DNA from: Candidatus Cloacimonadota bacterium
GTDB taxonomy: Bacteria > Cloacimonadota > Cloacimonadia > Cloacimonadales > TCS61
Assembly (NCBI GenBank): GCA_030445745.1
Contig: JASUTE010000001.1
Coordinates: 7,664 to 71,663, forward strand
Direction: 5' to 3'
Length of the DNA stretch: 64,000 bases
Part shown: positions 1-64,000 of the stretch, one piece after another
Position numbering within the stretch: position 1 is the stretch's first letter
Layout of the letters: the number at the start of each line of letters is the position of its first letter
The notes under the pieces: model-generated
Seen by the model: the letters and a program-made list of their open reading frames with translations, nothing else
What the model was told of the DNA's origin: nothing
Database searches by the model: none
Position numbers and translations under genes: made by a program

Positions 1-42
1 GAGGCTAACAAAGAAAAAATAAATAGAATTTAGGAGAAGAAA

Positions 43-1344
43 GTGAGCTGGAAAGAAGAGTGGAAAAAACTGCTGTTGATGCTAACCGTATTTTTAGTTG
101 CTTTTTTCATGCCTCTAAGCTCTGGACGTCTGCAAAATGCCATAATGGAAGCCTTGCACATGCTGCAAGAATATGCACAGCTGCATGTAGTTTTCTGTTT
201 GCTGCCAGCCTTTTTCATTGCCGGCGCCATCAGCGTATTTGTAAGCCAGGCAGCTGTTATAAAATATTTAGGAGCGCGGGCCAAAAAAGTTACTGCCTAT
301 GCCGTAGCTTCGGTTTCGGGAGCTATTTTGGCGGTATGTTCCTGCACCATCTTGCCGCTATTTAGTGGAATTTACAAGCGTGGGGCCGGTTTAGGCCCAG
401 CTGTAACCTTTTTATATTCCGGTCCTGCCATAAATGTGTTGGCGATAATTCTTACTGCCCGCGTGCTGGGTGTAGGAATAGGAATTGCCCGTGCTGTGGG
501 TGCTATAATTTTCAGTGTTATCATCGGGTTGATAATGGCGTTTATTTTCCGTAAAGAAGAACTGGAAAAAGCTAATAAACAACTAAATATGCCAGAGCCA
601 GAAGCTACTCGTCCCTTGTGGCAGGAAGCTATTCATTTTGGTATAATGGTATTAATCCTCATCTTTGCCAATTGGAGCGCGCCTAAAGTAGATTCTGGAG
701 TTTGGGCTGCTATTTACAATGCTAAATGGCTCATCACGGCAGGGTTGGCAGTAGGATTTGGCATAGTCTTAAACAGATTTTTCCACCTGAAACTTTGGAA
801 AATATTGATAATTGCAGTAGCTGTGATTGTTGTCCACTTCATATTTAATGGGAATCCCATGCTCACCTTTGTAACCGGTATTATTGGCCTTTCCTATTTT
901 AGCAGTACTCACGAAGGTGAATTGGGCGACTGGTTCAGCTCTACCTGGGGCTTTGCCAAACAGATCCTGCCACTGCTGTTCATAGGTGTACTTATTGCCG
1001 GTTCTTTGTTAGGAAGACCCGGCCAAGAAGGTCTTATCCCCTCGGAATGGATTCAAACTTTAGTAGGCGGTAATTCGCTCTGGGCAAATCTGTTTGCCTC
1101 TGTAGCTGGCGCTTTTATGTATTTTGCCACGCTTACCGAAGTTCCCATACTGCAAGGACTCATGGGTAACGGCATGGGAAACGGGCCCGCTCTGGCACTG
1201 CTTTTGGCTGGCCCAGCGCTTTCACTTCCTAATATGCTGGTAATTCGCAGTGTGATGGGAACTAAAAAAACTTTGATATTTATCGGATTGGTAGTGGTGA
1301 TGGCTACTACTTCCGGAATGATATTTGGCACTTATTTTGCCTAA
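43..1344 (+). CDS. Predicted permease, ArsP/DUF318-type (ars-cluster-linked)
   Basis: The 433-aa ORF has a GTG start shortly after AGGAG and many hydrophobic segments. It carries the Cys-pair motif 'AVCSCTILP' typical of this permease family. It is followed by a thioredoxin-like gene, acr3 and arsC. Its layout matches the cop-linked permease at 27595-28650. Confidence 0.7.
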   Translation: MSWKEEWKKLLLMLTVFLVAFFMPLSSGRLQNAIMEALHMLQEYAQLHVVFCLLPAFFIAGAISVFVSQAAVIKYLGARAKKVTAYAVASVSGAILAVCSCTILPLFSGIYKRGAGLGPAVTFLYSGPAINVLAIILTARVLGVGIGIARAVGAIIFSVIIGLIMAFIFRKEELEKANKQLNMPEPEATRPLWQEAIHFGIMVLILIFANWSAPKVDSGVWAAIYNAKWLITAGLAVGFGIVLNRFFHLKLWKILIIAVAVIVVHFIFNGNPMLTFVTGIIGLSYFSSTHEGELGDWFSSTWGFAKQILPLLFIGVLIAGSLLGRPGQEGLIPSEWIQTLVGGNSLWANLFASVAGAFMYFATLTEVPILQGLMGNGMGNGPALALLLAGPALSLPNMLVIRSVMGTKKTLIFIGLVVVMATTSGMIFGTYFA

Positions 1345-1365
1345 AAAAACAAAAGGAGATCTAAA

Positions 1366-1599
1366 ATGATAATTAAAATTCTTGGTTCAGGATGCCCTAA
1401 ATGCAAGAAATTGGAAAAGAACGCTCGGGAAGCTGTAGAGCAAACCGGCGTGGAAGCAGAAGTGGAAAAAGTTACCGATATGAACGATATTATGGACTAC
1501 GGTGTGATGATGACACCTGCTTTGGTGATAGATGAAAAAGTTGTATCAGCAGGCCGATTACTTTCCGCTAAGAAAATCGTGGAAATTTTAAACCAATAA
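1366..1599 (+). CDS. Small thioredoxin-fold redox-active disulfide protein (CPKC motif)
   Basis: The 77-aa ORF starts 'MIIKILGSGCPKCKKL', matching the small glutaredoxin-like/redox-active disulfide protein 2 family. GGAG lies upstream, and such genes commonly follow ArsP-type permeases. Confidence 0.75.
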   Translation: MIIKILGSGCPKCKKLEKNAREAVEQTGVEAEVEKVTDMNDIMDYGVMMTPALVIDEKVVSAGRLLSAKKIVEILNQ

Positions 1600-1789
1600 G
1601 GAGAAATTATGTCAGAATGTTGTAGTGGGAATAAAGGAGTCAGCTTGTTCTAACCGATATGAGATGTGAAAAAGGTAAGACTGAAATAAATGAAGAAACA
1701 ATAGAAACAGCATTGGAAATTCTAAAAAAAGAACTGAAAAAAGGAACCAGCACCTCTGGCTATAGTTGCTGATAACAAGGAGAAAATTA

Positions 1790-2005
1790 ATGCAAAAAAA
1801 GCTCTCTAGAATTATAATAATAGCTGTATTGCTGGTAACAGTAATAATTGTATTTATGTTTAAAAACCAAGCTTCCAACCAGAAAAAAGCAACAGGCAAT
1901 GTGCTGGCAATCGTTGAAGGCCAGAGGATAACCAAAAAAGATCTGCAAACAGAATATGAAACACTTTCTTCAAACTACAAAGATATGTTCAAGAATGACA
2001 AATAG
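1790..2005 (+). CDS. Small membrane-anchored protein resembling only the N-terminus of SurA/PpiD-type chaperones (possibly a truncated gene)
   Basis: The ATG at 1790 is preceded by AAGGAGA. The product has an N-terminal TM anchor (IIIIAVLLVTVIIVFMF). The following 'VLAIVEGQRITKKDLQTEY' is like the start of a PPIase-chaperone N-domain. The ORF stops after 71 aa with no PPIase domain. Confidence 0.3.
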   Translation: MQKKLSRIIIIAVLLVTVIIVFMFKNQASNQKKATGNVLAIVEGQRITKKDLQTEYETLSSNYKDMFKNDK

Positions 2006-2152
2006 CACTTTTTTGGACCTGACTAGAATACTGGCAATGGAATGAACGCCCGCAGGAAGCCGTTATATTAAAAAAAAATATGTGGGTTTTTAGTTATCTT
2101 AGGTGGATTTTATTTAATTTGGACTGCATAAAAAATAATTTAGGAGTACGCA

Positions 2153-3214
2153 ATGGCTGAAGAAAATAAGCTTAATTTTTTCGAGAGATATTTAAGTGTT
2201 TGGGTGCTGCTTTGTATCATAGTAGGAATATTGATAGGGCAATATCTGCCTTTTATTCCTAAATTGCTAAGTAAATTGGAATATGCGCAAGTTTCTATTC
2301 CTATAGCAATACTAATTTGGCTAATGATATACCCTATGATGCTGAAAATAGATTTTTCCAGCATTGTGAATGCTACCAAGCAACCAAAAGGGCTCACCGT
2401 TACTCTAGTTAGCAATTGGTTAATAAAACCATTTACTATGTATCTGATAGCGTTTTTCTTTCTTAAAATAGTTTTTGCCCCTTGCATCTCTTCCCAGTTG
2501 GCAGAACAGTATGTAGCTGGAGCTATTTTGTTGGGAGCTGCACCTTGCACAGCCATGGTATTTGTATGGAGCTACTTAAGCAGAGGAAATGCAGCTTATA
2601 CTTTGGTGCAAGTGGCAATAAACGATATTATAATTTTGTTTGCTTTCACGCCAATAGTTGCTTTTTTATTGGGAATCAGTGATATTACGGTTCCCTATGA
2701 TACTTTGGTTTTATCTGTTGTTTTGTTCGTGGTAATCCCATTTTCTTTTGGTTATATTACTCGCAGGCTGGTTATAAAAAAATATAGTATCCAATATTTG
2801 AACGAAAAATTCATTCCAAAATTCCAAAATATCACAGTTATTGGTTTATTACTAACGCTCATAATAATTTTTTCTTTCCAGGGTGATATCATTTTGCACA
2901 ATCCTATCCATATAGTTCTAATTGCCATTCCCTTGGTAATACAAACTTTTTTTATATTTTTCTTAGCTTATTTTTGGTCAAAGTTGTGGAAAATATCTCA
3001 TGATATTGCTGCCCCAGCCGCTATGATTGGCGCTAGTAATTTTTTTGAATTAGCTGTAGCTGTGGCAATTGCTTTGTTTGGGTTACAATCGGGCGCAACT
3101 CTGGCTACTGTGGTAGGTGTTTTGGTAGAAGTACCAGTGATGCTTACCTTGGTGAGAATTGCTAATAAAACTCGTAACTGGTTCCCATCCCCCAAAATAA
3201 ATAAGGATAGATAA
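2153..3214 (+). CDS. acr3: Arsenite efflux transporter, ACR3 family
   Basis: The 353-aa polytopic protein has the N-terminus 'LNFFERYLSVWVLLCIIVGILIG', characteristic of Acr3/ArsB(ACR3). It lies immediately upstream of arsC. Confidence 0.85.
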   Translation: MAEENKLNFFERYLSVWVLLCIIVGILIGQYLPFIPKLLSKLEYAQVSIPIAILIWLMIYPMMLKIDFSSIVNATKQPKGLTVTLVSNWLIKPFTMYLIAFFFLKIVFAPCISSQLAEQYVAGAILLGAAPCTAMVFVWSYLSRGNAAYTLVQVAINDIIILFAFTPIVAFLLGISDITVPYDTLVLSVVLFVVIPFSFGYITRRLVIKKYSIQYLNEKFIPKFQNITVIGLLLTLIIIFSFQGDIILHNPIHIVLIAIPLVIQTFFIFFLAYFWSKLWKISHDIAAPAAMIGASNFFELAVAVAIALFGLQSGATLATVVGVLVEVPVMLTLVRIANKTRNWFPSPKINKDR

Positions 3215-3216
3215 CT

Positions 3217-3627
3217 ATGAAAAAAATATTATTCATCTGCACACATAATTCAGCTCGCTCGCAAATAGCCGAGGGCTTAACTAATTATTTTTATTCGGAA
3301 AATTGGCAAGCCTTTAGCGCTGGCACCCAAAAAACCAGAGTGAAGCTGGAAGCTACCCAGGTTTTAAAGGAAATTGGCATCGACATTTCGCATCATTATT
3401 CCAAAACTGTAGAGGAAATAGGAGACCAGCAATTTGATATAGTGGTAACGGTTTGCGATAGTGCCAAAGAGAGCTGTCCCTTTTTCCCAGGTAAAAAAGT
3501 GCTACACAAGAGCTTTGCCGACCCCTCCGATGTAAAAGAAGCAGAGGCGAGGTTAAATGCCTTCCGAAAAACACGCGACGAAATAAAAAAATGGTTAGCA
3601 GAAACACTACCAAATATGAATGTTTAA
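3217..3627 (+). CDS. arsC: Arsenate reductase, thioredoxin-coupled LMW-PTP type
   Basis: The 136-aa ORF has the P-loop 'CTHNSARS' (CX5R) and the downstream Cys pair 'VCDSAKESCP'. It starts 3 nt after the acr3 stop. Confidence 0.9.
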   Translation: MKKILFICTHNSARSQIAEGLTNYFYSENWQAFSAGTQKTRVKLEATQVLKEIGIDISHHYSKTVEEIGDQQFDIVVTVCDSAKESCPFFPGKKVLHKSFADPSDVKEAEARLNAFRKTRDEIKKWLAETLPNMNV

Positions 3628-3683
3628 TTTGACACGGTAGGCTTTTGAATTAATTTGTTCACAGACCTTTTAAAGTACATAGA

Positions 3684-4035
<352 letters not shown>

Positions 4036-4110
4036 GTCTTCGCTTGGAGCGGAGCGGAAAGTGAAGACTGTCCCGGCGAAGTGACTTTAGTCATCGAAGC
4101 CGGACTCTAC
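4036..4110 (+). repeat. Degenerate 'GTCTTCGC...GTGAAGAC / GTCATCGAAG' intergenic repeat units directly 3' of tmRNA
   Basis: GTCTTCGCTTGGAGCGGAGCGGAAAGTGAAGAC can fold as a hairpin. It is followed by TGTCCCGGCGAAGTGAC...AGTCATCGAAGCCGGACTCT. The same motif style recurs at 37619-37940. Confidence 0.5.
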
Positions 4111-4150
4111 CTATCAGAAATCCGCTCCATTCTACGCCTGGGCAGGCCAT

Positions 4151-4390
4151 ATGTATTATGTATATATTTTAGAAAGTTTACATGATTCAACGAAGCATTA
4201 CACAGGATTTACGAAAGATTTAAAAAAACGAATTACCAAACATAACAACGGAGAAGTTCTTTATACAAATAAATTCAAACCATGGAAAATTTCTGTTTAT
4301 ATTGCTTTTGAGGAAGAGAAGAAAGCAAAACAATTTGAGAAATGCTTGAAAACTCATTCGGGAAGGTCGTTTTCGTATAAACACTTCTAA
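4151..4390 (+). CDS. GIY-YIG domain nuclease-family protein (small, stand-alone)
   Basis: The 79-aa ORF reads 'YYVYILES...HYTGFTKDLKKRITKHNNG', which is the GIY...YxG...R...H/N layout of the short GIY-YIG (UPF0213-like) family. Confidence 0.75.
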   Translation: MYYVYILESLHDSTKHYTGFTKDLKKRITKHNNGEVLYTNKFKPWKISVYIAFEEEKKAKQFEKCLKTHSGRSFSYKHF

Positions 4391-4526
4391 GCATAGCGTA
4401 AAGCGTCAAACTTCTAAAATTACGTCCTGATTAAAAAAGGCTAACACGCCGTAATGAAATGAAGGTAGTCTATGAATTGAATATTTTTTATTGCATGCTC
4501 CAAGACTACGTCTCGGCAGGCTAATT

Positions 4527-4607
4527 ATGAAAAATGATAAGAATAAATGGTATTTTGTTTACATTTTAAAATCAATATCAAACCCAAACCATTTCTATAC
4601 TAAATAA
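4527..4607 (+). pseudogene. Truncated second GIY-YIG gene (N-terminal 26 codons only)
   Basis: The sequence translates to MKNDKNKWYFVYILKSISNPNHFYTK-stop and aligns with the N-terminus of the 4151 gene (YYVYILESLHDSTKHYTG). It is preceded by the same motif CTACGYCTSGGCAGGC seen 3 nt upstream of the intact copy. Confidence 0.6.
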
Positions 4608-4780
4608 ATAGATATTTTGATTATAATTTTGTTGTAGTTTGGGCTTTTGTCCAAAACAAACCTTGGAATCATTCACAATAATAAACTTTTAAAATTAATT
4701 ACTATTAGATTTAGATATTTACGGTTGACTTCAATTCCCAAAACTATAGATTGTCTAAGAATTATAAAAGGAGTTTAAAA

Positions 4781-5311
4781 ATGAGAAAAAAAACAGTAGC
4801 AACTTTTATTGTGGCAGTTATACTTATGTTTTCTGCTATGGTAATGAATGCCCAGACACCTAATGAAGAAACTCAGAAATTATATCAAGAGTACATGACT
4901 CTGAATCAGGAATTACGAGCAATTCAACAAAAGGCTTTTCAAGATTCTGCTATAGCCAAGCAAGCTGAAGAATTATCAGACATGATCGATAAAAAAATGC
5001 GCGAAATCGACCCTGAAGCAAAAAAACTAATCCAACAAAGAGATTCGATCGAAACAGAATTTCAAACTGCTCAAAATGCAGGTGATCAGGGGAAAATTGA
5101 AAAATTGCAGCAAGACTACCAAGAATTGAGCACACAATTGACACCATTGAATCAACAAGTTATGCAAATGGAAGATGTGCAAAAGAAACAACAAAAACTT
5201 AATTCTGATATGATCCAGAAGATGCAAGAGATCGATCCACAAACGAAAACTAAAATCCAAAGATTGAATGAAATACAGCAGCAATTGCAGCAAACACAGT
5301 CTAATAAATAG
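4781..5311 (+). CDS. Secreted Q/E/K-rich coiled-coil protein, unknown function
   Basis: The ATG at 4781 lies 8 nt after AAGGAG (the track TTG start at 4751 is less likely). The product has a signal peptide (MRKKTVATFIVAVILMFSAMVMNAQ). 'EIDPxxK' segments repeat within a heptad-like sequence. Confidence 0.6.
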   Translation: MRKKTVATFIVAVILMFSAMVMNAQTPNEETQKLYQEYMTLNQELRAIQQKAFQDSAIAKQAEELSDMIDKKMREIDPEAKKLIQQRDSIETEFQTAQNAGDQGKIEKLQQDYQELSTQLTPLNQQVMQMEDVQKKQQKLNSDMIQKMQEIDPQTKTKIQRLNEIQQQLQQTQSNK

Positions 5312-5320
5312 AATTTAGTA

Positions 5321-5358
5321 AAAAAGCAGTTGTTAAGGCAAATTGACAGCTGCTTTTT
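5321..5358 (+). terminator. Rho-independent terminator
   Basis: The stem GCAGTTGT/ACAGCTGC (one G-U pair) has a 12-nt loop and is followed by TTTTT. It lies 10 nt after the stop of the 4781 gene. Confidence 0.75.
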
Positions 5359-5647
5359 GGGGCTTACTTTCTAAGAGTTTTGAATATTTATTTTTAAAAA
5401 CACTCTTTTTTGTTTAACAAAAGGCAACAGCCTTTGAATATTACCCTAAAACAGGGTCAAGTAGAAAATTTGCCCGCAGGCAGTTGTGAATTTATTGACA
5501 AGTTGTTGTTTAATGTATTTTTTAACTTATGAATTATTTACTGAATAACATTAGTAAAATATCTACCTGCCACAGACCGGATTGTATCACACTCAAGAAA
5601 CTACAGCTTGAAGGAGAGAAAATATTTGTTCTTAAAAGGCGCGGTGG

Positions 5648-5669
5648 AATGGCTTTGTTGTTTAAGGTA
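5648..5669 (+). repeat. 22-nt direct repeat copy 1 (AATGGCTTTGTTGTTTAAGGTA)
   Basis: It matches 6032-6053 at 21/22 positions. A shorter third copy, TTGTTGTTTAATGTA, lies at 5503-5517. Confidence 0.85.
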
Positions 5670-5698
5670 ATTTAGAAAATTAAAAAGAGGTATTACAT

Positions 5699-6022
5699 AT
5701 GATTATTGATGGAAAGAAAGTAAGTATCTTATCAACTGATAAAAATATCGTTGATATAGCTAAGCGAAATAAAATTGCATTACCAGCTCCCTGTTATTTA
5801 AGCAATAGAGTCAATGGATGTTGTAAAATATGTGTTGTAGAAATTGCAGGAAAACAGAAATATGCATGTACAACTGCACCTGAAGATGACCTTGAGGTTA
5901 TTGTAGATCGACCGGATCTAAATTCTATTAGGAAAGAACGTATCGCAGAATACCAACAGGGGAAACATTATAATACTCCTTGTGACTGTCGTTGCTCCTG
6001 TTCTGATTCAAGTTGTTGCTAA
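5699..6022 (+). CDS. Stand-alone NuoG/HydA-N-terminal-type [2Fe-2S] domain protein with Cys-rich C-terminal tail
   Basis: The 107-aa ORF aligns by eye with the N-terminus of the hydA product in this window (PCY...GCCKICVVEI...ACTT versus LCYH...NCGVCVVEIEG...SCCT). It ends '...PCDCRCSCSDSSCC'. AGAGG lies 9 nt upstream. Confidence 0.65.
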   Translation: MIIDGKKVSILSTDKNIVDIAKRNKIALPAPCYLSNRVNGCCKICVVEIAGKQKYACTTAPEDDLEVIVDRPDLNSIRKERIAEYQQGKHYNTPCDCRCSCSDSSCC

Positions 6023-6031
6023 ACCCTGAGT

Positions 6032-6053
6032 AATGGCTTTGTTGTTTAGGGTA
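6032..6053 (+). repeat. 22-nt direct repeat copy 2 (AATGGCTTTGTTGTTTAGGGTA)
   Basis: See 5648-5669. It lies 10 nt after the stop of the [2Fe-2S] gene and about 40 nt from the truncation point of the IS remnant. Confidence 0.85.
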
Positions 6054-6091
6054 GTGTGAAAGGAATTTATATTAAAATTTTTAAAAAGATA

Positions 6092-6396
6092 ACGCTTATC
6101 TAAAAATATCTGGGGAGCTGCTTCTAAGAATTGTCTCTTCCATCTCGCTATCATATTTGGATGTACTTCATATTTTTTCAGATAACTCAGATAAAGTTTG
6201 GCCACCTTTCACTGCTTCTTATGCCACCCTCACTTTAAATTCAGACGAATACTTCTTACGCATAATAATTTTCCTATTTTTTTGAAAAACTTCTTAACAA
6301 ACCACGAAAAATTGAAAAGGAAATTTTCTAGAAACTCCATTTCTTGGTAAGTTTTTTTCACCTTTTATCACTGTCCGAATTTTGGGGAGCATTACA
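6092..6396 (-). mobile_element. IS3-family insertion-sequence remnant (left inverted repeat plus 5' part of orfA, inactivated)
   Basis: The minus strand reads TGTAATGCTCCCCAAAATTCGGACA (6396-6372), a 5'-TG...GGACA IR-like end. From the ATG at 6263 it then encodes MRKKYSSEFKVRVA*EAVKGGQTLSELSEKYEVHPNMIARWKRQFLEAAPQIFLDKR. This is the HTH-containing N-terminus typical of IS3 OrfA, with an in-frame TAA at 6219-6221. Homology is lost after about 6092 and no orfB is present. Confidence 0.75.
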
Positions 6397-6429
6397 ATAC
6401 CCCGGAATTTTTTTGAACTAATAATATAA

Positions 6430-7359
6430 TCAATCCCTAAACTCATTAATTACATCATAAAATTCAGGTATATTAAAATAATCTGCATACCAGTCTAGCT
6501 GGTTTATATGAATAGGGTGATAATTTGGATCTGGTTGATGGCGATGTAAACAATATCTAGAGCCATCTACACCTTCCCAATCCCATATATTATGATTATC
6601 TATTATAGACTGAAGCGAAGCCTCAAATAGGAACAAGGCAAACTTATCTCCCGTGAGAGCATAATAATCCCATAATCCAAAAGTTCCAAAGAAAATACCA
6701 TTTAATATATGACAATGGTTTGGATTAGGAATCTCTTCTTGCCAGTAATAGTTCTTTTCATCTAGACCTATACACCAATAATTAGTAGTATTAGTATATA
6801 AAGTTTTATATACTTTTTCAGCTGCTTTTAAATATACTTTTTCTTCTAAAAGATCATATGCCATACAAAAAGCAGCTAAAGCTTCTCCTTGTGCCATACT
6901 AGAAATCCAATTAGCATCTATATGTAAACTGTCAGCATGCATCCACTCGAACTTGTACAATAAGTAATTTTCTTCATTCAAATTTTCTAATAACCAATTT
7001 ACATTATTTTTAAATCCTCTTAGATAAATATCATCACCTTTTTCTAGATATAATTTATGGAAGCTGAAGGCTGTTTCGGCAGTTCCCACAGGTGTAATGT
7101 AATCTCCGAAATCGTAATGGACCTCAAACAGCAAATCCTCATTTAGATTATCAAAATTAATACCCCATGGCATGAAGTATTTTAAGCGATTGTTCAGATG
7201 TTGTGTAGCTAAGGTTTCTGCAATTTCAATATCATAGTATAATATATCTTCTTGATGTTCTTTTAAATTAAAGATTACATTATCTGGTACATCTTCATCT
7301 AAAGAGCAACTTGCTAAAACAATAATTCCTAATAGTAGTACGCAACTTTGCTTAAACAT
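6430..7359 (-). CDS. Lipoprotein with D-glucuronyl C5-epimerase C-terminal-like domain
   Basis: The 309-aa ORF has the lipobox 'VLASC'. The motifs 'WISSMAQGEALAAFCMAYDL...YLKAA' and '...ILNGIFFGTFGLWDYY' resemble the C5-epimerase family core. The gene is very A+T-rich. Confidence 0.55.
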   Translation of the reverse strand: MFKQSCVLLLGIIVLASCSLDEDVPDNVIFNLKEHQEDILYYDIEIAETLATQHLNNRLKYFMPWGINFDNLNEDLLFEVHYDFGDYITPVGTAETAFSFHKLYLEKGDDIYLRGFKNNVNWLLENLNEENYLLYKFEWMHADSLHIDANWISSMAQGEALAAFCMAYDLLEEKVYLKAAEKVYKTLYTNTTNYWCIGLDEKNYYWQEEIPNPNHCHILNGIFFGTFGLWDYYALTGDKFALFLFEASLQSIIDNHNIWDWEGVDGSRYCLHRHQPDPNYHPIHINQLDWYADYFNIPEFYDVINEFRD

Positions 7360-7826
7360 TCAAACCTCCCTAATTATATAAATAATTATCACATATTTTA
7401 TTCATTTAAGTCAAGGTATTTATGTTATAAGCATATATATTTTTAAATCATATTTGATATTTTTACTATTTTTAAGTAATATAGCTACTATTATGCTAAG
7501 AAGATAATTATACATATTTTTTTCCATTCAACCCATTCCTACTTTTCTTTTGACACACAAAGCCAATTTTTGCTAATTTTCTATACAACCTTACTCGATT
7601 ACAGCAATAGCTAACAACTAAAGCCAGTTTATAGTAGATAAATTTTCCTTGCAAATCTTTATAACTTTTTCTGTGAACCTCATTGAAATGCTCCTTTTGT
7701 TTTTTTTAGATTAAGGAGCATTTTCTTTGCAGCTACTTTTTAAGGATTTTCATTAATACTATTCCATTGTTTTTCAATAGATTACATTATCAATCTGCTT
7801 TTCTCGGGTATAGGTGTAGAAATAAT

Positions 7827-7853
7827 AAAAACCGCTGCGGGTGCAGCGGTTTT
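7827..7853 (-). terminator. Rho-independent terminator of htrA
   Basis: The stem ACCGCTGC/GCAGCGGT has a GGGT loop and is flanked by A and T runs. On the minus strand it is followed by TTTTTATTATT, about 50 nt after the htrA stop. Confidence 0.8.
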
Positions 7854-7901
7854 ACAGATTTACATCAGTAAGTGTAAATCTTATATAGCTCCTTATGAGC
7901 T

Positions 7902-9326
7902 CTATTTATCTAGTTTGATAGCCACAAACATATAATTGTCATCTCTGGTTTTTACTCTTAGCAAAACAACATCCTTTTTCAGGTCTGCTAATGCTTTTTT
8001 GAAATCTTTCACGTTTTTCACTGGTTCATTATCAATTTCCATTATCACCATTCCTGCTTCCAGTCCAGCTTTTCGGGCAGGAGAATCGGTAGAGACACTG
8101 GTAATAACCACACCATAATCTGCTTCAATATTATATCTTTCAGCGAATTCACTGTCCAGTGAAGTCACCTCAACTCCTAAAAGCTTTTCTTCTTGTGGTT
8201 TGCTGCTGTTTTTTGCTAAAATGTCTTCGTTACGTTCGGTTAGTTCAACTGTTAGTGTTTTTATTTTCCCATTTCGGGAAATTTTTAATGGTATTTCTTC
8301 ACCTATTTTGCTATTGGCAACAGTTATCATAAATTTAGAAACATTGGGAATCTTTTTTCCATTGAATTCCAAAATAACATCGCCAGCTTTCAGCCCGGCT
8401 TTTTCAGCGGGAGTATCTTCCATAACCTGTGCTACCAGCACTCCTGCTACCTCTTTTAATTCTAAGCTTTCTTTTAATTCAGGGGTAATTTCTTGGGGGC
8501 GAATACCCAAGTAAGCACGACGTACCTTTCCCACATCGATAAGGTCGGTAACTACTTTTTTAGCCATATTAATAGGTATGGCAAAACCAATTCCTACATT
8601 ACCGCGGTTAGGAGTAGTGATAGCTGCATTCACTCCAATTACTTCACCTTTGATATTTAACAATGGACCGCCACTGTTGCCAGGATTAATCGCAGCATCT
8701 GTTTGGATGTAATCCTGATAAATAGGAGAATCTTGGCCAAAATTTAAATTGGAACGGCCAGTAGCAGAAATTACACCCACGGTAACGGTACGATCTAATC
8801 CCAACTGGCCAAAGGGATTACCAATAGCTATTGCCCAAGCACCCACTTTTATCTCATCGGAATTTCCTAAAGGCGCTTCCACAACCTCCTCAGAATCTTC
8901 AACTTCAATTTTTATAACTGCTAGGTCGGTTTCTGAATCTAATCCAACTATTTCAGCTTCATACTTTGCTTTATCAGCTAAGGTAACAGTTATTTCACCC
9001 TCTTGTCCTTCTTGCACGACGTGGTTATTAGTGATGATATAGACATCTTTGCCATCTTGATCAAAGATAAATCCGCTTCCCATACTATAAGATTTTCTTG
9101 ATTGCGGTGCTCGAGGTATATCGGGAAAGAAAAAACGGAAAAATTCATCATTAAAAGGAAGTTGGCCAGTGTCCATTTTAACTTCATATTCCACTTGAAT
9201 GTTTACTACCGATTCACGAATGTTTTCTACAACTTTCACAAATGGACTTTCCAGAGTAAGTGGTAGTTGCGCTGTAACACTAGTAAAGATTAGTAATACG
9301 AGGCTGAGTGTGATTAATTTTTTCAT
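7902..9326 (-). CDS. htrA: Periplasmic serine endoprotease HtrA/DegP/DegQ family (trypsin-like domain plus 2 PDZ)
   Basis: The 474-aa ORF has a signal peptide. The catalytic motifs are 'TNNHVV', 'DLAVIKI' and 'GNSGGPLLN'. Two PDZ-like segments are present (LGI...AGLKAGDVI, AGLEAGMVI). Confidence 0.9.
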   Translation of the reverse strand: MKKLITLSLVLLIFTSVTAQLPLTLESPFVKVVENIRESVVNIQVEYEVKMDTGQLPFNDEFFRFFFPDIPRAPQSRKSYSMGSGFIFDQDGKDVYIITNNHVVQEGQEGEITVTLADKAKYEAEIVGLDSETDLAVIKIEVEDSEEVVEAPLGNSDEIKVGAWAIAIGNPFGQLGLDRTVTVGVISATGRSNLNFGQDSPIYQDYIQTDAAINPGNSGGPLLNIKGEVIGVNAAITTPNRGNVGIGFAIPINMAKKVVTDLIDVGKVRRAYLGIRPQEITPELKESLELKEVAGVLVAQVMEDTPAEKAGLKAGDVILEFNGKKIPNVSKFMITVANSKIGEEIPLKISRNGKIKTLTVELTERNEDILAKNSSKPQEEKLLGVEVTSLDSEFAERYNIEADYGVVITSVSTDSPARKAGLEAGMVIMEIDNEPVKNVKDFKKALADLKKDVVLLRVKTRDDNYMFVAIKLDK

Positions 9327-9461
9327 TAGAATCCTCCTTGAATTTTAATGTGAGTATGTATTCTTACTCACTTCTTTCTAATAAAAGGCTTAACAATTAT
9401 CCAAATTTACCAAACCTCCTTTAATCTTAAGAACAAAAATATTTGCTGTTTCAAGAAGTCA

Positions 9462-9493
9462 AATAAAAAAAATAGCCGCATTGCTGCGGCTAT
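9462..9493 (-). terminator. Rho-independent terminator of hsp20
   Basis: The stem ATAGCCGCA/TGCGGCTAT has a 4-nt loop. On the minus strand it is followed by T8. Confidence 0.8.
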
Positions 9494-9507
9494 CAGGAAA
9501 AGTAAGC

Positions 9508-9948
9508 TTATTTAACCGCGATTTTCTTAACAGGTTTAGGTTCTTTTTTAGGAAGAACTATTTCCAGCACTCCATCTTCAAACTTAGCATCGATATTGTT
9601 TCTGTCTACATTTTCGGAAAGAAAAATAGAGCGACGATAATTGCCACTATAACGTTCGCAACGATAGTAGGAACCCTTCTTTTCTTCCCTCTTTTCGTCT
9701 TGTTGGGCTTCAATTACTAGTTCATTGTCGTCCATAGAAATGCTTATGTTGTCTTTCTTTATTCCAGGAAGATCTGCAATTACTTGATAATTATCATCAT
9801 TTTCGATAACATCGATTGCCATCATGCGTTCATTTTCTTCAGCTATATCTTCATCAAAAAAACGCTGCAGAAAATTATCGAATAAACTTACTGCTGGGAA
9901 CAAATCTCTGTTTCTTCTATTCGAAGTTTTTTTTGGATAATTTTTCAT
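9508..9948 (-). CDS. Small heat-shock protein, Hsp20/alpha-crystallin family
   Basis: The ATG at 9948 is preceded by AAGGAGG, and the longer track start at 10011 lacks an RBS. The alpha-crystallin core reads 'DVIENDDNYQVIADLPGIKKDNISISMDDNELVIEA...FEDGVLEIVLPK'. Confidence 0.85.
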   Translation of the reverse strand: MKNYPKKTSNRRNRDLFPAVSLFDNFLQRFFDEDIAEENERMMAIDVIENDDNYQVIADLPGIKKDNISISMDDNELVIEAQQDEKREEKKGSYYRCERYSGNYRRSIFLSENVDRNNIDAKFEDGVLEIVLPKKEPKPVKKIAVK

Positions 9949-9983
9949 TTTATTACCTCCTTTTTTCAATGTTTTCACAACCA

Positions 9984-10011
9984 AATATAATACGGATTTC
10001 TCAGGATGCAA
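9984..10011 (-). promoter_or_regulatory. Candidate sigma70-type promoter of hsp20 (TTGCAT-16 nt-TATATT)
   Basis: On the minus strand, TTGCAT is at 10011-10006 and TATATT at 9989-9984, about 35 nt upstream of the start codon. Confidence 0.35.
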
Positions 10012-10019
10012 ATAAAAAA

Positions 10020-10046
10020 TTAGCAGACTAACAAAAAGAGTGCTAA
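10020..10046. promoter_or_regulatory. CIRCE-like inverted repeat (HrcA operator type)
   Basis: The sequence is TTAGCAGAC-N9-GAGTGCTAA, against the consensus TTAGCACTC-N9-GAGTGCTAA. The right arm matches 9/9 and the left arm 7/9. It lies in the divergent spacer between hsp20 and the nitroreductase gene, 8 nt upstream of the candidate hsp20 -35. Confidence 0.6.
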
Positions 10047-10112
10047 AAAATAGTTTGACACTTATCCGACCTGACTTAAATTATCGGGTGTACATAAAAA
10101 ATAGGGGGAATT

Positions 10113-10619
10113 ATGGTTTTGAATTCTATTAAAAAACGTTTTAGTGTACGTAAGTTTAAGGACAAAAAGATCGAACAGGAAAAATTAGATGAGATATTGG
10201 AAGCAGCCAGAATGGCGCCTTCGGCCCGCAATGTTCAACCCTGGAAATTTGTCGTTATTACCGATGCTAAAAAACGCGAAAAACTAACCGAAGTATGCAA
10301 AGGACAAACTTTTGTATCGCAGGCACCTGCTACCATTGCGGTGTGTGTAAATAATTTGGGCTACAAAATGGCTTGTGGTTTCCGTGGCGCTGTTATCGAT
10401 GCTGCCATTGCCGGAGAGCATATTGCTTTGCAAGCTGTCGAACTTGGTTTGGGAAGCTGCTGGATAGGATCTTTTCATCAAGATAAATTACGTCAACTTA
10501 TTAATCTGCCGGCCGAATACAAAGCTGTAGCTTTGTTACCAATTGGTTATCCAGATATCCAAAAAGGCAGTAGAACTCTAAAAGATAAACAAGAGGTAAT
10601 AAGTTATAATTCCTTTTAA
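10113..10619 (+). CDS. Nitroreductase-family flavoprotein
   Basis: The 168-aa ORF contains 'RFSVRKF....I......ILEAARMAPSARNVQPWKFVVI', the classic nitroreductase N-terminal signature. Confidence 0.8.
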   Translation: MVLNSIKKRFSVRKFKDKKIEQEKLDEILEAARMAPSARNVQPWKFVVITDAKKREKLTEVCKGQTFVSQAPATIAVCVNNLGYKMACGFRGAVIDAAIAGEHIALQAVELGLGSCWIGSFHQDKLRQLINLPAEYKAVALLPIGYPDIQKGSRTLKDKQEVISYNSF

Positions 10620-10680
10620 GTAACAAAACCTCGTTTTCCAGGTGGAAAGCGACTGAAATATAGATTAAGGAGAGATGCAT

Positions 10681-13257
10681 ATGAATGTAAACAGATTAAC
10701 TATTAAATCGCAAGAAGCTCTGGCCGAGGCCCAGCAACTAGCTGCCGATAACGGCCACCAAGAAATATCTTCCTTACATCTTCTGCAGGCTATGCTTAAA
10801 CAAGATGGTAGTTTTATTGGAAGCTTATTGCAAAAATTGGAAGTGGACACTGCGGCCTTGCGTAATAGAGTAGAACAGGAGCTGGAAAAATTGCCTAAAG
10901 TTAGTGGTGCTGTGCAGTCCACACTCTCGGCCGAGCTCAATAAGGTACTTTCGCAGGCGGAAAAAGAAGCTCAGAATTTGGGCGATGAATATGTGAGCTT
11001 GGAACACTTGCTGCTCGCAATTGTTGAAACGGCCAAATTACCTTTTAATTTGGAGAAATTGGGAGTAGAAAAGGATAAATTGCTTTTGGCTATGCGAGAA
11101 ATACGTGGTAATCAAAAGGTAACCGACCAAAATCCGGAAGCTAAATACCAGGCTTTGGAAAAATATACCCGCAACCTTACCCAACTGGCTCGTTTAGGAA
11201 AACTGGATCCAGTTATTGGGCGTGACGAAGAGATAAGGCGGACGATTCAAACCCTATCGCGCCGGCGCAAAAACAACCCAGTTCTTATTGGTGAGCCCGG
11301 TGTGGGTAAAACAGCTATCGTGGAAGGCTTAGCCAAACGAGTTGTAGATCTGGATGTACCAGAAAACCTAAAAAATAAAGATATTCTGGAACTGGATATG
11401 GGCTCGCTTCTGGCTGGAGCTAAGTTCAGAGGCGAATTTGAAGAACGTCTGAAAGCTGTGTTAAAAGAAGTTGAAAAAGCAGAGGGTAACATAATTCTAT
11501 TTATCGATGAGATCCACACAGTGGTAGGTGCAGGCGCTGCCGAGGGAGCAGTGGATGCTTCTAATATGCTAAAACCGGCTTTAGCCCGCGGAACGTTGCA
11601 TTGTGTGGGAGCTACTACCTTAGATGAATACCGAAAACATATCGAGAAAGATGCAGCCTTGGAAAGACGTTTCCAGCCAGTTTATATTTCCGAACCTTCG
11701 GTGGAAGATACTATCTCGATATTGCGCGGAATTAAGGAAAAATATGAAGTTCATCATGGGGTGCAGATCACCGATAGCGCTTTAGTAGCTGCTGCAGTGC
11801 AATCTCAGCGCTATATAAGCGACAGATTTTTGCCCGATAAGGCGATCGACCTGGTAGATGAAGCTTGCGCCAGTTTACGCATGGAGATAAATTCTATGCC
11901 GCAAGAATTGGATGATGTGGAACGCAAGCTTCGTCAGTTGGAGATCGAGAAACTTTCAATTAAGAAGGAGAAGGGAAAACTTTCCCATGAAAGATTGGGA
12001 AAGATAAACAATGAAATGGAAGAATTGCGAAGAAAGCAGGCTGATCTAAAAGTGCGCTGGCAGCATGAGAAGGAATTGCTGAAAAATATCAGCCGTATTT
12101 CCGAAGAGATAGATGAAATAAAAGCCGAAGCTGTAAGAGCTGAACGCGAAGGCGATTTGGGGAAAGTTTCTGAGTTAAAATATGGTAAACTGAACCAGAA
12201 AAAACAACAATTACAAGAACTTAAAGAGAAATTGGCTTCTATTCCCAAAGAAAAACGACTGCTAAAGGAACAAATCGATGACGAGATGATCTCGGAAATC
12301 ATTTCCAAGTGGACAGGCATTCCTGTTTCCAAACTGCTGGAAAGTGAACAGCAAAAACTGCTGAAGATGGAAGATGAACTGGCGAAACGAGTTGTAGGCC
12401 AAGATGAAGGTTTGCAAGCAGTTTCCAATGCTATTCGCCGCTCGCGCAGCGGTTTGGCAGATATAAAAAAACCCATTGGGACCTTTATGTTCATGGGGCC
12501 AACCGGTGTGGGGAAAACAGAGCTGGCTAAAGCTTTGGCCGAGTTTTTGTTCGATACCGAAAAGGCTATGGTGCGTATCGATATGAGCGAATTTATGGAA
12601 AAATACTCGGTTTCACGTTTGGTAGGCGCTCCACCGGGATATGTAGGTTACGAACAAGGTGGCTACCTAACCGAAGCAGTTCGCAGGCGGCCTTACAGTG
12701 TTATTTTGTTCGATGAAATAGAAAAAGCACATCAGGATGTTTTTAATATTCTACTGCAAATTTTAGATGATGGTCGCCTTACTGATGGGAAAGGACGCAC
12801 CGTAGATTTCAAAAATACGGTGATCATCATGACTTCCAACATAGCTTCTGATATGATCTATGAGCAAGATAAGATGGAAAATGAAGAGCTGAAGGAAAAA
12901 CTGCGCCTGGCTCTGCGCCAGCATTTCCGTCCAGAATTTCTGAATCGCTTGGATGATATTATTATCTTCCACAGACTGAACAAAGAACAAATTAAGCAGA
13001 TCGTGAAGATACAATTAGGTTATCTGCAGGAAAGACTGGCGGGAAAAAGCATAGAGCTAAATTTTACCGAAGCAGCTTTGAATGAACTGGCCGAATTAGG
13101 ATTTGATCCGCAATTTGGGGCCAGACCACTTAAGAGAGTGGTGCAAAAAGAGCTAGAAAACAAGCTGGCCATGCTACTGTTAGAAGGTAATTTGCACGAA
13201 GACAGCAAGGTGAAGGTAGATTATCAGAACAACAAATTCAGCTTTACAGAAGAATAA
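10681..13257 (+). CDS. clpB: ATP-dependent disaggregase ClpB
   Basis: The product has a Clp N-domain and two AAA+ modules ([16 protein letters not shown]) separated by a long coiled-coil M-domain. The ATG at 10681 is better spaced from AAGGAGAG than the ATG at 10675. Confidence 0.93.
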
Positions 13258-13263
13258 AATAGG

Positions 13264-13291
13264 ATGGACGAGGCTTTCTGGTCTCGTCCAT
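13264..13291 (+). terminator. Hairpin after clpB (probable terminator)
   Basis: The 9-bp stem ATGGACGAG...CTCGTCCAT lies 7 nt after the stop. Its T-tail is weak. Confidence 0.5.
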
Positions 13292-13544
13292 ATATTAGGA
13301 TAAAATGCAAAAGTTATGTGCATTAATTACCACAAAAGAGCCTTGCCCAAAGCTATTTTTATTGGTTCAACTTTTGTGATATTGGGTAGATTGAGGAAAA
13401 GTATTGGGATAATTTAAAATTTCCAAATCTGGCTTTTGCCAAATAGTTTACTAGCTCTTTTGCAATATATAGAAAATTGCAAAAAATAACTTGCTCTGTC
13501 TTCTGCTTTATAGGAATTTTACAAAAAATTATAAAGGAGTAGTT

Positions 13545-14516
13545 ATGAAACCTAAATTATTTCTAACCCGTAAATTACCCGAAAAGGTAATGCTGGAATT
13601 ACGAGATAAATTTGAGCTGAAATACAATCAAAAGGATAGAGTTTTAACTAAAGATGAGATCATAACAGGTGTAAAATGGGCCGATATTTTGCTCTGTCTG
13701 CTTACCGATTCTATCGATGCTGAGATTATCGCTGCTGGCGAAAATTTGAAGGGTATTAGTAACTATGCCGTTGGTTACAATAACATCGATGTTCGAGCAG
13801 CAACCGAGGCTGGAATTCCTATTTGCAATACTCCTGGCGTGCTTACCGAAACCACAGCCGATATGGCTTGGGCACTTATGTTCGCAGCAGCTCGCAGAGT
13901 GGTAGAAGCAGATAATTTTACCCGCAAGGGCAAATTTAAAGGTTGGGCACCAGAGCTTTTCTTAGGAAATGATATTTTTGGTAAAACTTTAGGGATAGTA
14001 GGAGCTGGACGCATCGGCCAAGCAGTTGCCAAAAGAGCTCGTGGTTTTGAAATGACTATTTTGTACACAGATCAAACCTCCAACCAATATTTGGATGAAG
14101 AACTGGGTGCAAAACGAGTGGAACTGGACGAACTTTTACAAAATAGCGATTTTGTGAGCCTACATGTGCCGCTAACTCCTCAAACTAACCATCTTATCAC
14201 CGGCAAACAATTACAAAAGATGAAAAAAACAGCAATCCTCATAAATACTTCGCGCGGAGCTGTGATAAAAGAAGCAGATCTGTTGCAAGCTTTGCAAAAT
14301 GGCACCTTAGCTGCTGCTGGGTTGGATGTTTTTGAAAATGAACCAAAATTGGAACCAGGTTTAATTGACTGCCCAAAAGTGGTACTTACCCCTCACATTG
14401 CCAGTGCCAGCAGACAAACCCGTACCAAAATGGGTTTGATGGCTGTTAAAAATGCTTGGCAAATGTGGCTGGGAGAAAAGCCTGAAAATATAGTTAATCC
14501 CCAGGTCTATAATTAG
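13545..14516 (+). CDS. D-isomer-specific 2-hydroxyacid dehydrogenase (glyoxylate/hydroxypyruvate reductase-like)
   Basis: The ATG at 13545 follows AAAGGAG. The NAD-binding site is 'GIVGAGRIGQAVAKRA'. Catalytic-region motifs include 'NTSRGAVI' and 'LDVFENEP...TPHIASAS'. Confidence 0.85.
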   Translation: MKPKLFLTRKLPEKVMLELRDKFELKYNQKDRVLTKDEIITGVKWADILLCLLTDSIDAEIIAAGENLKGISNYAVGYNNIDVRAATEAGIPICNTPGVLTETTADMAWALMFAAARRVVEADNFTRKGKFKGWAPELFLGNDIFGKTLGIVGAGRIGQAVAKRARGFEMTILYTDQTSNQYLDEELGAKRVELDELLQNSDFVSLHVPLTPQTNHLITGKQLQKMKKTAILINTSRGAVIKEADLLQALQNGTLAAAGLDVFENEPKLEPGLIDCPKVVLTPHIASASRQTRTKMGLMAVKNAWQMWLGEKPENIVNPQVYN

Positions 14517-14719
14517 CTTTAACCTAACTGAGAATGCGGGTTTATCTTCTATTGAAAATCATTCTCAATTCCTTTAGCAATGCGGGGTTATAAATTTTTC
14601 TTGACGGCAACTGGGTAAAATTTATGGAAGTCATGGATTTCTATAACTAAGTAAGTGTTTTAGTTGGAATTCCCAAGTATTTAATAGTTCATGAGTTTAT
14701 ATACATAGGAGGCATTTTA

Positions 14720-15088
14720 ATGAAAACCTTGGAAGAATTACGTAAGATTAGGCAAAAAGCTCAGCAACAGATGAAGCTTCGAGACAGCAAACACCGCGTG
14801 AAAGTGGTGGTAGGAATGGGAACTGCGGGGATTGCTATGGGTGCCCGCGAAGTGATGAAAACCATATTAGACGAAGTTTCTAAACGTAATCTGAGCGATG
14901 TTTTGGTAACTCAAACCGGTGAAAAAGGACTTTCCTCGATGGAACCAGTTGTGGATGTTATAGAAGAAGGAAAACCTGCCGTTACCTATGGAAATATTGA
15001 TCCAGAAAAAGCTAGAAGAATTGTAGCAGAACACATTGTGAACGGCAAAGTTGTTAACGACTACGTTGTGGTTACAGAACAAAAATAA
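14720..15088 (+). CDS. HndB-like thioredoxin-fold subunit of the hydrogenase, lacking all Cys ligands
   Basis: The 122-aa ORF has the HndB/NuoF-N-domain pattern 'KVVVGMGTAGIAMGAREV...VTQTGEKGLSSMEPVV' but contains no cysteine at all. It is the first gene of the hyd operon and has a GGAGG RBS. Confidence 0.6.
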   Translation: MKTLEELRKIRQKAQQQMKLRDSKHRVKVVVGMGTAGIAMGAREVMKTILDEVSKRNLSDVLVTQTGEKGLSSMEPVVDVIEEGKPAVTYGNIDPEKARRIVAEHIVNGKVVNDYVVVTEQK

Positions 15089-15099
15089 AGGGAGTTTAT

Positions 15100-15558
15100 A
15101 TGTACGAAAAGTTTATTAAAAAATACGCTCCAACCAAAGATAATCTCATTTACATTCTGCACGAAATTCAAGATAATCATCCTCAGCAGTATGTATCGGA
15201 AGAGGCTGTGCAAGAGGTTAGTGAATATCTTAAAGTTTCACCTGCTCATATTTATGGTGTGCTTACTTTTTACACCATGTTCAGCACTAAACCTCGCGGT
15301 AAGAATATTATCAGGCTGTGTGAATCTCCTCCATGTTTTTTGCGCGGTTCCGAACAGATCCTGAAAAAATTAAAAGAGAGCTTGGATGTAAAAATAGGTG
15401 AGACAACTAAAGATGGACTTTTTACATTAGAACTTTGCGCTTGCCTGGGTGTTTGTGGCAATGCACCGGTTATGATGATTAACGAAGATGTTTATGGTGA
15501 TCTTACCGAAAAAAAAGTCGAAAAAATTATTAATGATATCAAAGGGAGGCAAGAATGA
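15100..15558 (+). CDS. hydC: NuoE-like [2Fe-2S] subunit of [FeFe]-hydrogenase (HydC/HndA type)
   Basis: The 152-aa ORF has Cys motifs 'CESPPC' and 'CACLGVCGNAP', as in NuoE/HydC. Confidence 0.85.
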   Translation: MYEKFIKKYAPTKDNLIYILHEIQDNHPQQYVSEEAVQEVSEYLKVSPAHIYGVLTFYTMFSTKPRGKNIIRLCESPPCFLRGSEQILKKLKESLDVKIGETTKDGLFTLELCACLGVCGNAPVMMINEDVYGDLTEKKVEKIINDIKGRQE

Positions 15559-17114
15559 AATTTTATCGCAGCCATATACTAATTGGAATCGATGATTCTT
15601 CTTTGCAATCGGGCGTGAAAGAGATTGAAAACAGCCTCCGCCAGGAATTAGACAAAAATAATTTAAGTGATGAAGTAAATATATTGGAAACAGGCACATT
15701 AGGTTATTTCGGAACTGGTGTTAGCATTACTGTGTATCCCGACCAAATTACCTATGTGAATATTACAAAAGAAGATATTCCGGAAATCGTTTCCGAACAT
15801 TTCCTAAAAGGACGCCCAGTACGCCGTTTGATGTTGGATAAAGAGTTTACTTCCAAATATGATTTTGGTTACAAACGCCGTATAGTTTTGGAAAACTCTG
15901 GTTTAATCGATCCTGAAAATATAGAAGAATACATCGGAACTGGTGGTTATGAAGGCTGGGAAAAAGCTCTTACCGAAATGAAGCCAAACCAGATAGTGGA
16001 AGAAGTGAAACAATCTGGTCTGCGTGGACGTGGTGGTGCTGGTTTCCCAACTGGACTGAAATGGAGTTTTACTGCTCCCTTAGAAGTCGAGCAGAAATAT
16101 GTAGTAGTGAATGCAGATGAAGGTGAGCCTGGAACTTTTAAAGATCGCCTGATAATGGAAGGTGATCCGCATAAATTGCTGGAAGGTGTTATGATAGCAT
16201 CTCGTGCCGTAGGTGCTTCCAAGGCTTACATCTATATTCGCGGCGAATATAAATTATGTATTCAGCGCTTGCAACATGCTATAAAACAAGCATATGATTA
16301 TGGCATACTGGGTAAAAATATCTTTGGAAGCGATTTTAACTTGGATATCTACTTAAAAATTGGAGCTGGCGCCTATGTTTGCGGAGAGGAAACTGCGCTT
16401 ATCGAATCGATGGAAGGTAACCGGGGAAATCCACGTAATAAACCACCATTCCCAGGTGTAGAAGGTGCTTGGAAGGCTCCTACGGTTGTGAATAATGTGG
16501 AAACTTTGGCTAATGTTCCTTCCATTATAAAAAATGGAGCTGATTGGTATGCCGCTTTTGGTGTGGAAGGCTGCACAGGCAGCAAAGTTTACACCATTTT
16601 AGGAGATGTGAAACATCCCGGACTCTGCGAAGTTGATATGGGAACTCCTCTACGCACCATCATCGATGGCTACGGTGGCGGTATAAAAGATGGTAAAGAA
16701 TTCAAAGCTGCTCTGGTTGGCGGAGCTGCTGGTGTATTCCTACCCAATAAAATGCTGGATGTAAAAATGGACTTTAACAGCTTGCAAGAATATGCGGCTG
16801 TGTTGGGTTCAGGAGCTATTTTGGTGATGAATGAAGATGCCGATATGGTAGATATGCTGTGGTCTGTAATTCGTTTCTTCCGCCATGAATCCTGCGGAAA
16901 ATGCTCACCCTGTGCCAACGGTAACGAGATCTTGTATCGTTTGATAACCGATATAAGAAATGGCAAAGGCAAAGAAGAAGACTTGGAGCATATGATAATG
17001 CTTTCGGAAACAATGAAAGAATCCTCTTTCTGTGCATTGGGTCAATCTCTGCTTTTGCCGGTTAAGAGTGCTATTGAAAACTTCAGAGAAGATTTCCTAG
17101 CTAGAATGAAATAA
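15555..17114 (+). CDS. hydB: NuoF-like NAD(P)H/FMN subunit of [FeFe]-hydrogenase (HydB/HndC type), short form
   Basis: The FMN site is 'GLRGRGGAGFPTGLKW' and the NADH site is 'NADEGEPGTFKDR'. The N3 cluster motifs are 'ESCGKCSPC...SFCALG'. It overlaps hydC by 4 nt. The N-terminal domain is Cys-free and there is no C-terminal 2x[4Fe-4S] extension. Confidence 0.88.
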   Translation: MKFYRSHILIGIDDSSLQSGVKEIENSLRQELDKNNLSDEVNILETGTLGYFGTGVSITVYPDQITYVNITKEDIPEIVSEHFLKGRPVRRLMLDKEFTSKYDFGYKRRIVLENSGLIDPENIEEYIGTGGYEGWEKALTEMKPNQIVEEVKQSGLRGRGGAGFPTGLKWSFTAPLEVEQKYVVVNADEGEPGTFKDRLIMEGDPHKLLEGVMIASRAVGASKAYIYIRGEYKLCIQRLQHAIKQAYDYGILGKNIFGSDFNLDIYLKIGAGAYVCGEETALIESMEGNRGNPRNKPPFPGVEGAWKAPTVVNNVETLANVPSIIKNGADWYAAFGVEGCTGSKVYTILGDVKHPGLCEVDMGTPLRTIIDGYGGGIKDGKEFKAALVGGAAGVFLPNKMLDVKMDFNSLQEYAAVLGSGAILVMNEDADMVDMLWSVIRFFRHESCGKCSPCANGNEILYRLITDIRNGKGKEEDLEHMIMLSETMKESSFCALGQSLLLPVKSAIENFREDFLARMK

Positions 17115-17133
17115 TAATTAGGAGGATATAGAC

Positions 17134-18918
17134 GTGGCTAACAACAAGATGATAAAGTTATGGATCGATAATAAAGAAGTGGAAGTTCCAGAAGGAACAA
17201 CTATTCTGTCTGCTGCCCAAAAAGCAGATATTCACATTCCTACTTTATGTTATCATCCCGACCTGGAACCGTCAGCAAATTGCGGTGTTTGTGTAGTGGA
17301 AATCGAGGGACAACCAGTTCCTAAGCGTTCTTGCTGCACACCTGTTTGGGAAGGAATGAAAGTGACTTCCAACAGCGTAAAACTACGTCACCTGAGAAAA
17401 ACATTGGTGGAAATGGTACTTTCCAACCACGATGTGGTTTGCCCCACATGCAATCAAAATAACAAATGTGAATTGCAAGATCTAGCCTATCTTTTGGGTG
17501 TAGATGATTCCAGATTACCCAAAATATTGGAAAAGAAACCGATAGATGATGCTGGATTCTCTATTGTTCGCGATCCCAATAAATGTATCTCTTGCGGTCG
17601 CTGTATTACCGTGTGCCAGCAAGTTCAAACTGTTAACGCCCTCACCATTAACGGACGTGGCTTTGATGGCACCGTGACCACTCCGTTCGATAAAGGAATG
17701 AGTGAAAGCCCCTGTGTGAATTGTGGACAGTGTGTTGTTTATTGCCCTGTTGGTGCCTTGCGCGAAAAAAGTAATACCGAAGAGGTTTGGGATGCACTTT
17801 TGGATGATGATAAATATGTTGTAGTTCAGGAAGCTCCTGCTATTCGTGCTACTTTGGGTGAAGAATTCGGTATGGATCCTGAAAAGGTAACTGTTGGTAA
17901 AATGTATGCTGCTCTTAGAAAATTGGGATTTGACCGGGTATTCGATACCAACTTCAGTGCCGATCTGACAATTATGGAAGAGGGAACAGAACTTATTACT
18001 CGCTTAAAAGAAGGGGGTAAATTACCTCTTATTACTTCTTGTTCTCCAGGTTGGATCAAGTTTATGGAAACCTATTTCCCCGGAATAGCAGAAAACGTTT
18101 CTACCTGTAAATCTCCGCAGCAGATGTTTGGAGCTTTGGTAAAAACATATTTTGCCGAAAAAGAAGATTTGGATCCAGCCAAAATAGTCTCTGTTTCTAT
18201 TATGCCCTGTACAGCTAAGAAATTTGAGGCTAATAGACCCGAGATGAAAGATTCTGGATATCAGGATGTGGATTATGTTCTTACTACTAGAGAATTTGTG
18301 AAGATGATAAAAGAAGCTGGCATCGATTTTAAAAACCTGCCAGAGGAAAAAGCAGATGATTTAATGGGTGCTTACACAGGAGCTGGCACTATCTTTGGTG
18401 CTACCGGTGGAGTGATGGAAGCTGCTGTTAGAACAGCTTACTATGTGCTAACCGGTAGAGAAATGGATAACTTGAATGTGGAAGCTGTGCGCGGGATGAA
18501 AGGTGTGAAAGAAGCTTCACTAACTATTCCTACTAAAGATTTGGGTGAAGTCAGCCTCAATGTGGCAGTTGCCCATGGTTTAGGAAATGCCCGCAAGCTG
18601 ATGGAAAAAGTAGTTTCCGGCGAAAAAGAATATCACTTTATCGAAGTGATGGCTTGCCCTGGTGGTTGTGTAGGCGGTGGCGGACAGCCCTTCGGTTCTA
18701 GTTTGGCCGATCGAGCCCGTCGTGGAATGAGCCTGTACAAAGAAGATTCCGATTTGCCTCTGCGCTGTTCACATCAGAACCCAGCCGTTAATAAAGCATA
18801 TGAAAGCTATCTGGGAGAGCCTAATTCTGAAAAAGCGCATAAATTATTGCATACTTATTACTTCCAGCGTTCCACAGCCAATGGCCAGACCCAAAAAGAA
18901 GTGACCCATAAACACTAA
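17134..18918 (+). CDS. hydA: [FeFe]-hydrogenase catalytic subunit HydA (M3-type: [2Fe-2S] + His-ligated and two ferredoxin-type [4Fe-4S] + H-domain)
   Basis: The H-cluster motifs are 'TSCSPGW', 'MPCTAKKFE' and 'EVMACPGGCVGGGGQP'. The F-cluster motifs are 'CISCGRCITVC' and 'CVNCGQCVVYCP'. The GTG start lies 8 nt after AGGAGG. Confidence 0.93.
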   Translation: MANNKMIKLWIDNKEVEVPEGTTILSAAQKADIHIPTLCYHPDLEPSANCGVCVVEIEGQPVPKRSCCTPVWEGMKVTSNSVKLRHLRKTLVEMVLSNHDVVCPTCNQNNKCELQDLAYLLGVDDSRLPKILEKKPIDDAGFSIVRDPNKCISCGRCITVCQQVQTVNALTINGRGFDGTVTTPFDKGMSESPCVNCGQCVVYCPVGALREKSNTEEVWDALLDDDKYVVVQEAPAIRATLGEEFGMDPEKVTVGKMYAALRKLGFDRVFDTNFSADLTIMEEGTELITRLKEGGKLPLITSCSPGWIKFMETYFPGIAENVSTCKSPQQMFGALVKTYFAEKEDLDPAKIVSVSIMPCTAKKFEANRPEMKDSGYQDVDYVLTTREFVKMIKEAGIDFKNLPEEKADDLMGAYTGAGTIFGATGGVMEAAVRTAYYVLTGREMDNLNVEAVRGMKGVKEASLTIPTKDLGEVSLNVAVAHGLGNARKLMEKVVSGEKEYHFIEVMACPGGCVGGGGQPFGSSLADRARRGMSLYKEDSDLPLRCSHQNPAVNKAYESYLGEPNSEKAHKLLHTYYFQRSTANGQTQKEVTHKH

Positions 18919-18943
18919 ACTATAAAAACAATAGTAATGAAAG

Positions 18944-18970
18944 GGAGATCTGAATAAGGTCTCCTTTTTT
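18944..18970 (+). terminator. Rho-independent terminator of the hydrogenase operon
   Basis: The stem GGAGATC/GGTCTCC (one G-U pair) has a 7-nt loop and is followed by TTTTTT. Confidence 0.75.
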
Positions 18971-19145
18971 GTATTGCTACATTTTAAATTTGACATCTAA
19001 TTAAAAAAAAATAATTTAGTCTTGAATATATCTAGTCTTTTGCAGAAATTGGAAAAGACCGGAAAAGTTGATTAAACCTAAGATGAAGGAGGATTCTGAC
19101 ATCAAGGGAAAGAGACTATCTTTCACCTTTTGATGCCATTATATT

Positions 19146-19400
19146 ATGGATAAGAAATTTCATTCTGTAACCATTACTGTTTACGACAGGCAAAAAGCCT
19201 TTCCACACGTAAGTGAACTGTTACACAAATATGCCGAACACATTCGCTTGCGGGTAGGTTATCCTATGAAAGAACACAATGTAGCCGTCATTTTTATTAT
19301 TATTGAATTAACCAACGATGAATTGGGTGCATTCAGTGGCCGTTTAGGCCAGGTGCGCTCGGTAAAGGTGAATTCCACCACTTTAAAATTAGAAAGGTAG
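19146..19400 (+). CDS. TM1266-type putative iron-only hydrogenase system regulator (ACT/NikR-C-like small protein)
   Basis: The 84-aa ORF contains 'VTITVYDRQKAF..V.ELLHKY...I.LRVGYP......AVIFIIIE.TNDELGAFSGRLGQV..VKV', matching my recollection of this family. It lies directly upstream of hydG, as is typical. Confidence 0.65.
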   Translation: MDKKFHSVTITVYDRQKAFPHVSELLHKYAEHIRLRVGYPMKEHNVAVIFIIIELTNDELGAFSGRLGQVRSVKVNSTTLKLER

Positions 19401-19407
19401 CAAAGTT

Positions 19408-20796
19408 ATGCAAAAATCATTTATCCCCACCCAAAAAATAAACGAACTGTTGGAACAAAGCAAACAGCCTTCCAAACAGCAGGTAGAAGAAATTTTGGCA
19501 AAATCGAAATCGAAACAAAGATTGGAAATGGCAGAAACTGCTGCACTTTTGAATCTACAAGATCCGGAATTATTGCAAAAGATCTTTACAACGGCACACG
19601 AGCTGAAAGAGGAGATGTATGGCAATCGCATCGTGATGTTTGCCCCACTGTATGTAGGTAACGAATGTGTGAACGACTGCGTGTACTGCGGATTTAGGAT
19701 TTCCAACAAAAATTGTTTCCGTAAAACCCTGAGTAAAGAAGAACTGATAAACGAAACCCAAGCTTTGGAAAAACGTGGTCATAAACGTCTGATAATGGTG
19801 TATGGCGAACATCCCATGTACTCTCCCGAATATATTGCTGATACAGTTCATACAGTTTATAATACCAAGATAGGAAATGGCGAAATTCGCCGGGTGAACA
19901 TCAATGCAGCACCTATGGATGTGGAAGGCTACAAAGTAGTTAAAGATATTGGAATTGGTACCTACCAGATCTTCCAGGAAACCTATCATGAACCAACTTA
20001 CAAAAAGATTCATCCCAGCGGACCTAAAAGTGATTTTTTGTGGCGTCTTTATGGGTTAGATAGAGCTATGCAGGCTGGGATAGACGATTTAGGAATCGGT
20101 GCACTTCTGGGTCTGCACGATTGGCGTTTTGAAGTAATGGGATTGCTGGCACATACTATTCATTTGGAAGAACGTTTTGGAGTAGGGCCACACACTATCT
20201 CCTTCCCACGCATAGAACCTGCTAATGGAACCGATTGGGCGGACAATCCACCCGCTCCGATAAGCGATGAAGATTTTATGAAGTTAGTAGCTATCATCAG
20301 GCTTTCTGTGCCCTATACTGGCATGATTCTTACAGCTCGTGAGCCAGCTGAGATCCGCAATAAAATAATCCCTTTGGGTTGTTCGCAAATAGATGCTGGT
20401 TCCAGCATAGGCATTGGCGAATACTCTCAGAATGATAAAGAATCGTTCAAGAAAAGCCAATTTATTCTAGGAGATCAACGTAGTTTAGACCAAGTAGTGC
20501 GCGAGCTATGCCAAGCCGGATTTTTACCTTCCTGGTGTACTGCCTGCTATCGTTTAGGAAGAACTGGCGAAAACTTTATGAAATATTCCAAACCTGGTGA
20601 TATTAAATCTTTCTGTCATCCCAATGCTATCCTTACTTTCTCGGAATATCTCATCGATTATGCCACCCCTGAAACCAAAAAGGTTGGTTTGGCAATGGTA
20701 GAACGCGAAATTGCTAAAATTCCCGCTTCCTTCCGCGGTGAAGTTGAAAAAAATGTAGAAAAGTTGAAAAATGGTGAACGAGATCTCTATTTCTAA
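19408..20796 (+). CDS. hydG: [FeFe]-hydrogenase maturase HydG (radical-SAM tyrosine lyase)
   Basis: The radical-SAM motif is 'CVNDCVYCGF'. The product is ThiH-like in length, at 462 aa. The C-terminal cluster motif is 'SWCTACYRLGRTGENFM'. Confidence 0.9.
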   Translation: MQKSFIPTQKINELLEQSKQPSKQQVEEILAKSKSKQRLEMAETAALLNLQDPELLQKIFTTAHELKEEMYGNRIVMFAPLYVGNECVNDCVYCGFRISNKNCFRKTLSKEELINETQALEKRGHKRLIMVYGEHPMYSPEYIADTVHTVYNTKIGNGEIRRVNINAAPMDVEGYKVVKDIGIGTYQIFQETYHEPTYKKIHPSGPKSDFLWRLYGLDRAMQAGIDDLGIGALLGLHDWRFEVMGLLAHTIHLEERFGVGPHTISFPRIEPANGTDWADNPPAPISDEDFMKLVAIIRLSVPYTGMILTAREPAEIRNKIIPLGCSQIDAGSSIGIGEYSQNDKESFKKSQFILGDQRSLDQVVRELCQAGFLPSWCTACYRLGRTGENFMKYSKPGDIKSFCHPNAILTFSEYLIDYATPETKKVGLAMVEREIAKIPASFRGEVEKNVEKLKNGERDLYF

Positions 20797-21028
20797 AGAG
20801 CTAAAAGATTTTCTGCAGCAGTTGCAAATAGAGCATCATTTGGGAAATATCTGGCTAGCGAAAAAATATAATAAGCGCTGGGATTACATCTTTGGTTTTC
20901 ATTCACGCTTGCCGGTGCCTACTAAATTATTGTTAATAAAACCTGAACTAGCGCTATTTATCGACCAAGATGCCAAGCTACCGGAAGCAGAAGTTTTAGC
21001 TAAAATAGAGGAAATGCTAGATGAATAA
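20771..21028 (+). CDS. Hypothetical 85-aa protein filling the hydG-hydE junction (hydX-like position)
   Basis: The ORF is open with an ATG 26 nt inside the hydG 3' end, and its stop overlaps the hydE start by 8 nt. I recognise no motifs and the RBS is weak. Confidence 0.45.
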   Translation: MVNEISISKELKDFLQQLQIEHHLGNIWLAKKYNKRWDYIFGFHSRLPVPTKLLLIKPELALFIDQDAKLPEAEVLAKIEEMLDE

Positions 21029-22097
21029 ATGGAACAAACTAGATAAAAAAAACATGGTAAAGCTTTTGCTAAGTGAAGACAAAACAGTTTTAACAGAATT
21101 GCAACAGGCAGCCTATAAGGTAAAAAATCGCGAGGTGGGCAATAAGGTCTTTTATCGTGGTATTATCGAGTTCAGCAACATTTGCAGCAAAAATTGTTAT
21201 TATTGCGGTATACGCAAAGGTAACCAGCAGGTAAAACGTTTTCGCATGCAGCCGCAAGAGATTTTGGAGTGTGCTGAATTTGCCTGGAAACAGAACTACG
21301 GTTCGTTGGTGTTGCAGTCTGGAGAGCGCACTGATAGTGAATTTGTAGACTTTGTGGAAGATATATTGCTGCGTATAAAAAAGATGAGCAATAATGAACT
21401 GGGAATTACCCTTAGCTTAGGCGAGCAAAGCGAAGAAACCTATCGCCGCTGGTTCCAAGCTGGCGCACATCGTTACCTGTTGCGTATAGAAACTAGTAAC
21501 AGCCAGCTTTACCGGACTTTGCATCCCCAAGACCACGATTTCGATTATCGTTTTGAATGCCTAAAAATTCTGGCAAAATTGGGATATCAGGTAGGGACCG
21601 GTGTGATGATCGGTCTGCCAGGGCAAACAGCCGAAATGTTGGCCGATGATATCATTTTTTTCCAGGAAAACGACATCGATATGATCGGCATGGGGCCATA
21701 TATTCCCCATAAACAAACGCCACTTGCTTCCCAGGCCAAAAATTGGAATAAGCAAAAACAGCTACAGCTGGGTTTAAAGATGATAGCTCTAGCTAGGTTG
21801 TATTTACAAGATGTTAACATTGCCGCTACTACTGCGCTGCAGGCATTGCATCCCGAAGGACGTGAATTTGGCTTACAGGCCGGCGCTAATGTGATAATGC
21901 CTAATATAACCCATACCAAATACCGCGATAGCTATAAGCTTTACGATGGTAAACCATGCACAAATGAAAATGCTAGAATGTGTCGGGTTTGTTTGGAAGG
22001 GCGTATTGGCAAGATCGGAGAGGAAATTGGCTACAATATGTGGGGAGATTCTCCACATTTCAAGAAAAAACAAAAGCAGGAGAGGAAAGATGCCTAA
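21021..22097 (+). CDS. hydE: [FeFe]-hydrogenase maturase HydE (radical SAM, BioB-like)
   Basis: The radical-SAM motif is 'CSKNCYYCGIRKGN' in a 358-aa product. It lies between hydG and hydF. Confidence 0.88.
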   Translation: MNKWNKLDKKNMVKLLLSEDKTVLTELQQAAYKVKNREVGNKVFYRGIIEFSNICSKNCYYCGIRKGNQQVKRFRMQPQEILECAEFAWKQNYGSLVLQSGERTDSEFVDFVEDILLRIKKMSNNELGITLSLGEQSEETYRRWFQAGAHRYLLRIETSNSQLYRTLHPQDHDFDYRFECLKILAKLGYQVGTGVMIGLPGQTAEMLADDIIFFQENDIDMIGMGPYIPHKQTPLASQAKNWNKQKQLQLGLKMIALARLYLQDVNIAATTALQALHPEGREFGLQAGANVIMPNITHTKYRDSYKLYDGKPCTNENARMCRVCLEGRIGKIGEEIGYNMWGDSPHFKKKQKQERKDA

Positions 22098-23292
22098 AGC
22101 ACCCCGAGGTGTTAGAACTATAATAGCCCTCACAGGTCGCCGAAATGCTGGAAAATCTTCTTTGATAAATGCCATAACCAACCAGGATATCGCAATAGTA
22201 TCAGCTACCCCGGGAACGACCACAGATCCGGTAGCAAAATCTTATGAACTAATTCCTATAGGACCGGTTACTTTTTACGATACCGGCGGAATCGATGACA
22301 TTGGCGAACTGGGCGAAAAACGGATAAAATCTACCAATAAGATCTTATGGCGCACCGATATCGCTGTGGTGGTTATAGATGATAAAGGTATTACTGCCGA
22401 TGATAAAAAACTAATCGAAAAGATCGATAAATTGGATATTCCCAATCTTATAATTTTCAACAAGATAGATATTGTTCTACCTGCTAAGCAAGATTTGGAA
22501 TTTTGTAAACAGCATAACTTGAACTATTGCTTGGTTTCTGCTTCCCAAGGGCAAGGTGTGGAAGAAGCTAGAAAAAAACTGGTGGAATTAGCTCCCGAGC
22601 ATCTAAAAAAAGAACGCTCTTTAGCTGGTGACCTCATAGAAAAAGGTTCTGTGCTCATGCTGGTTACACCCATCGATCTTTCAGCTCCCAAAGGCAGGCT
22701 TATTCTTCCCCAGGTGCAAATGCTGCGCGAAATTTTAGACAACAACGGAATAGCAATTACTATAAAGGAATCGGAAATAGAGGAAGCTTGGGCAGCTTTG
22801 GCTAAAAAACCCGATCTGGTCATTACTGATTCCCAGGCGATAGAAGTGGTGAATCAAAAAATACCACAGCATATTGCAGTTACCACTTTTTCTATACTCT
22901 TTGCCCGCTATAAAGGCGATTTACCAACTTTATATGAAGGCGCCGAAACTATCGATAAATTGCAGGATAACGATAAAATTCTAATTGCCGAGACTTGTTC
23001 GCATAACGTGCAATGCGATGATATTGGCAGATTTAAAATTCCAAACTGGTTGCATAAATATACTGGCAAAAAATTCCAATTTGAAGTAGCAGCTGGCCAC
23101 GATTTTCCCGAAGATCTGGAAAAGTATAAACTGATAATTCACTGTGGTGGCTGCATGATAAACCGTACCGAAATGGGTCGGCGTATTTTAGAAGCTAAAA
23201 GGCGTGGAGTTCCTATTACAAATTATGGCATCGCCATTTCCAAATTGAATGGTGTGCTGAATAGAACTATAAAACCTTTTGACTTGGGATAA
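22090..23292 (+). CDS. hydF: [FeFe]-hydrogenase maturase GTPase HydF
   Basis: The ATG at 22090 overlaps the hydE stop (ATGCCTAA). The G1 motif is 'GRRNAGKSSLINA'. The C-terminal cluster motifs are 'CSHNVQC' and 'HCGGC'. The track start at 21946 is an out-of-frame overlap with hydE and is not used. Confidence 0.9.
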   Translation: MPKAPRGVRTIIALTGRRNAGKSSLINAITNQDIAIVSATPGTTTDPVAKSYELIPIGPVTFYDTGGIDDIGELGEKRIKSTNKILWRTDIAVVVIDDKGITADDKKLIEKIDKLDIPNLIIFNKIDIVLPAKQDLEFCKQHNLNYCLVSASQGQGVEEARKKLVELAPEHLKKERSLAGDLIEKGSVLMLVTPIDLSAPKGRLILPQVQMLREILDNNGIAITIKESEIEEAWAALAKKPDLVITDSQAIEVVNQKIPQHIAVTTFSILFARYKGDLPTLYEGAETIDKLQDNDKILIAETCSHNVQCDDIGRFKIPNWLHKYTGKKFQFEVAAGHDFPEDLEKYKLIIHCGGCMINRTEMGRRILEAKRRGVPITNYGIAISKLNGVLNRTIKPFDLG

Positions 23293-23347
23293 TAAATGGT
23301 TGACGCACAACCGCTTGCAGGCAAATTGCCAAGAGAAAGGATGATTT

Positions 23348-23644
23348 ATGGAACTTACTGGTAAACAAAAAGCATATTTAAAAGGCATTGGAAACGGGCT
23401 GGACGATATAGTGAAAGTAGGCAGTAATGGAATAACGAAGAGCGTAATAAAAAGTTTGGATGAAGCACTTACAGCGCGCGAATTGGTGAAAGTATCGGTA
23501 AATAGCCACGAGCGAGATTATCGTAAAAAGGCTGTAGAAGAATTGGTTTTGCAAACTGGCGCCAAATTGGTAAGTATTAAAGGAAAAGCAGCGCTAATTT
23601 TCCGAGAAAATCCGGAAAATAGACAAATTTCCGATAAACTTTAA
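23348..23644 (+). CDS. yhbY: YhbY-like CRM-domain RNA-binding protein (ribosome assembly)
   Basis: The 98-aa ORF contains 'LTGKQKAYLKGIGNGL..IVKVGSNGIT..V...LDEAL.ARELVKV', typical of YhbY. Confidence 0.8.
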   Translation: MELTGKQKAYLKGIGNGLDDIVKVGSNGITKSVIKSLDEALTARELVKVSVNSHERDYRKKAVEELVLQTGAKLVSIKGKAALIFRENPENRQISDKL

Positions 23645-24069
23645 AGTTTTTTTATCATTTTTTGATGCTGCAAGGTAATCTCTTGGAAAGGTTTACCGTG
23701 TTTTTGGTATCCCAGTTTTTCATAGAACCCGACTACGTTTTGTCTAGAATGAAGAATTATTTCCTGATAACCGTTTTCACGAGCAATTTCTTCAGCCCGT
23801 TGTACCAATTTTTTCCCTAGACCTTGATTTTGGAAAAGAGGAAGTACAGCTAATTGTCTTAAACGCACTGTTTGCAGGGATTTTGGTGACAAAACAACAC
23901 AGCCCAGCAGTACATCTTCCGAAAAAAGTCCCAGGTGGATGTCGTTTCGTTCTTGTTGCAGTTCTTTTATGGAAAATTCCAATCCTAAAGGTGTTCTTAA
24001 CAGATTTTGCCGTAATTTTACTGCTTCCCAGTAGTTAATGCTGAAATGTTCTATTTTTTTTATCTTCAT
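23641..24069 (-). CDS. GNAT-family N-acetyltransferase
   Basis: The 142-aa ORF has the acetyl-CoA motif 'RQLAVLPLFQNQGLGKKLVQRAEEIA'. Confidence 0.8.
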   Translation of the reverse strand: MKIKKIEHFSINYWEAVKLRQNLLRTPLGLEFSIKELQQERNDIHLGLFSEDVLLGCVVLSPKSLQTVRLRQLAVLPLFQNQGLGKKLVQRAEEIARENGYQEIILHSRQNVVGFYEKLGYQKHGKPFQEITLQHQKMIKKL

Positions 24070-26594
24070 TGTACTAATTTTAAGATATAATTTATTGTAC
24101 CCAAATCGAAATCTTTATTGGAAAAGATAACTTCATTTTCGCGGTTCAATAAAAATAGAAGGGGAAAACTACTTTCAGTCTGTTTAATTTCAACCAGTTG
24201 CTTGGAAGTAATAACATCAAAACTGTCTTCATAACCAGTTTTTTGGAGTGTTGACTGCACCAGCAAAGTGCCATATTTATGGAATTTTTCTCTTTTTTGG
24301 GTTAGTTGTTCCAGAATTCTGAGCTCGGTTTCGCCGCCATTCCCACTCGAAATGAAATAAAGATAATATTCACTATCATCCAGGTTAGAATTAAACGTAA
24401 TTAGCTTTTCCAGGTCTTGTCCCTGCCAAATTTCATCTAAATAGACTTTGGGAGTTACCAGGGTCAAAGTTATATGAGAACTATTTCCTACTTTTTTTAC
24501 ACTGATATTGGCATCGCCGTTGGCATTTCGTACCAAACCTTCTAAATAATAGTCCACATTGGGTTTGTGTAAATAGGAAGCCACAAAATCCAAACTATCG
24601 TTTTCTCCCTCTAAAAAGGTATAACCAATTGCACTATTGCCAGTTTGACTGCAGAGTAGAAAATTTTCCCAGGGAGCAGCTTTTACCTTTTGCTTATCCA
24701 CAAAAATAGAGATACGCAACTGACGTGTTTCTCCTTCATCCTTTTGCTCAGTGACCACGACAGGTTCAAAATGCTTGCCATCGAAATATTCCAGTCGGGC
24801 TTGCCAGCGCACCGGTACTCCCAAAAGCTTCAAACTATTACCAATAAGCCTGTTTTGATAGGACTCGGGTATGTTTTTCATATTCAAGATCTGTAGCGGA
24901 TTCAAACAGCCAGAAAAATAGTTCCAATACCAGTCTTCATCTATGTCGGTGTTGTTTTTTACCCAGTTAACCACATTTTGCTTGGTTTGGTTCAGGTTGG
25001 AAGTTGCCAGCGGTGCAATTTTATCGTAAAATTCTTGTTGCCAACCATTTTGTGGCGGGTCAGTTTGTTTGCGAGTGTGGCCAATTACATGTTTCACAAA
25101 AATAGAATCCGGAATCTGCTGGGCAAAACGTGTTTTTGCCTGATTATAGATATCTGCTATTTGTAAAATAGTTGTGCTGTCTGGAATTTCCACCAAATCT
25201 TTAATATCCCACTGCTGCAGCATGTGCAAGATCATTTTGGGATGGTTGGTATTATTTAAAGCTGTAATGAAATCGTCTGTATTTGCTGCTAGCTCCTTGG
25301 TTTTTTCCAAAAAAGCAGCTCTTGTTTGTCTATAGTCAGCATTTTTGGTAGCAGCGAACTCTTCATCATAGAAATTTAAGAAGGGAATTATATTCTGTTG
25401 CTCTAATAATCTAATTTTACGAGCTTGTTTTCGTATTTTTCTTCTGAGATAAAATTCTTCACCCAGAATTTCTACATTGGCATAGGGATTGGGTTTGTCG
25501 TCTGGTAGCAGGAATTTCATATCAAAATTGGTGTCAGCCAGATTTTTTTGTAGTTTTAGCTCTACCGAACTGCTATCGATAGTGCAAAGCATATTGCCAG
25601 CTATTAAGCTATCTTTATGAGCTGTGATGTACACGGTTCCTTTTCCCAATGGGAACTGGGCTCTACCATTTTCATCGGTTTGGAAGCTGGCTATAGGGAA
25701 CAGGCCGCCCCAGGAAGCTGCATACAGATAAACATCTGCTTCAGCAGCTGGCTTGCCGTCAGCGGTGCTTACACTAAAATTGCACATTACTGGCTGAGTA
25801 TAATATTCTATGGAGCTAAGGATAGTACTATTGTTCTCTTGCTTTATAGTATTGTGACTGTTATAGTTTCCCTGAGCGTAAGAAGTGATAAGAACAGCAC
25901 GCTGAGTAGTTTTGCTGAACCAAGTACGATTGGGAGAATTTTCTGCTTCTCCCAGATATTTCCAACCTTCAGGTGTCCAAAATTCCACCCAGGCATGGTT
26001 GTTGTCCATAAAGCTCCAATATGGAGCACTGGTGGGGCGGGCTGGGATGCCTACAGCGCGTGCTGCTGCTATGTAGATTATCATCTGTTCTTCGCAACGG
26101 CCATAACCGCGCTTAATGGTGGTAAGCGGAGCTTGATCACGGCCATGGGTTTGTTTGAAGCTCATCTGCTCAGTTACCCACAAATTTACCAAGATAGCTG
26201 CTTTCTCGATATCGGTTTCAGCTTCCACCAGAGGTTTCAACTCTTGGTAAAATTTCTTGCGCCAATTTTGCAAAGGTTCTTGCGAAATACGATAGGGAAG
26301 CACAAAGTGCTGAAAAATTTTATCATTGTATTGGGAAGTATAGGGGAATTGCCTTGCTTGTAATGCTAATTCCACATTTTCCTGCAGAAATTCTGTGGTA
26401 AGAACAGCTAAATCATTAGGACTTGCATTTTCCAATAAAAAATAGAGGTCGCTATTTTCATTTGTTTGGGAAAGCAATTCTAAAAGTTTGTCTGAATTTT
26501 CCCCAGCATATTTTTCTAAACGAGTTTGCAAAGCGTTTTGTGCAAATAAAAGAGTAGTTATTCCCAATAATAATAAAACAAATATTCTTTTCAT
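24066..26594 (-). CDS. Secreted transglutaminase-like domain protein (large)
   Basis: The ATG at 26594 follows GGGAG. The signal peptide is MKRIFVLLLLGITTLLFAQ. The transglutaminase core is 'GYGRCEEQMIIYIAAARAVGIPAR...NHAWVEFW'. Confidence 0.75.
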   Translation of the reverse strand: MKRIFVLLLLGITTLLFAQNALQTRLEKYAGENSDKLLELLSQTNENSDLYFLLENASPNDLAVLTTEFLQENVELALQARQFPYTSQYNDKIFQHFVLPYRISQEPLQNWRKKFYQELKPLVEAETDIEKAAILVNLWVTEQMSFKQTHGRDQAPLTTIKRGYGRCEEQMIIYIAAARAVGIPARPTSAPYWSFMDNNHAWVEFWTPEGWKYLGEAENSPNRTWFSKTTQRAVLITSYAQGNYNSHNTIKQENNSTILSSIEYYTQPVMCNFSVSTADGKPAAEADVYLYAASWGGLFPIASFQTDENGRAQFPLGKGTVYITAHKDSLIAGNMLCTIDSSSVELKLQKNLADTNFDMKFLLPDDKPNPYANVEILGEEFYLRRKIRKQARKIRLLEQQNIIPFLNFYDEEFAATKNADYRQTRAAFLEKTKELAANTDDFITALNNTNHPKMILHMLQQWDIKDLVEIPDSTTILQIADIYNQAKTRFAQQIPDSIFVKHVIGHTRKQTDPPQNGWQQEFYDKIAPLATSNLNQTKQNVVNWVKNNTDIDEDWYWNYFSGCLNPLQILNMKNIPESYQNRLIGNSLKLLGVPVRWQARLEYFDGKHFEPVVVTEQKDEGETRQLRISIFVDKQKVKAAPWENFLLCSQTGNSAIGYTFLEGENDSLDFVASYLHKPNVDYYLEGLVRNANGDANISVKKVGNSSHITLTLVTPKVYLDEIWQGQDLEKLITFNSNLDDSEYYLYFISSGNGGETELRILEQLTQKREKFHKYGTLLVQSTLQKTGYEDSFDVITSKQLVEIKQTESSFPLLFLLNRENEVIFSNKDFDLGTINYILKLVQ

Positions 26595-26925
26595 GTAATC
26601 TCCCACTAACTTAATACTGCCAAAAAAGCTCTAAGCAGAAAATATGCAAGCAAAATTACAAAGATAAACTCGATAAGTTTGACTTTTAGCAGGGAATATT
26701 TTTTTAGGGAGAGAAAGGAATAAGAGGTATGAGGGAATATTTGGCAAATAAGGAAGTAACAACTGCAGAGTTGATCTCTGTTTTATAAAGTGGAGTTTGG
26801 AATAAGGATCAGCAGATTATATTGTTCCAGGAGCTTTGAATCTAGTAAAATTTGGTATAAAAGCTGATTTTGGCGAGTATGTAGAATCCAATGTATGGAT
26901 CGAGTATAAGCTGGAAGGATAGTAA

Positions 26926-27379
26926 ATGGCCTGGTATAAGTTTGCGCTTATCTCTGCTTTATTTAGTGCTGGTGCGGCAATTTTGGGAAAAAAACTCTTT
27001 TCAAAACTGAAGCTTTAGAATTTTCACTAATTCTAGCTTGGTGTAACCTGTTGTTTTCCTTGCCGTTGTTATTGGCAGGCAGTTTCCAATATTTCTTTGC
27101 TATTGTTATACGGAAAAACAATATTAGGGATGTTTTCCTTCCTCTGCGTGATGTATGGCATTAAAAATTTGGAAATTGCTGCTAGTGTTAACTCCTGGAC
27201 TGGCAGCATTAGCTGCTTTCCTATTTTGAGGAGCTGCCCTAACTTCTTGGGAAATTGTGGTAATGTTGACACTGGCAGGCATTTATGTGCAGCAGTTAGC
27301 GAATAAGAGCGATCTGCTGAGCCATTTAAACTCTTTTACTATTCCAAAGGGCATTACTACATCGTGGCTGCTTTGGTGA
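26926..27379 (+). pseudogene. Decayed small DMT/EamA-type membrane transporter gene
   Basis: The N-terminus MAWYKFALISALFSAGAAILGKK runs into a stop. Downstream frames encode further TM-like pieces (LILAWCNLLFSLPLLLAG; LTPGLAALAAFLF*GAALTSWEIVVMLTLAGIYV), interrupted by stops and at least one frameshift. Confidence 0.45.
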
Positions 27380-27386
27380 TATTATC

Positions 27387-27590
27387 TTAGTCTATTTTTT
27401 CTGCTTTGTAACCGGCTGCTTGCACTGCTTCTATCAATTCCTGCGATGAATGCTCGCCTTTTACCTTGGCCATTCCCTTTGCCAAAGATACTTTAACCTT
27501 ATCTACTCCATCTATAGAGTTTATGGCTTTTTCCACTCGCATCACACAATGTTTACAGGTCATACCGCTAATTTTGTATTTTGTTTGCAT
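27387..27590 (-). CDS. copZ: Copper chaperone CopZ (HMA domain)
   Basis: The 67-aa ORF contains 'GMTCKHCVMRVEKAI'. Confidence 0.88.
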   Translation of the reverse strand: MQTKYKISGMTCKHCVMRVEKAINSIDGVDKVKVSLAKGMAKVKGEHSSQELIEAVQAAGYKAEKID

Positions 27591-27594
27591 TTTT

Positions 27595-28650
27595 TCATCC
27601 TTTCTTGGTAAATTTATTTTTTAAAAGACGGTAAATGGAGGGTATAAGCACCAGTGTAAATAAACCGGTGAACACTATAGTAAACCAACTTACCCCTTCA
27701 TGTAAACTGATTTGTTTAGTTATTGCTGGAATTGCTTCCAAACTGAAAATATAATTTAGTAGGAAGCCGCCTAAAACGGCAAACACCGAAACTACTCCTA
27801 AATAGATAGCTACGAACTTTTTGCCCATAGTTTTTGCTATTAAAGTTATGGTGGCGGCATTGGTAGCGGGGCCAACTACCAGAAACACAAAAGCAGCTCC
27901 AGGGGAAATACCTTTTAGCATCAATGAAACAGCTATGGGAATAGAAGATGTGGCGCAAACATACATCGGTAATCCTACCACTATCATTAGTAACATACCC
28001 AAAAATCCATCTCCACCATATTTTAGGAAGAAATTATCGGGAATAAAAAAAGCTATAAAGCCTGCGATAATTATTCCCAATATCAAATGTCCAGCAATAT
28101 CATCTAAAAATTCTACATAAGCATAGTTCAAAGCATTGTAGGTCTTTTTCCAAATATTTGGCTTTGTCTCTGGGGTAATTTGGCAAGATTCACAATCGCA
28201 GGAAGTAGCTTCTGGATCGTCTTCTGTTTGTTGCTCAATTTGTTCATCTGGCGCTGTGTGATTGATAAATATTCCGCCAAAAATACCTGTAACAAAAGCA
28301 GCGATGGGACGGAAAATGGCAAACACAGGACCCATAAGGCCGTATGTTGCAACTACACTGTCTATTCCTGTTTGTGGGGTAGAGATAAGAAACGAGATGG
28401 TAGCACCAGGTGAAGCTTTCTGTTTGCGTAAATACAAAGTGGTGGGAATTACTCCACAAGAACAAAGAGGTAGAGGAACTCCCAGAAGGGCGGCTTTGAT
28501 TACAGAAAGGGTATTATTGCTTCCAAGATGTTTGGCAACCAGCTCACGTGTAAATACAAGATGCATGAATCCGGCAAAAAATAAACCTATAAAAAGATAT
28601 GGTGCCATTTGAATATAAGTTGTGAAGATTGCATTCCACAGTGAATCCAT
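27595..28650 (-). CDS. Permease of the DUF318 / SO_0444-like Cu/Zn efflux family
   Basis: The 351-aa polytopic protein has the 'PLPLCSCGVIP' motif and a cytoplasmic 'CDCESC' loop. It lies between copA and copZ. Confidence 0.65.
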   Translation of the reverse strand: MDSLWNAIFTTYIQMAPYLFIGLFFAGFMHLVFTRELVAKHLGSNNTLSVIKAALLGVPLPLCSCGVIPTTLYLRKQKASPGATISFLISTPQTGIDSVVATYGLMGPVFAIFRPIAAFVTGIFGGIFINHTAPDEQIEQQTEDDPEATSCDCESCQITPETKPNIWKKTYNALNYAYVEFLDDIAGHLILGIIIAGFIAFFIPDNFFLKYGGDGFLGMLLMIVVGLPMYVCATSSIPIAVSLMLKGISPGAAFVFLVVGPATNAATITLIAKTMGKKFVAIYLGVVSVFAVLGGFLLNYIFSLEAIPAITKQISLHEGVSWFTIVFTGLFTLVLIPSIYRLLKNKFTKKG

Positions 28651-28663
28651 AATTATTATTCCT

Positions 28664-30892
28664 TTATATTTCTAATTTTTCTTTTTTTAGCAGATTAGCA
28701 TTGGAAACCACGGTTACAGAGCTAAAAGCCATAGCAGTTTCGGCAATTACCGGGTGCAGCATTCCTAAAAAAGCTAGGGGAATAGCAACCATGTTATAGG
28801 CAAAAGCCCAAAACAAGTTCTGCTTAATTTTACGAAAAGTTTTCTGAGAGAGCAATACAGCTTTTACCACCGAGTTCAAACTGTTATTCACCAGTGTAAT
28901 ATCGGCAGATTCAATAGCGATATCAGTGCCACTGCCAATAGCTATGCCTACATCGGCCTGTTTTAGGGCAGGAGCATCGTTTATACCATCGCCAACCATG
29001 GCTACACGCCCGTACTTATTTTGCAGATCTTTTACTGTTGTCACCTTTTGATCTGGCAAGACATTGGCTATTACCTGGCTAATGTTAGCTTCTTTGGCAA
29101 TAGCTGCGGCTGTTTCCTGGTTGTCGCCAGTTAGCATCACAGTTCTAAAACCTAGTTTATGTAATTTACTAATAGCTGCAGCAGAATCGGGTTTTATCTT
29201 ATCTGCTATAGCCAAAACACCGATAACATGATCGGCCTGAGCTAGCATCACCACGGTTTTAGCCTGTTTTTGCAGTGTCTCTATTCTGAGCTTAATTTCC
29301 TCAGTCTCTATATTGTTAGCTTGCATCAATTCCAGATTGCCCAGCAGGAAATTGTTTTTGTTATGTTTGGCTTTTATACCGTGGCCTGCAATTATTTGGA
29401 AATCTGTCATATCTGCAGCTTCTACCTGTTTGGATTGAGCAAATTCCAAAATTGCTGTGGCTAACGGATGTGTAGAGCCTTTTTCGATGCCGGCTGCCAG
29501 TTTTAAAACTTCCTTTTCTTCCAGCTTGGAATAAAAATCGGTTACTTGCGGGGTTCCCCTGGTAATGGTGCCGGTTTTATCGAAAACTATTGTATCTATT
29601 TGGCGCATAGTTTGAATTGCTTCACCTTTGCGAATAAGTATACCATTTTCAGCGCCTTTGCCGCTCCCTACCATCAGAGCAGTAGGTGTAGCTAAACCCA
29701 AAGCACAGGGACAGGCTATTACCAGCACTGCAACTGCGGCAAAAATAGCCTGTGAAAGATAGCCTAGTTCCGGGTTTATCCAGGGTAGGAAATTAACAGC
29801 CCAAACTAGAACTTTTCCTAAACTTTGTGGGAAAATAAGCCAAACAGCCAACGAGATGATGGCAATTGCAATAACTGTGGGGACAAAGTATGAGGTTACT
29901 TTGTCAGCAAATTCTTGAATGGGAATTTTGGAATTCTGAGCTTCTTCTACCATTTTTATTATCTGCGATAGGAAAGTATCTTTGCCAATTTTGGTAACTT
30001 TTGCTTTCAAGTAACCTTGTTTCAAAATTGTAGCCCCTATTATGTTATCTCCAGCTGTTTTGTGTACCGGCATCGATTCACCGGTTGCCATCGATTCATC
30101 TATAGCTGCTTCACCTTCTATTATCTGAGCATCAGTGGGAATTTTGCTGCCAGCTTTTACGATAATGATATCGTCCACTTGTAGGGTTTCAACTGGAACT
30201 TCCTTTTCTGTTCCATTTTGTAAAATAGTAGCTGTTTTTGCCCCTAGTTCCAGTAGTTTCCGAATAGCTTGCGAAGCTTTTCCTTTGGCTTTGGTCTCTA
30301 TGTAACGCCCGGTAAGATGAATTGCCATGATCATAGCAGCCACTCCGGTAAAACTGGCTATTGGAATAAAAAAGTGCATTATGCCTGTGCTAAGTGCTGC
30401 TAATGTACCCATGGCAATAAGAACATCCATGTTTGCTCCACCATGCGTAACAGATTTAAAAGCAGAACGGTAAGTTGTGCTTCCTACTACAACCAACTGG
30501 ATTGCAGCCAATGTTAACATTCCAATATGATAAACTTGTTGGTTAGGCCAAGCTATTCCCCAAAACATTTCTGGTATCATCCACAACATTATGGGTATTG
30601 TGAAGATCCAGGCTGTCCACATACGACGGGCAGCAGCTTTTAATTTTTCTTCAGTGTTATCAGCTGTAGCATCTTCTCGACCTACTCTATAACCAGAATT
30701 TTCCACTGCTTTTACTAAACTATTCATATCTACCAATTCTGGATCGAACTCTATAGAAGCGACTTCAGTTGCCAAGTTCACGTTTGCTTTTTTTACGCCT
30801 TTGGTTTTGTTAAGCGCATTTTGCACAGCTGCTGAACAGCTGGCGCAGGTCATGCCGCTAATTGGTAGAATTTTATTGATAGATTTAGCCAT
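28664..30892 (-). CDS. copA: Cu(I)-translocating P1B-type ATPase CopA
   Basis: The N-terminal HMA motif is 'GMTCASCS'. The product also has the TM 'CPC' motif (IACPCALGLATP), 'DKTGTIT' and 'GDGINDAP'. Confidence 0.93.
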   Translation of the reverse strand: MAKSINKILPISGMTCASCSAAVQNALNKTKGVKKANVNLATEVASIEFDPELVDMNSLVKAVENSGYRVGREDATADNTEEKLKAAARRMWTAWIFTIPIMLWMIPEMFWGIAWPNQQVYHIGMLTLAAIQLVVVGSTTYRSAFKSVTHGGANMDVLIAMGTLAALSTGIMHFFIPIASFTGVAAMIMAIHLTGRYIETKAKGKASQAIRKLLELGAKTATILQNGTEKEVPVETLQVDDIIIVKAGSKIPTDAQIIEGEAAIDESMATGESMPVHKTAGDNIIGATILKQGYLKAKVTKIGKDTFLSQIIKMVEEAQNSKIPIQEFADKVTSYFVPTVIAIAIISLAVWLIFPQSLGKVLVWAVNFLPWINPELGYLSQAIFAAVAVLVIACPCALGLATPTALMVGSGKGAENGILIRKGEAIQTMRQIDTIVFDKTGTITRGTPQVTDFYSKLEEKEVLKLAAGIEKGSTHPLATAILEFAQSKQVEAADMTDFQIIAGHGIKAKHNKNNFLLGNLELMQANNIETEEIKLRIETLQKQAKTVVMLAQADHVIGVLAIADKIKPDSAAAISKLHKLGFRTVMLTGDNQETAAAIAKEANISQVIANVLPDQKVTTVKDLQNKYGRVAMVGDGINDAPALKQADVGIAIGSGTDIAIESADITLVNNSLNSVVKAVLLSQKTFRKIKQNLFWAFAYNMVAIPLAFLGMLHPVIAETAMAFSSVTVVSNANLLKKEKLEI

Positions 30893-31154
30893 CTTCTAAA
30901 ACCTGTTTTCTCTCTTCATATTCTTCTTTTGATATTTTACCTTTAGCATATTCCTGACGGAGAATTTCCAGAGCACTATCTTTTTTGTTTTCGGACTTAT
31001 CCCTATTGTTCTTGAAAAGAGAATGAACGATCGATATTATTAGCGCAATGATGAATATCCACAAGACCCAACTGAGCCAGGAACCTGTTAGAGAGCAGCC
31101 GCCACCATAGCCGGCTCCCCAAAATCCAACAGCATTATTTATAATTTGTAACAT
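30885..31154 (-). CDS. SHOCT-domain membrane protein
   Basis: The 89-aa ORF has a Gly-rich N-terminus plus a TM helix. The C-terminal 'ILRQEYAKGKISKEEYEERKQVL' is the SHOCT pattern. It overlaps the copA start by 8 nt. Confidence 0.65.
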   Translation of the reverse strand: MLQIINNAVGFWGAGYGGGCSLTGSWLSWVLWIFIIALIISIVHSLFKNNRDKSENKKDSALEILRQEYAKGKISKEEYEERKQVLEDG

Positions 31155-31163
31155 AATTACCTC

Positions 31164-31463
31164 CTATTTCATTAATTTGGAAACTGTTCGCATAAGTTCT
31201 TTTACCACTTCAGTTTTTCCTTCTTGGATCTGTTCTACCACACAACTTTGTACGTGAGCTTCCAGAAGCATTTTACCTACACTTTTCAAGGCAGATTGAA
31301 CTGCTGCTATCTGATTTAAGATATCATCACAATACACATCTTCCTGAACCATTCTGTTTATACCCCGTACCTGGCCCTCAATACGACCCAACCGAGCTTT
31401 TAGCTTATTTTTGAAATCAGCTGAGTGATGCGCATGCCTAACATCGCGAACTTCACATTCCAT
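31164..31463 (-). CDS. csoR: CsoR-family copper-sensing repressor
   Basis: The ATG at 31463 lies 7 nt after AAGGAGG. The sequence 'LKARLGRIEGQVRGINRMV....YCDDILNQI.AV..AL......LLEAHV..C' shows the CsoR/DUF156 C-H-C ligand layout. The longer track start is unsupported. Confidence 0.88.
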   Translation of the reverse strand: MECEVRDVRHAHHSADFKNKLKARLGRIEGQVRGINRMVQEDVYCDDILNQIAAVQSALKSVGKMLLEAHVQSCVVEQIQEGKTEVVKELMRTVSKLMK

Positions 31464-31475
31464 CTTTACCTCCTT

Positions 31476-31492
31476 ATACCCTATGGGGGTAT
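31476..31492. promoter_or_regulatory. CsoR-type operator ATACCC-N5-GGGTAT
   Basis: ATACCCTATGGGGGTAT lies 13-29 nt upstream of the csoR start. It matches the GC-rich pseudopalindrome (TACCC...GGGGGTA) known for CsoR operators. Confidence 0.7.
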
Positions 31493-31523
31493 ACAGAGAG
31501 GGTAAGTGTCTATCGCGAAAATG

Positions 31524-31557
31524 CAAATAAAAAAGGCATTCTTTTTAGGAATGCCTT
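31524..31557 (-). terminator. Rho-independent terminator downstream of the mscS remnant
   Basis: The stem AAGGCATTC/GAATGCCTT has a 7-nt loop. On the minus strand it is followed by TTTTTTATTT. Confidence 0.7.
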
Positions 31558-31584
31558 AGATTTATCCGAATATATTTTTATAAT

Positions 31585-31961
31585 CTATTGATGTATATGA
31601 ATATCTTGCTATGGAAATGGTATAGAGATATTTTCTTGGCTAAAACGTTTTTTTATTTTTCCATGAAGCTCGAAAGGTAATGTCCAGTAGTCATTGGTTT
31701 TCACCCAGAGGCGAACCACAAAATTTATATTGCTATCAGCCAATTCGGTAACTCCCACAGTTGGTTTAGGGTTTTTAATATGCGTTCATCTTCTTGCAAT
31801 ATTTGCCACAAGGTTTTCTTCACCTTATCCAGATCGTCGGAATAACTAACTCCCACCACCATATTCAGCCGGCGGGTTTCGTTAGCGGTAAAATTGGTAA
31901 TATTGTCGTTGATAAGTTTGGAATTTGGCACTATTATTTTGCGGTTATCAGGTATTTTCAC
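31585..31961 (-). pseudogene. Mechanosensitive channel (MscS family) remnant: C-terminal part only, frameshifted, with internal stop
   Basis: The 78-aa frame reads 'IIVPNSKLINDNITNFTANETRRLNMVVGVSYSDDLDKVKKTLWQILQEDERILK'. A second frame continues with 'NPKPTVGVTELADSNINFVVRLWVKTNDYWTLPFELHGKIKKRFSQENISIPFP*QDIHIHQ', with a TAG at 31609-31611. No TM region lies upstream. Confidence 0.75.
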
Positions 31962-32169
31962 TCACTGCAAGTCTTTACTAAGCCACCAAGCCCACTTTAA
32001 ATTTAAAATAAATTTCTAAGTTTAGAGATTTCTTGTAAAATTCCAAAATTTTCTCCACCTCCGGCGCTGTGCTCATCTTTTCCTAAAACCGGGGCTGTTT
32101 GGGACACGTTCATATTGAAACAAACAGTTAGGAGGAGGGGGGAGGATGATAAGGGGTCTGGGTAGAGAG

Positions 32170-32661
32170 TTAAAAGATATTCTCATTTTTAAGTGAAAAA
32201 TATCTATGGGTTTGCTTAAAATTTTTGATAAGCTGATAACAGGTAACAGAATCAAATGAAGTATCTTTTAAATATTTATTATCTCGTACTAAATTTTGAA
32301 AAGCTTCATTTGCATTTGATCCAGAAGAAAAACCTATCACTTGACAATTTTCAATATCAGGTTCGATTGAAATAGAATAAGGTTGATATGTAAAGCCTTC
32401 AGTGGAAATAAAAATAAATTCTTTTATTTCATCATTTAATTTGGTATTGTTTTTATTAATAATTTCTGAAACAAAATTATAAGCATCATCTTCTATTATT
32501 TCAATTACTTCATCAAAAGGTATTGAGTATTTTGTCATTTCTTGTTCGATTTTTTCATTAATATCTATTTTTAGAGTTTTAATATCATTTCCCCATACCA
32601 AAACAATTTTTTCCCTTTTTCTGCATTGGAAGAAATTATTGACAGACATTAAACTATTCAT
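32170..32661 (-). CDS. Hypothetical acidic 163-aa protein (no recognisable domain), partner of the PLD nuclease gene
   Basis: The ORF is uninterrupted, lies 34 nt downstream of and co-oriented with 32696-33502, and is D/E/N/I-rich. No motifs are recognised. Confidence 0.5.
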   Translation of the reverse strand: MNSLMSVNNFFQCRKREKIVLVWGNDIKTLKIDINEKIEQEMTKYSIPFDEVIEIIEDDAYNFVSEIINKNNTKLNDEIKEFIFISTEGFTYQPYSISIEPDIENCQVIGFSSGSNANEAFQNLVRDNKYLKDTSFDSVTCYQLIKNFKQTHRYFSLKNENIF

Positions 32662-32695
32662 TATCCTCCATCCTAACTATTTATATATTCATTTT

Positions 32696-33502
32696 TTAAC
32701 TATTATGTATAAACCACAGTTTTCGATAAACTCCATTACCTAAAAATTCTAGTAATCCTAGATCTCTTAATTTTTGAAGTTGTTGCCTAATTTTATCTAA
32801 AATGTGATGATTATTTGGATAAATGGTTTTCAAATGATTTTCATATTTGTTAATATCTTGAAGACTAAAGATGTTTTTGGGAATTTGCTCAAGACATTTA
32901 AAAATTTCTAACTTCCAACCTCTCAATGTTGATGAAATAAGTTCATCCGGTAAATCAATGATATCAAAATTATCTTCAGGGTTATCTATGTTTATTCTTG
33001 GTATTCTGATTTTTTTTATTTTGGGCATTTTTGATAATAATTGACGTACTTCAGCAATATTTTTTTCGCTAATTACTCCGATATTTTCATTGTTAAATAA
33101 GGTTTCAAAATCATTTTTAACTATCCCAACAGTTTTAATGTTATCAAAATATATGCCATATTCGAAATTATTTAATAGACCACCATTTGTTAAATTTGAA
33201 GAAGATATGATTGCTTTTTTATCATCAAAAATAAATATTTTAGAGTGTATTCTAGATAGGTTTCTTACATTCCCATTTGATTTTAATATTTTTTCTAAAC
33301 CTCCAATATCTAATGATCCCGAATATATATTCATTAATTTAAAAGAAGTTATTAAGTCCAATCTTACATTTTTCTTTTTTATATTCAAGATATCATCACA
33401 TATATTTTCTTTTACAAATGGGGAAGTGATCTTAATTGTCTTTTCCGTTTGTTGTACTAAATTGAGAAATTCTTTTTTCCAGGGAGTTTTAATAACTTTC
33501 AT
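32696..33502 (-). CDS. PLD-superfamily (single HKD) nuclease-like protein with C-terminal winged-helix/HTH-like tail
   Basis: The HKD signature is 'H86-S-K-IFIF-D-DKKAII-SSSN' (HxKx4Dx6[GS]SxN), present once. The C-terminal 'YPNNHHILDKIRQQLQKLRDLGLLEFLGNGVYRKL' resembles DNA-binding tails of restriction-type nucleases (from memory). Confidence 0.65.
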   Translation of the reverse strand: MKVIKTPWKKEFLNLVQQTEKTIKITSPFVKENICDDILNIKKKNVRLDLITSFKLMNIYSGSLDIGGLEKILKSNGNVRNLSRIHSKIFIFDDKKAIISSSNLTNGGLLNNFEYGIYFDNIKTVGIVKNDFETLFNNENIGVISEKNIAEVRQLLSKMPKIKKIRIPRINIDNPEDNFDIIDLPDELISSTLRGWKLEIFKCLEQIPKNIFSLQDINKYENHLKTIYPNNHHILDKIRQQLQKLRDLGLLEFLGNGVYRKLWFIHNS

Positions 33503-33597
33503 AAATAATCCATTTTATTTTTATTTAAAATTCTGCAATAAATCCACGACTGTCAAGCATAAAATTATTAACTAACGTAAATTATTTCTATAAACAC

Positions 33598-33622
33598 AAA
33601 GGGAGCACCTCACGATGCTCCC
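33598..33622 (-). terminator. Rho-independent terminator of the carboxyltransferase operon
   Basis: The stem GGGAGCA/TGCTCCC has an 8-nt loop. On the minus strand it is followed by TTTGTGTTTAT, 28 nt after the stop at 33650. Confidence 0.7.
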
Positions 33623-33649
33623 TTCTCTTTTCTATATTTTCTCTTTTAT

Positions 33650-35566
33650 TTATTCTTTAGGTCCTATCACCAGCAGTATATCGCCTTTACCCACCGATTC
33701 ACCTTCGCCGAACTTGGTTTCTTTTACCACACCGGTGATAGGCGCTTCCAAGTTGTTGAACATCTTCATAGCTTCCAGCACTACCACAGTGTCGCCTTTT
33801 TGCACTTCGTCGCCCTCTTTCACCTTATATTCCACTATCATGCCGGGAATAGGAGCCTGCAGAGCGCCGATGTCGCCTTCCTCCTCATCTGCTTTTTTCT
33901 TTTTGCGGCGGGGGCCGGATATCATAGCAGTAGCATTGGGGTCAGCTACTTCCACCTCGAAATATTCGCCATCTACATAAACATCGAAATTGCGCAGGTT
34001 AGCAGGTTTATCTTTCTTGGCTTTGGTGGTAAGCTCGCCCGAGAGTGCTTTGCGTACCAGTTCCTCTTCTGCTTTCACCTGTTCCATGGTTTTGGGTTTA
34101 GCTTCTTCGGGAACTTCGGCTTTGCCGTATTTCCATTTCAAGAAGCGCTTTCCGGTAACCGGATACAAGGCTACTATCAGCTCGTCATCAATATCTTTGG
34201 CTAGGTCTTTAACCTGTTCTTTTATTTTAGGAAGCTCCGGCTCCAGAATATCGCCGGGACGGCTTTTTATGGGTTCCTGTCCGCGTGGATAGTTCTTCAG
34301 TGCCTTTTCCTGAACTTTCTTATCAATCGGTTTGGTAGTGCGCCCGTAAAGCCCGAAGCAGAGATCTTTCACCTGCTCGGTTATAGAGGTATATTCCTCT
34401 TCACCTTTATCGAACAGCACATTATTCACAGTTTGAATTCCCACGATTTGGCTAGTAGGAGTTACCAGAGGTACCTGGCCCAGATCCTTCCTAACTTTAG
34501 GTAGTTCGTGGAACACATCGTTCAAGCGGTCCAGCGCATCCATCTGGCGTAATTGGTTCACTAGGTTGGAAAGCATACCGCCCGGGGTTTGATGCAGTAT
34601 CACGTTAGTATCTATTATCGAGAATTTGGTGGAATCGGCAAAATGTTTATATTTCGGAATCACCTTTTCCATTTCAGCACTTATTTTGGCCAGGTGTTGC
34701 ACGTCCATACCGGTATCGCGGTTGGTTCCCAGCAGGGTAATAACCAAAGGCTCGATAGCCGGGTGGGAAGTGCGGTAAGCATAGGGTGACATACAAGTAT
34801 CGATGATGTCCACTCCTGCTTCCACAGCTTTCAGCAGGGCCAGATCTCCCATTCCCGAAGTAAAGTGGGTGTGCAGGTGAATGGGAATATCGGTCTGCTG
34901 TTTCAGGGCACGAACCAGGTTGTAAGCATCGTAGGGGCTCACCAAACCGGCCATATCTTTGATGCAGATAGAATCCACACCGAATTCTTCCAATTCCTTG
35001 GCTTTATCCAAATAATATTGCAGGTTATAGGTGTCGCCGCCCATGCGCGGTTCAGTTAGCGAATAGCAGATGGAGCCCTGGAAGTGCTTACCGTTCTTTT
35101 TTATTATCTTGGCAGCTGTTTCAAAGTTCCTGAAATCGTTCAGCGCATCGAAAACGCGAAAAATATCGATACCGTTATCGCAAGCGCGCTGTACAAAAGC
35201 TTCTACAACATCATCTGCATAGTTCCGGTAGCCCACCAGGTTCTGGCCGCGCAGCAGCATGGAAAATGGTGTTTTTTTAATATATTTTTTCAGAGTACGA
35301 ATTCTTTGCCAAGGGTCTTCATTCAGGTAGCGGTGCATAGTATCAAAGGTAGCGCCGCCCCACATCTCCAGGGAATAAAATCCGGCTTCGTCCATCATTT
35401 CTGCCATTGGCAGCATATCTTCGGTCCGGCCGCGGGTAGCAAAAATACTCTGGTGACCATCACGAAAGCTGAGATCCTGTATCTTAACCGGATTTTCGGC
35501 TTGAGGACGGTCTTTATCGTAATTCATTTTGGTCATCTTGAGGATGCCATGTTTATCGTATTGCAT
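33650..35566 (-). CDS. Carboxyltransferase 5S / oxaloacetate decarboxylase alpha-type subunit fused to a C-terminal biotinyl (BCCP) domain
   Basis: The start lies 5 nt after GGAGG. The N-terminal region 'IQDLSFRDGHQS' marks a TIM-barrel carboxyltransferase. A Pro/Ala/Lys linker follows. The C-terminus has 'VLEAMKMFN', the biotinyl-lysine motif. Confidence 0.88.
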   Translation of the reverse strand: MQYDKHGILKMTKMNYDKDRPQAENPVKIQDLSFRDGHQSIFATRGRTEDMLPMAEMMDEAGFYSLEMWGGATFDTMHRYLNEDPWQRIRTLKKYIKKTPFSMLLRGQNLVGYRNYADDVVEAFVQRACDNGIDIFRVFDALNDFRNFETAAKIIKKNGKHFQGSICYSLTEPRMGGDTYNLQYYLDKAKELEEFGVDSICIKDMAGLVSPYDAYNLVRALKQQTDIPIHLHTHFTSGMGDLALLKAVEAGVDIIDTCMSPYAYRTSHPAIEPLVITLLGTNRDTGMDVQHLAKISAEMEKVIPKYKHFADSTKFSIIDTNVILHQTPGGMLSNLVNQLRQMDALDRLNDVFHELPKVRKDLGQVPLVTPTSQIVGIQTVNNVLFDKGEEEYTSITEQVKDLCFGLYGRTTKPIDKKVQEKALKNYPRGQEPIKSRPGDILEPELPKIKEQVKDLAKDIDDELIVALYPVTGKRFLKWKYGKAEVPEEAKPKTMEQVKAEEELVRKALSGELTTKAKKDKPANLRNFDVYVDGEYFEVEVADPNATAMISGPRRKKKKADEEEGDIGALQAPIPGMIVEYKVKEGDEVQKGDTVVVLEAMKMFNNLEAPITGVVKETKFGEGESVGKGDILLVIGPKE

Positions 35567-35581
35567 TCAAACCTCCGTTAA

Positions 35582-35767
35582 TTAAAATCGTTTTATGGAA
35601 AAATTTCTGTTGGAACGCATTTGCACCTGCATGCGGTTGTGCATTATCTGCAAGCGGCTGAAGCGTGACCAGCGGTTTACTTTGGGTTTCTGTTCTTCTT
35701 CTTCCATCATATAGTAGATAGCGCCAAAAATGGCAGCTTTCAGTTTCTTTTTTCTTTCATCGTTCAT
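35582..35767 (-). CDS. Small 61-aa subunit-like protein (OadG/epsilon-like 'AAIxxAI...EEE' motif)
   Basis: The ORF is wedged between the 12S and 5S genes. The sequence 'KLKAAIFGAIYYMMEEEE' resembles the small subunits found in biotin decarboxylase/transcarboxylase operons. An AGGA RBS is present. Confidence 0.4.
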   Translation of the reverse strand: MNDERKKKLKAAIFGAIYYMMEEEEQKPKVNRWSRFSRLQIMHNRMQVQMRSNRNFSIKRF

Positions 35768-35776
35768 AAGAATTTC

Positions 35777-37333
35777 CTAATGCGGGATGTTACCATGTTT
35801 TTTGGGGGGAAGAGCTTCGCTTTTGGTGCAAAGAATTTCCAAAGCATCTATCAAACGGGCCCTGGTTTCGCTGGGTTGAATTATCGCTTCGATATAACCA
35901 CGCTCGGCTGCAATGTAGGGATTATTGAAAGCATCTTCGTATTCTTTTATTTTTTCCTGTCGCATAGCTTCCGGGTCATCTGCTTCTTTTATCTGCTTCC
36001 TATAGCTGGAAACCACATTCACAGCGCCCTGAGCACCCATCACCGCGATCTCGGCTGTAGGCCAGGCAAATATCATGTCGGCACCCAAATGCTGCGAACT
36101 CATGGCAATGTAAGAACCGCCATAGTTCTTGCGGGTTACAACTGTAAGCTTGGGTACAGTTGCTTCCGAATAACTCCACAAAAGTTTAGCCCCATGACGG
36201 ATGATGCCGCCCCATTCCTGTTGCAGTCCTGGCAGATAACCGGGAACATCCACAAAGGTTAACAGCGGAATATTAAAAGCATCGCAGGTACGCACAAAAC
36301 GACTTATTTTATCGGAAGCGTCGATGTCTAAACAACCAGCCAGAACAAGTGGTTGATTACCAACTACTCCTACCACGCGTCCATTCAGCCTGCCAAAACC
36401 GACTATAGCGTTTTCAGCGTAATATTCGTGGGGTTCAAAGAATTCGCCATTATCCAAAATAGCGTGGATTGCGTCTTTCATATCGTAGGGTGCTTTGGGG
36501 TTATCTGGTATCAGTTCGTCCAGTTCCGGACAGCTTCTTTTGGGGTCATCGCCAGGAGGAAGTTTGGGTGGATCTTCCATATTGTTAGCCGGCAGATAGC
36601 TAAGCAGAATTTTTATCTGTTCGATCGCATCTTCATCGCTATCGCAGGCAAAGTGGGCATTACCGCTTTTGGTGTTGTGTACCATAGCGCCGCCCAGCTC
36701 TTCAAAAGTGGTTTTTTCGCCAGTTACGGTTTCTATTACATAGGGGCTGGTAATGAACATGTGGCTTTTCTTTTTCACCATAAAAATAAAGTCTGTCATG
36801 GCCGGCGAATACACAGCTCCACCAGCGCAGGGCCCCATAATTGCCGATATCTGTGGAATAACGCCGGAAGCGCGCGAATTACGGAAGAAAATCTCACCAT
36901 AGCCTTTTAAAGCGTCTATACCTTCTTCCACTCTAGCTCCGCCGGAATCATTCATACCTACTACCGGTACACCGGCTTTTAAAGCTAAATCCATTATCTT
37001 GGTAATCTTAGCAGCGTGACGTTCACCTAAAGAACCTCCGCGTGAAGTGAAATCTTGGGAATAAGCAAAAACAGGACGGCCATTTACCAGTCCGTGCCCT
37101 GTTATCACTCCATCAGAATTAACATCTACTTTGTCCATACCAAAATTAGTAGAGCGGTGATGTGCCAGCATATCGATCTCACGGAATGTGCCTTTATCAA
37201 AAAGTAATTCTATGCGCTCGCGAGCTGTTAGTTTGCCTTTATCGTGCTGTTTCTTAACTCGCTTTTCGCCTCCCATTTCTTTGACTTTTGCTTCACGCTT
37301 TTTCAGCATTTCTAATTTCTCGCTTACTTTCAT
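35777..37333 (-). CDS. Methylmalonyl-CoA carboxyltransferase 12S subunit / propionyl-CoA carboxylase beta-type
   Basis: The 518-aa ORF has acyl-CoA carboxyltransferase motifs throughout ('GKLTARERI', 'MGGSMG-like GGSLGERHAAKI', 'DSGGARVEEGIDAL', 'PGFLPG-like VPGYLPGLQQE'). Confidence 0.9.
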   Translation of the reverse strand: MKVSEKLEMLKKREAKVKEMGGEKRVKKQHDKGKLTARERIELLFDKGTFREIDMLAHHRSTNFGMDKVDVNSDGVITGHGLVNGRPVFAYSQDFTSRGGSLGERHAAKITKIMDLALKAGVPVVGMNDSGGARVEEGIDALKGYGEIFFRNSRASGVIPQISAIMGPCAGGAVYSPAMTDFIFMVKKKSHMFITSPYVIETVTGEKTTFEELGGAMVHNTKSGNAHFACDSDEDAIEQIKILLSYLPANNMEDPPKLPPGDDPKRSCPELDELIPDNPKAPYDMKDAIHAILDNGEFFEPHEYYAENAIVGFGRLNGRVVGVVGNQPLVLAGCLDIDASDKISRFVRTCDAFNIPLLTFVDVPGYLPGLQQEWGGIIRHGAKLLWSYSEATVPKLTVVTRKNYGGSYIAMSSQHLGADMIFAWPTAEIAVMGAQGAVNVVSSYRKQIKEADDPEAMRQEKIKEYEDAFNNPYIAAERGYIEAIIQPSETRARLIDALEILCTKSEALPPKKHGNIPH

Positions 37334-37440
37334 ATTAACTCCTGAAAAAGTGTTTTTTATAAAATGTAAATCTGATAATTTATAGTTTAAATGTAAAGGA
37401 AAAAGATTTGTATTTTGGGGAAAAAGGTATTTGGAAGTTG

Positions 37441-37940
37441 CTACGGCAGGAGTTTTTCAGGTTTTGCTGCTAACTTAATCTGCCGTAGTTATTAACGAAA
37501 GTGGAAGGCTCTAAATTATAGTACCGAATGTTTACACCTTCTATAGAATTACGGCTACACAAGTTGTCGATCTGCCAAGAATCCCGATAATTATCGGGGA
37601 CGGGCTTTATGTAGATGCTGTCATCCTGAGGCTTCTTCCGAACTCATTCGACGAAGAATCTAAATTAAAACACCAATGTTAAATTTGAAACTTCTATTCT
37701 TACATTGAGATCTCTCGACTCCACTTCGTTCCGCTCGAGATGACAATTTTTTTGTCATTTCGACTGGAAGTAGCGAAGCTACTGGAATGGAGAAATCTCT
37801 TCTTTTACCTGAACTCCTAAGAGATCTGTGCCAGAGGACGCATAAGTACGCTGTAAGCAGATTGCTTCACTCATAAGAGGTTCGCGAAGACGGTTCTTTT
37901 TCATCTACAAATGGGTCATTTACGCGAAAGCGGAATGGAT
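37441..37940. repeat. Cluster of degenerate 'TGTCAT(Y)n...CGAAG...GAxATCT' intergenic repeat units and palindromes
   Basis: Five repeat units are present. Unit A (+) is 37619-37660. Unit B (-) is 37707-37745. Unit C (+) is 37753-37799; B and C face each other across ATTTTTT. Unit D (-) is 37859-37891. Unit E (+) is 37915-37940. There is also a 9-bp stem CTACGGCAG/CTGCCGTAG (37441-37449 / 37490-37498) and a 16-nt perfect palindrome CCCGATAATTATCGGG (37583-37598). No ORF is present. Confidence 0.7.
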
Positions 37941-38002
37941 ATAAAAAAGCCGACTACCATAAAGGCAGCCGACTTTGTGGGGTTTGTGGGAGGAATCCTT
38001 AG

Positions 38003-38332
38003 TTATTTACAAAAATATGTTTGTAAGTCCCAACTGTAAAATGTTATCAATTCATTTTTATTCCGTGCTTTTTGGTTGGAAAGATTGCGGATATATTCGG
38101 TGATCAGCTCATCAGTAGTTGGCTGCCAGTTCAAATCCGTGCTTGTTCCAATGAAAAATCTCCATTTTGCTACCAAACTTATCATCCCATCTTTGCCGAA
38201 AGCATCTTCCAAACTGTTGGCAGATTTTATATTCATGATTTTATTTTCCAAAGCTAATTTACGGCATTTTTGCTGATCTACAACTTGGCTAGATAACAAT
38301 GTAGTAAAGAGTAGAAATGTGTGAGAAAACAT
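38003..38332 (-). CDS. Hypothetical 109-aa protein
   Basis: The ORF lies 13 nt downstream of the TetR gene on the same strand, with a hydrophobic N-terminus. No motifs are recognised. Confidence 0.3.
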   Translation of the reverse strand: MFSHTFLLFTTLLSSQVVDQQKCRKLALENKIMNIKSANSLEDAFGKDGMISLVAKWRFFIGTSTDLNWQPTTDELITEYIRNLSNQKARNKNELITFYSWDLQTYFCK

Positions 38333-38345
38333 AATCTTCTCATGA

Positions 38346-38951
38346 CTAATTTACTCCAATTCCATGGTTTACAATATCTACAATCTGTTCTTTTTTCTCT
38401 TGCAGGGAAAACTTTTGGTTACGGGTAGACCACTCGGTAAGCAAAAAGTCCATTGTTCCAAAAATAAGGTAGCTTAAGGCAACTGTGTCTACCTTGCGGA
38501 TATCTCCTTCAGCAATAGCTTCATCGGCCAGGTTTTTCAGGTAATCCAGATATTTTTTTAGGGGTTCATAATCTGGGTAAGATTTATAAAAATCGGGACT
38601 TTGACGTAGTTCTATAGCTAGGAAACGCGCTACAGCTTGTTTTTCTGTAAAAAGCTCAATATGGTAGTCGAAAAATTTCAGAAGCTTATCTTTTGCGCTT
38701 GCTTCATGTTCTATTCTGTTTTGAATATTAACCAGTTTTTCTCCGATCAGATCTTCAAATGCATTTATTAGCAGATCATCTTTATTTTTAAAATAAAGGT
38801 AAACTGTACCGTCTGCCACGCCAGCTGCTTTAGCAATTTGTGAAATTTTTGTCTTGTGAAAACCTCTCCGAGAAAAAAATTCAATCGCAGCTTCAATAAT
38901 GGCCTTCCGCTTGTTTAATTGCTCAGGTGACATTTTTTTGTTTCTTTTCAT
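38346..38951 (-). CDS. TetR/AcrR-family transcriptional regulator
   Basis: The N-terminal HTH is 'AIIEAAIEFFSRRGFHKTKISQIAKAAGVADGTVYLYFKNKDDLL'. Confidence 0.88.
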   Translation of the reverse strand: MKRNKKMSPEQLNKRKAIIEAAIEFFSRRGFHKTKISQIAKAAGVADGTVYLYFKNKDDLLINAFEDLIGEKLVNIQNRIEHEASAKDKLLKFFDYHIELFTEKQAVARFLAIELRQSPDFYKSYPDYEPLKKYLDYLKNLADEAIAEGDIRKVDTVALSYLIFGTMDFLLTEWSTRNQKFSLQEKKEQIVDIVNHGIGVN

Positions 38952-38969
38952 TTTAATAAAACAAAATAT

Positions 38970-38985
38970 GAATGAGTGCTCATTC
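38970..38985. promoter_or_regulatory. Perfect 16-nt palindrome GAATGAGTGCTCATTC (candidate TetR operator)
   Basis: The palindrome has 7-bp arms and a 2-nt centre. It lies 19 nt upstream of the TetR start, in the divergent spacer shared with the flavoenzyme operon. Confidence 0.5.
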
Positions 38986-39155
38986 TGTCAATAAAAATAT
39001 ATGAGTCTCGGTTCAAAATTATTACTGTTTCTAACCTTGAAGTTGATTCATAATAAGAAAAAGGGTTTTTTCTTGACATAAGCAATTCCTTAAAAAATCT
39101 AAGATAATTTAAAATAGTTATAAAGTAATAAATATAGATGAATAGGAGTAGCCGC

Positions 39156-41222
39156 ATGAAAGATAACCGAATAAAACAGCATCCCATCTTAGATGTGAAG
39201 GAACAACCTACAATTACTTTTTATTGGAACAAACAGCCGTACCAAGCCCAAAAAGGTGAAGTTATTGCTTCGGCGCTGTTTGCGAACGGAATTCGTGTTT
39301 TTGGACATCACCACAAGGATGGTTCTGCTCAGGGCATTTTTTGTGCCAACGGGCAATGTGCTAAATGCACTGTAATAGCCAATGGAGTTCCGGTAAAATC
39401 TTGTATGACACCTGTTAAAGAAAATATGAGGGTGGAAAGTGTGGAAGGTTTACCACAGCTCCCCGAGGTACAGGAGCGGCCCAATATAGCCGATATCGAA
39501 GAGAAAGATGTAGATGTGCTTATCATCGGTGGAGGACCTGCTGGGCTTTCTGCTGCTTTGCAAATTAAAAAACAAAGTGTATTGCTTATAGACGATAAAG
39601 CAAAACTTGGGGGCAAGTTAGTGCTGCAGACTCATAAGTTTTTTGGCTCTGTGGAAGATTCTCATGCTGGAACGCGCGGAAACCAGATTGGGCAGATACT
39701 GGCAGCAGAGGTGGAAAAACAAAAAAATGTGGAAACGTGGGTCAATAGTACTGCACTTTATGTTTTCTACGATAAAAAAGTGGGAATTTTAAAGGACGAC
39801 ACATATAAGTTGGTTAAACCAAAGGTTATTTTGAATACTGCTGGAGCCAGAGAGAAGTTCCTGAAATTCCCAGGCAATAAATTGGCTGGAATTTATGGAG
39901 CAGGCGCTTTCCAAACTCTGGTAAACCGAGATTTAGTACGACCTACCAAGCGTTTATTTATTGTTGGTGGCGGAAATGTAGGACTTATTGCTGGCTATCA
40001 TGCACTGCAAGCAGGTATCGAAGTGGTAGGTCTGGTGGAAGCCATGCCGCGTTGTGGCGGCTATAAAGTTCATGCCGATAAATTACGCCGCTTGGGCGTT
40101 CCTATTTATACTTCCCATACAGTAGCTTCGGCAAATGGCGAAGAAACCATAGAAAGCGTTACTATTGCCCAGATAGATGAAAACTTTAATATTATAAAAG
40201 GAACTGAAAAAACATTTGAATGTGATACATTACTAATTGCAGTAGGTCTGGAACCGGTTAACGAATTTGCTTTTGAAGCTGAGAAAGCAGGTATTCCGGT
40301 TTTTTCGGCAGGCGATGCCTTGGAGATTGCAGAAGCATCTTCGGCTATGTTCAATGGGAAAATAGCTGGGTTGCGGGTAGCTCAGTCTTTTGGAAATGAA
40401 GTGAAAAACATACCAGACAGCTGGTACGAAAAAGCAGAGATCCTAAAATCTCACCCTGGCCCGATATACGATTATGACCTTCCTAGAGAAGAAACAGGCG
40501 TGATGCCGATAATTCACTGTTTGCAAGAAATTCCCTGTAATCCCTGTACCACCATTTGTCCCACCAATTCTATTCGAATAAAGCAAGAAAACCTGATGGG
40601 AATTCCTAAATATGTAGGAGGGTGCATAGGGTGTGGAAAATGTGTGGCTATTTGCCCGGGTTTGGCAATTACTCTGGTCGATTATCGCCAGGAGAGCAAA
40701 AATCCTATCGTTACAGTGCCTTATGAAGTAATGAATCACCAGGTTAAGGTGGGTGATACGGTTCCAGCTGTGGATATAAACGGGGATTTTCTGGCCGATT
40801 TGGAAGTGGTTAAGATAACTCCGATGAAAAATAATAAGACAAATTTAATTAGGTTGAAAAGTCCCAAAGAGATAGCAAAAAAGATAGTCTCTTTCCGCAT
40901 TCAAGAAGCAGAGGTAAGCAAACCGTTGTCTCAAGAAGTGAAATTGCAAGATGAAGAGATGGTATGCCTTTGCGAAAGAGTATCTGCGGGAGAAGTTAGA
41001 AAGCTGATAAAGCAAGGTATTACCGACCTGAACCAGATAAAGGCAATCACCAGAGCAGGGATGGGTCCTTGCGGTAGTAAAACTTGCGATAATTTGTTGA
41101 AACAATTAATGCGCCAGGAAGGAATTCCTTTTGATGAGATAGTGGAAAATGTGCGTCGACCCGTTTTTGTAGAGGTACCACTGGGTAAATTTGCCGACGG
41201 CGAGCAAGGGGGCAAAAAATGA
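39156..41222 (+). CDS. Multidomain FAD/NAD(P) oxidoreductase, SoxA/HcnB/proline-dehydrogenase-alpha-like, with [2Fe-2S], 2x[4Fe-4S] and BFD-like domains
   Basis: The ATG at 39156 lies 7 nt after AGGAG. The N-terminal motif is 'FCANGQCAKCTVIANG'. The dinucleotide folds are 'VLIIGGGPAGLSAAL' and 'FIVGGGNVGLIAGY'. The ferredoxin motifs are 'CNPCTTICP' and 'CIGCGKCVAICP'. The C-terminal 'CLCERVSAGEV...GMGPCGSKTC' is BFD-like. Confidence 0.75.
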   Translation: MKDNRIKQHPILDVKEQPTITFYWNKQPYQAQKGEVIASALFANGIRVFGHHHKDGSAQGIFCANGQCAKCTVIANGVPVKSCMTPVKENMRVESVEGLPQLPEVQERPNIADIEEKDVDVLIIGGGPAGLSAALQIKKQSVLLIDDKAKLGGKLVLQTHKFFGSVEDSHAGTRGNQIGQILAAEVEKQKNVETWVNSTALYVFYDKKVGILKDDTYKLVKPKVILNTAGAREKFLKFPGNKLAGIYGAGAFQTLVNRDLVRPTKRLFIVGGGNVGLIAGYHALQAGIEVVGLVEAMPRCGGYKVHADKLRRLGVPIYTSHTVASANGEETIESVTIAQIDENFNIIKGTEKTFECDTLLIAVGLEPVNEFAFEAEKAGIPVFSAGDALEIAEASSAMFNGKIAGLRVAQSFGNEVKNIPDSWYEKAEILKSHPGPIYDYDLPREETGVMPIIHCLQEIPCNPCTTICPTNSIRIKQENLMGIPKYVGGCIGCGKCVAICPGLAITLVDYRQESKNPIVTVPYEVMNHQVKVGDTVPAVDINGDFLADLEVVKITPMKNNKTNLIRLKSPKEIAKKIVSFRIQEAEVSKPLSQEVKLQDEEMVCLCERVSAGEVRKLIKQGITDLNQIKAITRAGMGPCGSKTCDNLLKQLMRQEGIPFDEIVENVRRPVFVEVPLGKFADGEQGGKK

Positions 41223-42373
41223 AACAGAATTACGATGTAATTATTATTGGTGCAGGTTCTGTAGGTGTGCCTACAGCTTTAGCTTTAGCTAAGAATAACA
41301 TTGAGGTTTTAGTAATTGATGAATTAGCCTCAGTTGGACAAGGTAACAACAAAAAAGCTATAGGCGGTATTCGGGCTACTCATTCCGATTATGGTAAAAT
41401 TAAAATTGGTCAGCGTAGTTTGGAAATCTTTTCCAATTGGGAAAAAGAGTATGGCGATGATATTGGCTGGCAGCAAAATGGATATTCTTACCCAGCTTAC
41501 ACTGAAAAAGATGAAAAAATGCTGAAAGACCTGATGAAGATACAGAGATCTTTTGGTTTGAATATAGAGTGGCTTTCTCCGGAAAAATATAATAAACTGG
41601 TACCAGGAATTAATATGGAAAGTTTACGCGGCTCCACCTTTTCACCTGAAGATGGCTCTGCTTCACCCCTGTTAGCGATAAATTCTTTTTATTTTAAAAG
41701 CAAAGAACTAGGTGCGGACTATCATTTTGGGGAAAAGGTGCTAGATATTGCTACCCAAAATGAAAAAGTAGTAGGCGTACGAACAGATTGTGGAAAATAT
41801 AGTTGTAAATATGTAGTAAATGCAGCAGGAAACTTTGCTAAAGAGATCGGGAAAATGGTAAATTTAGATCTGCCAGTTCAGCCTGATTGCCATGAAGCAG
41901 CCATTACCGAGCCGGTTAAACCTTTTTTCCAGCCTATGGTTGTGGATATGCGGCCGGCAGCAGATTCAGCAAATTATTATTTCTATCAGAATAATGAAGG
42001 ACAGGTAGTATTCTGCATTACTCCTGATCCACCAATATTGGGAACTTGCAATGAATCTACTTCCCATTTTTTCCCACAAGTAGCTAAAAGAATGGTTGGT
42101 TTATATCCCCGTTTGGCTAATTTAAAGGTAAGGAGAGCATGGCGAGGACAATATCCTATGACTCCTGATGGTTTTCCAATTGTGGGTACGGTTCAACAGT
42201 TGGAAGGTTATATAAATGCTGTGGGAATGTGCGGACAAGGTTTTATGCTAGGGCCAGGCTTAGGAGAGCTTATCAGCAGAATAATAAGTGACAGTAAGAA
42301 TTTAGATGACGATAAAATATTGGAGAGTTTCGATATAAACAGAGATTTCAGCGGAACTGAAAAGTTCAAATAA
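41219..42373 (+). CDS. FAD-dependent oxidoreductase (DAO family; sarcosine oxidase beta / L-proline dehydrogenase beta-like)
   Basis: The Rossmann motif is 'YDVIIIGAGSVGVPTALALAK' in a 384-aa product. It overlaps the upstream gene by 4 nt. Confidence 0.8.
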   Translation: MKQNYDVIIIGAGSVGVPTALALAKNNIEVLVIDELASVGQGNNKKAIGGIRATHSDYGKIKIGQRSLEIFSNWEKEYGDDIGWQQNGYSYPAYTEKDEKMLKDLMKIQRSFGLNIEWLSPEKYNKLVPGINMESLRGSTFSPEDGSASPLLAINSFYFKSKELGADYHFGEKVLDIATQNEKVVGVRTDCGKYSCKYVVNAAGNFAKEIGKMVNLDLPVQPDCHEAAITEPVKPFFQPMVVDMRPAADSANYYFYQNNEGQVVFCITPDPPILGTCNESTSHFFPQVAKRMVGLYPRLANLKVRRAWRGQYPMTPDGFPIVGTVQQLEGYINAVGMCGQGFMLGPGLGELISRIISDSKNLDDDKILESFDINRDFSGTEKFK

Positions 42374-42374
42374 T

Positions 42375-43499
42375 ATGCAAGTTCTAATTGAAAAAATAGC
42401 AAGCTACGATTATGACAAGATACGACGATTTTTAGAGAGCGTAGCTTCCCAAACTGCTCTTTGGCAAAGGTTGGAAGGGAAAAAACGCATCTTGCTGAAA
42501 CCGAATATGCTAGGAGCTTATGAACCAGAGAGAGCTGTTACCACTCATCCTGTAGTATTAGAAGTGCTCATCGATATGTTGCGGGAAAAAGATAAAGAGG
42601 TGATTGTGGGGGATAGCCCCGGCGGTACTACTTCTGTGGAGCAAGTTTACCAAAAAACCGGCTTAAAAGAACTAACAGAACGGAAACAGGTTCAATTGGT
42701 AAATTTTAGTGAATACGGGGTAGTGAATAAACAAACACAGCATCATAACTTTGGAATTTCCAAATATATTTTTGAAGTTGATGCTGTTATAAATGTAGCG
42801 AAGTACAAAACCCATAGCTTGATGTATTATACAGGTGCTGTGAAAAATATCTATGGTACAATTCCAGGACTGAAAAAATCGGATTATCACAAACAAAATC
42901 CGGAACTGGAAAAATTTTCTACATTAATTACCGAGCTCTATTTGGCAGTAAAACCGCAAATTGCTTTGAATATAGTAGATGGAATTATTGGTATGGAAGG
43001 AGAGGGCCCTTCCGCAGGTGAAGTGCGCAGGTTCAAAGTTATGTTTGCTTCGCTTTCGGCTGGAGCTTTAGATACTGTTGCAGCTCAAATGATGGGTTTT
43101 AAAAAGGAACAGCTAAAATATATTGAAAAAGTACTGCAGGCGGAAGGAATTAGCGAAGAAGAAATTCAGCTGGAAAAGCGCTGGCGAAGCTTCCAATTTA
43201 AAAAAGTGAAGATAAAAAGGGTGAGTATATTTATAAAAATCCTTGCCTATTCTCCACCAGTTTTGAAAAATATCTTTCGTAAGTTATATAATTATTATCC
43301 TGCTTTCAACGATAATTGCAGGCTGTGTAAAGTGTGTGTGGAAAGTTGTCCGGTGCAAGCGATTACAATAAAAGAAGGTGCATCTAAACCGGAAATAGAT
43401 TATGAGAAATGTATAAAATGTATGTGTTGTCATGAGCTTTGTCCTTATCAGGTAGTGTATATTAAAAAAAGCTGGTTAGCAAAGTTTTTGATACATTAA
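42375..43499 (+). CDS. DUF362-domain protein with C-terminal 2x[4Fe-4S] ferredoxin domain
   Basis: The start 'ILLKPNMLGAY.PERAVTTHPVVLEVLIDML' is DUF362-like. The C-terminal motifs are 'CRLCKVCVESCP' and 'CIKCMCCHELCP'. Confidence 0.7.
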   Translation: MQVLIEKIASYDYDKIRRFLESVASQTALWQRLEGKKRILLKPNMLGAYEPERAVTTHPVVLEVLIDMLREKDKEVIVGDSPGGTTSVEQVYQKTGLKELTERKQVQLVNFSEYGVVNKQTQHHNFGISKYIFEVDAVINVAKYKTHSLMYYTGAVKNIYGTIPGLKKSDYHKQNPELEKFSTLITELYLAVKPQIALNIVDGIIGMEGEGPSAGEVRRFKVMFASLSAGALDTVAAQMMGFKKEQLKYIEKVLQAEGISEEEIQLEKRWRSFQFKKVKIKRVSIFIKILAYSPPVLKNIFRKLYNYYPAFNDNCRLCKVCVESCPVQAITIKEGASKPEIDYEKCIKCMCCHELCPYQVVYIKKSWLAKFLIH

Positions 43500-43514
43500 A
43501 GTTAGGAGGGATAT

Positions 43515-44150
43515 ATGATTAATATTGAGTGGTTTGGCCACAGTATGTGGAAAATCTGGGATGAAAGTGTTAGCATAGTTATCGATCCTTTCGGTGATAT
43601 CGGCTATGACATGCCCCAGAATTTATCTGCAGATATATTACTGGTTACTCATCCTCACCACGACCATTCCAACATCTCTTTAATTAAAGGTGATCCTAAA
43701 TTAATAGCCGTTGATGGTAAATACAAGGTAAAAGGAGTGCCGATAGAGACTTTCCCGGTATGGCATGATGAGGAAAAAGGTAAACAGCGCGGGCAGAACT
43801 TGCTAATGAAATTTGAATTAGCAGGGAAAAAACTGCTACATTGTGGAGATTTGGGGCATATGTTATCTGATGAACTCATTACCAAAATAGGAAAGATAGA
43901 TGTATTGTTTATTCCAGTTGGAGGCAAATTTACTATAGATGCTAAAACTGGTTATAAAATTTGCCAGCGATTGCAGCCCAAACTAATTTTTCCTATGCAT
44001 TATAATACCAAAGCTTTAGATTTTGAATTAGATGAGGTGGACAACTTTACCCAATATTTCCAAAATATAGTTCGCACAAAAAGTAAAAAAATAAAATTAA
44101 GAGAAGAGGATTTTTCTGAGCAGAGAATAGTATTGATGAACTATGAATAG
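43515..44150 (+). CDS. MBL-fold metal-dependent hydrolase (UPF0173-like)
   Basis: The motif 'LLVTHPHHDHSN' is present in a 211-aa product. Confidence 0.75.
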   Translation: MINIEWFGHSMWKIWDESVSIVIDPFGDIGYDMPQNLSADILLVTHPHHDHSNISLIKGDPKLIAVDGKYKVKGVPIETFPVWHDEEKGKQRGQNLLMKFELAGKKLLHCGDLGHMLSDELITKIGKIDVLFIPVGGKFTIDAKTGYKICQRLQPKLIFPMHYNTKALDFELDEVDNFTQYFQNIVRTKSKKIKLREEDFSEQRIVLMNYE

Positions 44151-44445
44151 GAAAAAAGTATTCAATCTATTTTTTTACCTTATTGTGGCGACTATAATAG
44201 TTTATATTTTATTTTTAGGTCCTTTTAGTTTTTACCAAAAGTATCAGGTAAAACAGCGTTACGAGAGGCTTCAGGAGAATTACTCGGAGCTAGAAGAAGA
44301 GAACGAAAGGCTGAAAAAAGAGAATGAAGCCTTGAAAAACGATGAAAAAGTTATCGAAAAAAAAGCTAGGGAATTTGGAATGCAGAAAGCAGGCGAGGAG
44401 ATATTTATATTTCAGGAGGAAGATGGGAAAAGTGATAAAAATTGA
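44143..44445 (+). CDS. Septum formation initiator (FtsB/DivIC family)
   Basis: The 100-aa ORF has an N-terminal TM helix followed by a leucine-zipper-like coiled coil ('LQENYSELEEENERLKKENEALKND'). Confidence 0.65.
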   Translation: MNRKKVFNLFFYLIVATIIVYILFLGPFSFYQKYQVKQRYERLQENYSELEEENERLKKENEALKNDEKVIEKKAREFGMQKAGEEIFIFQEEDGKSDKN

Positions 44446-44712
44446 AAAAAAATTGACAAAAAAAGGCAAGTAAGTACTAAATAGCATCAAATACGGGGAA
44501 CTTGGTAATCCAGTATATTATGAGTATTTTAAATAGATGATTATCAAGAGAATTAATGAAGGATTTTATATGAAGTATGTAAAGAATGAGAGTTTCGCAA
44601 AAAAATTTAATGGGGAAAATTATTTTCGAAATTTTGGCAATTATGAGAAGTTTACTATCGCAAAATGGACAATGACAATTAACAAAAAATCAAAAATGAA
44701 GGAGAAACAATT

Positions 44713-47700
44713 ATGAGAAAGGGAATCCTTATTTTATTAGTTTCCTTACTACTTGTGAGTATAGCTTGGGCTGCTCCAGAAAAAACAAGAGAGCCCGGCC
44801 ACACACCTATACCTCAAGAGCGTTTAGATGCACAAGCAAATGGGCTCACGTTCCAAGTTAGAGGTGATAGAGCACAAGATATAACAATTGAACTTACAGT
44901 GGACACTTGGTATGGTGAAGCTTCTTGGAACCTTTATAGCTATGTAGAAGGTGCATACTATTATGCCGAAAACCAAGAGTTTACTACTGGAGGAGAAACT
45001 GTAACAGAAATTTTATCCTTAGATGAAGGCGATTACTCAGTTGATTGCTTTGACACTTATGGAGATGGTGGTATAGCAGGAACAGTTTACGATGCAGAAG
45101 ATAATGTATTGGTAAGCTGGGCAGATGATGCTTATTATGACTTTGGTGAATTTCCATTTACCGTAGCTCCACCACCATTCGAATTTGTTGAAAATTTCGA
45201 TGCTGGGATACCAGCTGAATGGGAAGTAACAGGCGATCCTTCTTGGGTTGGTATGACCGAATATGGTTATGGCGCTAGCACCTTAGATGGAACTCCGTTT
45301 GCAATGATCGACAGTGATGATGCTGGTTCTGGAACTCATGTAGTAGGAGATCTTATTTCTCCTGCTATGGATGTAACAGGTTACGACAGCATGATGTTGG
45401 AATTTGAACAATATTATAACAATATCTCTGCTGATGAAGTGGTAAACGTTCAAGTATGGGATGGAACCGCTTGGCAAGTTGTAGCTGAATTCACAGAAGA
45501 TATGGGTGCTTGGGGCGCTCCAGATAACCAGGTTATCGATGTAACCGCTTATGCGAACACTGACTTTAAGGTTAAATTTCACTATGATGATGGTGATGCT
45601 TGGGCTTGGTACTGGGCTGTAGATAATGTAAAGGTTTACAACCCTATAGCTGGTACCTTAGAAGGTTATGTTTATGCTTATGGCACAACTAACCCCATTG
45701 AAGGTGCTACAGTAACTTGTGGTGAAGTTTCAGCTACCACGGATGCCACCGGCTTCTATACTTTAGAACCTAATGCTGGCAGCTATGAAGCTGTTGCTGA
45801 TGCTGAAAATTATTTCCCAGCTACTGAAGCTGTAGAAATTGTGACAAATGAAGTAACAACTCAGGACTTTGAACTTACCTGGGCCGAAATTGCTGTAGAT
45901 CCAGCAGAAGTGAATGTGGAAGTTCCCGGTGGACTTACCGAAGAAGCCACATTAACTATTTCTAACCCGGGTGGAACTGCGCCTCTTACATACAATGCTG
46001 GCTTTTTTGGAATATCGAAAAGAACTATAACCTTGAAAGAAACAAAAGAGAGAGGTGAAAACTACTCTGGTTTCTCTAAAACAGAACAGATTACTGTTCC
46101 CGATAACCGTGGTACCGGCTGGTATTCCTATTCTCCTATTGATGACATGACCAGTCTTACCTGGGCAGCTCCTGAAAGAGCTACCTTCTTCCAGATGGCT
46201 GATTTTGGCATTCCTTATCCAGTAGAAATTACTAACCTTAGTCACTGGTTCTATGAACATTCTAGTTATCCTTGGGATAATGACCAGTTCAAATTCAAGA
46301 TTTATGCTGCAGACGGCACAACCCTGCTTTATGAATCTGATAACTTGACAGCTGAACATTTGGTTGAATACAATTATACCCTTGAAGAACCATTAGTAGT
46401 AGAAGATGATTTCTGGGTAGCAATTGCTCCTATATCTGCAAGTGGATTTCCTTCTAGTACAGGAACCAATTTGTATGATGGCCATTCCTATGTTTGGAAT
46501 CCAGGTACTAATGAATGGGAATTATACGCAGGTCTCGAATACACTACAGCTGTTGGTTTAAGCCAATGGTTGACAATAAGCAATGCCACAGGTACCATAG
46601 AACCAGGTGCTAGTGCAGAAATTACCCTGAATTTAGATGCTGCAGGATTGGAAAATGTAACCAAAACAGGTGAAGTATTTATCCAGAACGATGCTTTATA
46701 TCCGATGGATAAAGGTGAAGACTTCATAGTTCCTGTAACTATGGAAGTTGGAGCTGCTGTTCCTATCTTTGAATTTGACTATACTACTACCGACTTTGGT
46801 TCAATTCCTATTGGAGCCACCGAAGGCCCTGAAACTTATGGAATTCAAAATGTTGGTAGTGGAACTTTCGTAGTAGAAGAACTTACCATTACAGGTGACA
46901 ATCAAGATGAGTTTATTCTAGATGATTCTCATGAATATCCTCTGGAAATTGCACCTGGTGAAAGAATAAATGTAGATGTTTCATTTGCTCCTAATTCTAT
47001 AGGAGACAAACAGGCATATCTTTTCGTTGTGAACGACATTGGCAGAGAAGTAGAAGTACTTGAATTCACTGGTAACGCTTATGTTCCCGATCTACCTGGT
47101 GCTCCTAGTAATCCAACACCTCAAAATGGTCTAGGTGATGTTTCAGTGGAAACAGGCCTTAGCTGGGAAAATGGACCGGAAACAGTATCTATAGACTTAT
47201 ATTTTGACACTGTTAATCCACCACAAAATAAGGTGTTAGATAATGTTACAGCAGTAGAAAACTACGATCCGGGTACACTTGATTTTGAAACAACTTACTA
47301 TTGGAAAGTTGTAGCTAGAAATATAACCGGTGAAACTCAAGGCGCAACTTGGTTCTTCATGACTAGTGACCCTGGTACTGGCCCCATGACATTCCTGGAA
47401 GAAAACTTCGATACAGGTATTCCAGCTGAATGGGAAATAACAGGTGATGTAGCTCCTTGGCATGGTGCAACCGATTATAGTGGTAATACTTTAGATGGCA
47501 CTCCTTTTGCTTTTGTAGATAGTGATGCAGCTGGTTCTGGTGGAGTACATGTAAATAGTGACCTTATCACTCCTCCACTCGATACTACAGCTGGGCTTAC
47601 CGTAAAGCTTGAATTTGATCAGTATTACAATTATATCAGTACAAGTGAAGTAGTTAATGTTCAGGTTTGGGATGGAAGCGAATGGCAGATAATTCTGGAT

Positions 47701-50700
47701 CTCACAGAAGATATGGGTGATTGGGGAGCTCCTGATCATCAAGAAATTGATATCAGCGATTACTCTAACCAAGAACTGAAAGTGAAATTCCATTATGATG
47801 ATGGCACATCTTGGGCTTGGTATTGGGCAGTTGATAATGTAAAAGTTAACTCCGGTGCACAAATACCTGTATTTACAATTACACCAGCTGAACACGATTT
47901 CGGCTCTATTCCAGTTTATACCTGGGAAACCCAAGAATTTGTGATTACAAATACTGGTGTTAATGATCTTATAGTTCAGGATTTGTCTGTAACAGGACCT
48001 GATGCTGAGCATTTTGAGTTAACCGATAATAATGAATATCCAGTAACTATTTCACCTGAGGATGCCGGTATTACAGTTGAAGTAAAATATGCACCAATGA
48101 CTGCAGGCGAACATTCTGCTTTCTTAGGTGTATATACCGGTGAAGATGCTGAAAATCAACACGTTATCGATATTGCTGGTAGCGCCTACATGCTTCCAGA
48201 TGGTGATATCGCAGGAAATCCATTCCTAGTAGAATTCACCGATGGCTTCTATACAGATAATAGTACCAATGACGGCTTTGAAGATAACTATGATCTACCA
48301 AGTAGCGATGGAGCTGATATTGTTTACCAATTCACATTAGAAGAAGATACATATATGGATTCAATATCACTCTATGGTTCCGATTTCGACACTAAAATGG
48401 CTGTTTATGCTGATGGTGTAGTACCTGGCCCCGACAATTATCTGTATTATAATGATGACAGAGCAATACAATCTGCTCTGTATGATATTCCACTGTTTGC
48501 TGGAACCTATAACGTTGTAGTTGATGGTTACGGTGGAGCAGTAGGAAATGTAGTATTCTCGATCGATATTGGTGATCCATTGCCAGCTCCTGTTGCAGCA
48601 ACCAATCCAAGCCCGGAAAATGGTGCTGTAGAAGTACCTGCTGATGGTACTATTCTCACCTGGGAAATTGGCGAATTCACCAAGTATGTAGATGTTTACT
48701 TTGGAACTACTTATCCCCCAGAATTAGTACTGGAAAATGGTGATAGAATTACTGAGTATGATCCAGGAACACTTGAACCGAATCAGATCTATTTCTGGAA
48801 AATAGTTAGCAAGAATACCTCTGGATCAGCTGAAAGTGAACTATGGGGATTCACCTCTACTTTAACACCTCCAACCGGACTTGCTGCCGAAGTTATAGAC
48901 TACGTTGATGTAGAATTAACTTGGGAAGGTCCCACCGGCGGCGGTGGCGGCGGCGGTGGCGGCGGAGGCTCCGGTGATGAATTCACCGAAGACTTCGAAG
49001 CTGGCCTACCTAGTGACTGGACAATAATTGATGCTGACGGTGATTCCTATAATTGGGAATGGTCCAATACCTTTACCGCTCATAGTGGTGTAGGTGTTAT
49101 GTACAGTGCTTCCTATCTTAATAATGTAGGTGTTCTTACTCCAGATAACTATCTGATTACTCCACAAGTAGAAATTGGAGATAACTCAGAATTTAGTTTC
49201 TGGTATGTAGCACAAGACCCAAATTGGCCTGGTGATAGGGCATATATCAAGGTATCTACTACCGATACAAATCCTGCTTCTTTCACAGAAGAACTTGGAT
49301 ATGTAGAAGCTGGTCCTACCTATACACAAGCTACATTCGATATGAGCGATTTCTCTGGTGAAACAGTTTATATTGCTCTGGAACATACCGATTGCTCAGA
49401 TTTCTTCTATATCAATGTAGATGATGTAGCCCTTACTAATGCTTCTAAAGTTAATAATACTGATGTAGCATATAACACACAGGTAAGCAATGTTGATCCA
49501 CTGAAAGATGTACGTTTGAGCGAAGCTGAATTTGAAGCTAAGCTGGAAGCTTACACAGCAAGCCGCGATCGTGCTTTCATTGGTTACAATGTATATCGCG
49601 ATGGCGAAATAATTGCTGAAAATGTTGCTGAAACATCTTACTATGATGAAGCAGTTGCTGTTGGTACTCATACCTATGAAGTAAGCGCTGTATATCATGA
49701 AGGTGAATCTGCACCTAGTGAACCGGTAGAAGCTCTTATTCCTGGTATTGGAATGATCTACGGTACTGTTACCGATGAACATAGTGGTGCTACTATAAAC
49801 GCAGCAGAGATTACAGCTGTTAATGTAGATGATGAAGAAATAGTTTATACTGCTACCAGCAATCTCCAGGGTAATTATGAAATACCAGAAGTACTGGAAG
49901 GTACCTACACAATTACCTGCGAAAAAGATGGATATCCTGATGAAGTAGAAACAGATATCTATGTTGGTCACGAAGATGAAGTTGAAGTAAACTTTACACC
50001 TAATAACTTTGGTCTACCGCCAACATTAACAGCAGAATCTGGTGTAGATGAAGCGGTTCCACTACATGTAAGCCCATGGGGTGGTACTGAAGAATATACC
50101 CAGGCCTTCCACGATGGTGGATTTGAAAGTCAACTTGGTTGCGGTGGCGGATGTGCTCTGGGTGTACGCTTTACACCTGCAGGCTATCCCGCAGAACTTA
50201 CACACATACAAGTTACCTTCCAGGGTGATGCTAACTGTACTGCTGGTATATTCAGTGTATACCTTGATCCTGAAGGTGCAGTTGCAGGGCCTCCATCAGC
50301 TCCAACAGCACCTGGTGATCCTTCTGCTGTTTGGGAATCTGCACCTGGTTCTTATCCACCTGGTGTTTATGACCTCGATATTACCGATGTTACTATCGAA
50401 AGCGGTGACGTTTATGTAATGTTCTGGGAAAATAGCAGTGGCTTTGCCGGTGTTGCAAACGACTTACAGCAGAATCACATTGATCGTAACTGGGGCTATA
50501 TAAGTTCTACCTGGACTACTATCTACGCAGCTGTAGGTGGAGATCCTACACTTACCGGTAACTTTGGTATGACTGCTACTTTCGTAGGTGCACCTGGTCA
50601 AGCAGTTGTGTATGAACAATCAACAGGTAATGGCGATAATTCTTATAGCCAAGGCTTGAACTTAGCTGTACAAGAAGGTAAAGATATTTCCGATCGGATA

Positions 50701-52068
50701 AGACCAACTATAGCTGGTAATGTGGGTATAGTACCTGCAAACTTTGGCGATAGAATCGATGTAAATATTGTTACTGAAGAAGCTGACTATCGCGAAGTAA
50801 CCGGTTATGAAATCTGGAGATCACTTGATGGTGAAGACTTCGGTACGGCACCATATCATGTGATCGAAGGTAGTGGTCCTCAAGATTGGACAGACGAAGA
50901 CGTAGTTAACGATACTCAGTATTGGTACTATGCAAATGTTATTGAAGATGGCACAACTCCAGGAGACCCTTCCGAAATAGTTACTGCTACTCCTCATGAC
51001 GGTGTTGCACCAGGACCAATTGAAGATTTCAACTACGTTGTTGATGTTCCTAACAAAACTGTAGACTTCTCTTGGGTAGATCCTTCCTTAAATGAAGATG
51101 GAACCCTTTGTGAAGACTTAGTTGGAATAGAAATCTATCGTGATGGTAACCTTCTGATTACCATAGATCCTTGGGTAGGCTCCTTCCAGGATGTAGTTCC
51201 TGAAAATGCAGATTACACCTATGAATTCTATGCAATAGATGAAGTTCCTAACATGAGCGAACCTGTTGTGCGTACAATCTATGTAGATTACATCCTCTTC
51301 ATGGAAGACTGGAGTAATCCAATGGATTGGACTTTAGCAGGTGCATATCAGAATAACTGGATAATTCCTTCAGAAACAAATAGCGCCGGTGGAGAAGCAC
51401 CTGAAGCAGAATTTGACTGGCTGCCAGATTATGGCTCAGTAGATACTGCTTATCTGGTATCTCCAACCTTCAGCACCGCTGGTATGACCAATATGACAGG
51501 TCAGTTCAGACAATATCTTGACTGGTATTCTAACACAGTAACACTTGGTGTAGCTACTTCCAGTGATGGTGGTTCAACTTGGAATGATGCTTGGAGTCAA
51601 ATTTACAGTGCAGATTCTGGCCCAGAAACAATTAACTTCGAAATTGATACACCAGATGTTGGTTCTAACAACTTCCAGATGTGCTGGTACATAGAAAGTG
51701 ATCCTTGGGATATTATGAGTTGGTACATCGACGACCTTCGCGTTTCCTATGAAGGTGGAGGAGATTCCAACGATAATAACGACATTCCACTGGTTACTAA
51801 GCTGAGTGGCAACTATCCTAATCCATTCAACCCAGAAACAACAATTAACTTCTCTACCAAAGAAGATGGAAATGTTAGAATTGATATCTATAACATCAAG
51901 GGTCAGAAAGTTAAGACTCTGGTTAATGAGCATATGAAGGCTGATAACCACAAAGTTGTTTGGACTGGTGAAGATAGTAATGGAAGACAAGTATCTAGCG
52001 GTGTTTACTTCTATAAGATGAAAGCCGGTAAATACACTTCCACTAAGAAGATGATACTTATGAAATAA
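44713..52068 (+). CDS. Giant (2451-aa) secreted multidomain surface protein with C-terminal T9SS sorting domain
   Basis: An AAGGAG RBS and a signal peptide are present. The body has repeated MAM/choice-of-anchor-J-like modules, ASH/choice-of-anchor-D-like Ig modules, FN3-like and PPC-like domains, and CarboxypepD_reg-like segments. The last ~85 aa ('GNYPNPFNPETTINF...IDIYNIKGQKV...SGVYFYKM') form a T9SS/FlgD-Ig-type CTD. Confidence 0.9.
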   Translation: MRKGILILLVSLLLVSIAWAAPEKTREPGHTPIPQERLDAQANGLTFQVRGDRAQDITIELTVDTWYGEASWNLYSYVEGAYYYAENQEFTTGGETVTEILSLDEGDYSVDCFDTYGDGGIAGTVYDAEDNVLVSWADDAYYDFGEFPFTVAPPPFEFVENFDAGIPAEWEVTGDPSWVGMTEYGYGASTLDGTPFAMIDSDDAGSGTHVVGDLISPAMDVTGYDSMMLEFEQYYNNISADEVVNVQVWDGTAWQVVAEFTEDMGAWGAPDNQVIDVTAYANTDFKVKFHYDDGDAWAWYWAVDNVKVYNPIAGTLEGYVYAYGTTNPIEGATVTCGEVSATTDATGFYTLEPNAGSYEAVADAENYFPATEAVEIVTNEVTTQDFELTWAEIAVDPAEVNVEVPGGLTEEATLTISNPGGTAPLTYNAGFFGISKRTITLKETKERGENYSGFSKTEQITVPDNRGTGWYSYSPIDDMTSLTWAAPERATFFQMADFGIPYPVEITNLSHWFYEHSSYPWDNDQFKFKIYAADGTTLLYESDNLTAEHLVEYNYTLEEPLVVEDDFWVAIAPISASGFPSSTGTNLYDGHSYVWNPGTNEWELYAGLEYTTAVGLSQWLTISNATGTIEPGASAEITLNLDAAGLENVTKTGEVFIQNDALYPMDKGEDFIVPVTMEVGAAVPIFEFDYTTTDFGSIPIGATEGPETYGIQNVGSGTFVVEELTITGDNQDEFILDDSHEYPLEIAPGERINVDVSFAPNSIGDKQAYLFVVNDIGREVEVLEFTGNAYVPDLPGAPSNPTPQNGLGDVSVETGLSWENGPETVSIDLYFDTVNPPQNKVLDNVTAVENYDPGTLDFETTYYWKVVARNITGETQGATWFFMTSDPGTGPMTFLEENFDTGIPAEWEITGDVAPWHGATDYSGNTLDGTPFAFVDSDAAGSGGVHVNSDLITPPLDTTAGLTVKLEFDQYYNYISTSEVVNVQVWDGSEWQIILDLTEDMGDWGAPDHQEIDISDYSNQELKVKFHYDDGTSWAWYWAVDNVKVNSGAQIPVFTITPAEHDFGSIPVYTWETQEFVITNTGVNDLIVQDLSVTGPDAEHFELTDNNEYPVTISPEDAGITVEVKYAPMTAGEHSAFLGVYTGEDAENQHVIDIAGSAYMLPDGDIAGNPFLVEFTDGFYTDNSTNDGFEDNYDLPSSDGADIVYQFTLEEDTYMDSISLYGSDFDTKMAVYADGVVPGPDNYLYYNDDRAIQSALYDIPLFAGTYNVVVDGYGGAVGNVVFSIDIGDPLPAPVAATNPSPENGAVEVPADGTILTWEIGEFTKYVDVYFGTTYPPELVLENGDRITEYDPGTLEPNQIYFWKIVSKNTSGSAESELWGFTSTLTPPTGLAAEVIDYVDVELTWEGPTGGGGGGGGGGGSGDEFTEDFEAGLPSDWTIIDADGDSYNWEWSNTFTAHSGVGVMYSASYLNNVGVLTPDNYLITPQVEIGDNSEFSFWYVAQDPNWPGDRAYIKVSTTDTNPASFTEELGYVEAGPTYTQATFDMSDFSGETVYIALEHTDCSDFFYINVDDVALTNASKVNNTDVAYNTQVSNVDPLKDVRLSEAEFEAKLEAYTASRDRAFIGYNVYRDGEIIAENVAETSYYDEAVAVGTHTYEVSAVYHEGESAPSEPVEALIPGIGMIYGTVTDEHSGATINAAEITAVNVDDEEIVYTATSNLQGNYEIPEVLEGTYTITCEKDGYPDEVETDIYVGHEDEVEVNFTPNNFGLPPTLTAESGVDEAVPLHVSPWGGTEEYTQAFHDGGFESQLGCGGGCALGVRFTPAGYPAELTHIQVTFQGDANCTAGIFSVYLDPEGAVAGPPSAPTAPGDPSAVWESAPGSYPPGVYDLDITDVTIESGDVYVMFWENSSGFAGVANDLQQNHIDRNWGYISSTWTTIYAAVGGDPTLTGNFGMTATFVGAPGQAVVYEQSTGNGDNSYSQGLNLAVQEGKDISDRIRPTIAGNVGIVPANFGDRIDVNIVTEEADYREVTGYEIWRSLDGEDFGTAPYHVIEGSGPQDWTDEDVVNDTQYWYYANVIEDGTTPGDPSEIVTATPHDGVAPGPIEDFNYVVDVPNKTVDFSWVDPSLNEDGTLCEDLVGIEIYRDGNLLITIDPWVGSFQDVVPENADYTYEFYAIDEVPNMSEPVVRTIYVDYILFMEDWSNPMDWTLAGAYQNNWIIPSETNSAGGEAPEAEFDWLPDYGSVDTAYLVSPTFSTAGMTNMTGQFRQYLDWYSNTVTLGVATSSDGGSTWNDAWSQIYSADSGPETINFEIDTPDVGSNNFQMCWYIESDPWDIMSWYIDDLRVSYEGGGDSNDNNDIPLVTKLSGNYPNPFNPETTINFSTKEDGNVRIDIYNIKGQKVKTLVNEHMKADNHKVVWTGEDSNGRQVSSGVYFYKMKAGKYTSTKKMILMK
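45190..45639 (+). repeat. Intragenic duplicated 450-nt module, copy 1
   Basis: It encodes 'ENFDAGIPAEWEV...TLDGTPFAMIDSDDAGSG...VVNVQVWDGTAWQ...FKVKFHYDDGDAWAWYWAVDNVKVY'. It aligns codon-for-codon with 47401-47850. Confidence 0.85.
47401..47850 (+). repeat. Intragenic duplicated 450-nt module, copy 2
   Basis: It encodes 'ENFDTGIPAEWEI...TLDGTPFAFVDSDAAGSG...VVNVQVWDGSEWQ...LKVKFHYDDGTSWAWYWAVDNVKVN'. Confidence 0.85.
48937..48969 (+). repeat. GGY trinucleotide tract encoding Gly11 linker
   Basis: The tract ggc ggc ggt ggc ggc ggc ggt ggc ggc gga ggc is in frame within the giant gene. Confidence 0.9.
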
Positions 52069-52121
52069 ACGGGTTAAAGCCCCTGCGGGGGCTACCCTTT
52101 GTTTTGTAATACAAAATAGAA

Positions 52122-52146
52122 CCCCGGTGCTTTTTTAGCACTGGGG
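52122..52146. terminator. Bidirectional rho-independent terminator between the giant gene and comEC
   Basis: The stem CCCCGGTGC/GCACTGGGG has a 7-nt loop, with T6 on the plus side and a T-rich run on the minus side. A smaller GCCCC/GGGGC hairpin lies at 52078-52093. Confidence 0.75.
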
Positions 52147-52150
52147 TTTT

Positions 52151-54487
52151 TTATAATGTATTGTCGTGAATTATAATAGAGGATAAGAGGGTTTTAATAT
52201 CAACACTGCTTCCATCACTATTTAAAATTACTGCACCATCTTTGCCAGTGATAAAGAGGTTATCATTAAGAAAAGAGAAGGACTGCAGAGTTTCAGGCTG
52301 TGGAAAATTGAAACGATTATGCAGTGAAGTGGAAATTACAGCATATTCAGGAGAGGTTGCTTGAATAAATTCTAAACTACTAGAAGTTTTGCTGCCATGA
52401 TGACCCGCTTTTAAAAAATCTACATCCAAAAGATCGGTATATTTGGAAATAAGATAAGCTTCGCCTTCCTCTTCCAAATCACCAGTAAATAAAACCGATA
52501 ACTGTTGGTAATCTAAGCGCATCACTATAGACATATTATTTATATTATCCGAGGAATAGTTATCATCTGGATGTAAAATAGTCATTTTGACATCATCTGT
52601 TTGGAATTGGAGGGTGTCTTGGATAATAATTTGCTGACATTTGGGTTCATTTATGTAGTAAGTTTGCAGATCCTGCCAAACCTCGCTTTTTATGAACTCA
52701 TCGGTAATTACGAAGTTTTTTACATTTAGTTTATCGAATACATTTGGTAAACTACCAAAATGGTCTTCGTGAGCATGGGTAATTACTAAGTAATCGAGGG
52801 TTTTGATTTTTTTTTGAATTAGATAAGGTAAACATGAATTGCTGAATTTTTTAGCAGTTTTAGCAGAACCAGTATCGATAAGTATGTTTTTATTACTTGG
52901 AGTTTCTACCAAAATAATGTCACCTAAGCCACAATCGAAAAATGTTATTCGCAAATTTTGTGTAACTTCACGATTAAGGAGGAAGAAGGAAACTGTAGCT
53001 AGCACAATAATTCCCAGAAGCAAGCGCAAACGTTTCTTATTTAATAACAAGAATATAGAAAAAAGGACGATATAAAGTAGAAGAACTTGTAATGTGGACA
53101 GTGAAACAAAATCGGAATAGAGGGGGAAATTAGCTGAGAGGGTGACCCATTTTTCTAATATGAAATAGAAAAAACTGAAGGCTGCTTGATAAACAGACCA
53201 ACCGACCGGTAATATAATTATCAACATTGTGAGGGGGATAAGAATTATTCCCATTAATGGCATAGCTACAATATTAGCAATAGTTCCATTCAGGCTAAAT
53301 TGGTGAAAGTAGAAAATTGTGATAGGAGCTAAGGTGATTCCCAATAAGAGAGAAGAAATAATGATGAGAGCAGCCCAGTTAAGGAATTTTTTTATGTAAG
53401 ACATCGATTGTTGATCAGTTTTTTGCAGAGTGATAAATTTAAATTTAGGGATAAAGTTAACCAGGGTGAACACTGCTAAAAATGAGAGCTGAAATCCCGG
53501 AGTAAACATCTGATGGGGATCAAAGATTGTGATTATAACGAGGCTGAGTGCTAAAATGTTGTTAGGTAGAGTAGTACGCTGGATATTACGAGCGATAAAA
53601 TAGACTGATAGCATTATAACAGCCCGGGTTACCGAGGCTCGCCATTGACAAATTGCCGCATAGTAGAGTAAAATGAAAATAAGAAGATAACGGATAGTGG
53701 GTTTGTGTTTTATAAAAAGATGTAAGATTATAAAAATAACACTACTAATGATACCAACATGCAGCCCACTAACAGCGAAAATATGGCTTAACCCAGCTTT
53801 GACAAAATTCTGTTTTGCATCGCCTAAATCTTTTTTGTCTCCAAGTAAAATTGCTTTAACAAAAGCGCTATTTTTCCTGAATTTTTTGGTAATCTGCTTT
53901 TGCAAATATACTCTGCTGTTAATGATGAAACGACTTAAAAATGAACTTTGATTCCCCAAAATTTGTATAGTTGTTCTGGCAATACCTGTTCCATAAATCT
54001 GTTTGGTTTCCAAGAAAGAACGATAATTGAAGGCGGCAGGATTGGAATTTTTAGTTATAGGAAAAATAGAAGCAACTGTTCTGATTAAATCTCCATAATT
54101 TAGACTATCGTTTTTAGTATAGAGAAATATATTGCCGCTGGTTGCAAATTTTTTTATTTTTTTCAATTCCAAAATATAATGATCTTCGCGATATTCAGAG
54201 ATAATTCTACCCGTTATGGGTTGTTTTATATGCCTGTTTCTATCTAAAATTAGCTGTATATGCCCTTTTGGCAATTTTTGTTGAAGTTGATAGTTCAAAG
54301 CTGCCAAACAGAGAATGATAATTAACAAAAAAAGCGATTGTTTCTTATAAAGGAATATAAAAATTAAGAATAATACGAGCAAAGAAAGTGTTATAAGCGG
54401 AATTTGCAAGAGATGAGCTAAGATAAGTCCTGCACACCAGAAAATTGCAATTACAACAAAGGGTGGCGGCGAAGACTTCGCTTCCAT
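52151..54487 (-). CDS. comEC: DNA internalization competence protein ComEC/Rec2 (with C-terminal MBL domain)
   Basis: The 778-aa polytopic protein has the competence-domain motif 'GLSHIFAVSGLHVGI' and the C-terminal MBL motif 'LVITHAHEDHFG'. Confidence 0.88.
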   Translation of the reverse strand: MEAKSSPPPFVVIAIFWCAGLILAHLLQIPLITLSLLVLFLIFIFLYKKQSLFLLIIILCLAALNYQLQQKLPKGHIQLILDRNRHIKQPITGRIISEYREDHYILELKKIKKFATSGNIFLYTKNDSLNYGDLIRTVASIFPITKNSNPAAFNYRSFLETKQIYGTGIARTTIQILGNQSSFLSRFIINSRVYLQKQITKKFRKNSAFVKAILLGDKKDLGDAKQNFVKAGLSHIFAVSGLHVGIISSVIFIILHLFIKHKPTIRYLLIFILLYYAAICQWRASVTRAVIMLSVYFIARNIQRTTLPNNILALSLVIITIFDPHQMFTPGFQLSFLAVFTLVNFIPKFKFITLQKTDQQSMSYIKKFLNWAALIIISSLLLGITLAPITIFYFHQFSLNGTIANIVAMPLMGIILIPLTMLIIILPVGWSVYQAAFSFFYFILEKWVTLSANFPLYSDFVSLSTLQVLLLYIVLFSIFLLLNKKRLRLLLGIIVLATVSFFLLNREVTQNLRITFFDCGLGDIILVETPSNKNILIDTGSAKTAKKFSNSCLPYLIQKKIKTLDYLVITHAHEDHFGSLPNVFDKLNVKNFVITDEFIKSEVWQDLQTYYINEPKCQQIIIQDTLQFQTDDVKMTILHPDDNYSSDNINNMSIVMRLDYQQLSVLFTGDLEEEGEAYLISKYTDLLDVDFLKAGHHGSKTSSSLEFIQATSPEYAVISTSLHNRFNFPQPETLQSFSFLNDNLFITGKDGAVILNSDGSSVDIKTLLSSIIIHDNTL

Positions 54488-54502
54488 TATAGCTCCTGCA
54501 GA

Positions 54503-55648
54503 TTATATAAACTTAGTAAAATTTCTTATGGTAAAGTCGAAAACCTCTTTATTGGTGTTAATTATTTCTTCCAAATTTGGCTCTGCTTTATTGGGAAATT
54601 GATCAGTAATATTAATTATTAGCTTACTAATATCCAGAAATTGGATTTTATTTTGCAAAAAAAGTGTTATTGCAGCTTCATTAATGCTATTTATGATAGT
54701 TGGTAGTAAACCGCCATGGCGGCACAGTTCTACTGTATGAAAGAAAAGTGGATATCGTTGTTTGGTAATTTTTCGAAAAGTCAACTCCGCAAGCTGGGAT
54801 AGATCTGTTTCTACCAAGTGTGAACTGTATCGGTCGGGGAAGCTGAGAGCATATAAAATTGGGAGTTTCATAGAAGGCTGGCTCATTTGAGCTAAAATAG
54901 AACCATCGATAAACTTGACCATAGAGTGAATTATGGACTGAGGATGCAATACAACTTCGATATCTTCATAGTTTATATCAAAAAGCCAATGAGCTTCGGT
55001 CACTTCCAAAGCTTTATTAAACATAGTAGCAGAATCAATCGTTACTTTAGCACCCATATCCCAATTAGGATGATCTAAGGTTTCTTTAAGGGAAACATTT
55101 TTCAAAGCTGGTAGAGGGGTATCTCGGAAAGAACCACCCGAAGCGGTAAGTATTAAATTTCTGATATTTTTTTTCCCCTCGCCATGCAAAACTTGAAAAA
55201 GTGCACTATGTTCGCTATCAACTGGTAAAATTTTGTTTTTGGTTTGCATTTTTGTCAGTATATGACCAGCCATAACTAGCGATTCTTTATTAGCTAAGGC
55301 TAAATCTTTTTCGCATTTTAAAATATTATAGGAAGGAATTAGCCCAGCAGAACCGCTAATAGCATTTAAAGCAATATCATATTCTTCATTTTGCAGTAAA
55401 TTTTGTAGTTCACTCTCGCCAAAATAAAGTTTGCTAGCTTTGGGAATTTCAAGATTTTGTTTTTGTGCGTTCGCATTAGTGATAACCAAATGGGGAATCT
55501 TAAATTCAGCAGCCAAAGAGAGTAGCTCTTTCACATTATTGTGAGCAGTAGCTATTTGGATTTTGAAATGTTTTTTTTGTTCGCGTACAACTTCTACTGC
55601 AGATTTTCCTATTGAGCCGGTTATTCCTAAGATAGCAATTTTTTTCAT
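54503..55648 (-). CDS. dxr: 1-deoxy-D-xylulose-5-phosphate reductoisomerase
   Basis: The N-terminus is 'KKIAILGITGSIGKSAVEVV'. Other motifs are 'LPVDSEHSALFQ' and 'NKALEVTEAHWLF'. Confidence 0.92.
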   Translation of the reverse strand: MKKIAILGITGSIGKSAVEVVREQKKHFKIQIATAHNNVKELLSLAAEFKIPHLVITNANAQKQNLEIPKASKLYFGESELQNLLQNEEYDIALNAISGSAGLIPSYNILKCEKDLALANKESLVMAGHILTKMQTKNKILPVDSEHSALFQVLHGEGKKNIRNLILTASGGSFRDTPLPALKNVSLKETLDHPNWDMGAKVTIDSATMFNKALEVTEAHWLFDINYEDIEVVLHPQSIIHSMVKFIDGSILAQMSQPSMKLPILYALSFPDRYSSHLVETDLSQLAELTFRKITKQRYPLFFHTVELCRHGGLLPTIINSINEAAITLFLQNKIQFLDISKLIINITDQFPNKAEPNLEEIINTNKEVFDFTIRNFTKFI

Positions 55649-56589
55649 AAATTGAAGCCAACTGAGATCCGATGTGAATTTTCTAATTCTGTATTTTGCT
55701 CGAAAGCATAATTAAATTGCCATTTTTTGTAGCCAAAACTCATACCAGCAGTCAAATTATCGACATCGTAACCCAGTAGTAGATCAAAATTTTGCAAAAT
55801 ATTCATCTCTAAGCCAGCATGGTAATCTAAGCTGAATATGCTGATGTCTGTAGTAGCGGCGAAATCTCTATTTTCAGCGTAAATATCGGTGCCGAAATAT
55901 AGTTTGCCATTTTTATTTATTAAAGGCAGCAACAGCGAGTATTGGGCTTCCAATTGTAAGTTCGGATTGACAAATTCATGGGAACCGTTACTCCACAAAA
56001 TCTGGGTAGAAAAAAAATCGCGTAAGTTGGCTGCCACCATTAATTTTTTGTTTATTGAAAGAAAGGTGGAAATATCCGCACCAAAACCGAAACCATTTTC
56101 ATCTGCTAATTTGCGGTAAGCAATTTTAGGAGTTAAGCCCAAATAATAGTTCCCAATTTTTCTAGCAAAGCCAAAGTAAAATACCATATCAGAATTATTT
56201 ACGGATTTGTATTCATAGGGGCGGTTATCGTAATTCACGGAGTTATTAGGGTCTTCCAGTTTTGTTAAGGGGATATCATCGATACCGATACGGGCAATTG
56301 TGAAGGAAAGCCGCTGTTTTTTGCCTAAAACTGCACTGAAAAGGTCGTATTTTAACAAGCCGGAATATTCTTCGGCGTGCATCAATTCTAGCTTACGTGC
56401 CGGTTCTAGCGCCAGAAGAGCAGGATTCCAATATGCAAGATGCGCCGAGTTAATATCGGTTAATCCGCAATTACCTAGAGCGCTATTCCTAACACCGGAA
56501 CCCATTTTGAATATCTCACCGGCATATTTATCTGCCACAAGCAGAGAGGTAAGAAGCACTGTTAGAATTATAACTAATATTTTTTTCAT
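55645..56589 (-). CDS. Putative outer-membrane beta-barrel protein (PorV/PorP-like 'WNPA' motif)
   Basis: The ORF has a signal peptide, the motif 'NSALGN....D....AYWNPALLA', alternating beta-strand-like sequence, and a C-terminal aromatic-rich strand. Confidence 0.4.
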   Translation of the reverse strand: MKKILVIILTVLLTSLLVADKYAGEIFKMGSGVRNSALGNCGLTDINSAHLAYWNPALLALEPARKLELMHAEEYSGLLKYDLFSAVLGKKQRLSFTIARIGIDDIPLTKLEDPNNSVNYDNRPYEYKSVNNSDMVFYFGFARKIGNYYLGLTPKIAYRKLADENGFGFGADISTFLSINKKLMVAANLRDFFSTQILWSNGSHEFVNPNLQLEAQYSLLLPLINKNGKLYFGTDIYAENRDFAATTDISIFSLDYHAGLEMNILQNFDLLLGYDVDNLTAGMSFGYKKWQFNYAFEQNTELENSHRISVGFNL

Positions 56590-56592
56590 TTC

Positions 56593-58728
56593 TTAAATCC
56601 TTGTTACATAGCTACCAATAATTTTTTTTAATTTCCCACCCGAAAATGAGATAGTTAATTTAGCATCAACGTCTTTACCGTCAACATTTAAAATAATTCC
56701 CTTACCAAATTTTTTATGAAAAACCTTGTCGCCTATTTGAAAATGTTTACTACTTTCCAAAACAATTTTCCTATCAAAATTGATATGACTGGATTTTGCT
56801 ACTACTTCTTTTTTATAAAAACGTTCATCCATTTCTTTGATAAAGTGGCTAGGCATGGTTAAAATGGAATCTCCAAAAATATTACGATTTTTGGCATAAG
56901 ACATAAACAGTTGCTTTTTGGTTCTGGTGATTGCAACGTACAATAAACGACGTTCTTCCTGTAGCTCTTTGTTTGTATCCATAGAGCGTGAATGGGGTAA
57001 TAGGCCTTCTTCAAGACCCACGATGAATACATAATCGAATTCCAAGCCTTTGGCATTGTGCATAGTCATTAGTTTAACCGATTCTTCCTGTGGGTCTAAG
57101 TTGTCCAGATCAGTTTGCAGGGCAATGTTTTGCAGGTATTCGGCTAAAGTGGGTTCTTCTTTGTTTTCGTCTAAGAATTGTTCATAAAATTCGCTGCAGG
57201 CAGAGATAAATTCTTGCAAGTTCTCAGCACGGGTGATCTCTTGAGGGTCTTTGCTATTTTTAAACTGGTCGATTAAGCCCAAATCATCTAAAATTTTCTG
57301 TACCAATTTTGGTAAGGGAACTTCCAGTTGCTGCCAGCTTTTAGTTAACTGAGCAAAATTGTTCACGTTTGTTTGTTGCCATTTTGATAGAGTAGGGATT
57401 TTGCTGTTTATAGCTTCTAAAAGTGTTATGTTGTTTAGGAAGGCAAATTCGATGATTTTACCCATTGTGCTTTTACCAATTCCGCGGCTAGGGTAGTTTA
57501 TAATTCTTAGAAAACTTTCTGAATCACTAGGATTCACCAAAATGCGCAAATAAGCTATTATATCTTTGATCTCCTTGCGCTGATAGAAGTTTACACCTCC
57601 TACAATCTGATATTTTATGCCATATTTTACAAAAGTAGATTCAAAAATACGAGATTGGGCATTGGTGCGATAAAGAACAACACAACTGTTTAAGCTAATT
57701 TTATTTTCTTGTAGTTGCCTGATTTGATCTGCTACAAAGCTCGCTTCTGCTCTCTCGTTTTGTAAAACTTTCAAAATTGGAACAGCATCATCTTCATAGG
57801 AAGTCCAAAGTTCTTTGGGATGTCTTTCATCGTTGTATTTAATAAGGCTGTTAGCTAAATTTAAGATTATTTTAGGTGAACGGTAGTTCCGTTCCAATTT
57901 AATAGTTTTAACATTTTTATAATCTTTTTCGAAATTCAAAATATTACGAATATCAGCACCACGCCAGCTGTAAATAGCTTGGTCATCATCTCCTACCACA
58001 CATAAATTTTGGTGAGCAGAAGCGATTAGATTAACAATTTTAAATTGAGCATAGTTGGTATCTTGGTATTCATCTATCATAACATAGCGAAATTTTTGTT
58101 GGTATTTTTTTAATATTTGGGAATGATCGTGTAAAAGATATGCTGTATTCAAAAGCAGATCATCAAAATCCATGGCATTATTCTCTTCCAAATATTTTTG
58201 GTAGCGGTTATATATCTTGTGAACCGTTTCAGTGTAATAATTTTTCTCATTAAATTTAAAAAAATCATCAGGTAAAATCAAAGAGTTTTTCTGCCGGCTA
58301 ATAATATTGCGAACAGCTCCCATAGAAAAGAATTTTTTATCAATATCCAACTCTTTGTAAATTTTTTTAAAGACCGTTTTCTGATCGGCATCATCGTAAA
58401 TGGAAAAATTACTGTCGTAGGGTAATAAAGCACTTTCATAACGCAGTATACGGCTACAAATGGAATGGAATGTCCCTATCCATAAAGAACGGGTATTAAT
58501 ACCAAAATTTATTTCCAATCTATTGATGAGTTCACGAGCAGCTTTATTGGTAAAAGTTACAACCAAGATATTCCAAGGCGAAATATGTTTTTCTGAGATA
58601 AGATAGGCTGTGCGATATATGACTGATCTGGTTTTTCCACTGCCAGCACCAGCTAGTACCAGTAAGGGACCTTCTGTAGTTGTAACAACTTGCTGTTGCT
58701 CTTTATTTAAATTTTCCAACAACTGCAT
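56593..58728 (-). CDS. uvrD: ATP-dependent DNA helicase UvrD/PcrA family
   Basis: The start is taken at M17 (58728), just after the upstream gene's stop. The sequence 'LNKEQQQVV......LLVLAGAGSGKT' and SF1 helicase motifs run throughout. Confidence 0.9.
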   Translation of the reverse strand: MQLLENLNKEQQQVVTTTEGPLLVLAGAGSGKTRSVIYRTAYLISEKHISPWNILVVTFTNKAARELINRLEINFGINTRSLWIGTFHSICSRILRYESALLPYDSNFSIYDDADQKTVFKKIYKELDIDKKFFSMGAVRNIISRQKNSLILPDDFFKFNEKNYYTETVHKIYNRYQKYLEENNAMDFDDLLLNTAYLLHDHSQILKKYQQKFRYVMIDEYQDTNYAQFKIVNLIASAHQNLCVVGDDDQAIYSWRGADIRNILNFEKDYKNVKTIKLERNYRSPKIILNLANSLIKYNDERHPKELWTSYEDDAVPILKVLQNERAEASFVADQIRQLQENKISLNSCVVLYRTNAQSRIFESTFVKYGIKYQIVGGVNFYQRKEIKDIIAYLRILVNPSDSESFLRIINYPSRGIGKSTMGKIIEFAFLNNITLLEAINSKIPTLSKWQQTNVNNFAQLTKSWQQLEVPLPKLVQKILDDLGLIDQFKNSKDPQEITRAENLQEFISACSEFYEQFLDENKEEPTLAEYLQNIALQTDLDNLDPQEESVKLMTMHNAKGLEFDYVFIVGLEEGLLPHSRSMDTNKELQEERRLLYVAITRTKKQLFMSYAKNRNIFGDSILTMPSHFIKEMDERFYKKEVVAKSSHINFDRKIVLESSKHFQIGDKVFHKKFGKGIILNVDGKDVDAKLTISFSGGKLKKIIGSYVTRI

Positions 58729-58729
58729 A

Positions 58730-59125
58730 TTACCAATAGGAAACAGGATCGGAGCGTTGTCCTTCCAACCTTTCACCCTCTATGTTCTTGAAAGCAGAGA
58801 GTTTATAATAATAGAAATATTCACCAGTTAAAATTACTTCTTCATCTTCATAGCTTGTTATTGTAGGGTCCTCTATGGTAGCTATGCGCTCATAAGCACC
58901 GTCGTAGGAAAGCGAGCGATAGATATAGTAGCCGCCGCCCTCTTCTGTAATTAACTCGGCCGATTTTTCCCAGGTAAGAATAACTTTAGGTGGGCTTTGT
59001 ATTGCTTCAGCTTCAATTCCTATAACTTTGCCTGGAGCCTGGTTGTTGTCTAAAGGATTACTATGATCTAAAGAACAGGCAAATAGTAATAAGATACAGG
59101 TAATTATGAAAATTATCTTTTTCAT
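58730..59125 (-). CDS. Lipoprotein with FN3-like domain
   Basis: The lipobox is 'LLFAC'. The sequence 'PPKVILTWEKS....GGGYYIYRS' is an FN3-like pattern. Confidence 0.5.
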   Translation of the reverse strand: MKKIIFIITCILLLFACSLDHSNPLDNNQAPGKVIGIEAEAIQSPPKVILTWEKSAELITEEGGGYYIYRSLSYDGAYERIATIEDPTITSYEDEEVILTGEYFYYYKLSAFKNIEGERLEGQRSDPVSYW

Positions 59126-59691
59126 TAGAACCTCACACTTATGCCAGTTGGAGTTATGGCAACTCTGTTGTTAATGATATTTTGCCAGATCTCGGTATTA
59201 AATTTATTGGTTTCTATGATTGCATCATAGATATTGTAGAGCCAAACACCAGCAGCTAATCCCAAAAAAACTTGAGCTGTTTTGTAAGGTCCGTTTGCTT
59301 CGTCGTAATAATATTCGATATCTCCAATATAGTTTGATTCCTTATATTTATCATACTGATTCATTGCTTTGTCGTAATAAATATAGCTGGTGCCTAACAA
59401 AATTATTTCTATTCCTAGAATTACATTTCCTTGGGTATAGCGCTCGGTAGCAAAATGTCCCCAACCTGGCAACAAAGCAGCTTTCATGGCATTAATATTA
59501 ACGCTTTTCTTTTGTTTTTTAAAGGTAGGAAGCAATTGCTGCTGTCTTTGTAGTTCATTTCTAAATGTTTGCATTTCCGCATAGTTTTCCCAGCCATATT
59601 TGGTGGGATCGGAGAACTGCTTTATATCGAAATTTTGAGAGAATAAATTCAAAGAAATTATGCAAATTATAAAGAGAATTATCTTTTTCAT
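59125..59691 (-). CDS. Hypothetical exported/membrane protein (DUF5683-like 'LLPGWGH' motif)
   Basis: The ORF has a signal peptide and a central hydrophobic pair of helices following 'AALLPGWGHFA'. Its stop overlaps the next start. Confidence 0.4.
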   Translation of the reverse strand: MKKIILFIICIISLNLFSQNFDIKQFSDPTKYGWENYAEMQTFRNELQRQQQLLPTFKKQKKSVNINAMKAALLPGWGHFATERYTQGNVILGIEIILLGTSYIYYDKAMNQYDKYKESNYIGDIEYYYDEANGPYKTAQVFLGLAAGVWLYNIYDAIIETNKFNTEIWQNIINNRVAITPTGISVRF

Positions 59692-59694
59692 ATC

Positions 59695-61116
59695 CTATAA
59701 TACCTCTTCAGATAATTTATTCAAGGGAGAAACTTTTTGTTTGAGTAGATCTACTTGCCAAATGAAGTAGTAATTTTCACCTGGAGTTAAAATATCATAA
59801 CGCACTTCATATTTATATTTTCCGAAAGAGTAAAGTACTTTCCATTCGGAAGTTCGTACTTCATCTTTACCGTGTTTTATTATCAAGCTATCTTGTAAAG
59901 CGTATACATTTTTTACTAGCTCACCATCATTATATGCAAAGATAATATCTTTGGCAAAAACTTTTGGTTCTTTATCTGCCCGCAGGATATTGCTAATTTC
60001 GAATATTTTTTGCTTAGCTTCTTTGCTTGAATATAAATTATTAGATTGTTTATAGAGCTGCAAAGCTTGCTCATATTCATCATTGTTTTCCTTTTCTAAA
60101 GCTTCAGTTAAAAGTTCTTGTGCTTGACTTTTTCTGTTTTTTAGTTCTTCTGTTTCTGAAATTTTTCTATCAACCTGTTTATTTTGAGGATCTAAAACAT
60201 AGATTTTTTTGAAAACTGCTATTGCCTGGTCGAATTTTTCTAAATTCACTAGTCTGTTCCCTTCTTCCAAGTAAGATTGGCAAATACTATCGATACGTTG
60301 CTTGGTTTTGGTTTTGTATTGGGAAGTTAGCTCGGCAGAGTTGTCGAAATTCTGTTTAGCAATTTGCAGCTTTTCATCTTGGAAAGCAGAGTCTGCTTTC
60401 AAAAAATAGGTTTTTGCCATTAAGGATTTTATTTCATCTTGCAGTGAGCTGGGAAAAGCAAGCAATTGTTGCAAGTTTGCAATAGCTTCATCATATTTTT
60501 TTTCTGATACCATCGCCTCAATCTCGGCCAAATAGTCCGGTAGTATTTTATCGATGTATGGTATTGCTTGGGAAGCATACTTGCTATCGGGATAATTATT
60601 CCATAAATATTTGTAGTCTGAAGTTATGTGCGAGTAATTTTGCAATTCATAGTTGAGTTCAATGCGCTTGAAGAGGATTTCTGGTAAAAGCTCCGAGTTT
60701 TTTAAATTATTTACGATATAGCCGAAATTTTCTAAAGCAGCCAATGTATCTTCTTTTGTAAGTTGATTCAACCCAATATTGTAGAAGCAATTATCTAACA
60801 GAGAATCTGCTTTAGCACTATTTGCCAGCAGAAAAAGTCTTTTGGCTAACAGCCAATTTTCTTTGGAATAAGCACGTTCACCAAGAGCAAAATAGCATTG
60901 TGAGCGCTCCAAACGTGCCTGGGTGGCAAAAGGGCTATTAGGGTTATTTTCAATAAATTCATCGTAAACATTTATAGCATTTACATAATTTCCCTGATTG
61001 TAGAGATCGTTAGCCTTATGATATTTACTATTAATCAAGCAACCAGAAATCCCAATTGCTATTATTAAACTAAATATTAATAATTTTATTTTCATCAGCT
61101 GTTTCATATTTTGCAT
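59695..61116 (-). CDS. TPR-repeat lipoprotein
   Basis: The lipobox is 'GISGC', and multiple TPR-like 34-aa repeats are present. The start is uncertain (61095-61140); the ATG at 61116 has AGAGGAA upstream. Confidence 0.6.
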   Translation of the reverse strand: MQNMKQLMKIKLLIFSLIIAIGISGCLINSKYHKANDLYNQGNYVNAINVYDEFIENNPNSPFATQARLERSQCYFALGERAYSKENWLLAKRLFLLANSAKADSLLDNCFYNIGLNQLTKEDTLAALENFGYIVNNLKNSELLPEILFKRIELNYELQNYSHITSDYKYLWNNYPDSKYASQAIPYIDKILPDYLAEIEAMVSEKKYDEAIANLQQLLAFPSSLQDEIKSLMAKTYFLKADSAFQDEKLQIAKQNFDNSAELTSQYKTKTKQRIDSICQSYLEEGNRLVNLEKFDQAIAVFKKIYVLDPQNKQVDRKISETEELKNRKSQAQELLTEALEKENNDEYEQALQLYKQSNNLYSSKEAKQKIFEISNILRADKEPKVFAKDIIFAYNDGELVKNVYALQDSLIIKHGKDEVRTSEWKVLYSFGKYKYEVRYDILTPGENYYFIWQVDLLKQKVSPLNKLSEEVL

Positions 61117-61780
61117 TTTTAAATTCCTCTGGTACACCATGGTTCAAGATAACTCTAGCCTTTGTATTTTCTATAAAATATACTATTTCTGAATATCTAG
61201 GATGCAGGGCATCCAGCACGATAATATCTGCTTCAGCCGCTACATATTGCAGTGAAGAGAAATTGGGAATGTCAGATGTGTAAAGTATTTTTTTTTCTGC
61301 AGAAAGAAAAATAGAATGATTCTTGTAGCTATGTGCTATTTGGGAAGGCATTTTTTTGTATTTTTTCAAATGATCGTTCGGGATCAACTCTATCTCCGGT
61401 AGATATCTTTTCACATTTTTTAAATTGTAAATTTCTAAGGTAAAATTAAATTTTTTGGGGAAGAGATAGAGATTTTCTAACATAGATTGGAAAAAATTGA
61501 TATCTTCAGGAATAAAAATCCTTAATTTTTTTGTTCGTCCTTGCAGATACAGCATTTGCAAAAGCATAAAGATACCACTTATATGGTCGGGATGAAAATG
61601 GGTTATTAAAATGTCATCTATGAAGTTTTTATCATAACCATATTTTAAAATCTGTTCAGAAACTCCTTCTCCGGCATCCCACAACTGGTTTTGGTTGCTA
61701 TAGCTTACCATTATAGCAGCGTGGTGTTTGTTTAATTCAGGCAGTGCCGAAGCGCTTCCTAAGATATGTAATTTAATCAT
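61070..61780 (-). CDS. MBL-fold hydrolase (RNase Z/ElaC-like)
   Basis: The motif 'ILITHFHPDHISG' is present in a 236-aa product. Confidence 0.7.
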   Translation of the reverse strand: MIKLHILGSASALPELNKHHAAIMVSYSNQNQLWDAGEGVSEQILKYGYDKNFIDDILITHFHPDHISGIFMLLQMLYLQGRTKKLRIFIPEDINFFQSMLENLYLFPKKFNFTLEIYNLKNVKRYLPEIELIPNDHLKKYKKMPSQIAHSYKNHSIFLSAEKKILYTSDIPNFSSLQYVAAEADIIVLDALHPRYSEIVYFIENTKARVILNHGVPEEFKNAKYETADENKIINI

Positions 61781-62850
61781 TTTTTCATCTGATTTTTAGT
61801 GATTTCAACCGGTATTTGGTCTAATTTATTAGCAAAAAACAGGAAGAAAATAGCAAAGAAGATGGTGGAAAGAATAAGTAAGATTACTGAACGGAATTGC
61901 AAAACGATAATTGTTACCAGTACTATGACAATGTTTATAAGGTAGACAAAAGCGGCAGTAACTTTATCGGAGCCCATAGCATTTCCTATGCGGTGGGTAG
62001 AATGATCTTTACCTCCTTCGCTAATTTTACGGCCATCTCGTTTTCGAGTAATGCTCACCAGAGAAATATCGAAAATAGCGTAACTTAAAAGCAATACTGG
62101 CAGCAGATAGTAAAGTTGATTCTCTAAATTAGTAGACGCATATCTGCCGATTAAAATTCCCATAGATGAAAGAAAATAACCTATAAACATACTGCCGGCA
62201 TCACCTAAAAAAATCTTGGCCGGACTGAAATTGTGGGGAAGAAACCCGAAAACAGAGCCGGCAAAAGTGAGTGCCAAAAGAGCGATAAAATGGGATTCTC
62301 CTATGTACTGATTATTTTTACAGATGAAACTGAAAGCATAGAAACCAAGGGCTAGAATTCCAGACATACCGGTAATAATTCCATCCATATTATCTAAAAA
62401 ATTTAGGGCATTCATCAGGCCAACCATCCACAGCAAAATTATAGGTAGCGAGATGTAAACTGGCCCCAAAATAGTTTGTAGGTCGTTCAAAAAAACAAAA
62501 ACCAAACAGGAAGCAATCTGTCCTATTAGCTTGGGAAGCGGTTTCATGCCTCTACGATCGTCTACTAAACCCACAAACACAATTATAAAAGCTCCGATTA
62601 AATAACCGATGATATTTTTATTGAAATGGTGATGTGTGAATACCACTACGATAATTGTGAAAACAAAAAAACCTATAAAAACTGCTAAACCACCCATAAG
62701 CGGTGTTGCTTTTTTATGTAATTTGCGGGCCGAGGGATTATCGACAAAATGTATTTTGAGGGCTAACTTAATTATTTGTGGCGTAAGATGATATACTGAC
62801 AGAAAAGAAAGAATGAACACAGCGAAGTAAGCATAAATTATATTCATCAT
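61777..62850 (-). CDS. Glycosyltransferase family 4 polyprenyl-phosphate sugar-1-phosphate transferase (WecA/MraY-like)
   Basis: The 357-aa protein has about 10 TM segments and the motifs 'VGLVDD', 'NFLDNMDG' and 'FLGDAGSMF'. Confidence 0.85.
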   Translation of the reverse strand: MMNIIYAYFAVFILSFLSVYHLTPQIIKLALKIHFVDNPSARKLHKKATPLMGGLAVFIGFFVFTIIVVVFTHHHFNKNIIGYLIGAFIIVFVGLVDDRRGMKPLPKLIGQIASCLVFVFLNDLQTILGPVYISLPIILLWMVGLMNALNFLDNMDGIITGMSGILALGFYAFSFICKNNQYIGESHFIALLALTFAGSVFGFLPHNFSPAKIFLGDAGSMFIGYFLSSMGILIGRYASTNLENQLYYLLPVLLLSYAIFDISLVSITRKRDGRKISEGGKDHSTHRIGNAMGSDKVTAAFVYLINIVIVLVTIIVLQFRSVILLILSTIFFAIFFLFFANKLDQIPVEITKNQMKK

Positions 62851-62933
62851 TCAACCCTTTTATCTTTTTTGTCCTTTTATTCTTAATCGCTATTTTGTCA
62901 AACCATTTATATGCTTTTATAAACTGAAACAAG

Positions 62934-62961
62934 TTGACATTGTTACTCGTTTTAATAAAAT
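62934..62961 (+). promoter_or_regulatory. Candidate sigma70-type promoter of smpB (TTGACA-16 nt-TAAAAT)
   Basis: TTGACA is at 62934-62939 and TAAAAT at 62956-62961, 17 nt upstream of the start codon region. Confidence 0.4.
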
Positions 62962-62978
62962 AAATACAGAGGTAATAA

Positions 62979-63425
62979 ATGAGGAAATTTAGAAATAAAA
63001 AAGCTTTCCATAATTACTATTTTTTGGAAGAATTGGAAGCTGGAATAGCTTTGAAGGGAACCGAGATAAAATCGATACGAGCCGGGAAGATTAGTTTTAA
63101 GGATTCTTATGCTAGGGTAGAAGACGATGAAGTTTGGCTCTATAATTTGCATATTAGCCCCTATTCGCATGCGGGAAATTTTAATCATGAACCAGAAAGA
63201 AAGCGAAAATTGCTATTGCATAAACGTGAAATAAGAAAATTGAAAAAAAAAGTAGAAGAGCGAGGTATGACCCTTGTGCCTAAAGAGTTATTTATTAATG
63301 AAGATGGTTTGGCTAAAGTGGTACTAACTGTGGCAAAAGGGAAAAAATTGTATGATAAACGAGAAGTTTTGCAAAAGAAAGACGAAGCTAGGGAGATGCA
63401 AAGAAAAATGAAATACTACAACTAA
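62979..63425 (+). CDS. smpB: SsrA-binding protein SmpB
   Basis: The sequences 'FLEELEAGIALKGTEIKSIRAGK.SFKDSYA......E.WL.N.HISPY' and 'RKRKLLLHKREI.KL' are present in a 148-aa product. Confidence 0.93.
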   Translation: MRKFRNKKAFHNYYFLEELEAGIALKGTEIKSIRAGKISFKDSYARVEDDEVWLYNLHISPYSHAGNFNHEPERKRKLLLHKREIRKLKKKVEERGMTLVPKELFINEDGLAKVVLTVAKGKKLYDKREVLQKKDEAREMQRKMKYYN

Positions 63426-63482
63426 CAAAAATATTTGATTTTGTGTAGGTTAATGTTATGTTATAATAACAAGGAGTTAAAA

Positions 63483-63923
63483 ATGGAAGAATTTCCAACA
63501 ATTTTATTAGTAGAAGACAATGAAACCGACATAATACTAATAAAACGTGCTTTCAGAAAATCCTACATAGCTAATCCACTACAGGAAGTTCAAACCCTGC
63601 AAGACGCAAAAGATTATATTTTGGGAAAAGAGAAATATACTGATAGAGTTAAATATCCTTTACCAGTCCTAATACTCCTTGATTTGAAATTACCAGATGG
63701 TTCCGGTTTAGATTTTTTAAAATGGAAACAGGAGAATGATAAATTTAAGCGAATACCAGTTGTGGTACTCACAGGCTCACATAACAATGAAGATATAAAT
63801 AAGGCTTATGACTTAGGAGCTAATTCCTATATTATAAAACCTGTTAATTTTAGCCGTCTTATCGAGATGGTCAAATCGCTGGGAAACTATTGGTTTGTAT
63901 TAAATAAAAAACCAGAAATCTAA
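63483..63923 (+). CDS. Stand-alone response-regulator receiver domain protein
   Basis: The ATG at 63483 follows AAGGAG. The receiver motifs are 'ILLVEDNETD', 'LILLDLKLPDGSG' and 'VVVLTGS'. Confidence 0.8.
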   Translation: MEEFPTILLVEDNETDIILIKRAFRKSYIANPLQEVQTLQDAKDYILGKEKYTDRVKYPLPVLILLDLKLPDGSGLDFLKWKQENDKFKRIPVVVLTGSHNNEDINKAYDLGANSYIIKPVNFSRLIEMVKSLGNYWFVLNKKPEI

Positions 63924-63938
63924 AGAAAAGGGGAAAAA

Positions 63939-64000
63939 ATGTCTAGATGGACAAAAAAAATTGAAAATAGTGTAAAATTGGCTGGAAAAGAGCAAGATCG
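63939..64000 (+). CDS. 5' end of an ORF running off the window (unknown product)
   Basis: The ATG follows AAGGGGA. Only 20 codons are visible (MSRWTKKIENSVKLAGKEQD). Confidence 0.2.
   Translation, partial: MSRWTKKIENSVKLAGKEQD

Follow-up and report, generated by a model that had tools for sequence, protein, structure and literature searches.

A predicted methyladenine-reading PLD-winged helix nuclease of a Cloacimonadota bacterium and its small acidic PF27350 companion

Introduction

The closest described relatives of the nuclease considered here are the PLD-wH proteins of Helbrecht et al. (2024, Front Microbiol), a modification-dependent (type IV) class in which a PLD nuclease domain is fused to a winged helix (wH). 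They are presented as stand-alone enzymes, with no mention of a conserved small partner; alone in E. coli they are toxic or not expressible and give no detectable protein, and DNA cleavage in vitro has so far been shown for none of them (PMC11037411). Toxicity of CbaI in E. coli is Dam+-dependent and Aba4572I is toxic even in Dam- cells (PMC11037411).

The second system of reference is the DpnI cassette of Streptococcus pneumoniae, composed of dpnC, coding for a Gm6ATC-reading wH nuclease, and of dpnD, the small acidic ORF that follows it. The m6A pocket of the DpnI wH is formed by residues E228, K229, R231, Q232 and Q235 (PMC3424567). The function of DpnD was still given as unknown in the 2015 literature, and our literature search found nothing on the function of DpnD or of AF_1447, the family to which the partner described below belongs.

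The cassette of a Candidatus Cloacimonadota bacterium analysed here has the same layout of a wH nuclease gene followed by a small acidic ORF. It differs from the DpnI cassette in its catalytic domain, which is PLD and not PD-(D/E)XK, and in its partner, which is assigned to PF27350 and not to PF14207 and carries an extra N-terminal domain. The two genes also lie further apart, dpnD overlapping dpnC by 4 nt in the Streptococcus locus L031.

Organization of the locus

The cassette was analysed within a stretch of 64,000 nucleotides (the 64-kb window). Its two ORFs and the gap between them (Table 1) are as described in the original prediction. A GGAGG Shine-Dalgarno sequence is found just 5' of the ATG at 32661 that starts the partner gene; the NCBI annotation places the start at M5 (159 aa) and JGI calls the 163-aa form.

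Table 1. Coordinates of the cassette and of its edges in the 64-kb window
Feature	Position	Strand	Description or evidence
Terminator-like hairpin, 3' of the upstream decarboxylase gene	33598..33625	(-)	sequence
PLD-wH gene	32696..33502	(-)	268 aa + stop; predicted m6A-dependent type IV restriction nuclease
PLD/HKD nuclease domain, residues 14-135	33098..33463	(-)	Pfam PLDc_2, E 1.7e-14
Single HKD motif, H86..N103 (HxKx4Dx6SSxN)	33194..33247	(-)	translation; Pfam PLDc active-site motif, residues 85-107
DpnI-type winged-helix reader, residues 194-261	32720..32923	(-)	Pfam DpnI_C (PF17726), E 1.5e-27
Recognition helix D236-K-I-R-Q-Q-L-Q243	32774..32797	(-)	alignment to DpnI m6A-pocket residues
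Spacer, 34 nt, with GGAGG ribosome-binding site ahead of the partner	32662..32695	(-)	sequence reading
Partner gene, acidic, 163 aa	32170..32661	(-)	pI 4.8; label PF27350
N-terminal extension of the partner, residues 1-79, lineage-specific	32425..32661	(-)	family alignment
PF27350 (AF_1447) domain of the partner, residues 80-163, conserved part	32173..32424	(-)	family matches
mscS remnant, 5'-truncated, frameshifted	31609..31961	(-)	Pfam MS_channel_3rd, E 4.9e-22, joined frames

The gene 5' of the cassette codes for the alpha subunit of an oxaloacetate/methylmalonyl-CoA decarboxylase, and on its 3' side the mscS remnant is followed by csoR, a SHOCT gene and copA. The cassette's own transcription unit probably has its left edge at the hairpin beyond the decarboxylase gene; the left junction is common to the sister lineage represented by loci L001 and L167. 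The mscS remnant is the apparent scar at the right edge. The cassette is a patch of low GC content, with 27.8% in the interval 32001-33000 versus about 39-48% in the flanks. Because of this composition and of the truncated mscS at its edge, it looks horizontally acquired, as had been proposed. The sequence offers no convincing match to a sigma-70 promoter for the cassette. The observed/expected ratio of GATC, 0.81, is like that of other palindromes and is thus uninformative as a proxy of Dam status.

The PLD-wH protein is a predicted m6A-reading nuclease

The basic product of the first gene (calculated pI 9.4) displays one HKD motif per chain in its translation and in Pfam, reading H86-S-K88-IFIF-D93-DKKAII-S100-S101-S102-N103 as originally reported. 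Across 21 aligned homologues, H86, K88, D93, S101 and N103 do not vary. The AF2 model (pLDDT 87.7) gives as best Foldseek matches of the PLD domain NucT (6ehi), SauUSI (7clg), Zucchini (4ggj), Nuc (1byr) and BfiI (2c1l). By motif and predicted fold the protein is thus a single-HKD PLD-family nuclease. Nuc, NucT, BfiI and the PLD domain of SauUSI share with it one HKD per chain and the same fold (E of about 1e-8 in Foldseek, with TM about 0.7-0.77 for Nuc and NucT). The reader sets these proteins apart: a DpnI wH is present here, versus a B3-like domain in BfiI, a helicase with an SRA-like domain in SauUSI and none in Nuc.

Two other assignments of the PLD domain were considered and rejected. 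A lipid enzyme of the cardiolipin/phosphatidylserine synthase type, which the original prediction had named as the finding that would overturn it, is contradicted by the presence of one HKD only, by a cardiolipin synthase score of 14.5 bits against a cut-off of 787 and by the nuclease folds listed above. DrmC of DISARM gives only below-threshold matches to the PLD domain (34 bits with the NCBIfam model, whose cut-off is 133); DrmC has no counterpart of the wH tail, and neither DrmA, DrmB, DrmE nor a methyltransferase is found among the neighbours. PADLOC, through its methyl-directed REase model, assigns to the protein an mREase_II C-terminus (2.8e-23) together with a DrmC-like PLD region.

The carboxyl terminus, in which a winged-helix tail had been suspected, scores 96 bits with DpnI_C against a cut-off of 23. 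It aligns without gaps to the wH of the DpnI structures 4esj and 4kyw, with E 6.9e-17 and about 50% identity, and Foldseek retrieves the same two structures. The five DpnI pocket residues E228, K229, R231, Q232 and Q235 correspond to D236, K237, R239, Q240 and Q243, four being identical and one a conservative E to D change; K237, R239, Q240 and Q243 are invariant among the 21 homologues. Assignment to the modification-dependent (type IV) class of Helbrecht et al. is well supported, and an m6A-reading PLD-wH restriction nuclease is very probably the correct prediction for this gene. The initial interpretation had left open a general nuclease-based defence module or a modification-dependent, type-IV-like one; the second is the best-supported reading.

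The pair had also been taken for an orphan without described counterpart, which does not stand. A study of 2024 described PLD-wH fusions and tested them in part (PMC11037411), and more than 529 clusters of homologues with both domains exist at about 55-60% identity. The present copy has the same two domains and about the same length (about 265 aa) as Aba4572I and CbaI, with no methyltransferase beside it. It falls in a large clade, mostly of Bacteroidota, with only about 28-40% identity to the Chloroflexi-type members. Homologues of Chloroflexota and Anaerolineales (L011, L015, L020) are retrieved with the PLD-wH query.

No credible methyltransferase motif in the window

The neighbours of the cassette are metabolic and copper-resistance genes and include no methyltransferase, ATPase or integrase, in agreement with the first reading of the locus. 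A search for the amino-methyltransferase motif (D/N/S)PP(Y/F/W) in ORFs of at least 60 codons across the 64-kb window gives a single SPPY, in a 104-codon frame (27806-28117, +) antisense inside an ArsP-type permease gene (27595-28650, -), which is taken as a chance occurrence. No relative of the PF05869 methyltransferase is found within the window.

These data bear on whether the PLD-wH protein could be the nuclease of a conventional methylation-sensitive restriction-modification system whose methyltransferase is located elsewhere or was lost. An amino-methyltransferase lies within one gene of the nuclease in about a quarter of PLD-wH genome loci and in the majority of those of Bacteroidota, and the frequency of an adenine methyltransferase beside close relatives complicates the picture of a plain stand-alone type IV enzyme. 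However, the window holds no credible methyltransferase motif, the wH keeps the DpnI methyl pockets, and CbaI toxicity requires Dam. In locus L169 the PLD-wH and DpnD genes come directly after a frame of the Dam/DpnM class whose likeness to Dam ends after the first ~75 residues; the true Dam-class gene next door is truncated. This layout is the dam-replacing pattern, consistent with a predicted GATC-methyl specificity. We thus regard a conventional restriction-modification nuclease as highly improbable and retain the modification-dependent one.

The partner belongs to the PF27350 family

The original prediction described the 163-aa protein as acidic, which is correct, and as impossible to place, which it no longer is. 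The label PF27350 (AF_1447) is a precomputed Pfam assignment on P0001, a protein identical to the partner, and the partner is called PF27350:AF_1447 in six metagenome contigs. Its residues about 80-160 are matched by 230 representatives; a profile built from 44 members retrieves 338 clusters, all labelled PF27350, and the 163-aa query itself at 1.9e-30. PF27350 members are mostly acidic proteins of 66-95 aa (median pI 4.6, n=227) whose function is without description. The extension formed by residues 1-79 is common only to P0002 (66% identity) and to the 74-aa P0272, the N-terminal extensions of the remaining long members being unrelated to it. Ten longer members of the family have an extra part that carries no Pfam domain, so that no informative fusion was identified.

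AF2 models the PF27350 domain with pLDDT >90 as a β-hairpin/helix/β topology and the N-terminal extension with pLDDT about 70. Neither the PDB nor BFVD contains a fold relative of the partner, and the local Pfam scan, PHROG and PADLOC yield no relative either. Homology to DpnD/PcfM (PF14207) was rejected on the lack of a Pfam match and on hhalign probabilities of 0.3% for the PF27350 domain and 1.3% for the N-terminal half; hhalign was likewise negative for a second PF27350 repeat in that half. A resemblance to HicB-like antitoxins, suspected from the consensus, is not borne out when 64 members are scanned with Pfam, which yields only scattered weak matches to PilN, POTRA and STN. The family is not found in phage and plasmid collections by tblastn, in IMG/VR or as a PHROG, and a phage or plasmid origin or an anti-restriction use was rejected on these grounds.

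PF27350 recurs beside reader-nuclease fusions

Among 80 wH-nuclease loci there are 14 PF27350 matches, all on the nuclease strand; their first position lies between 24 nt ahead of the end of the nuclease match and 19 nt beyond it. At the partner starts that were checked the two genes share 1-10 nt, in most cases 4 or 10, except in L011, where the start comes 12 nt after the nuclease stop; the present locus departs from most of these relatives by its 34-nt gap. As a rule the two genes are translationally coupled. Starting from PF27350 instead, 22 of the 31 loci that could be evaluated adjoin either a wH nuclease, PLD or DpnI-like, or a restriction-enzyme-like protein with a weak HARE-HTH match; gene order varies in this sample and the coupling stays. 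The original prediction had named a family found mostly without PLD neighbours as a result that would refute it, and taken literally this is the case, since PLD-wH genes adjoin only 3 of the 31 loci; the 22 loci show, however, that the link is to reader-nuclease fusions generally and is not specific for PLD. These nucleases include at least two catalytic folds with good support, PLD and PD-(D/E)XK-type. The adjacency is far beyond chance, and PF27350 accompanies such enzymes recurrently, a link not remarked on before. Four loci, maybe derived from a single event, form a group in which PF27350 is found 180 nt from a divergent HNH gene.

The partner gene might instead be unrelated cargo, the 3' flank of the nuclease gene acting as a recombination hot spot. 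The downstream gene does change from one close relative to another, identity ending precisely where the PLD-wH gene stops, and some PF27350 genes have no nuclease nearby (L145, L150, L096). Cargo would nevertheless not be expected to place all 14 matches at the stop codon and on the same strand, to overlap start and stop codons, or to have a nuclease neighbour in 22 loci of an independent sample, and we give this explanation a small probability only.

The position next to wH nucleases is occupied elsewhere by unrelated small acidic families, DpnD included. At least four unrelated families are interchangeable there, namely DpnD/PcfM, AF_1447/PF27350, an alphaproteobacterial Zn-ribbon and a family of 77-86 aa; the four other small families at this position have pI 4.4-5.3. 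In L007 and L169 it is a DpnD-family gene that comes after the PLD-wH gene, and in a single case the position holds an LPD28-domain protein. wH domains that are closely related carry different partner families in mixed order, with exchanges even from one near relative to another, and this scatter speaks against an interface that has co-evolved tightly. In the sister lineage (L001/L167) the PLD-wH at the same locus is 94% identical, but the ORF downstream of it, basic and 111 aa long, is unrelated; in L171 the downstream partner is missing altogether, and at about half of the wH nuclease loci none of the four modelled small families is present. A strict requirement for the partner can therefore not be upheld. 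DpnI, for its part, is active without DpnD.

The same observations bear on a role of the partner as a positive factor for assembly, stability or activation that the PLD-wH protein would need to fold, dimerise or engage DNA. Such a role would fit the tight translational coupling, which implies co-production of both proteins, the lack of detectable protein when PLD-wH enzymes are cloned alone in E. coli, and the fact that a single-HKD chain must dimerise. Intact and conserved PLD-wH genes without PF27350 in the sister lineage and in several relatives speak against it, as do the presence of PF27350 beside monomeric DpnI-like enzymes and beside a different nuclease fold, and the interchange of unrelated families at the position. 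We consider it unlikely.

Proposed function of the cassette

We privilege the hypothesis, which we hold to be reasonably probable, that the cassette is a modification-dependent (type IV / IIM-like) restriction module with an accessory analogous to DpnD. To judge from its pocket residues, the wH would read fully N6-adenine-methylated ApT, most likely within Gm6ATC (Dam) sites. By analogy with Nuc and BfiI, two chains would join their single HKDs into one metal-independent PLD active site and cut near the site. The Cloacimonadota host is expected to lack Dam methylation, so that Dam-methylated phage or plasmid DNA would be destroyed and host DNA ignored. The 163-aa accessory, presumably co-transcribed, stands where DpnD stands beside DpnI; it may bind the basic nuclease, probably on its DNA-binding face, and temper or gate its activity. 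Our tentative view, doubtful at this stage, is that the partner is a subunit for regulation or immunity and not for specificity. The toxicity or failed expression of PLD-wH enzymes produced alone in E. coli would then be explained by the missing moderator. Since the family accompanies at least two catalytic folds, inhibition at the active site is unlikely.

Nuclease-inhibitor pairs such as colicin DNase-Im, barnase-barstar and NucA-NuiA, and the acidic DNA mimics Ocr and ArdA, provide a functional analogy. In those pairs, as here, a small acidic protein is encoded beside a basic nuclease and co-expressed with it, but there is no similarity of sequence or fold, the partner is dispensable in relatives and it is absent from the phage and plasmid collections.

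A toxin-antitoxin or abortive-infection module, in which a nuclease toxin held by a labile acidic antitoxin would be released when infection stops host expression and the wH would only tether it to DNA, has some features in its favour. Aba4572I is toxic in Dam- cells too, and an acidic partner with a basic nuclease, coupled genes and variable gene order resemble type II pairs. Yet Pfam, NCBIfam and PADLOC give no toxin or antitoxin family match for either protein, the antitoxin-like gene is dispensable in close relatives, and the strict conservation of the m6A-pocket residues suggests that methyl reading matters. We judge this reading quite improbable and keep to the restriction module.

A broader extension, which we put forward as speculative and rather unlikely, is that single-chain modification-dependent nucleases generally come with a coupled small acidic protein as a built-in safety catch. 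At least four unrelated families would then restrain the nuclease, or an adenine methyltransferase beside it, until infection occurs, which would explain both the 40-year-old puzzle of DpnD and the failed expression of PLD-wH enzymes alone. The Bacteroidota unit of PF27350, a 159-aa PF05869 methyltransferase and a methyl-dependent nuclease could, along these lines, be a self-methylating suicide switch.

Significance

The PLD-wH nuclease adds a member to a class that received its name in 2024 and still awaits biochemical proof. Co-expression of the neighbouring gene is the suggested remedy for the failed expression of these enzymes; if it works, a new metal-independent Gm6ATC-dependent nuclease could be characterised and might find use as a reagent. 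The more useful result is the partner, which places PF27350/AF_1447 in the position of DpnD beside several reader-nuclease fusion architectures and provides a testable lead on the role of DpnD-like proteins.

The cassette and its genomic context

Both ORFs of the original prediction are present in this Candidatus Cloacimonadota bacterium at the positions and lengths claimed for them and are separated by a 34-nt spacer in which a GGAGG ribosome-binding site is read. The cassette region has a low GC content, 27.8% against ~39-48% in the flanks. One of its edges is the terminator-like hairpin of the oxaloacetate/methylmalonyl-CoA decarboxylase alpha-subunit gene. Directly downstream of the cassette lies a 5'-truncated and frameshifted remnant of mscS, which keeps only the end of the beta-domain and the C-terminal domain of the channel and is probably the scar of the insertion or deletion by which the cassette arrived. 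Beyond it come csoR, a SHOCT gene and copA. The identical cassette in an identical context is found in 40 blocks of public metagenome assemblies, where 23 contigs were read. The claim that no methyltransferase adjoins the pair holds: the only amino-methyltransferase motif in the 64 kb, among ORFs of 60 codons or more, is SPPY, in a 104-codon frame antisense to a permease gene, and is taken as chance. The window also has a very long ORF of 2451 aa.

Coordinates of features in the window and in fetched comparison loci (L numbers)
Feature	Position	Strand	Evidence or remark
PLD-wH ORF, 268 aa	window 32696-33502	-	window ORF list
Partner ORF, 163 aa	window 32170-32661	-	window ORF list
mscS remnant (MscS-type mechanosensitive channel)	window 31609-31961	-	Pfam MS_channel_3rd, 4.9e-22
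Permease gene with antisense SPPY frame	window 27595-28650		
Very long ORF	window 44713-52068	+	
Region with the 111-aa ORF, sister lineage	L167 5182-5517; L001 6814-6949	+ (L167)	
LPD28-domain protein	L019 6832-7131		PF18843, 1.8e-13
PF05869 methyltransferase beside PF27350	L002, L004, L006, L032, L036, L053, L064, L074, L172-L175; e.g. L004 6996-7508	-	motif WFGRVYLNPPYG; strand is that of L004
~256-aa family	L087-L151; e.g. L090 908-1675, L106 4255-5025		HARE-HTH and REase_II matches
PF27350, HARE-HTH-like nuclease, PF27350	L098 143-1395		
Array with 166-aa PF27350 protein	L145 1133-6404		
Dam/DpnM-class frame, PLD-wH, DpnD/PcfM (109 aa), DpnA-like N6_N4 methyltransferase	L169/L170 2157-4476		

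The PLD-wH nuclease

The 268-aa protein carries the predicted single HKD signature (H86-x-K88-x4-D93-x6-S-S-x-N103), whose key residues are invariant in an alignment of 21 homologues. Pfam places PLDc_2 at residues 14-135 (1.7e-14) and the 'Dam-replacing HTH domain' DpnI_C at residues 194-261 (1.5e-27; 96 bits, where the cut-off is 23). The DNA-binding winged-helix (wH) tail of the original prediction is thus borne out, also by DpnI (4esj/4kyw), the sole solved relative by sequence, which aligns gap-free over the wH domain (E 6.9e-17). PADLOC gives hits to the C-terminus of a methyl-directed type II REase model (2.8e-23) and to DrmC-like PLD proteins. NCBIfam excludes DrmC proper (34 bits versus 133) and cardiolipin synthase (14.5 versus 787). 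In the AlphaFold model (pLDDT 87.7) the N-terminal domain matches NucT, SauUSI (a type IV enzyme, over its PLD domain), Zucchini, Nuc and BfiI, and the C-terminal domain matches DpnI.

DpnI residues E228, K229, R231, Q232 and Q235 lie within 5 Å of two methyl groups of N6-methyladenine (m6A) (Siwek et al. 2012, PMC3424567). With the PDB chain's offset of three residues in numbering taken into account, they align with D236, K237, R239, Q240 and Q243 of the 268-aa protein, of which the last four are invariant in the 21-homologue alignment. By sequence, one and the same chain combines a PLD catalytic motif with a DpnI-type methyl-reading helix, both intact.

The nuclease joins an established class that was described only recently. 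The PLD-wH architecture was reported by Helbrecht et al. 2024 (PMC11037411), with 27 predicted fusions, two of which, Aba4572I and CbaI, were cloned. In E. coli the toxicity of CbaI depended on Dam. Aba4572I was toxic in Dam- cells too, over-expression gave no protein, and in-vitro activity was not shown. Those authors call the enzymes stand-alone and mention neither DpnD, the small protein beside DpnI, nor small neighbours. The family is much larger than 27, with >529 clusters sharing both domains (~264 aa, 51-61% identity to the query). Where clusters carry a source name, Bacteroidota and Ignavibacteriae predominate, and more divergent full-length members come from Chloroflexota, Nitrospinota, Deferribacteres, Clostridia and one ANME-2 archaeon.

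The partner is a PF27350 protein

The 163-aa protein, held to be unplaceable in the original prediction, is identical to a database entry with the precomputed Pfam label PF27350, named AF_1447. Exhaustive HMMER search yields 230 representatives, nearly all aligning only to residues ~80-160 and most being stand-alone proteins of ~75-100 aa; the 338 clusters of a profile search are all labelled PF27350. The 79 N-terminal residues are common only to a close relative (P0002) and to a 74-aa stand-alone protein (P0272), and other long members have unrelated N-terminal extensions. AlphaFold predicts the PF27350 domain with confidence (pLDDT >90) as a long beta-hairpin, helices and then two more strands, and the N-terminal part with moderate confidence. 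Foldseek finds no significant match in the PDB or among BFVD viral structures, searches of PHROGs, PADLOC and NCBIfam give none, and 64 members scanned against Pfam have no more than weak, scattered matches. The family is acidic (median pI 4.6 for 227 members).

One 166-aa member with a different N-terminal extension (L145) is encoded in a row of same-strand ORFan genes for small acidic or Cys-rich proteins that could be a mobile-element region; no nuclease is near and the neighbours have no significant Pfam match.

PF27350 recurs beside reader nucleases

Among 80 genome loci encoding a DpnI_C-type wH protein, 23 code for a full-length PLD-wH and most others for a DpnI-like protein of ~255 aa. 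The PF27350 HMM matches 14 of these loci, always on the strand of the nuclease, and its match starts from 24 nt upstream to 19 nt downstream of where the nuclease match ends. Seven of the matched genes follow PLD-wH (Chitinophagaceae, Flavobacterium piscinae, Runella, Chloroflexia, Deferribacteres, Ca. Zipacnadia and one uncultured bacterium) and the other seven follow DpnI-like genes. Where the junction was checked, the two genes overlap by 1-10 nt, mostly 4 or 10 (e.g. AAATTATGGAAATGA), except in L011, which has a 12-nt gap.

Conversely, 80 metagenome loci were fetched by the PF27350 profile alone, and 31 of them, flanked by 800 nt or more on either side, were assessed. The possibility that the family occurs mostly without PLD neighbours is correct to the letter, PLD-wH being adjacent in only three, but other nucleases adjoin it: another wH nuclease in seven and, as the commonest neighbour, a ~256-aa HARE-HTH-like protein in 12. 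In the latter, HARE-HTH matches the N-terminal part weakly (Pfam E 0.003; at 18.5 bits it stays below the cut-off of 25.9) and PADLOC REase_II matches the C-terminal region (4.7e-7), with a DVxW...FEVE.S motif read by eye; the protein may be an uncharacterised modification-reading nuclease. PF27350 lies just upstream or just downstream of it depending on the locus, and in L098 two partner copies flank one such gene. Several of the remaining nine loci are near other nuclease-like genes, among them an HNH gene that is divergently oriented at a distance of 180 nt, and one for an unclassified protein of 326-328 aa with a PD-(D/E)XK-like motif read by eye. The association with nucleases is genuine and ancient, and this range of neighbours indicates that PF27350 partners reader-nuclease fusions in general, not PLD as such.

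One position, different small proteins

Unrelated small acidic proteins (pI 4.4-5.3) take the position of PF27350 in others of the 80 wH loci. DpnD/PcfM (PF14207), which has no homology to PF27350 by hhalign, is found in 13, including the Streptococcus DpnI locus and PLD-wH locus L007, and is upstream of the nuclease in two; it also follows PLD-wH in L169. An acidic Zn-ribbon family of ~90 aa (CxxC...CxxC) accompanies DpnI-like genes in eight alphaproteobacterial loci, among them L025, L029, L047, L068, L070 and L075, where it is downstream, and L030, where it is upstream. A 77-86-aa family occurs in two loci and an LPD28-domain protein in one, after the PLD-wH of an Ignavibacteriaceae MAG; outside this case the domain is known from polyvalent phage and conjugative-element proteins. 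DpnD is still described as of unknown function (PMC4471560).

In the wH-domain tree the partner families are mixed, and close relatives differ: L032 and L053 versus L061, L036 versus L048, and L002 versus L003. The most direct example is a sister Cloacimonadota lineage (L001/L167), in which a PLD-wH of 94% identity follows the decarboxylase gene at the same junction. The DNA of this lineage is 89.5% identical to the window over ~4.8 kb, up to the PLD-wH stop codon, where an unrelated basic 111-aa ORF without Pfam match follows; the right-hand context differs from that of the window (encapsulin, polA).

Methyltransferases near relatives

Behind every short PF27350 gene of Bacteroidota (66-69 aa) comes a convergent gene for a highly conserved 159-aa PF05869 methyltransferase ('Dam' family, NPPY), whether the upstream nuclease is PLD-wH or DpnI-like. 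This trio is not found in the 64-kb window; among 80 long-form PF27350 loci none has the 159-aa methyltransferase and three have any DPPY-motif ORF near. An adenine methyltransferase could be in genetic conflict with a neighbouring nuclease that reads m6A. The trio shows that a stand-alone type IV role is not the whole story for the family, and leaves open a more exotic three-part logic.

In L169 the Dam/DpnM-class frame directly before PLD-wH has 111 codons and is Dam-like over its first ~75 residues only. The locus resembles a DpnII-type GATC restriction-modification locus in which a DpnI-type cassette has taken the place of one part, a hint of independent support for GATC-methyl specificity of PLD-wH. 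The same DpnA-like methyltransferase is near the PLD-wH gene of L009, and a related DPPY methyltransferase near that of L003.

Possible mechanism and role of the partner

In a host that would lack Dam, the wH domain could read Gm6ATC as DpnI does, while the HKD site would be completed by dimerisation of two chains, on the pattern of Nuc and BfiI, and cleavage near the methylated site would need no metal. The PLD-wH and small acidic genes are packed as if co-transcribed. A strict antitoxin or an active-site inhibitor is unlikely, since the partner is dispensable in relatives and accompanies nucleases of at least two well-supported catalytic folds. We tentatively favour a moderator that would bind the basic DNA-binding face of the nuclease (pI 9.4), because of the charge of the partner, its coupling to the nuclease and its interchangeability with other acidic proteins, and because PLD-wH enzymes cloned alone are toxic or not expressed. 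The cassette is a new variant of the DpnI/DpnD arrangement, and the recurrent partnership of PF27350 with such nucleases appears not to have been reported before.
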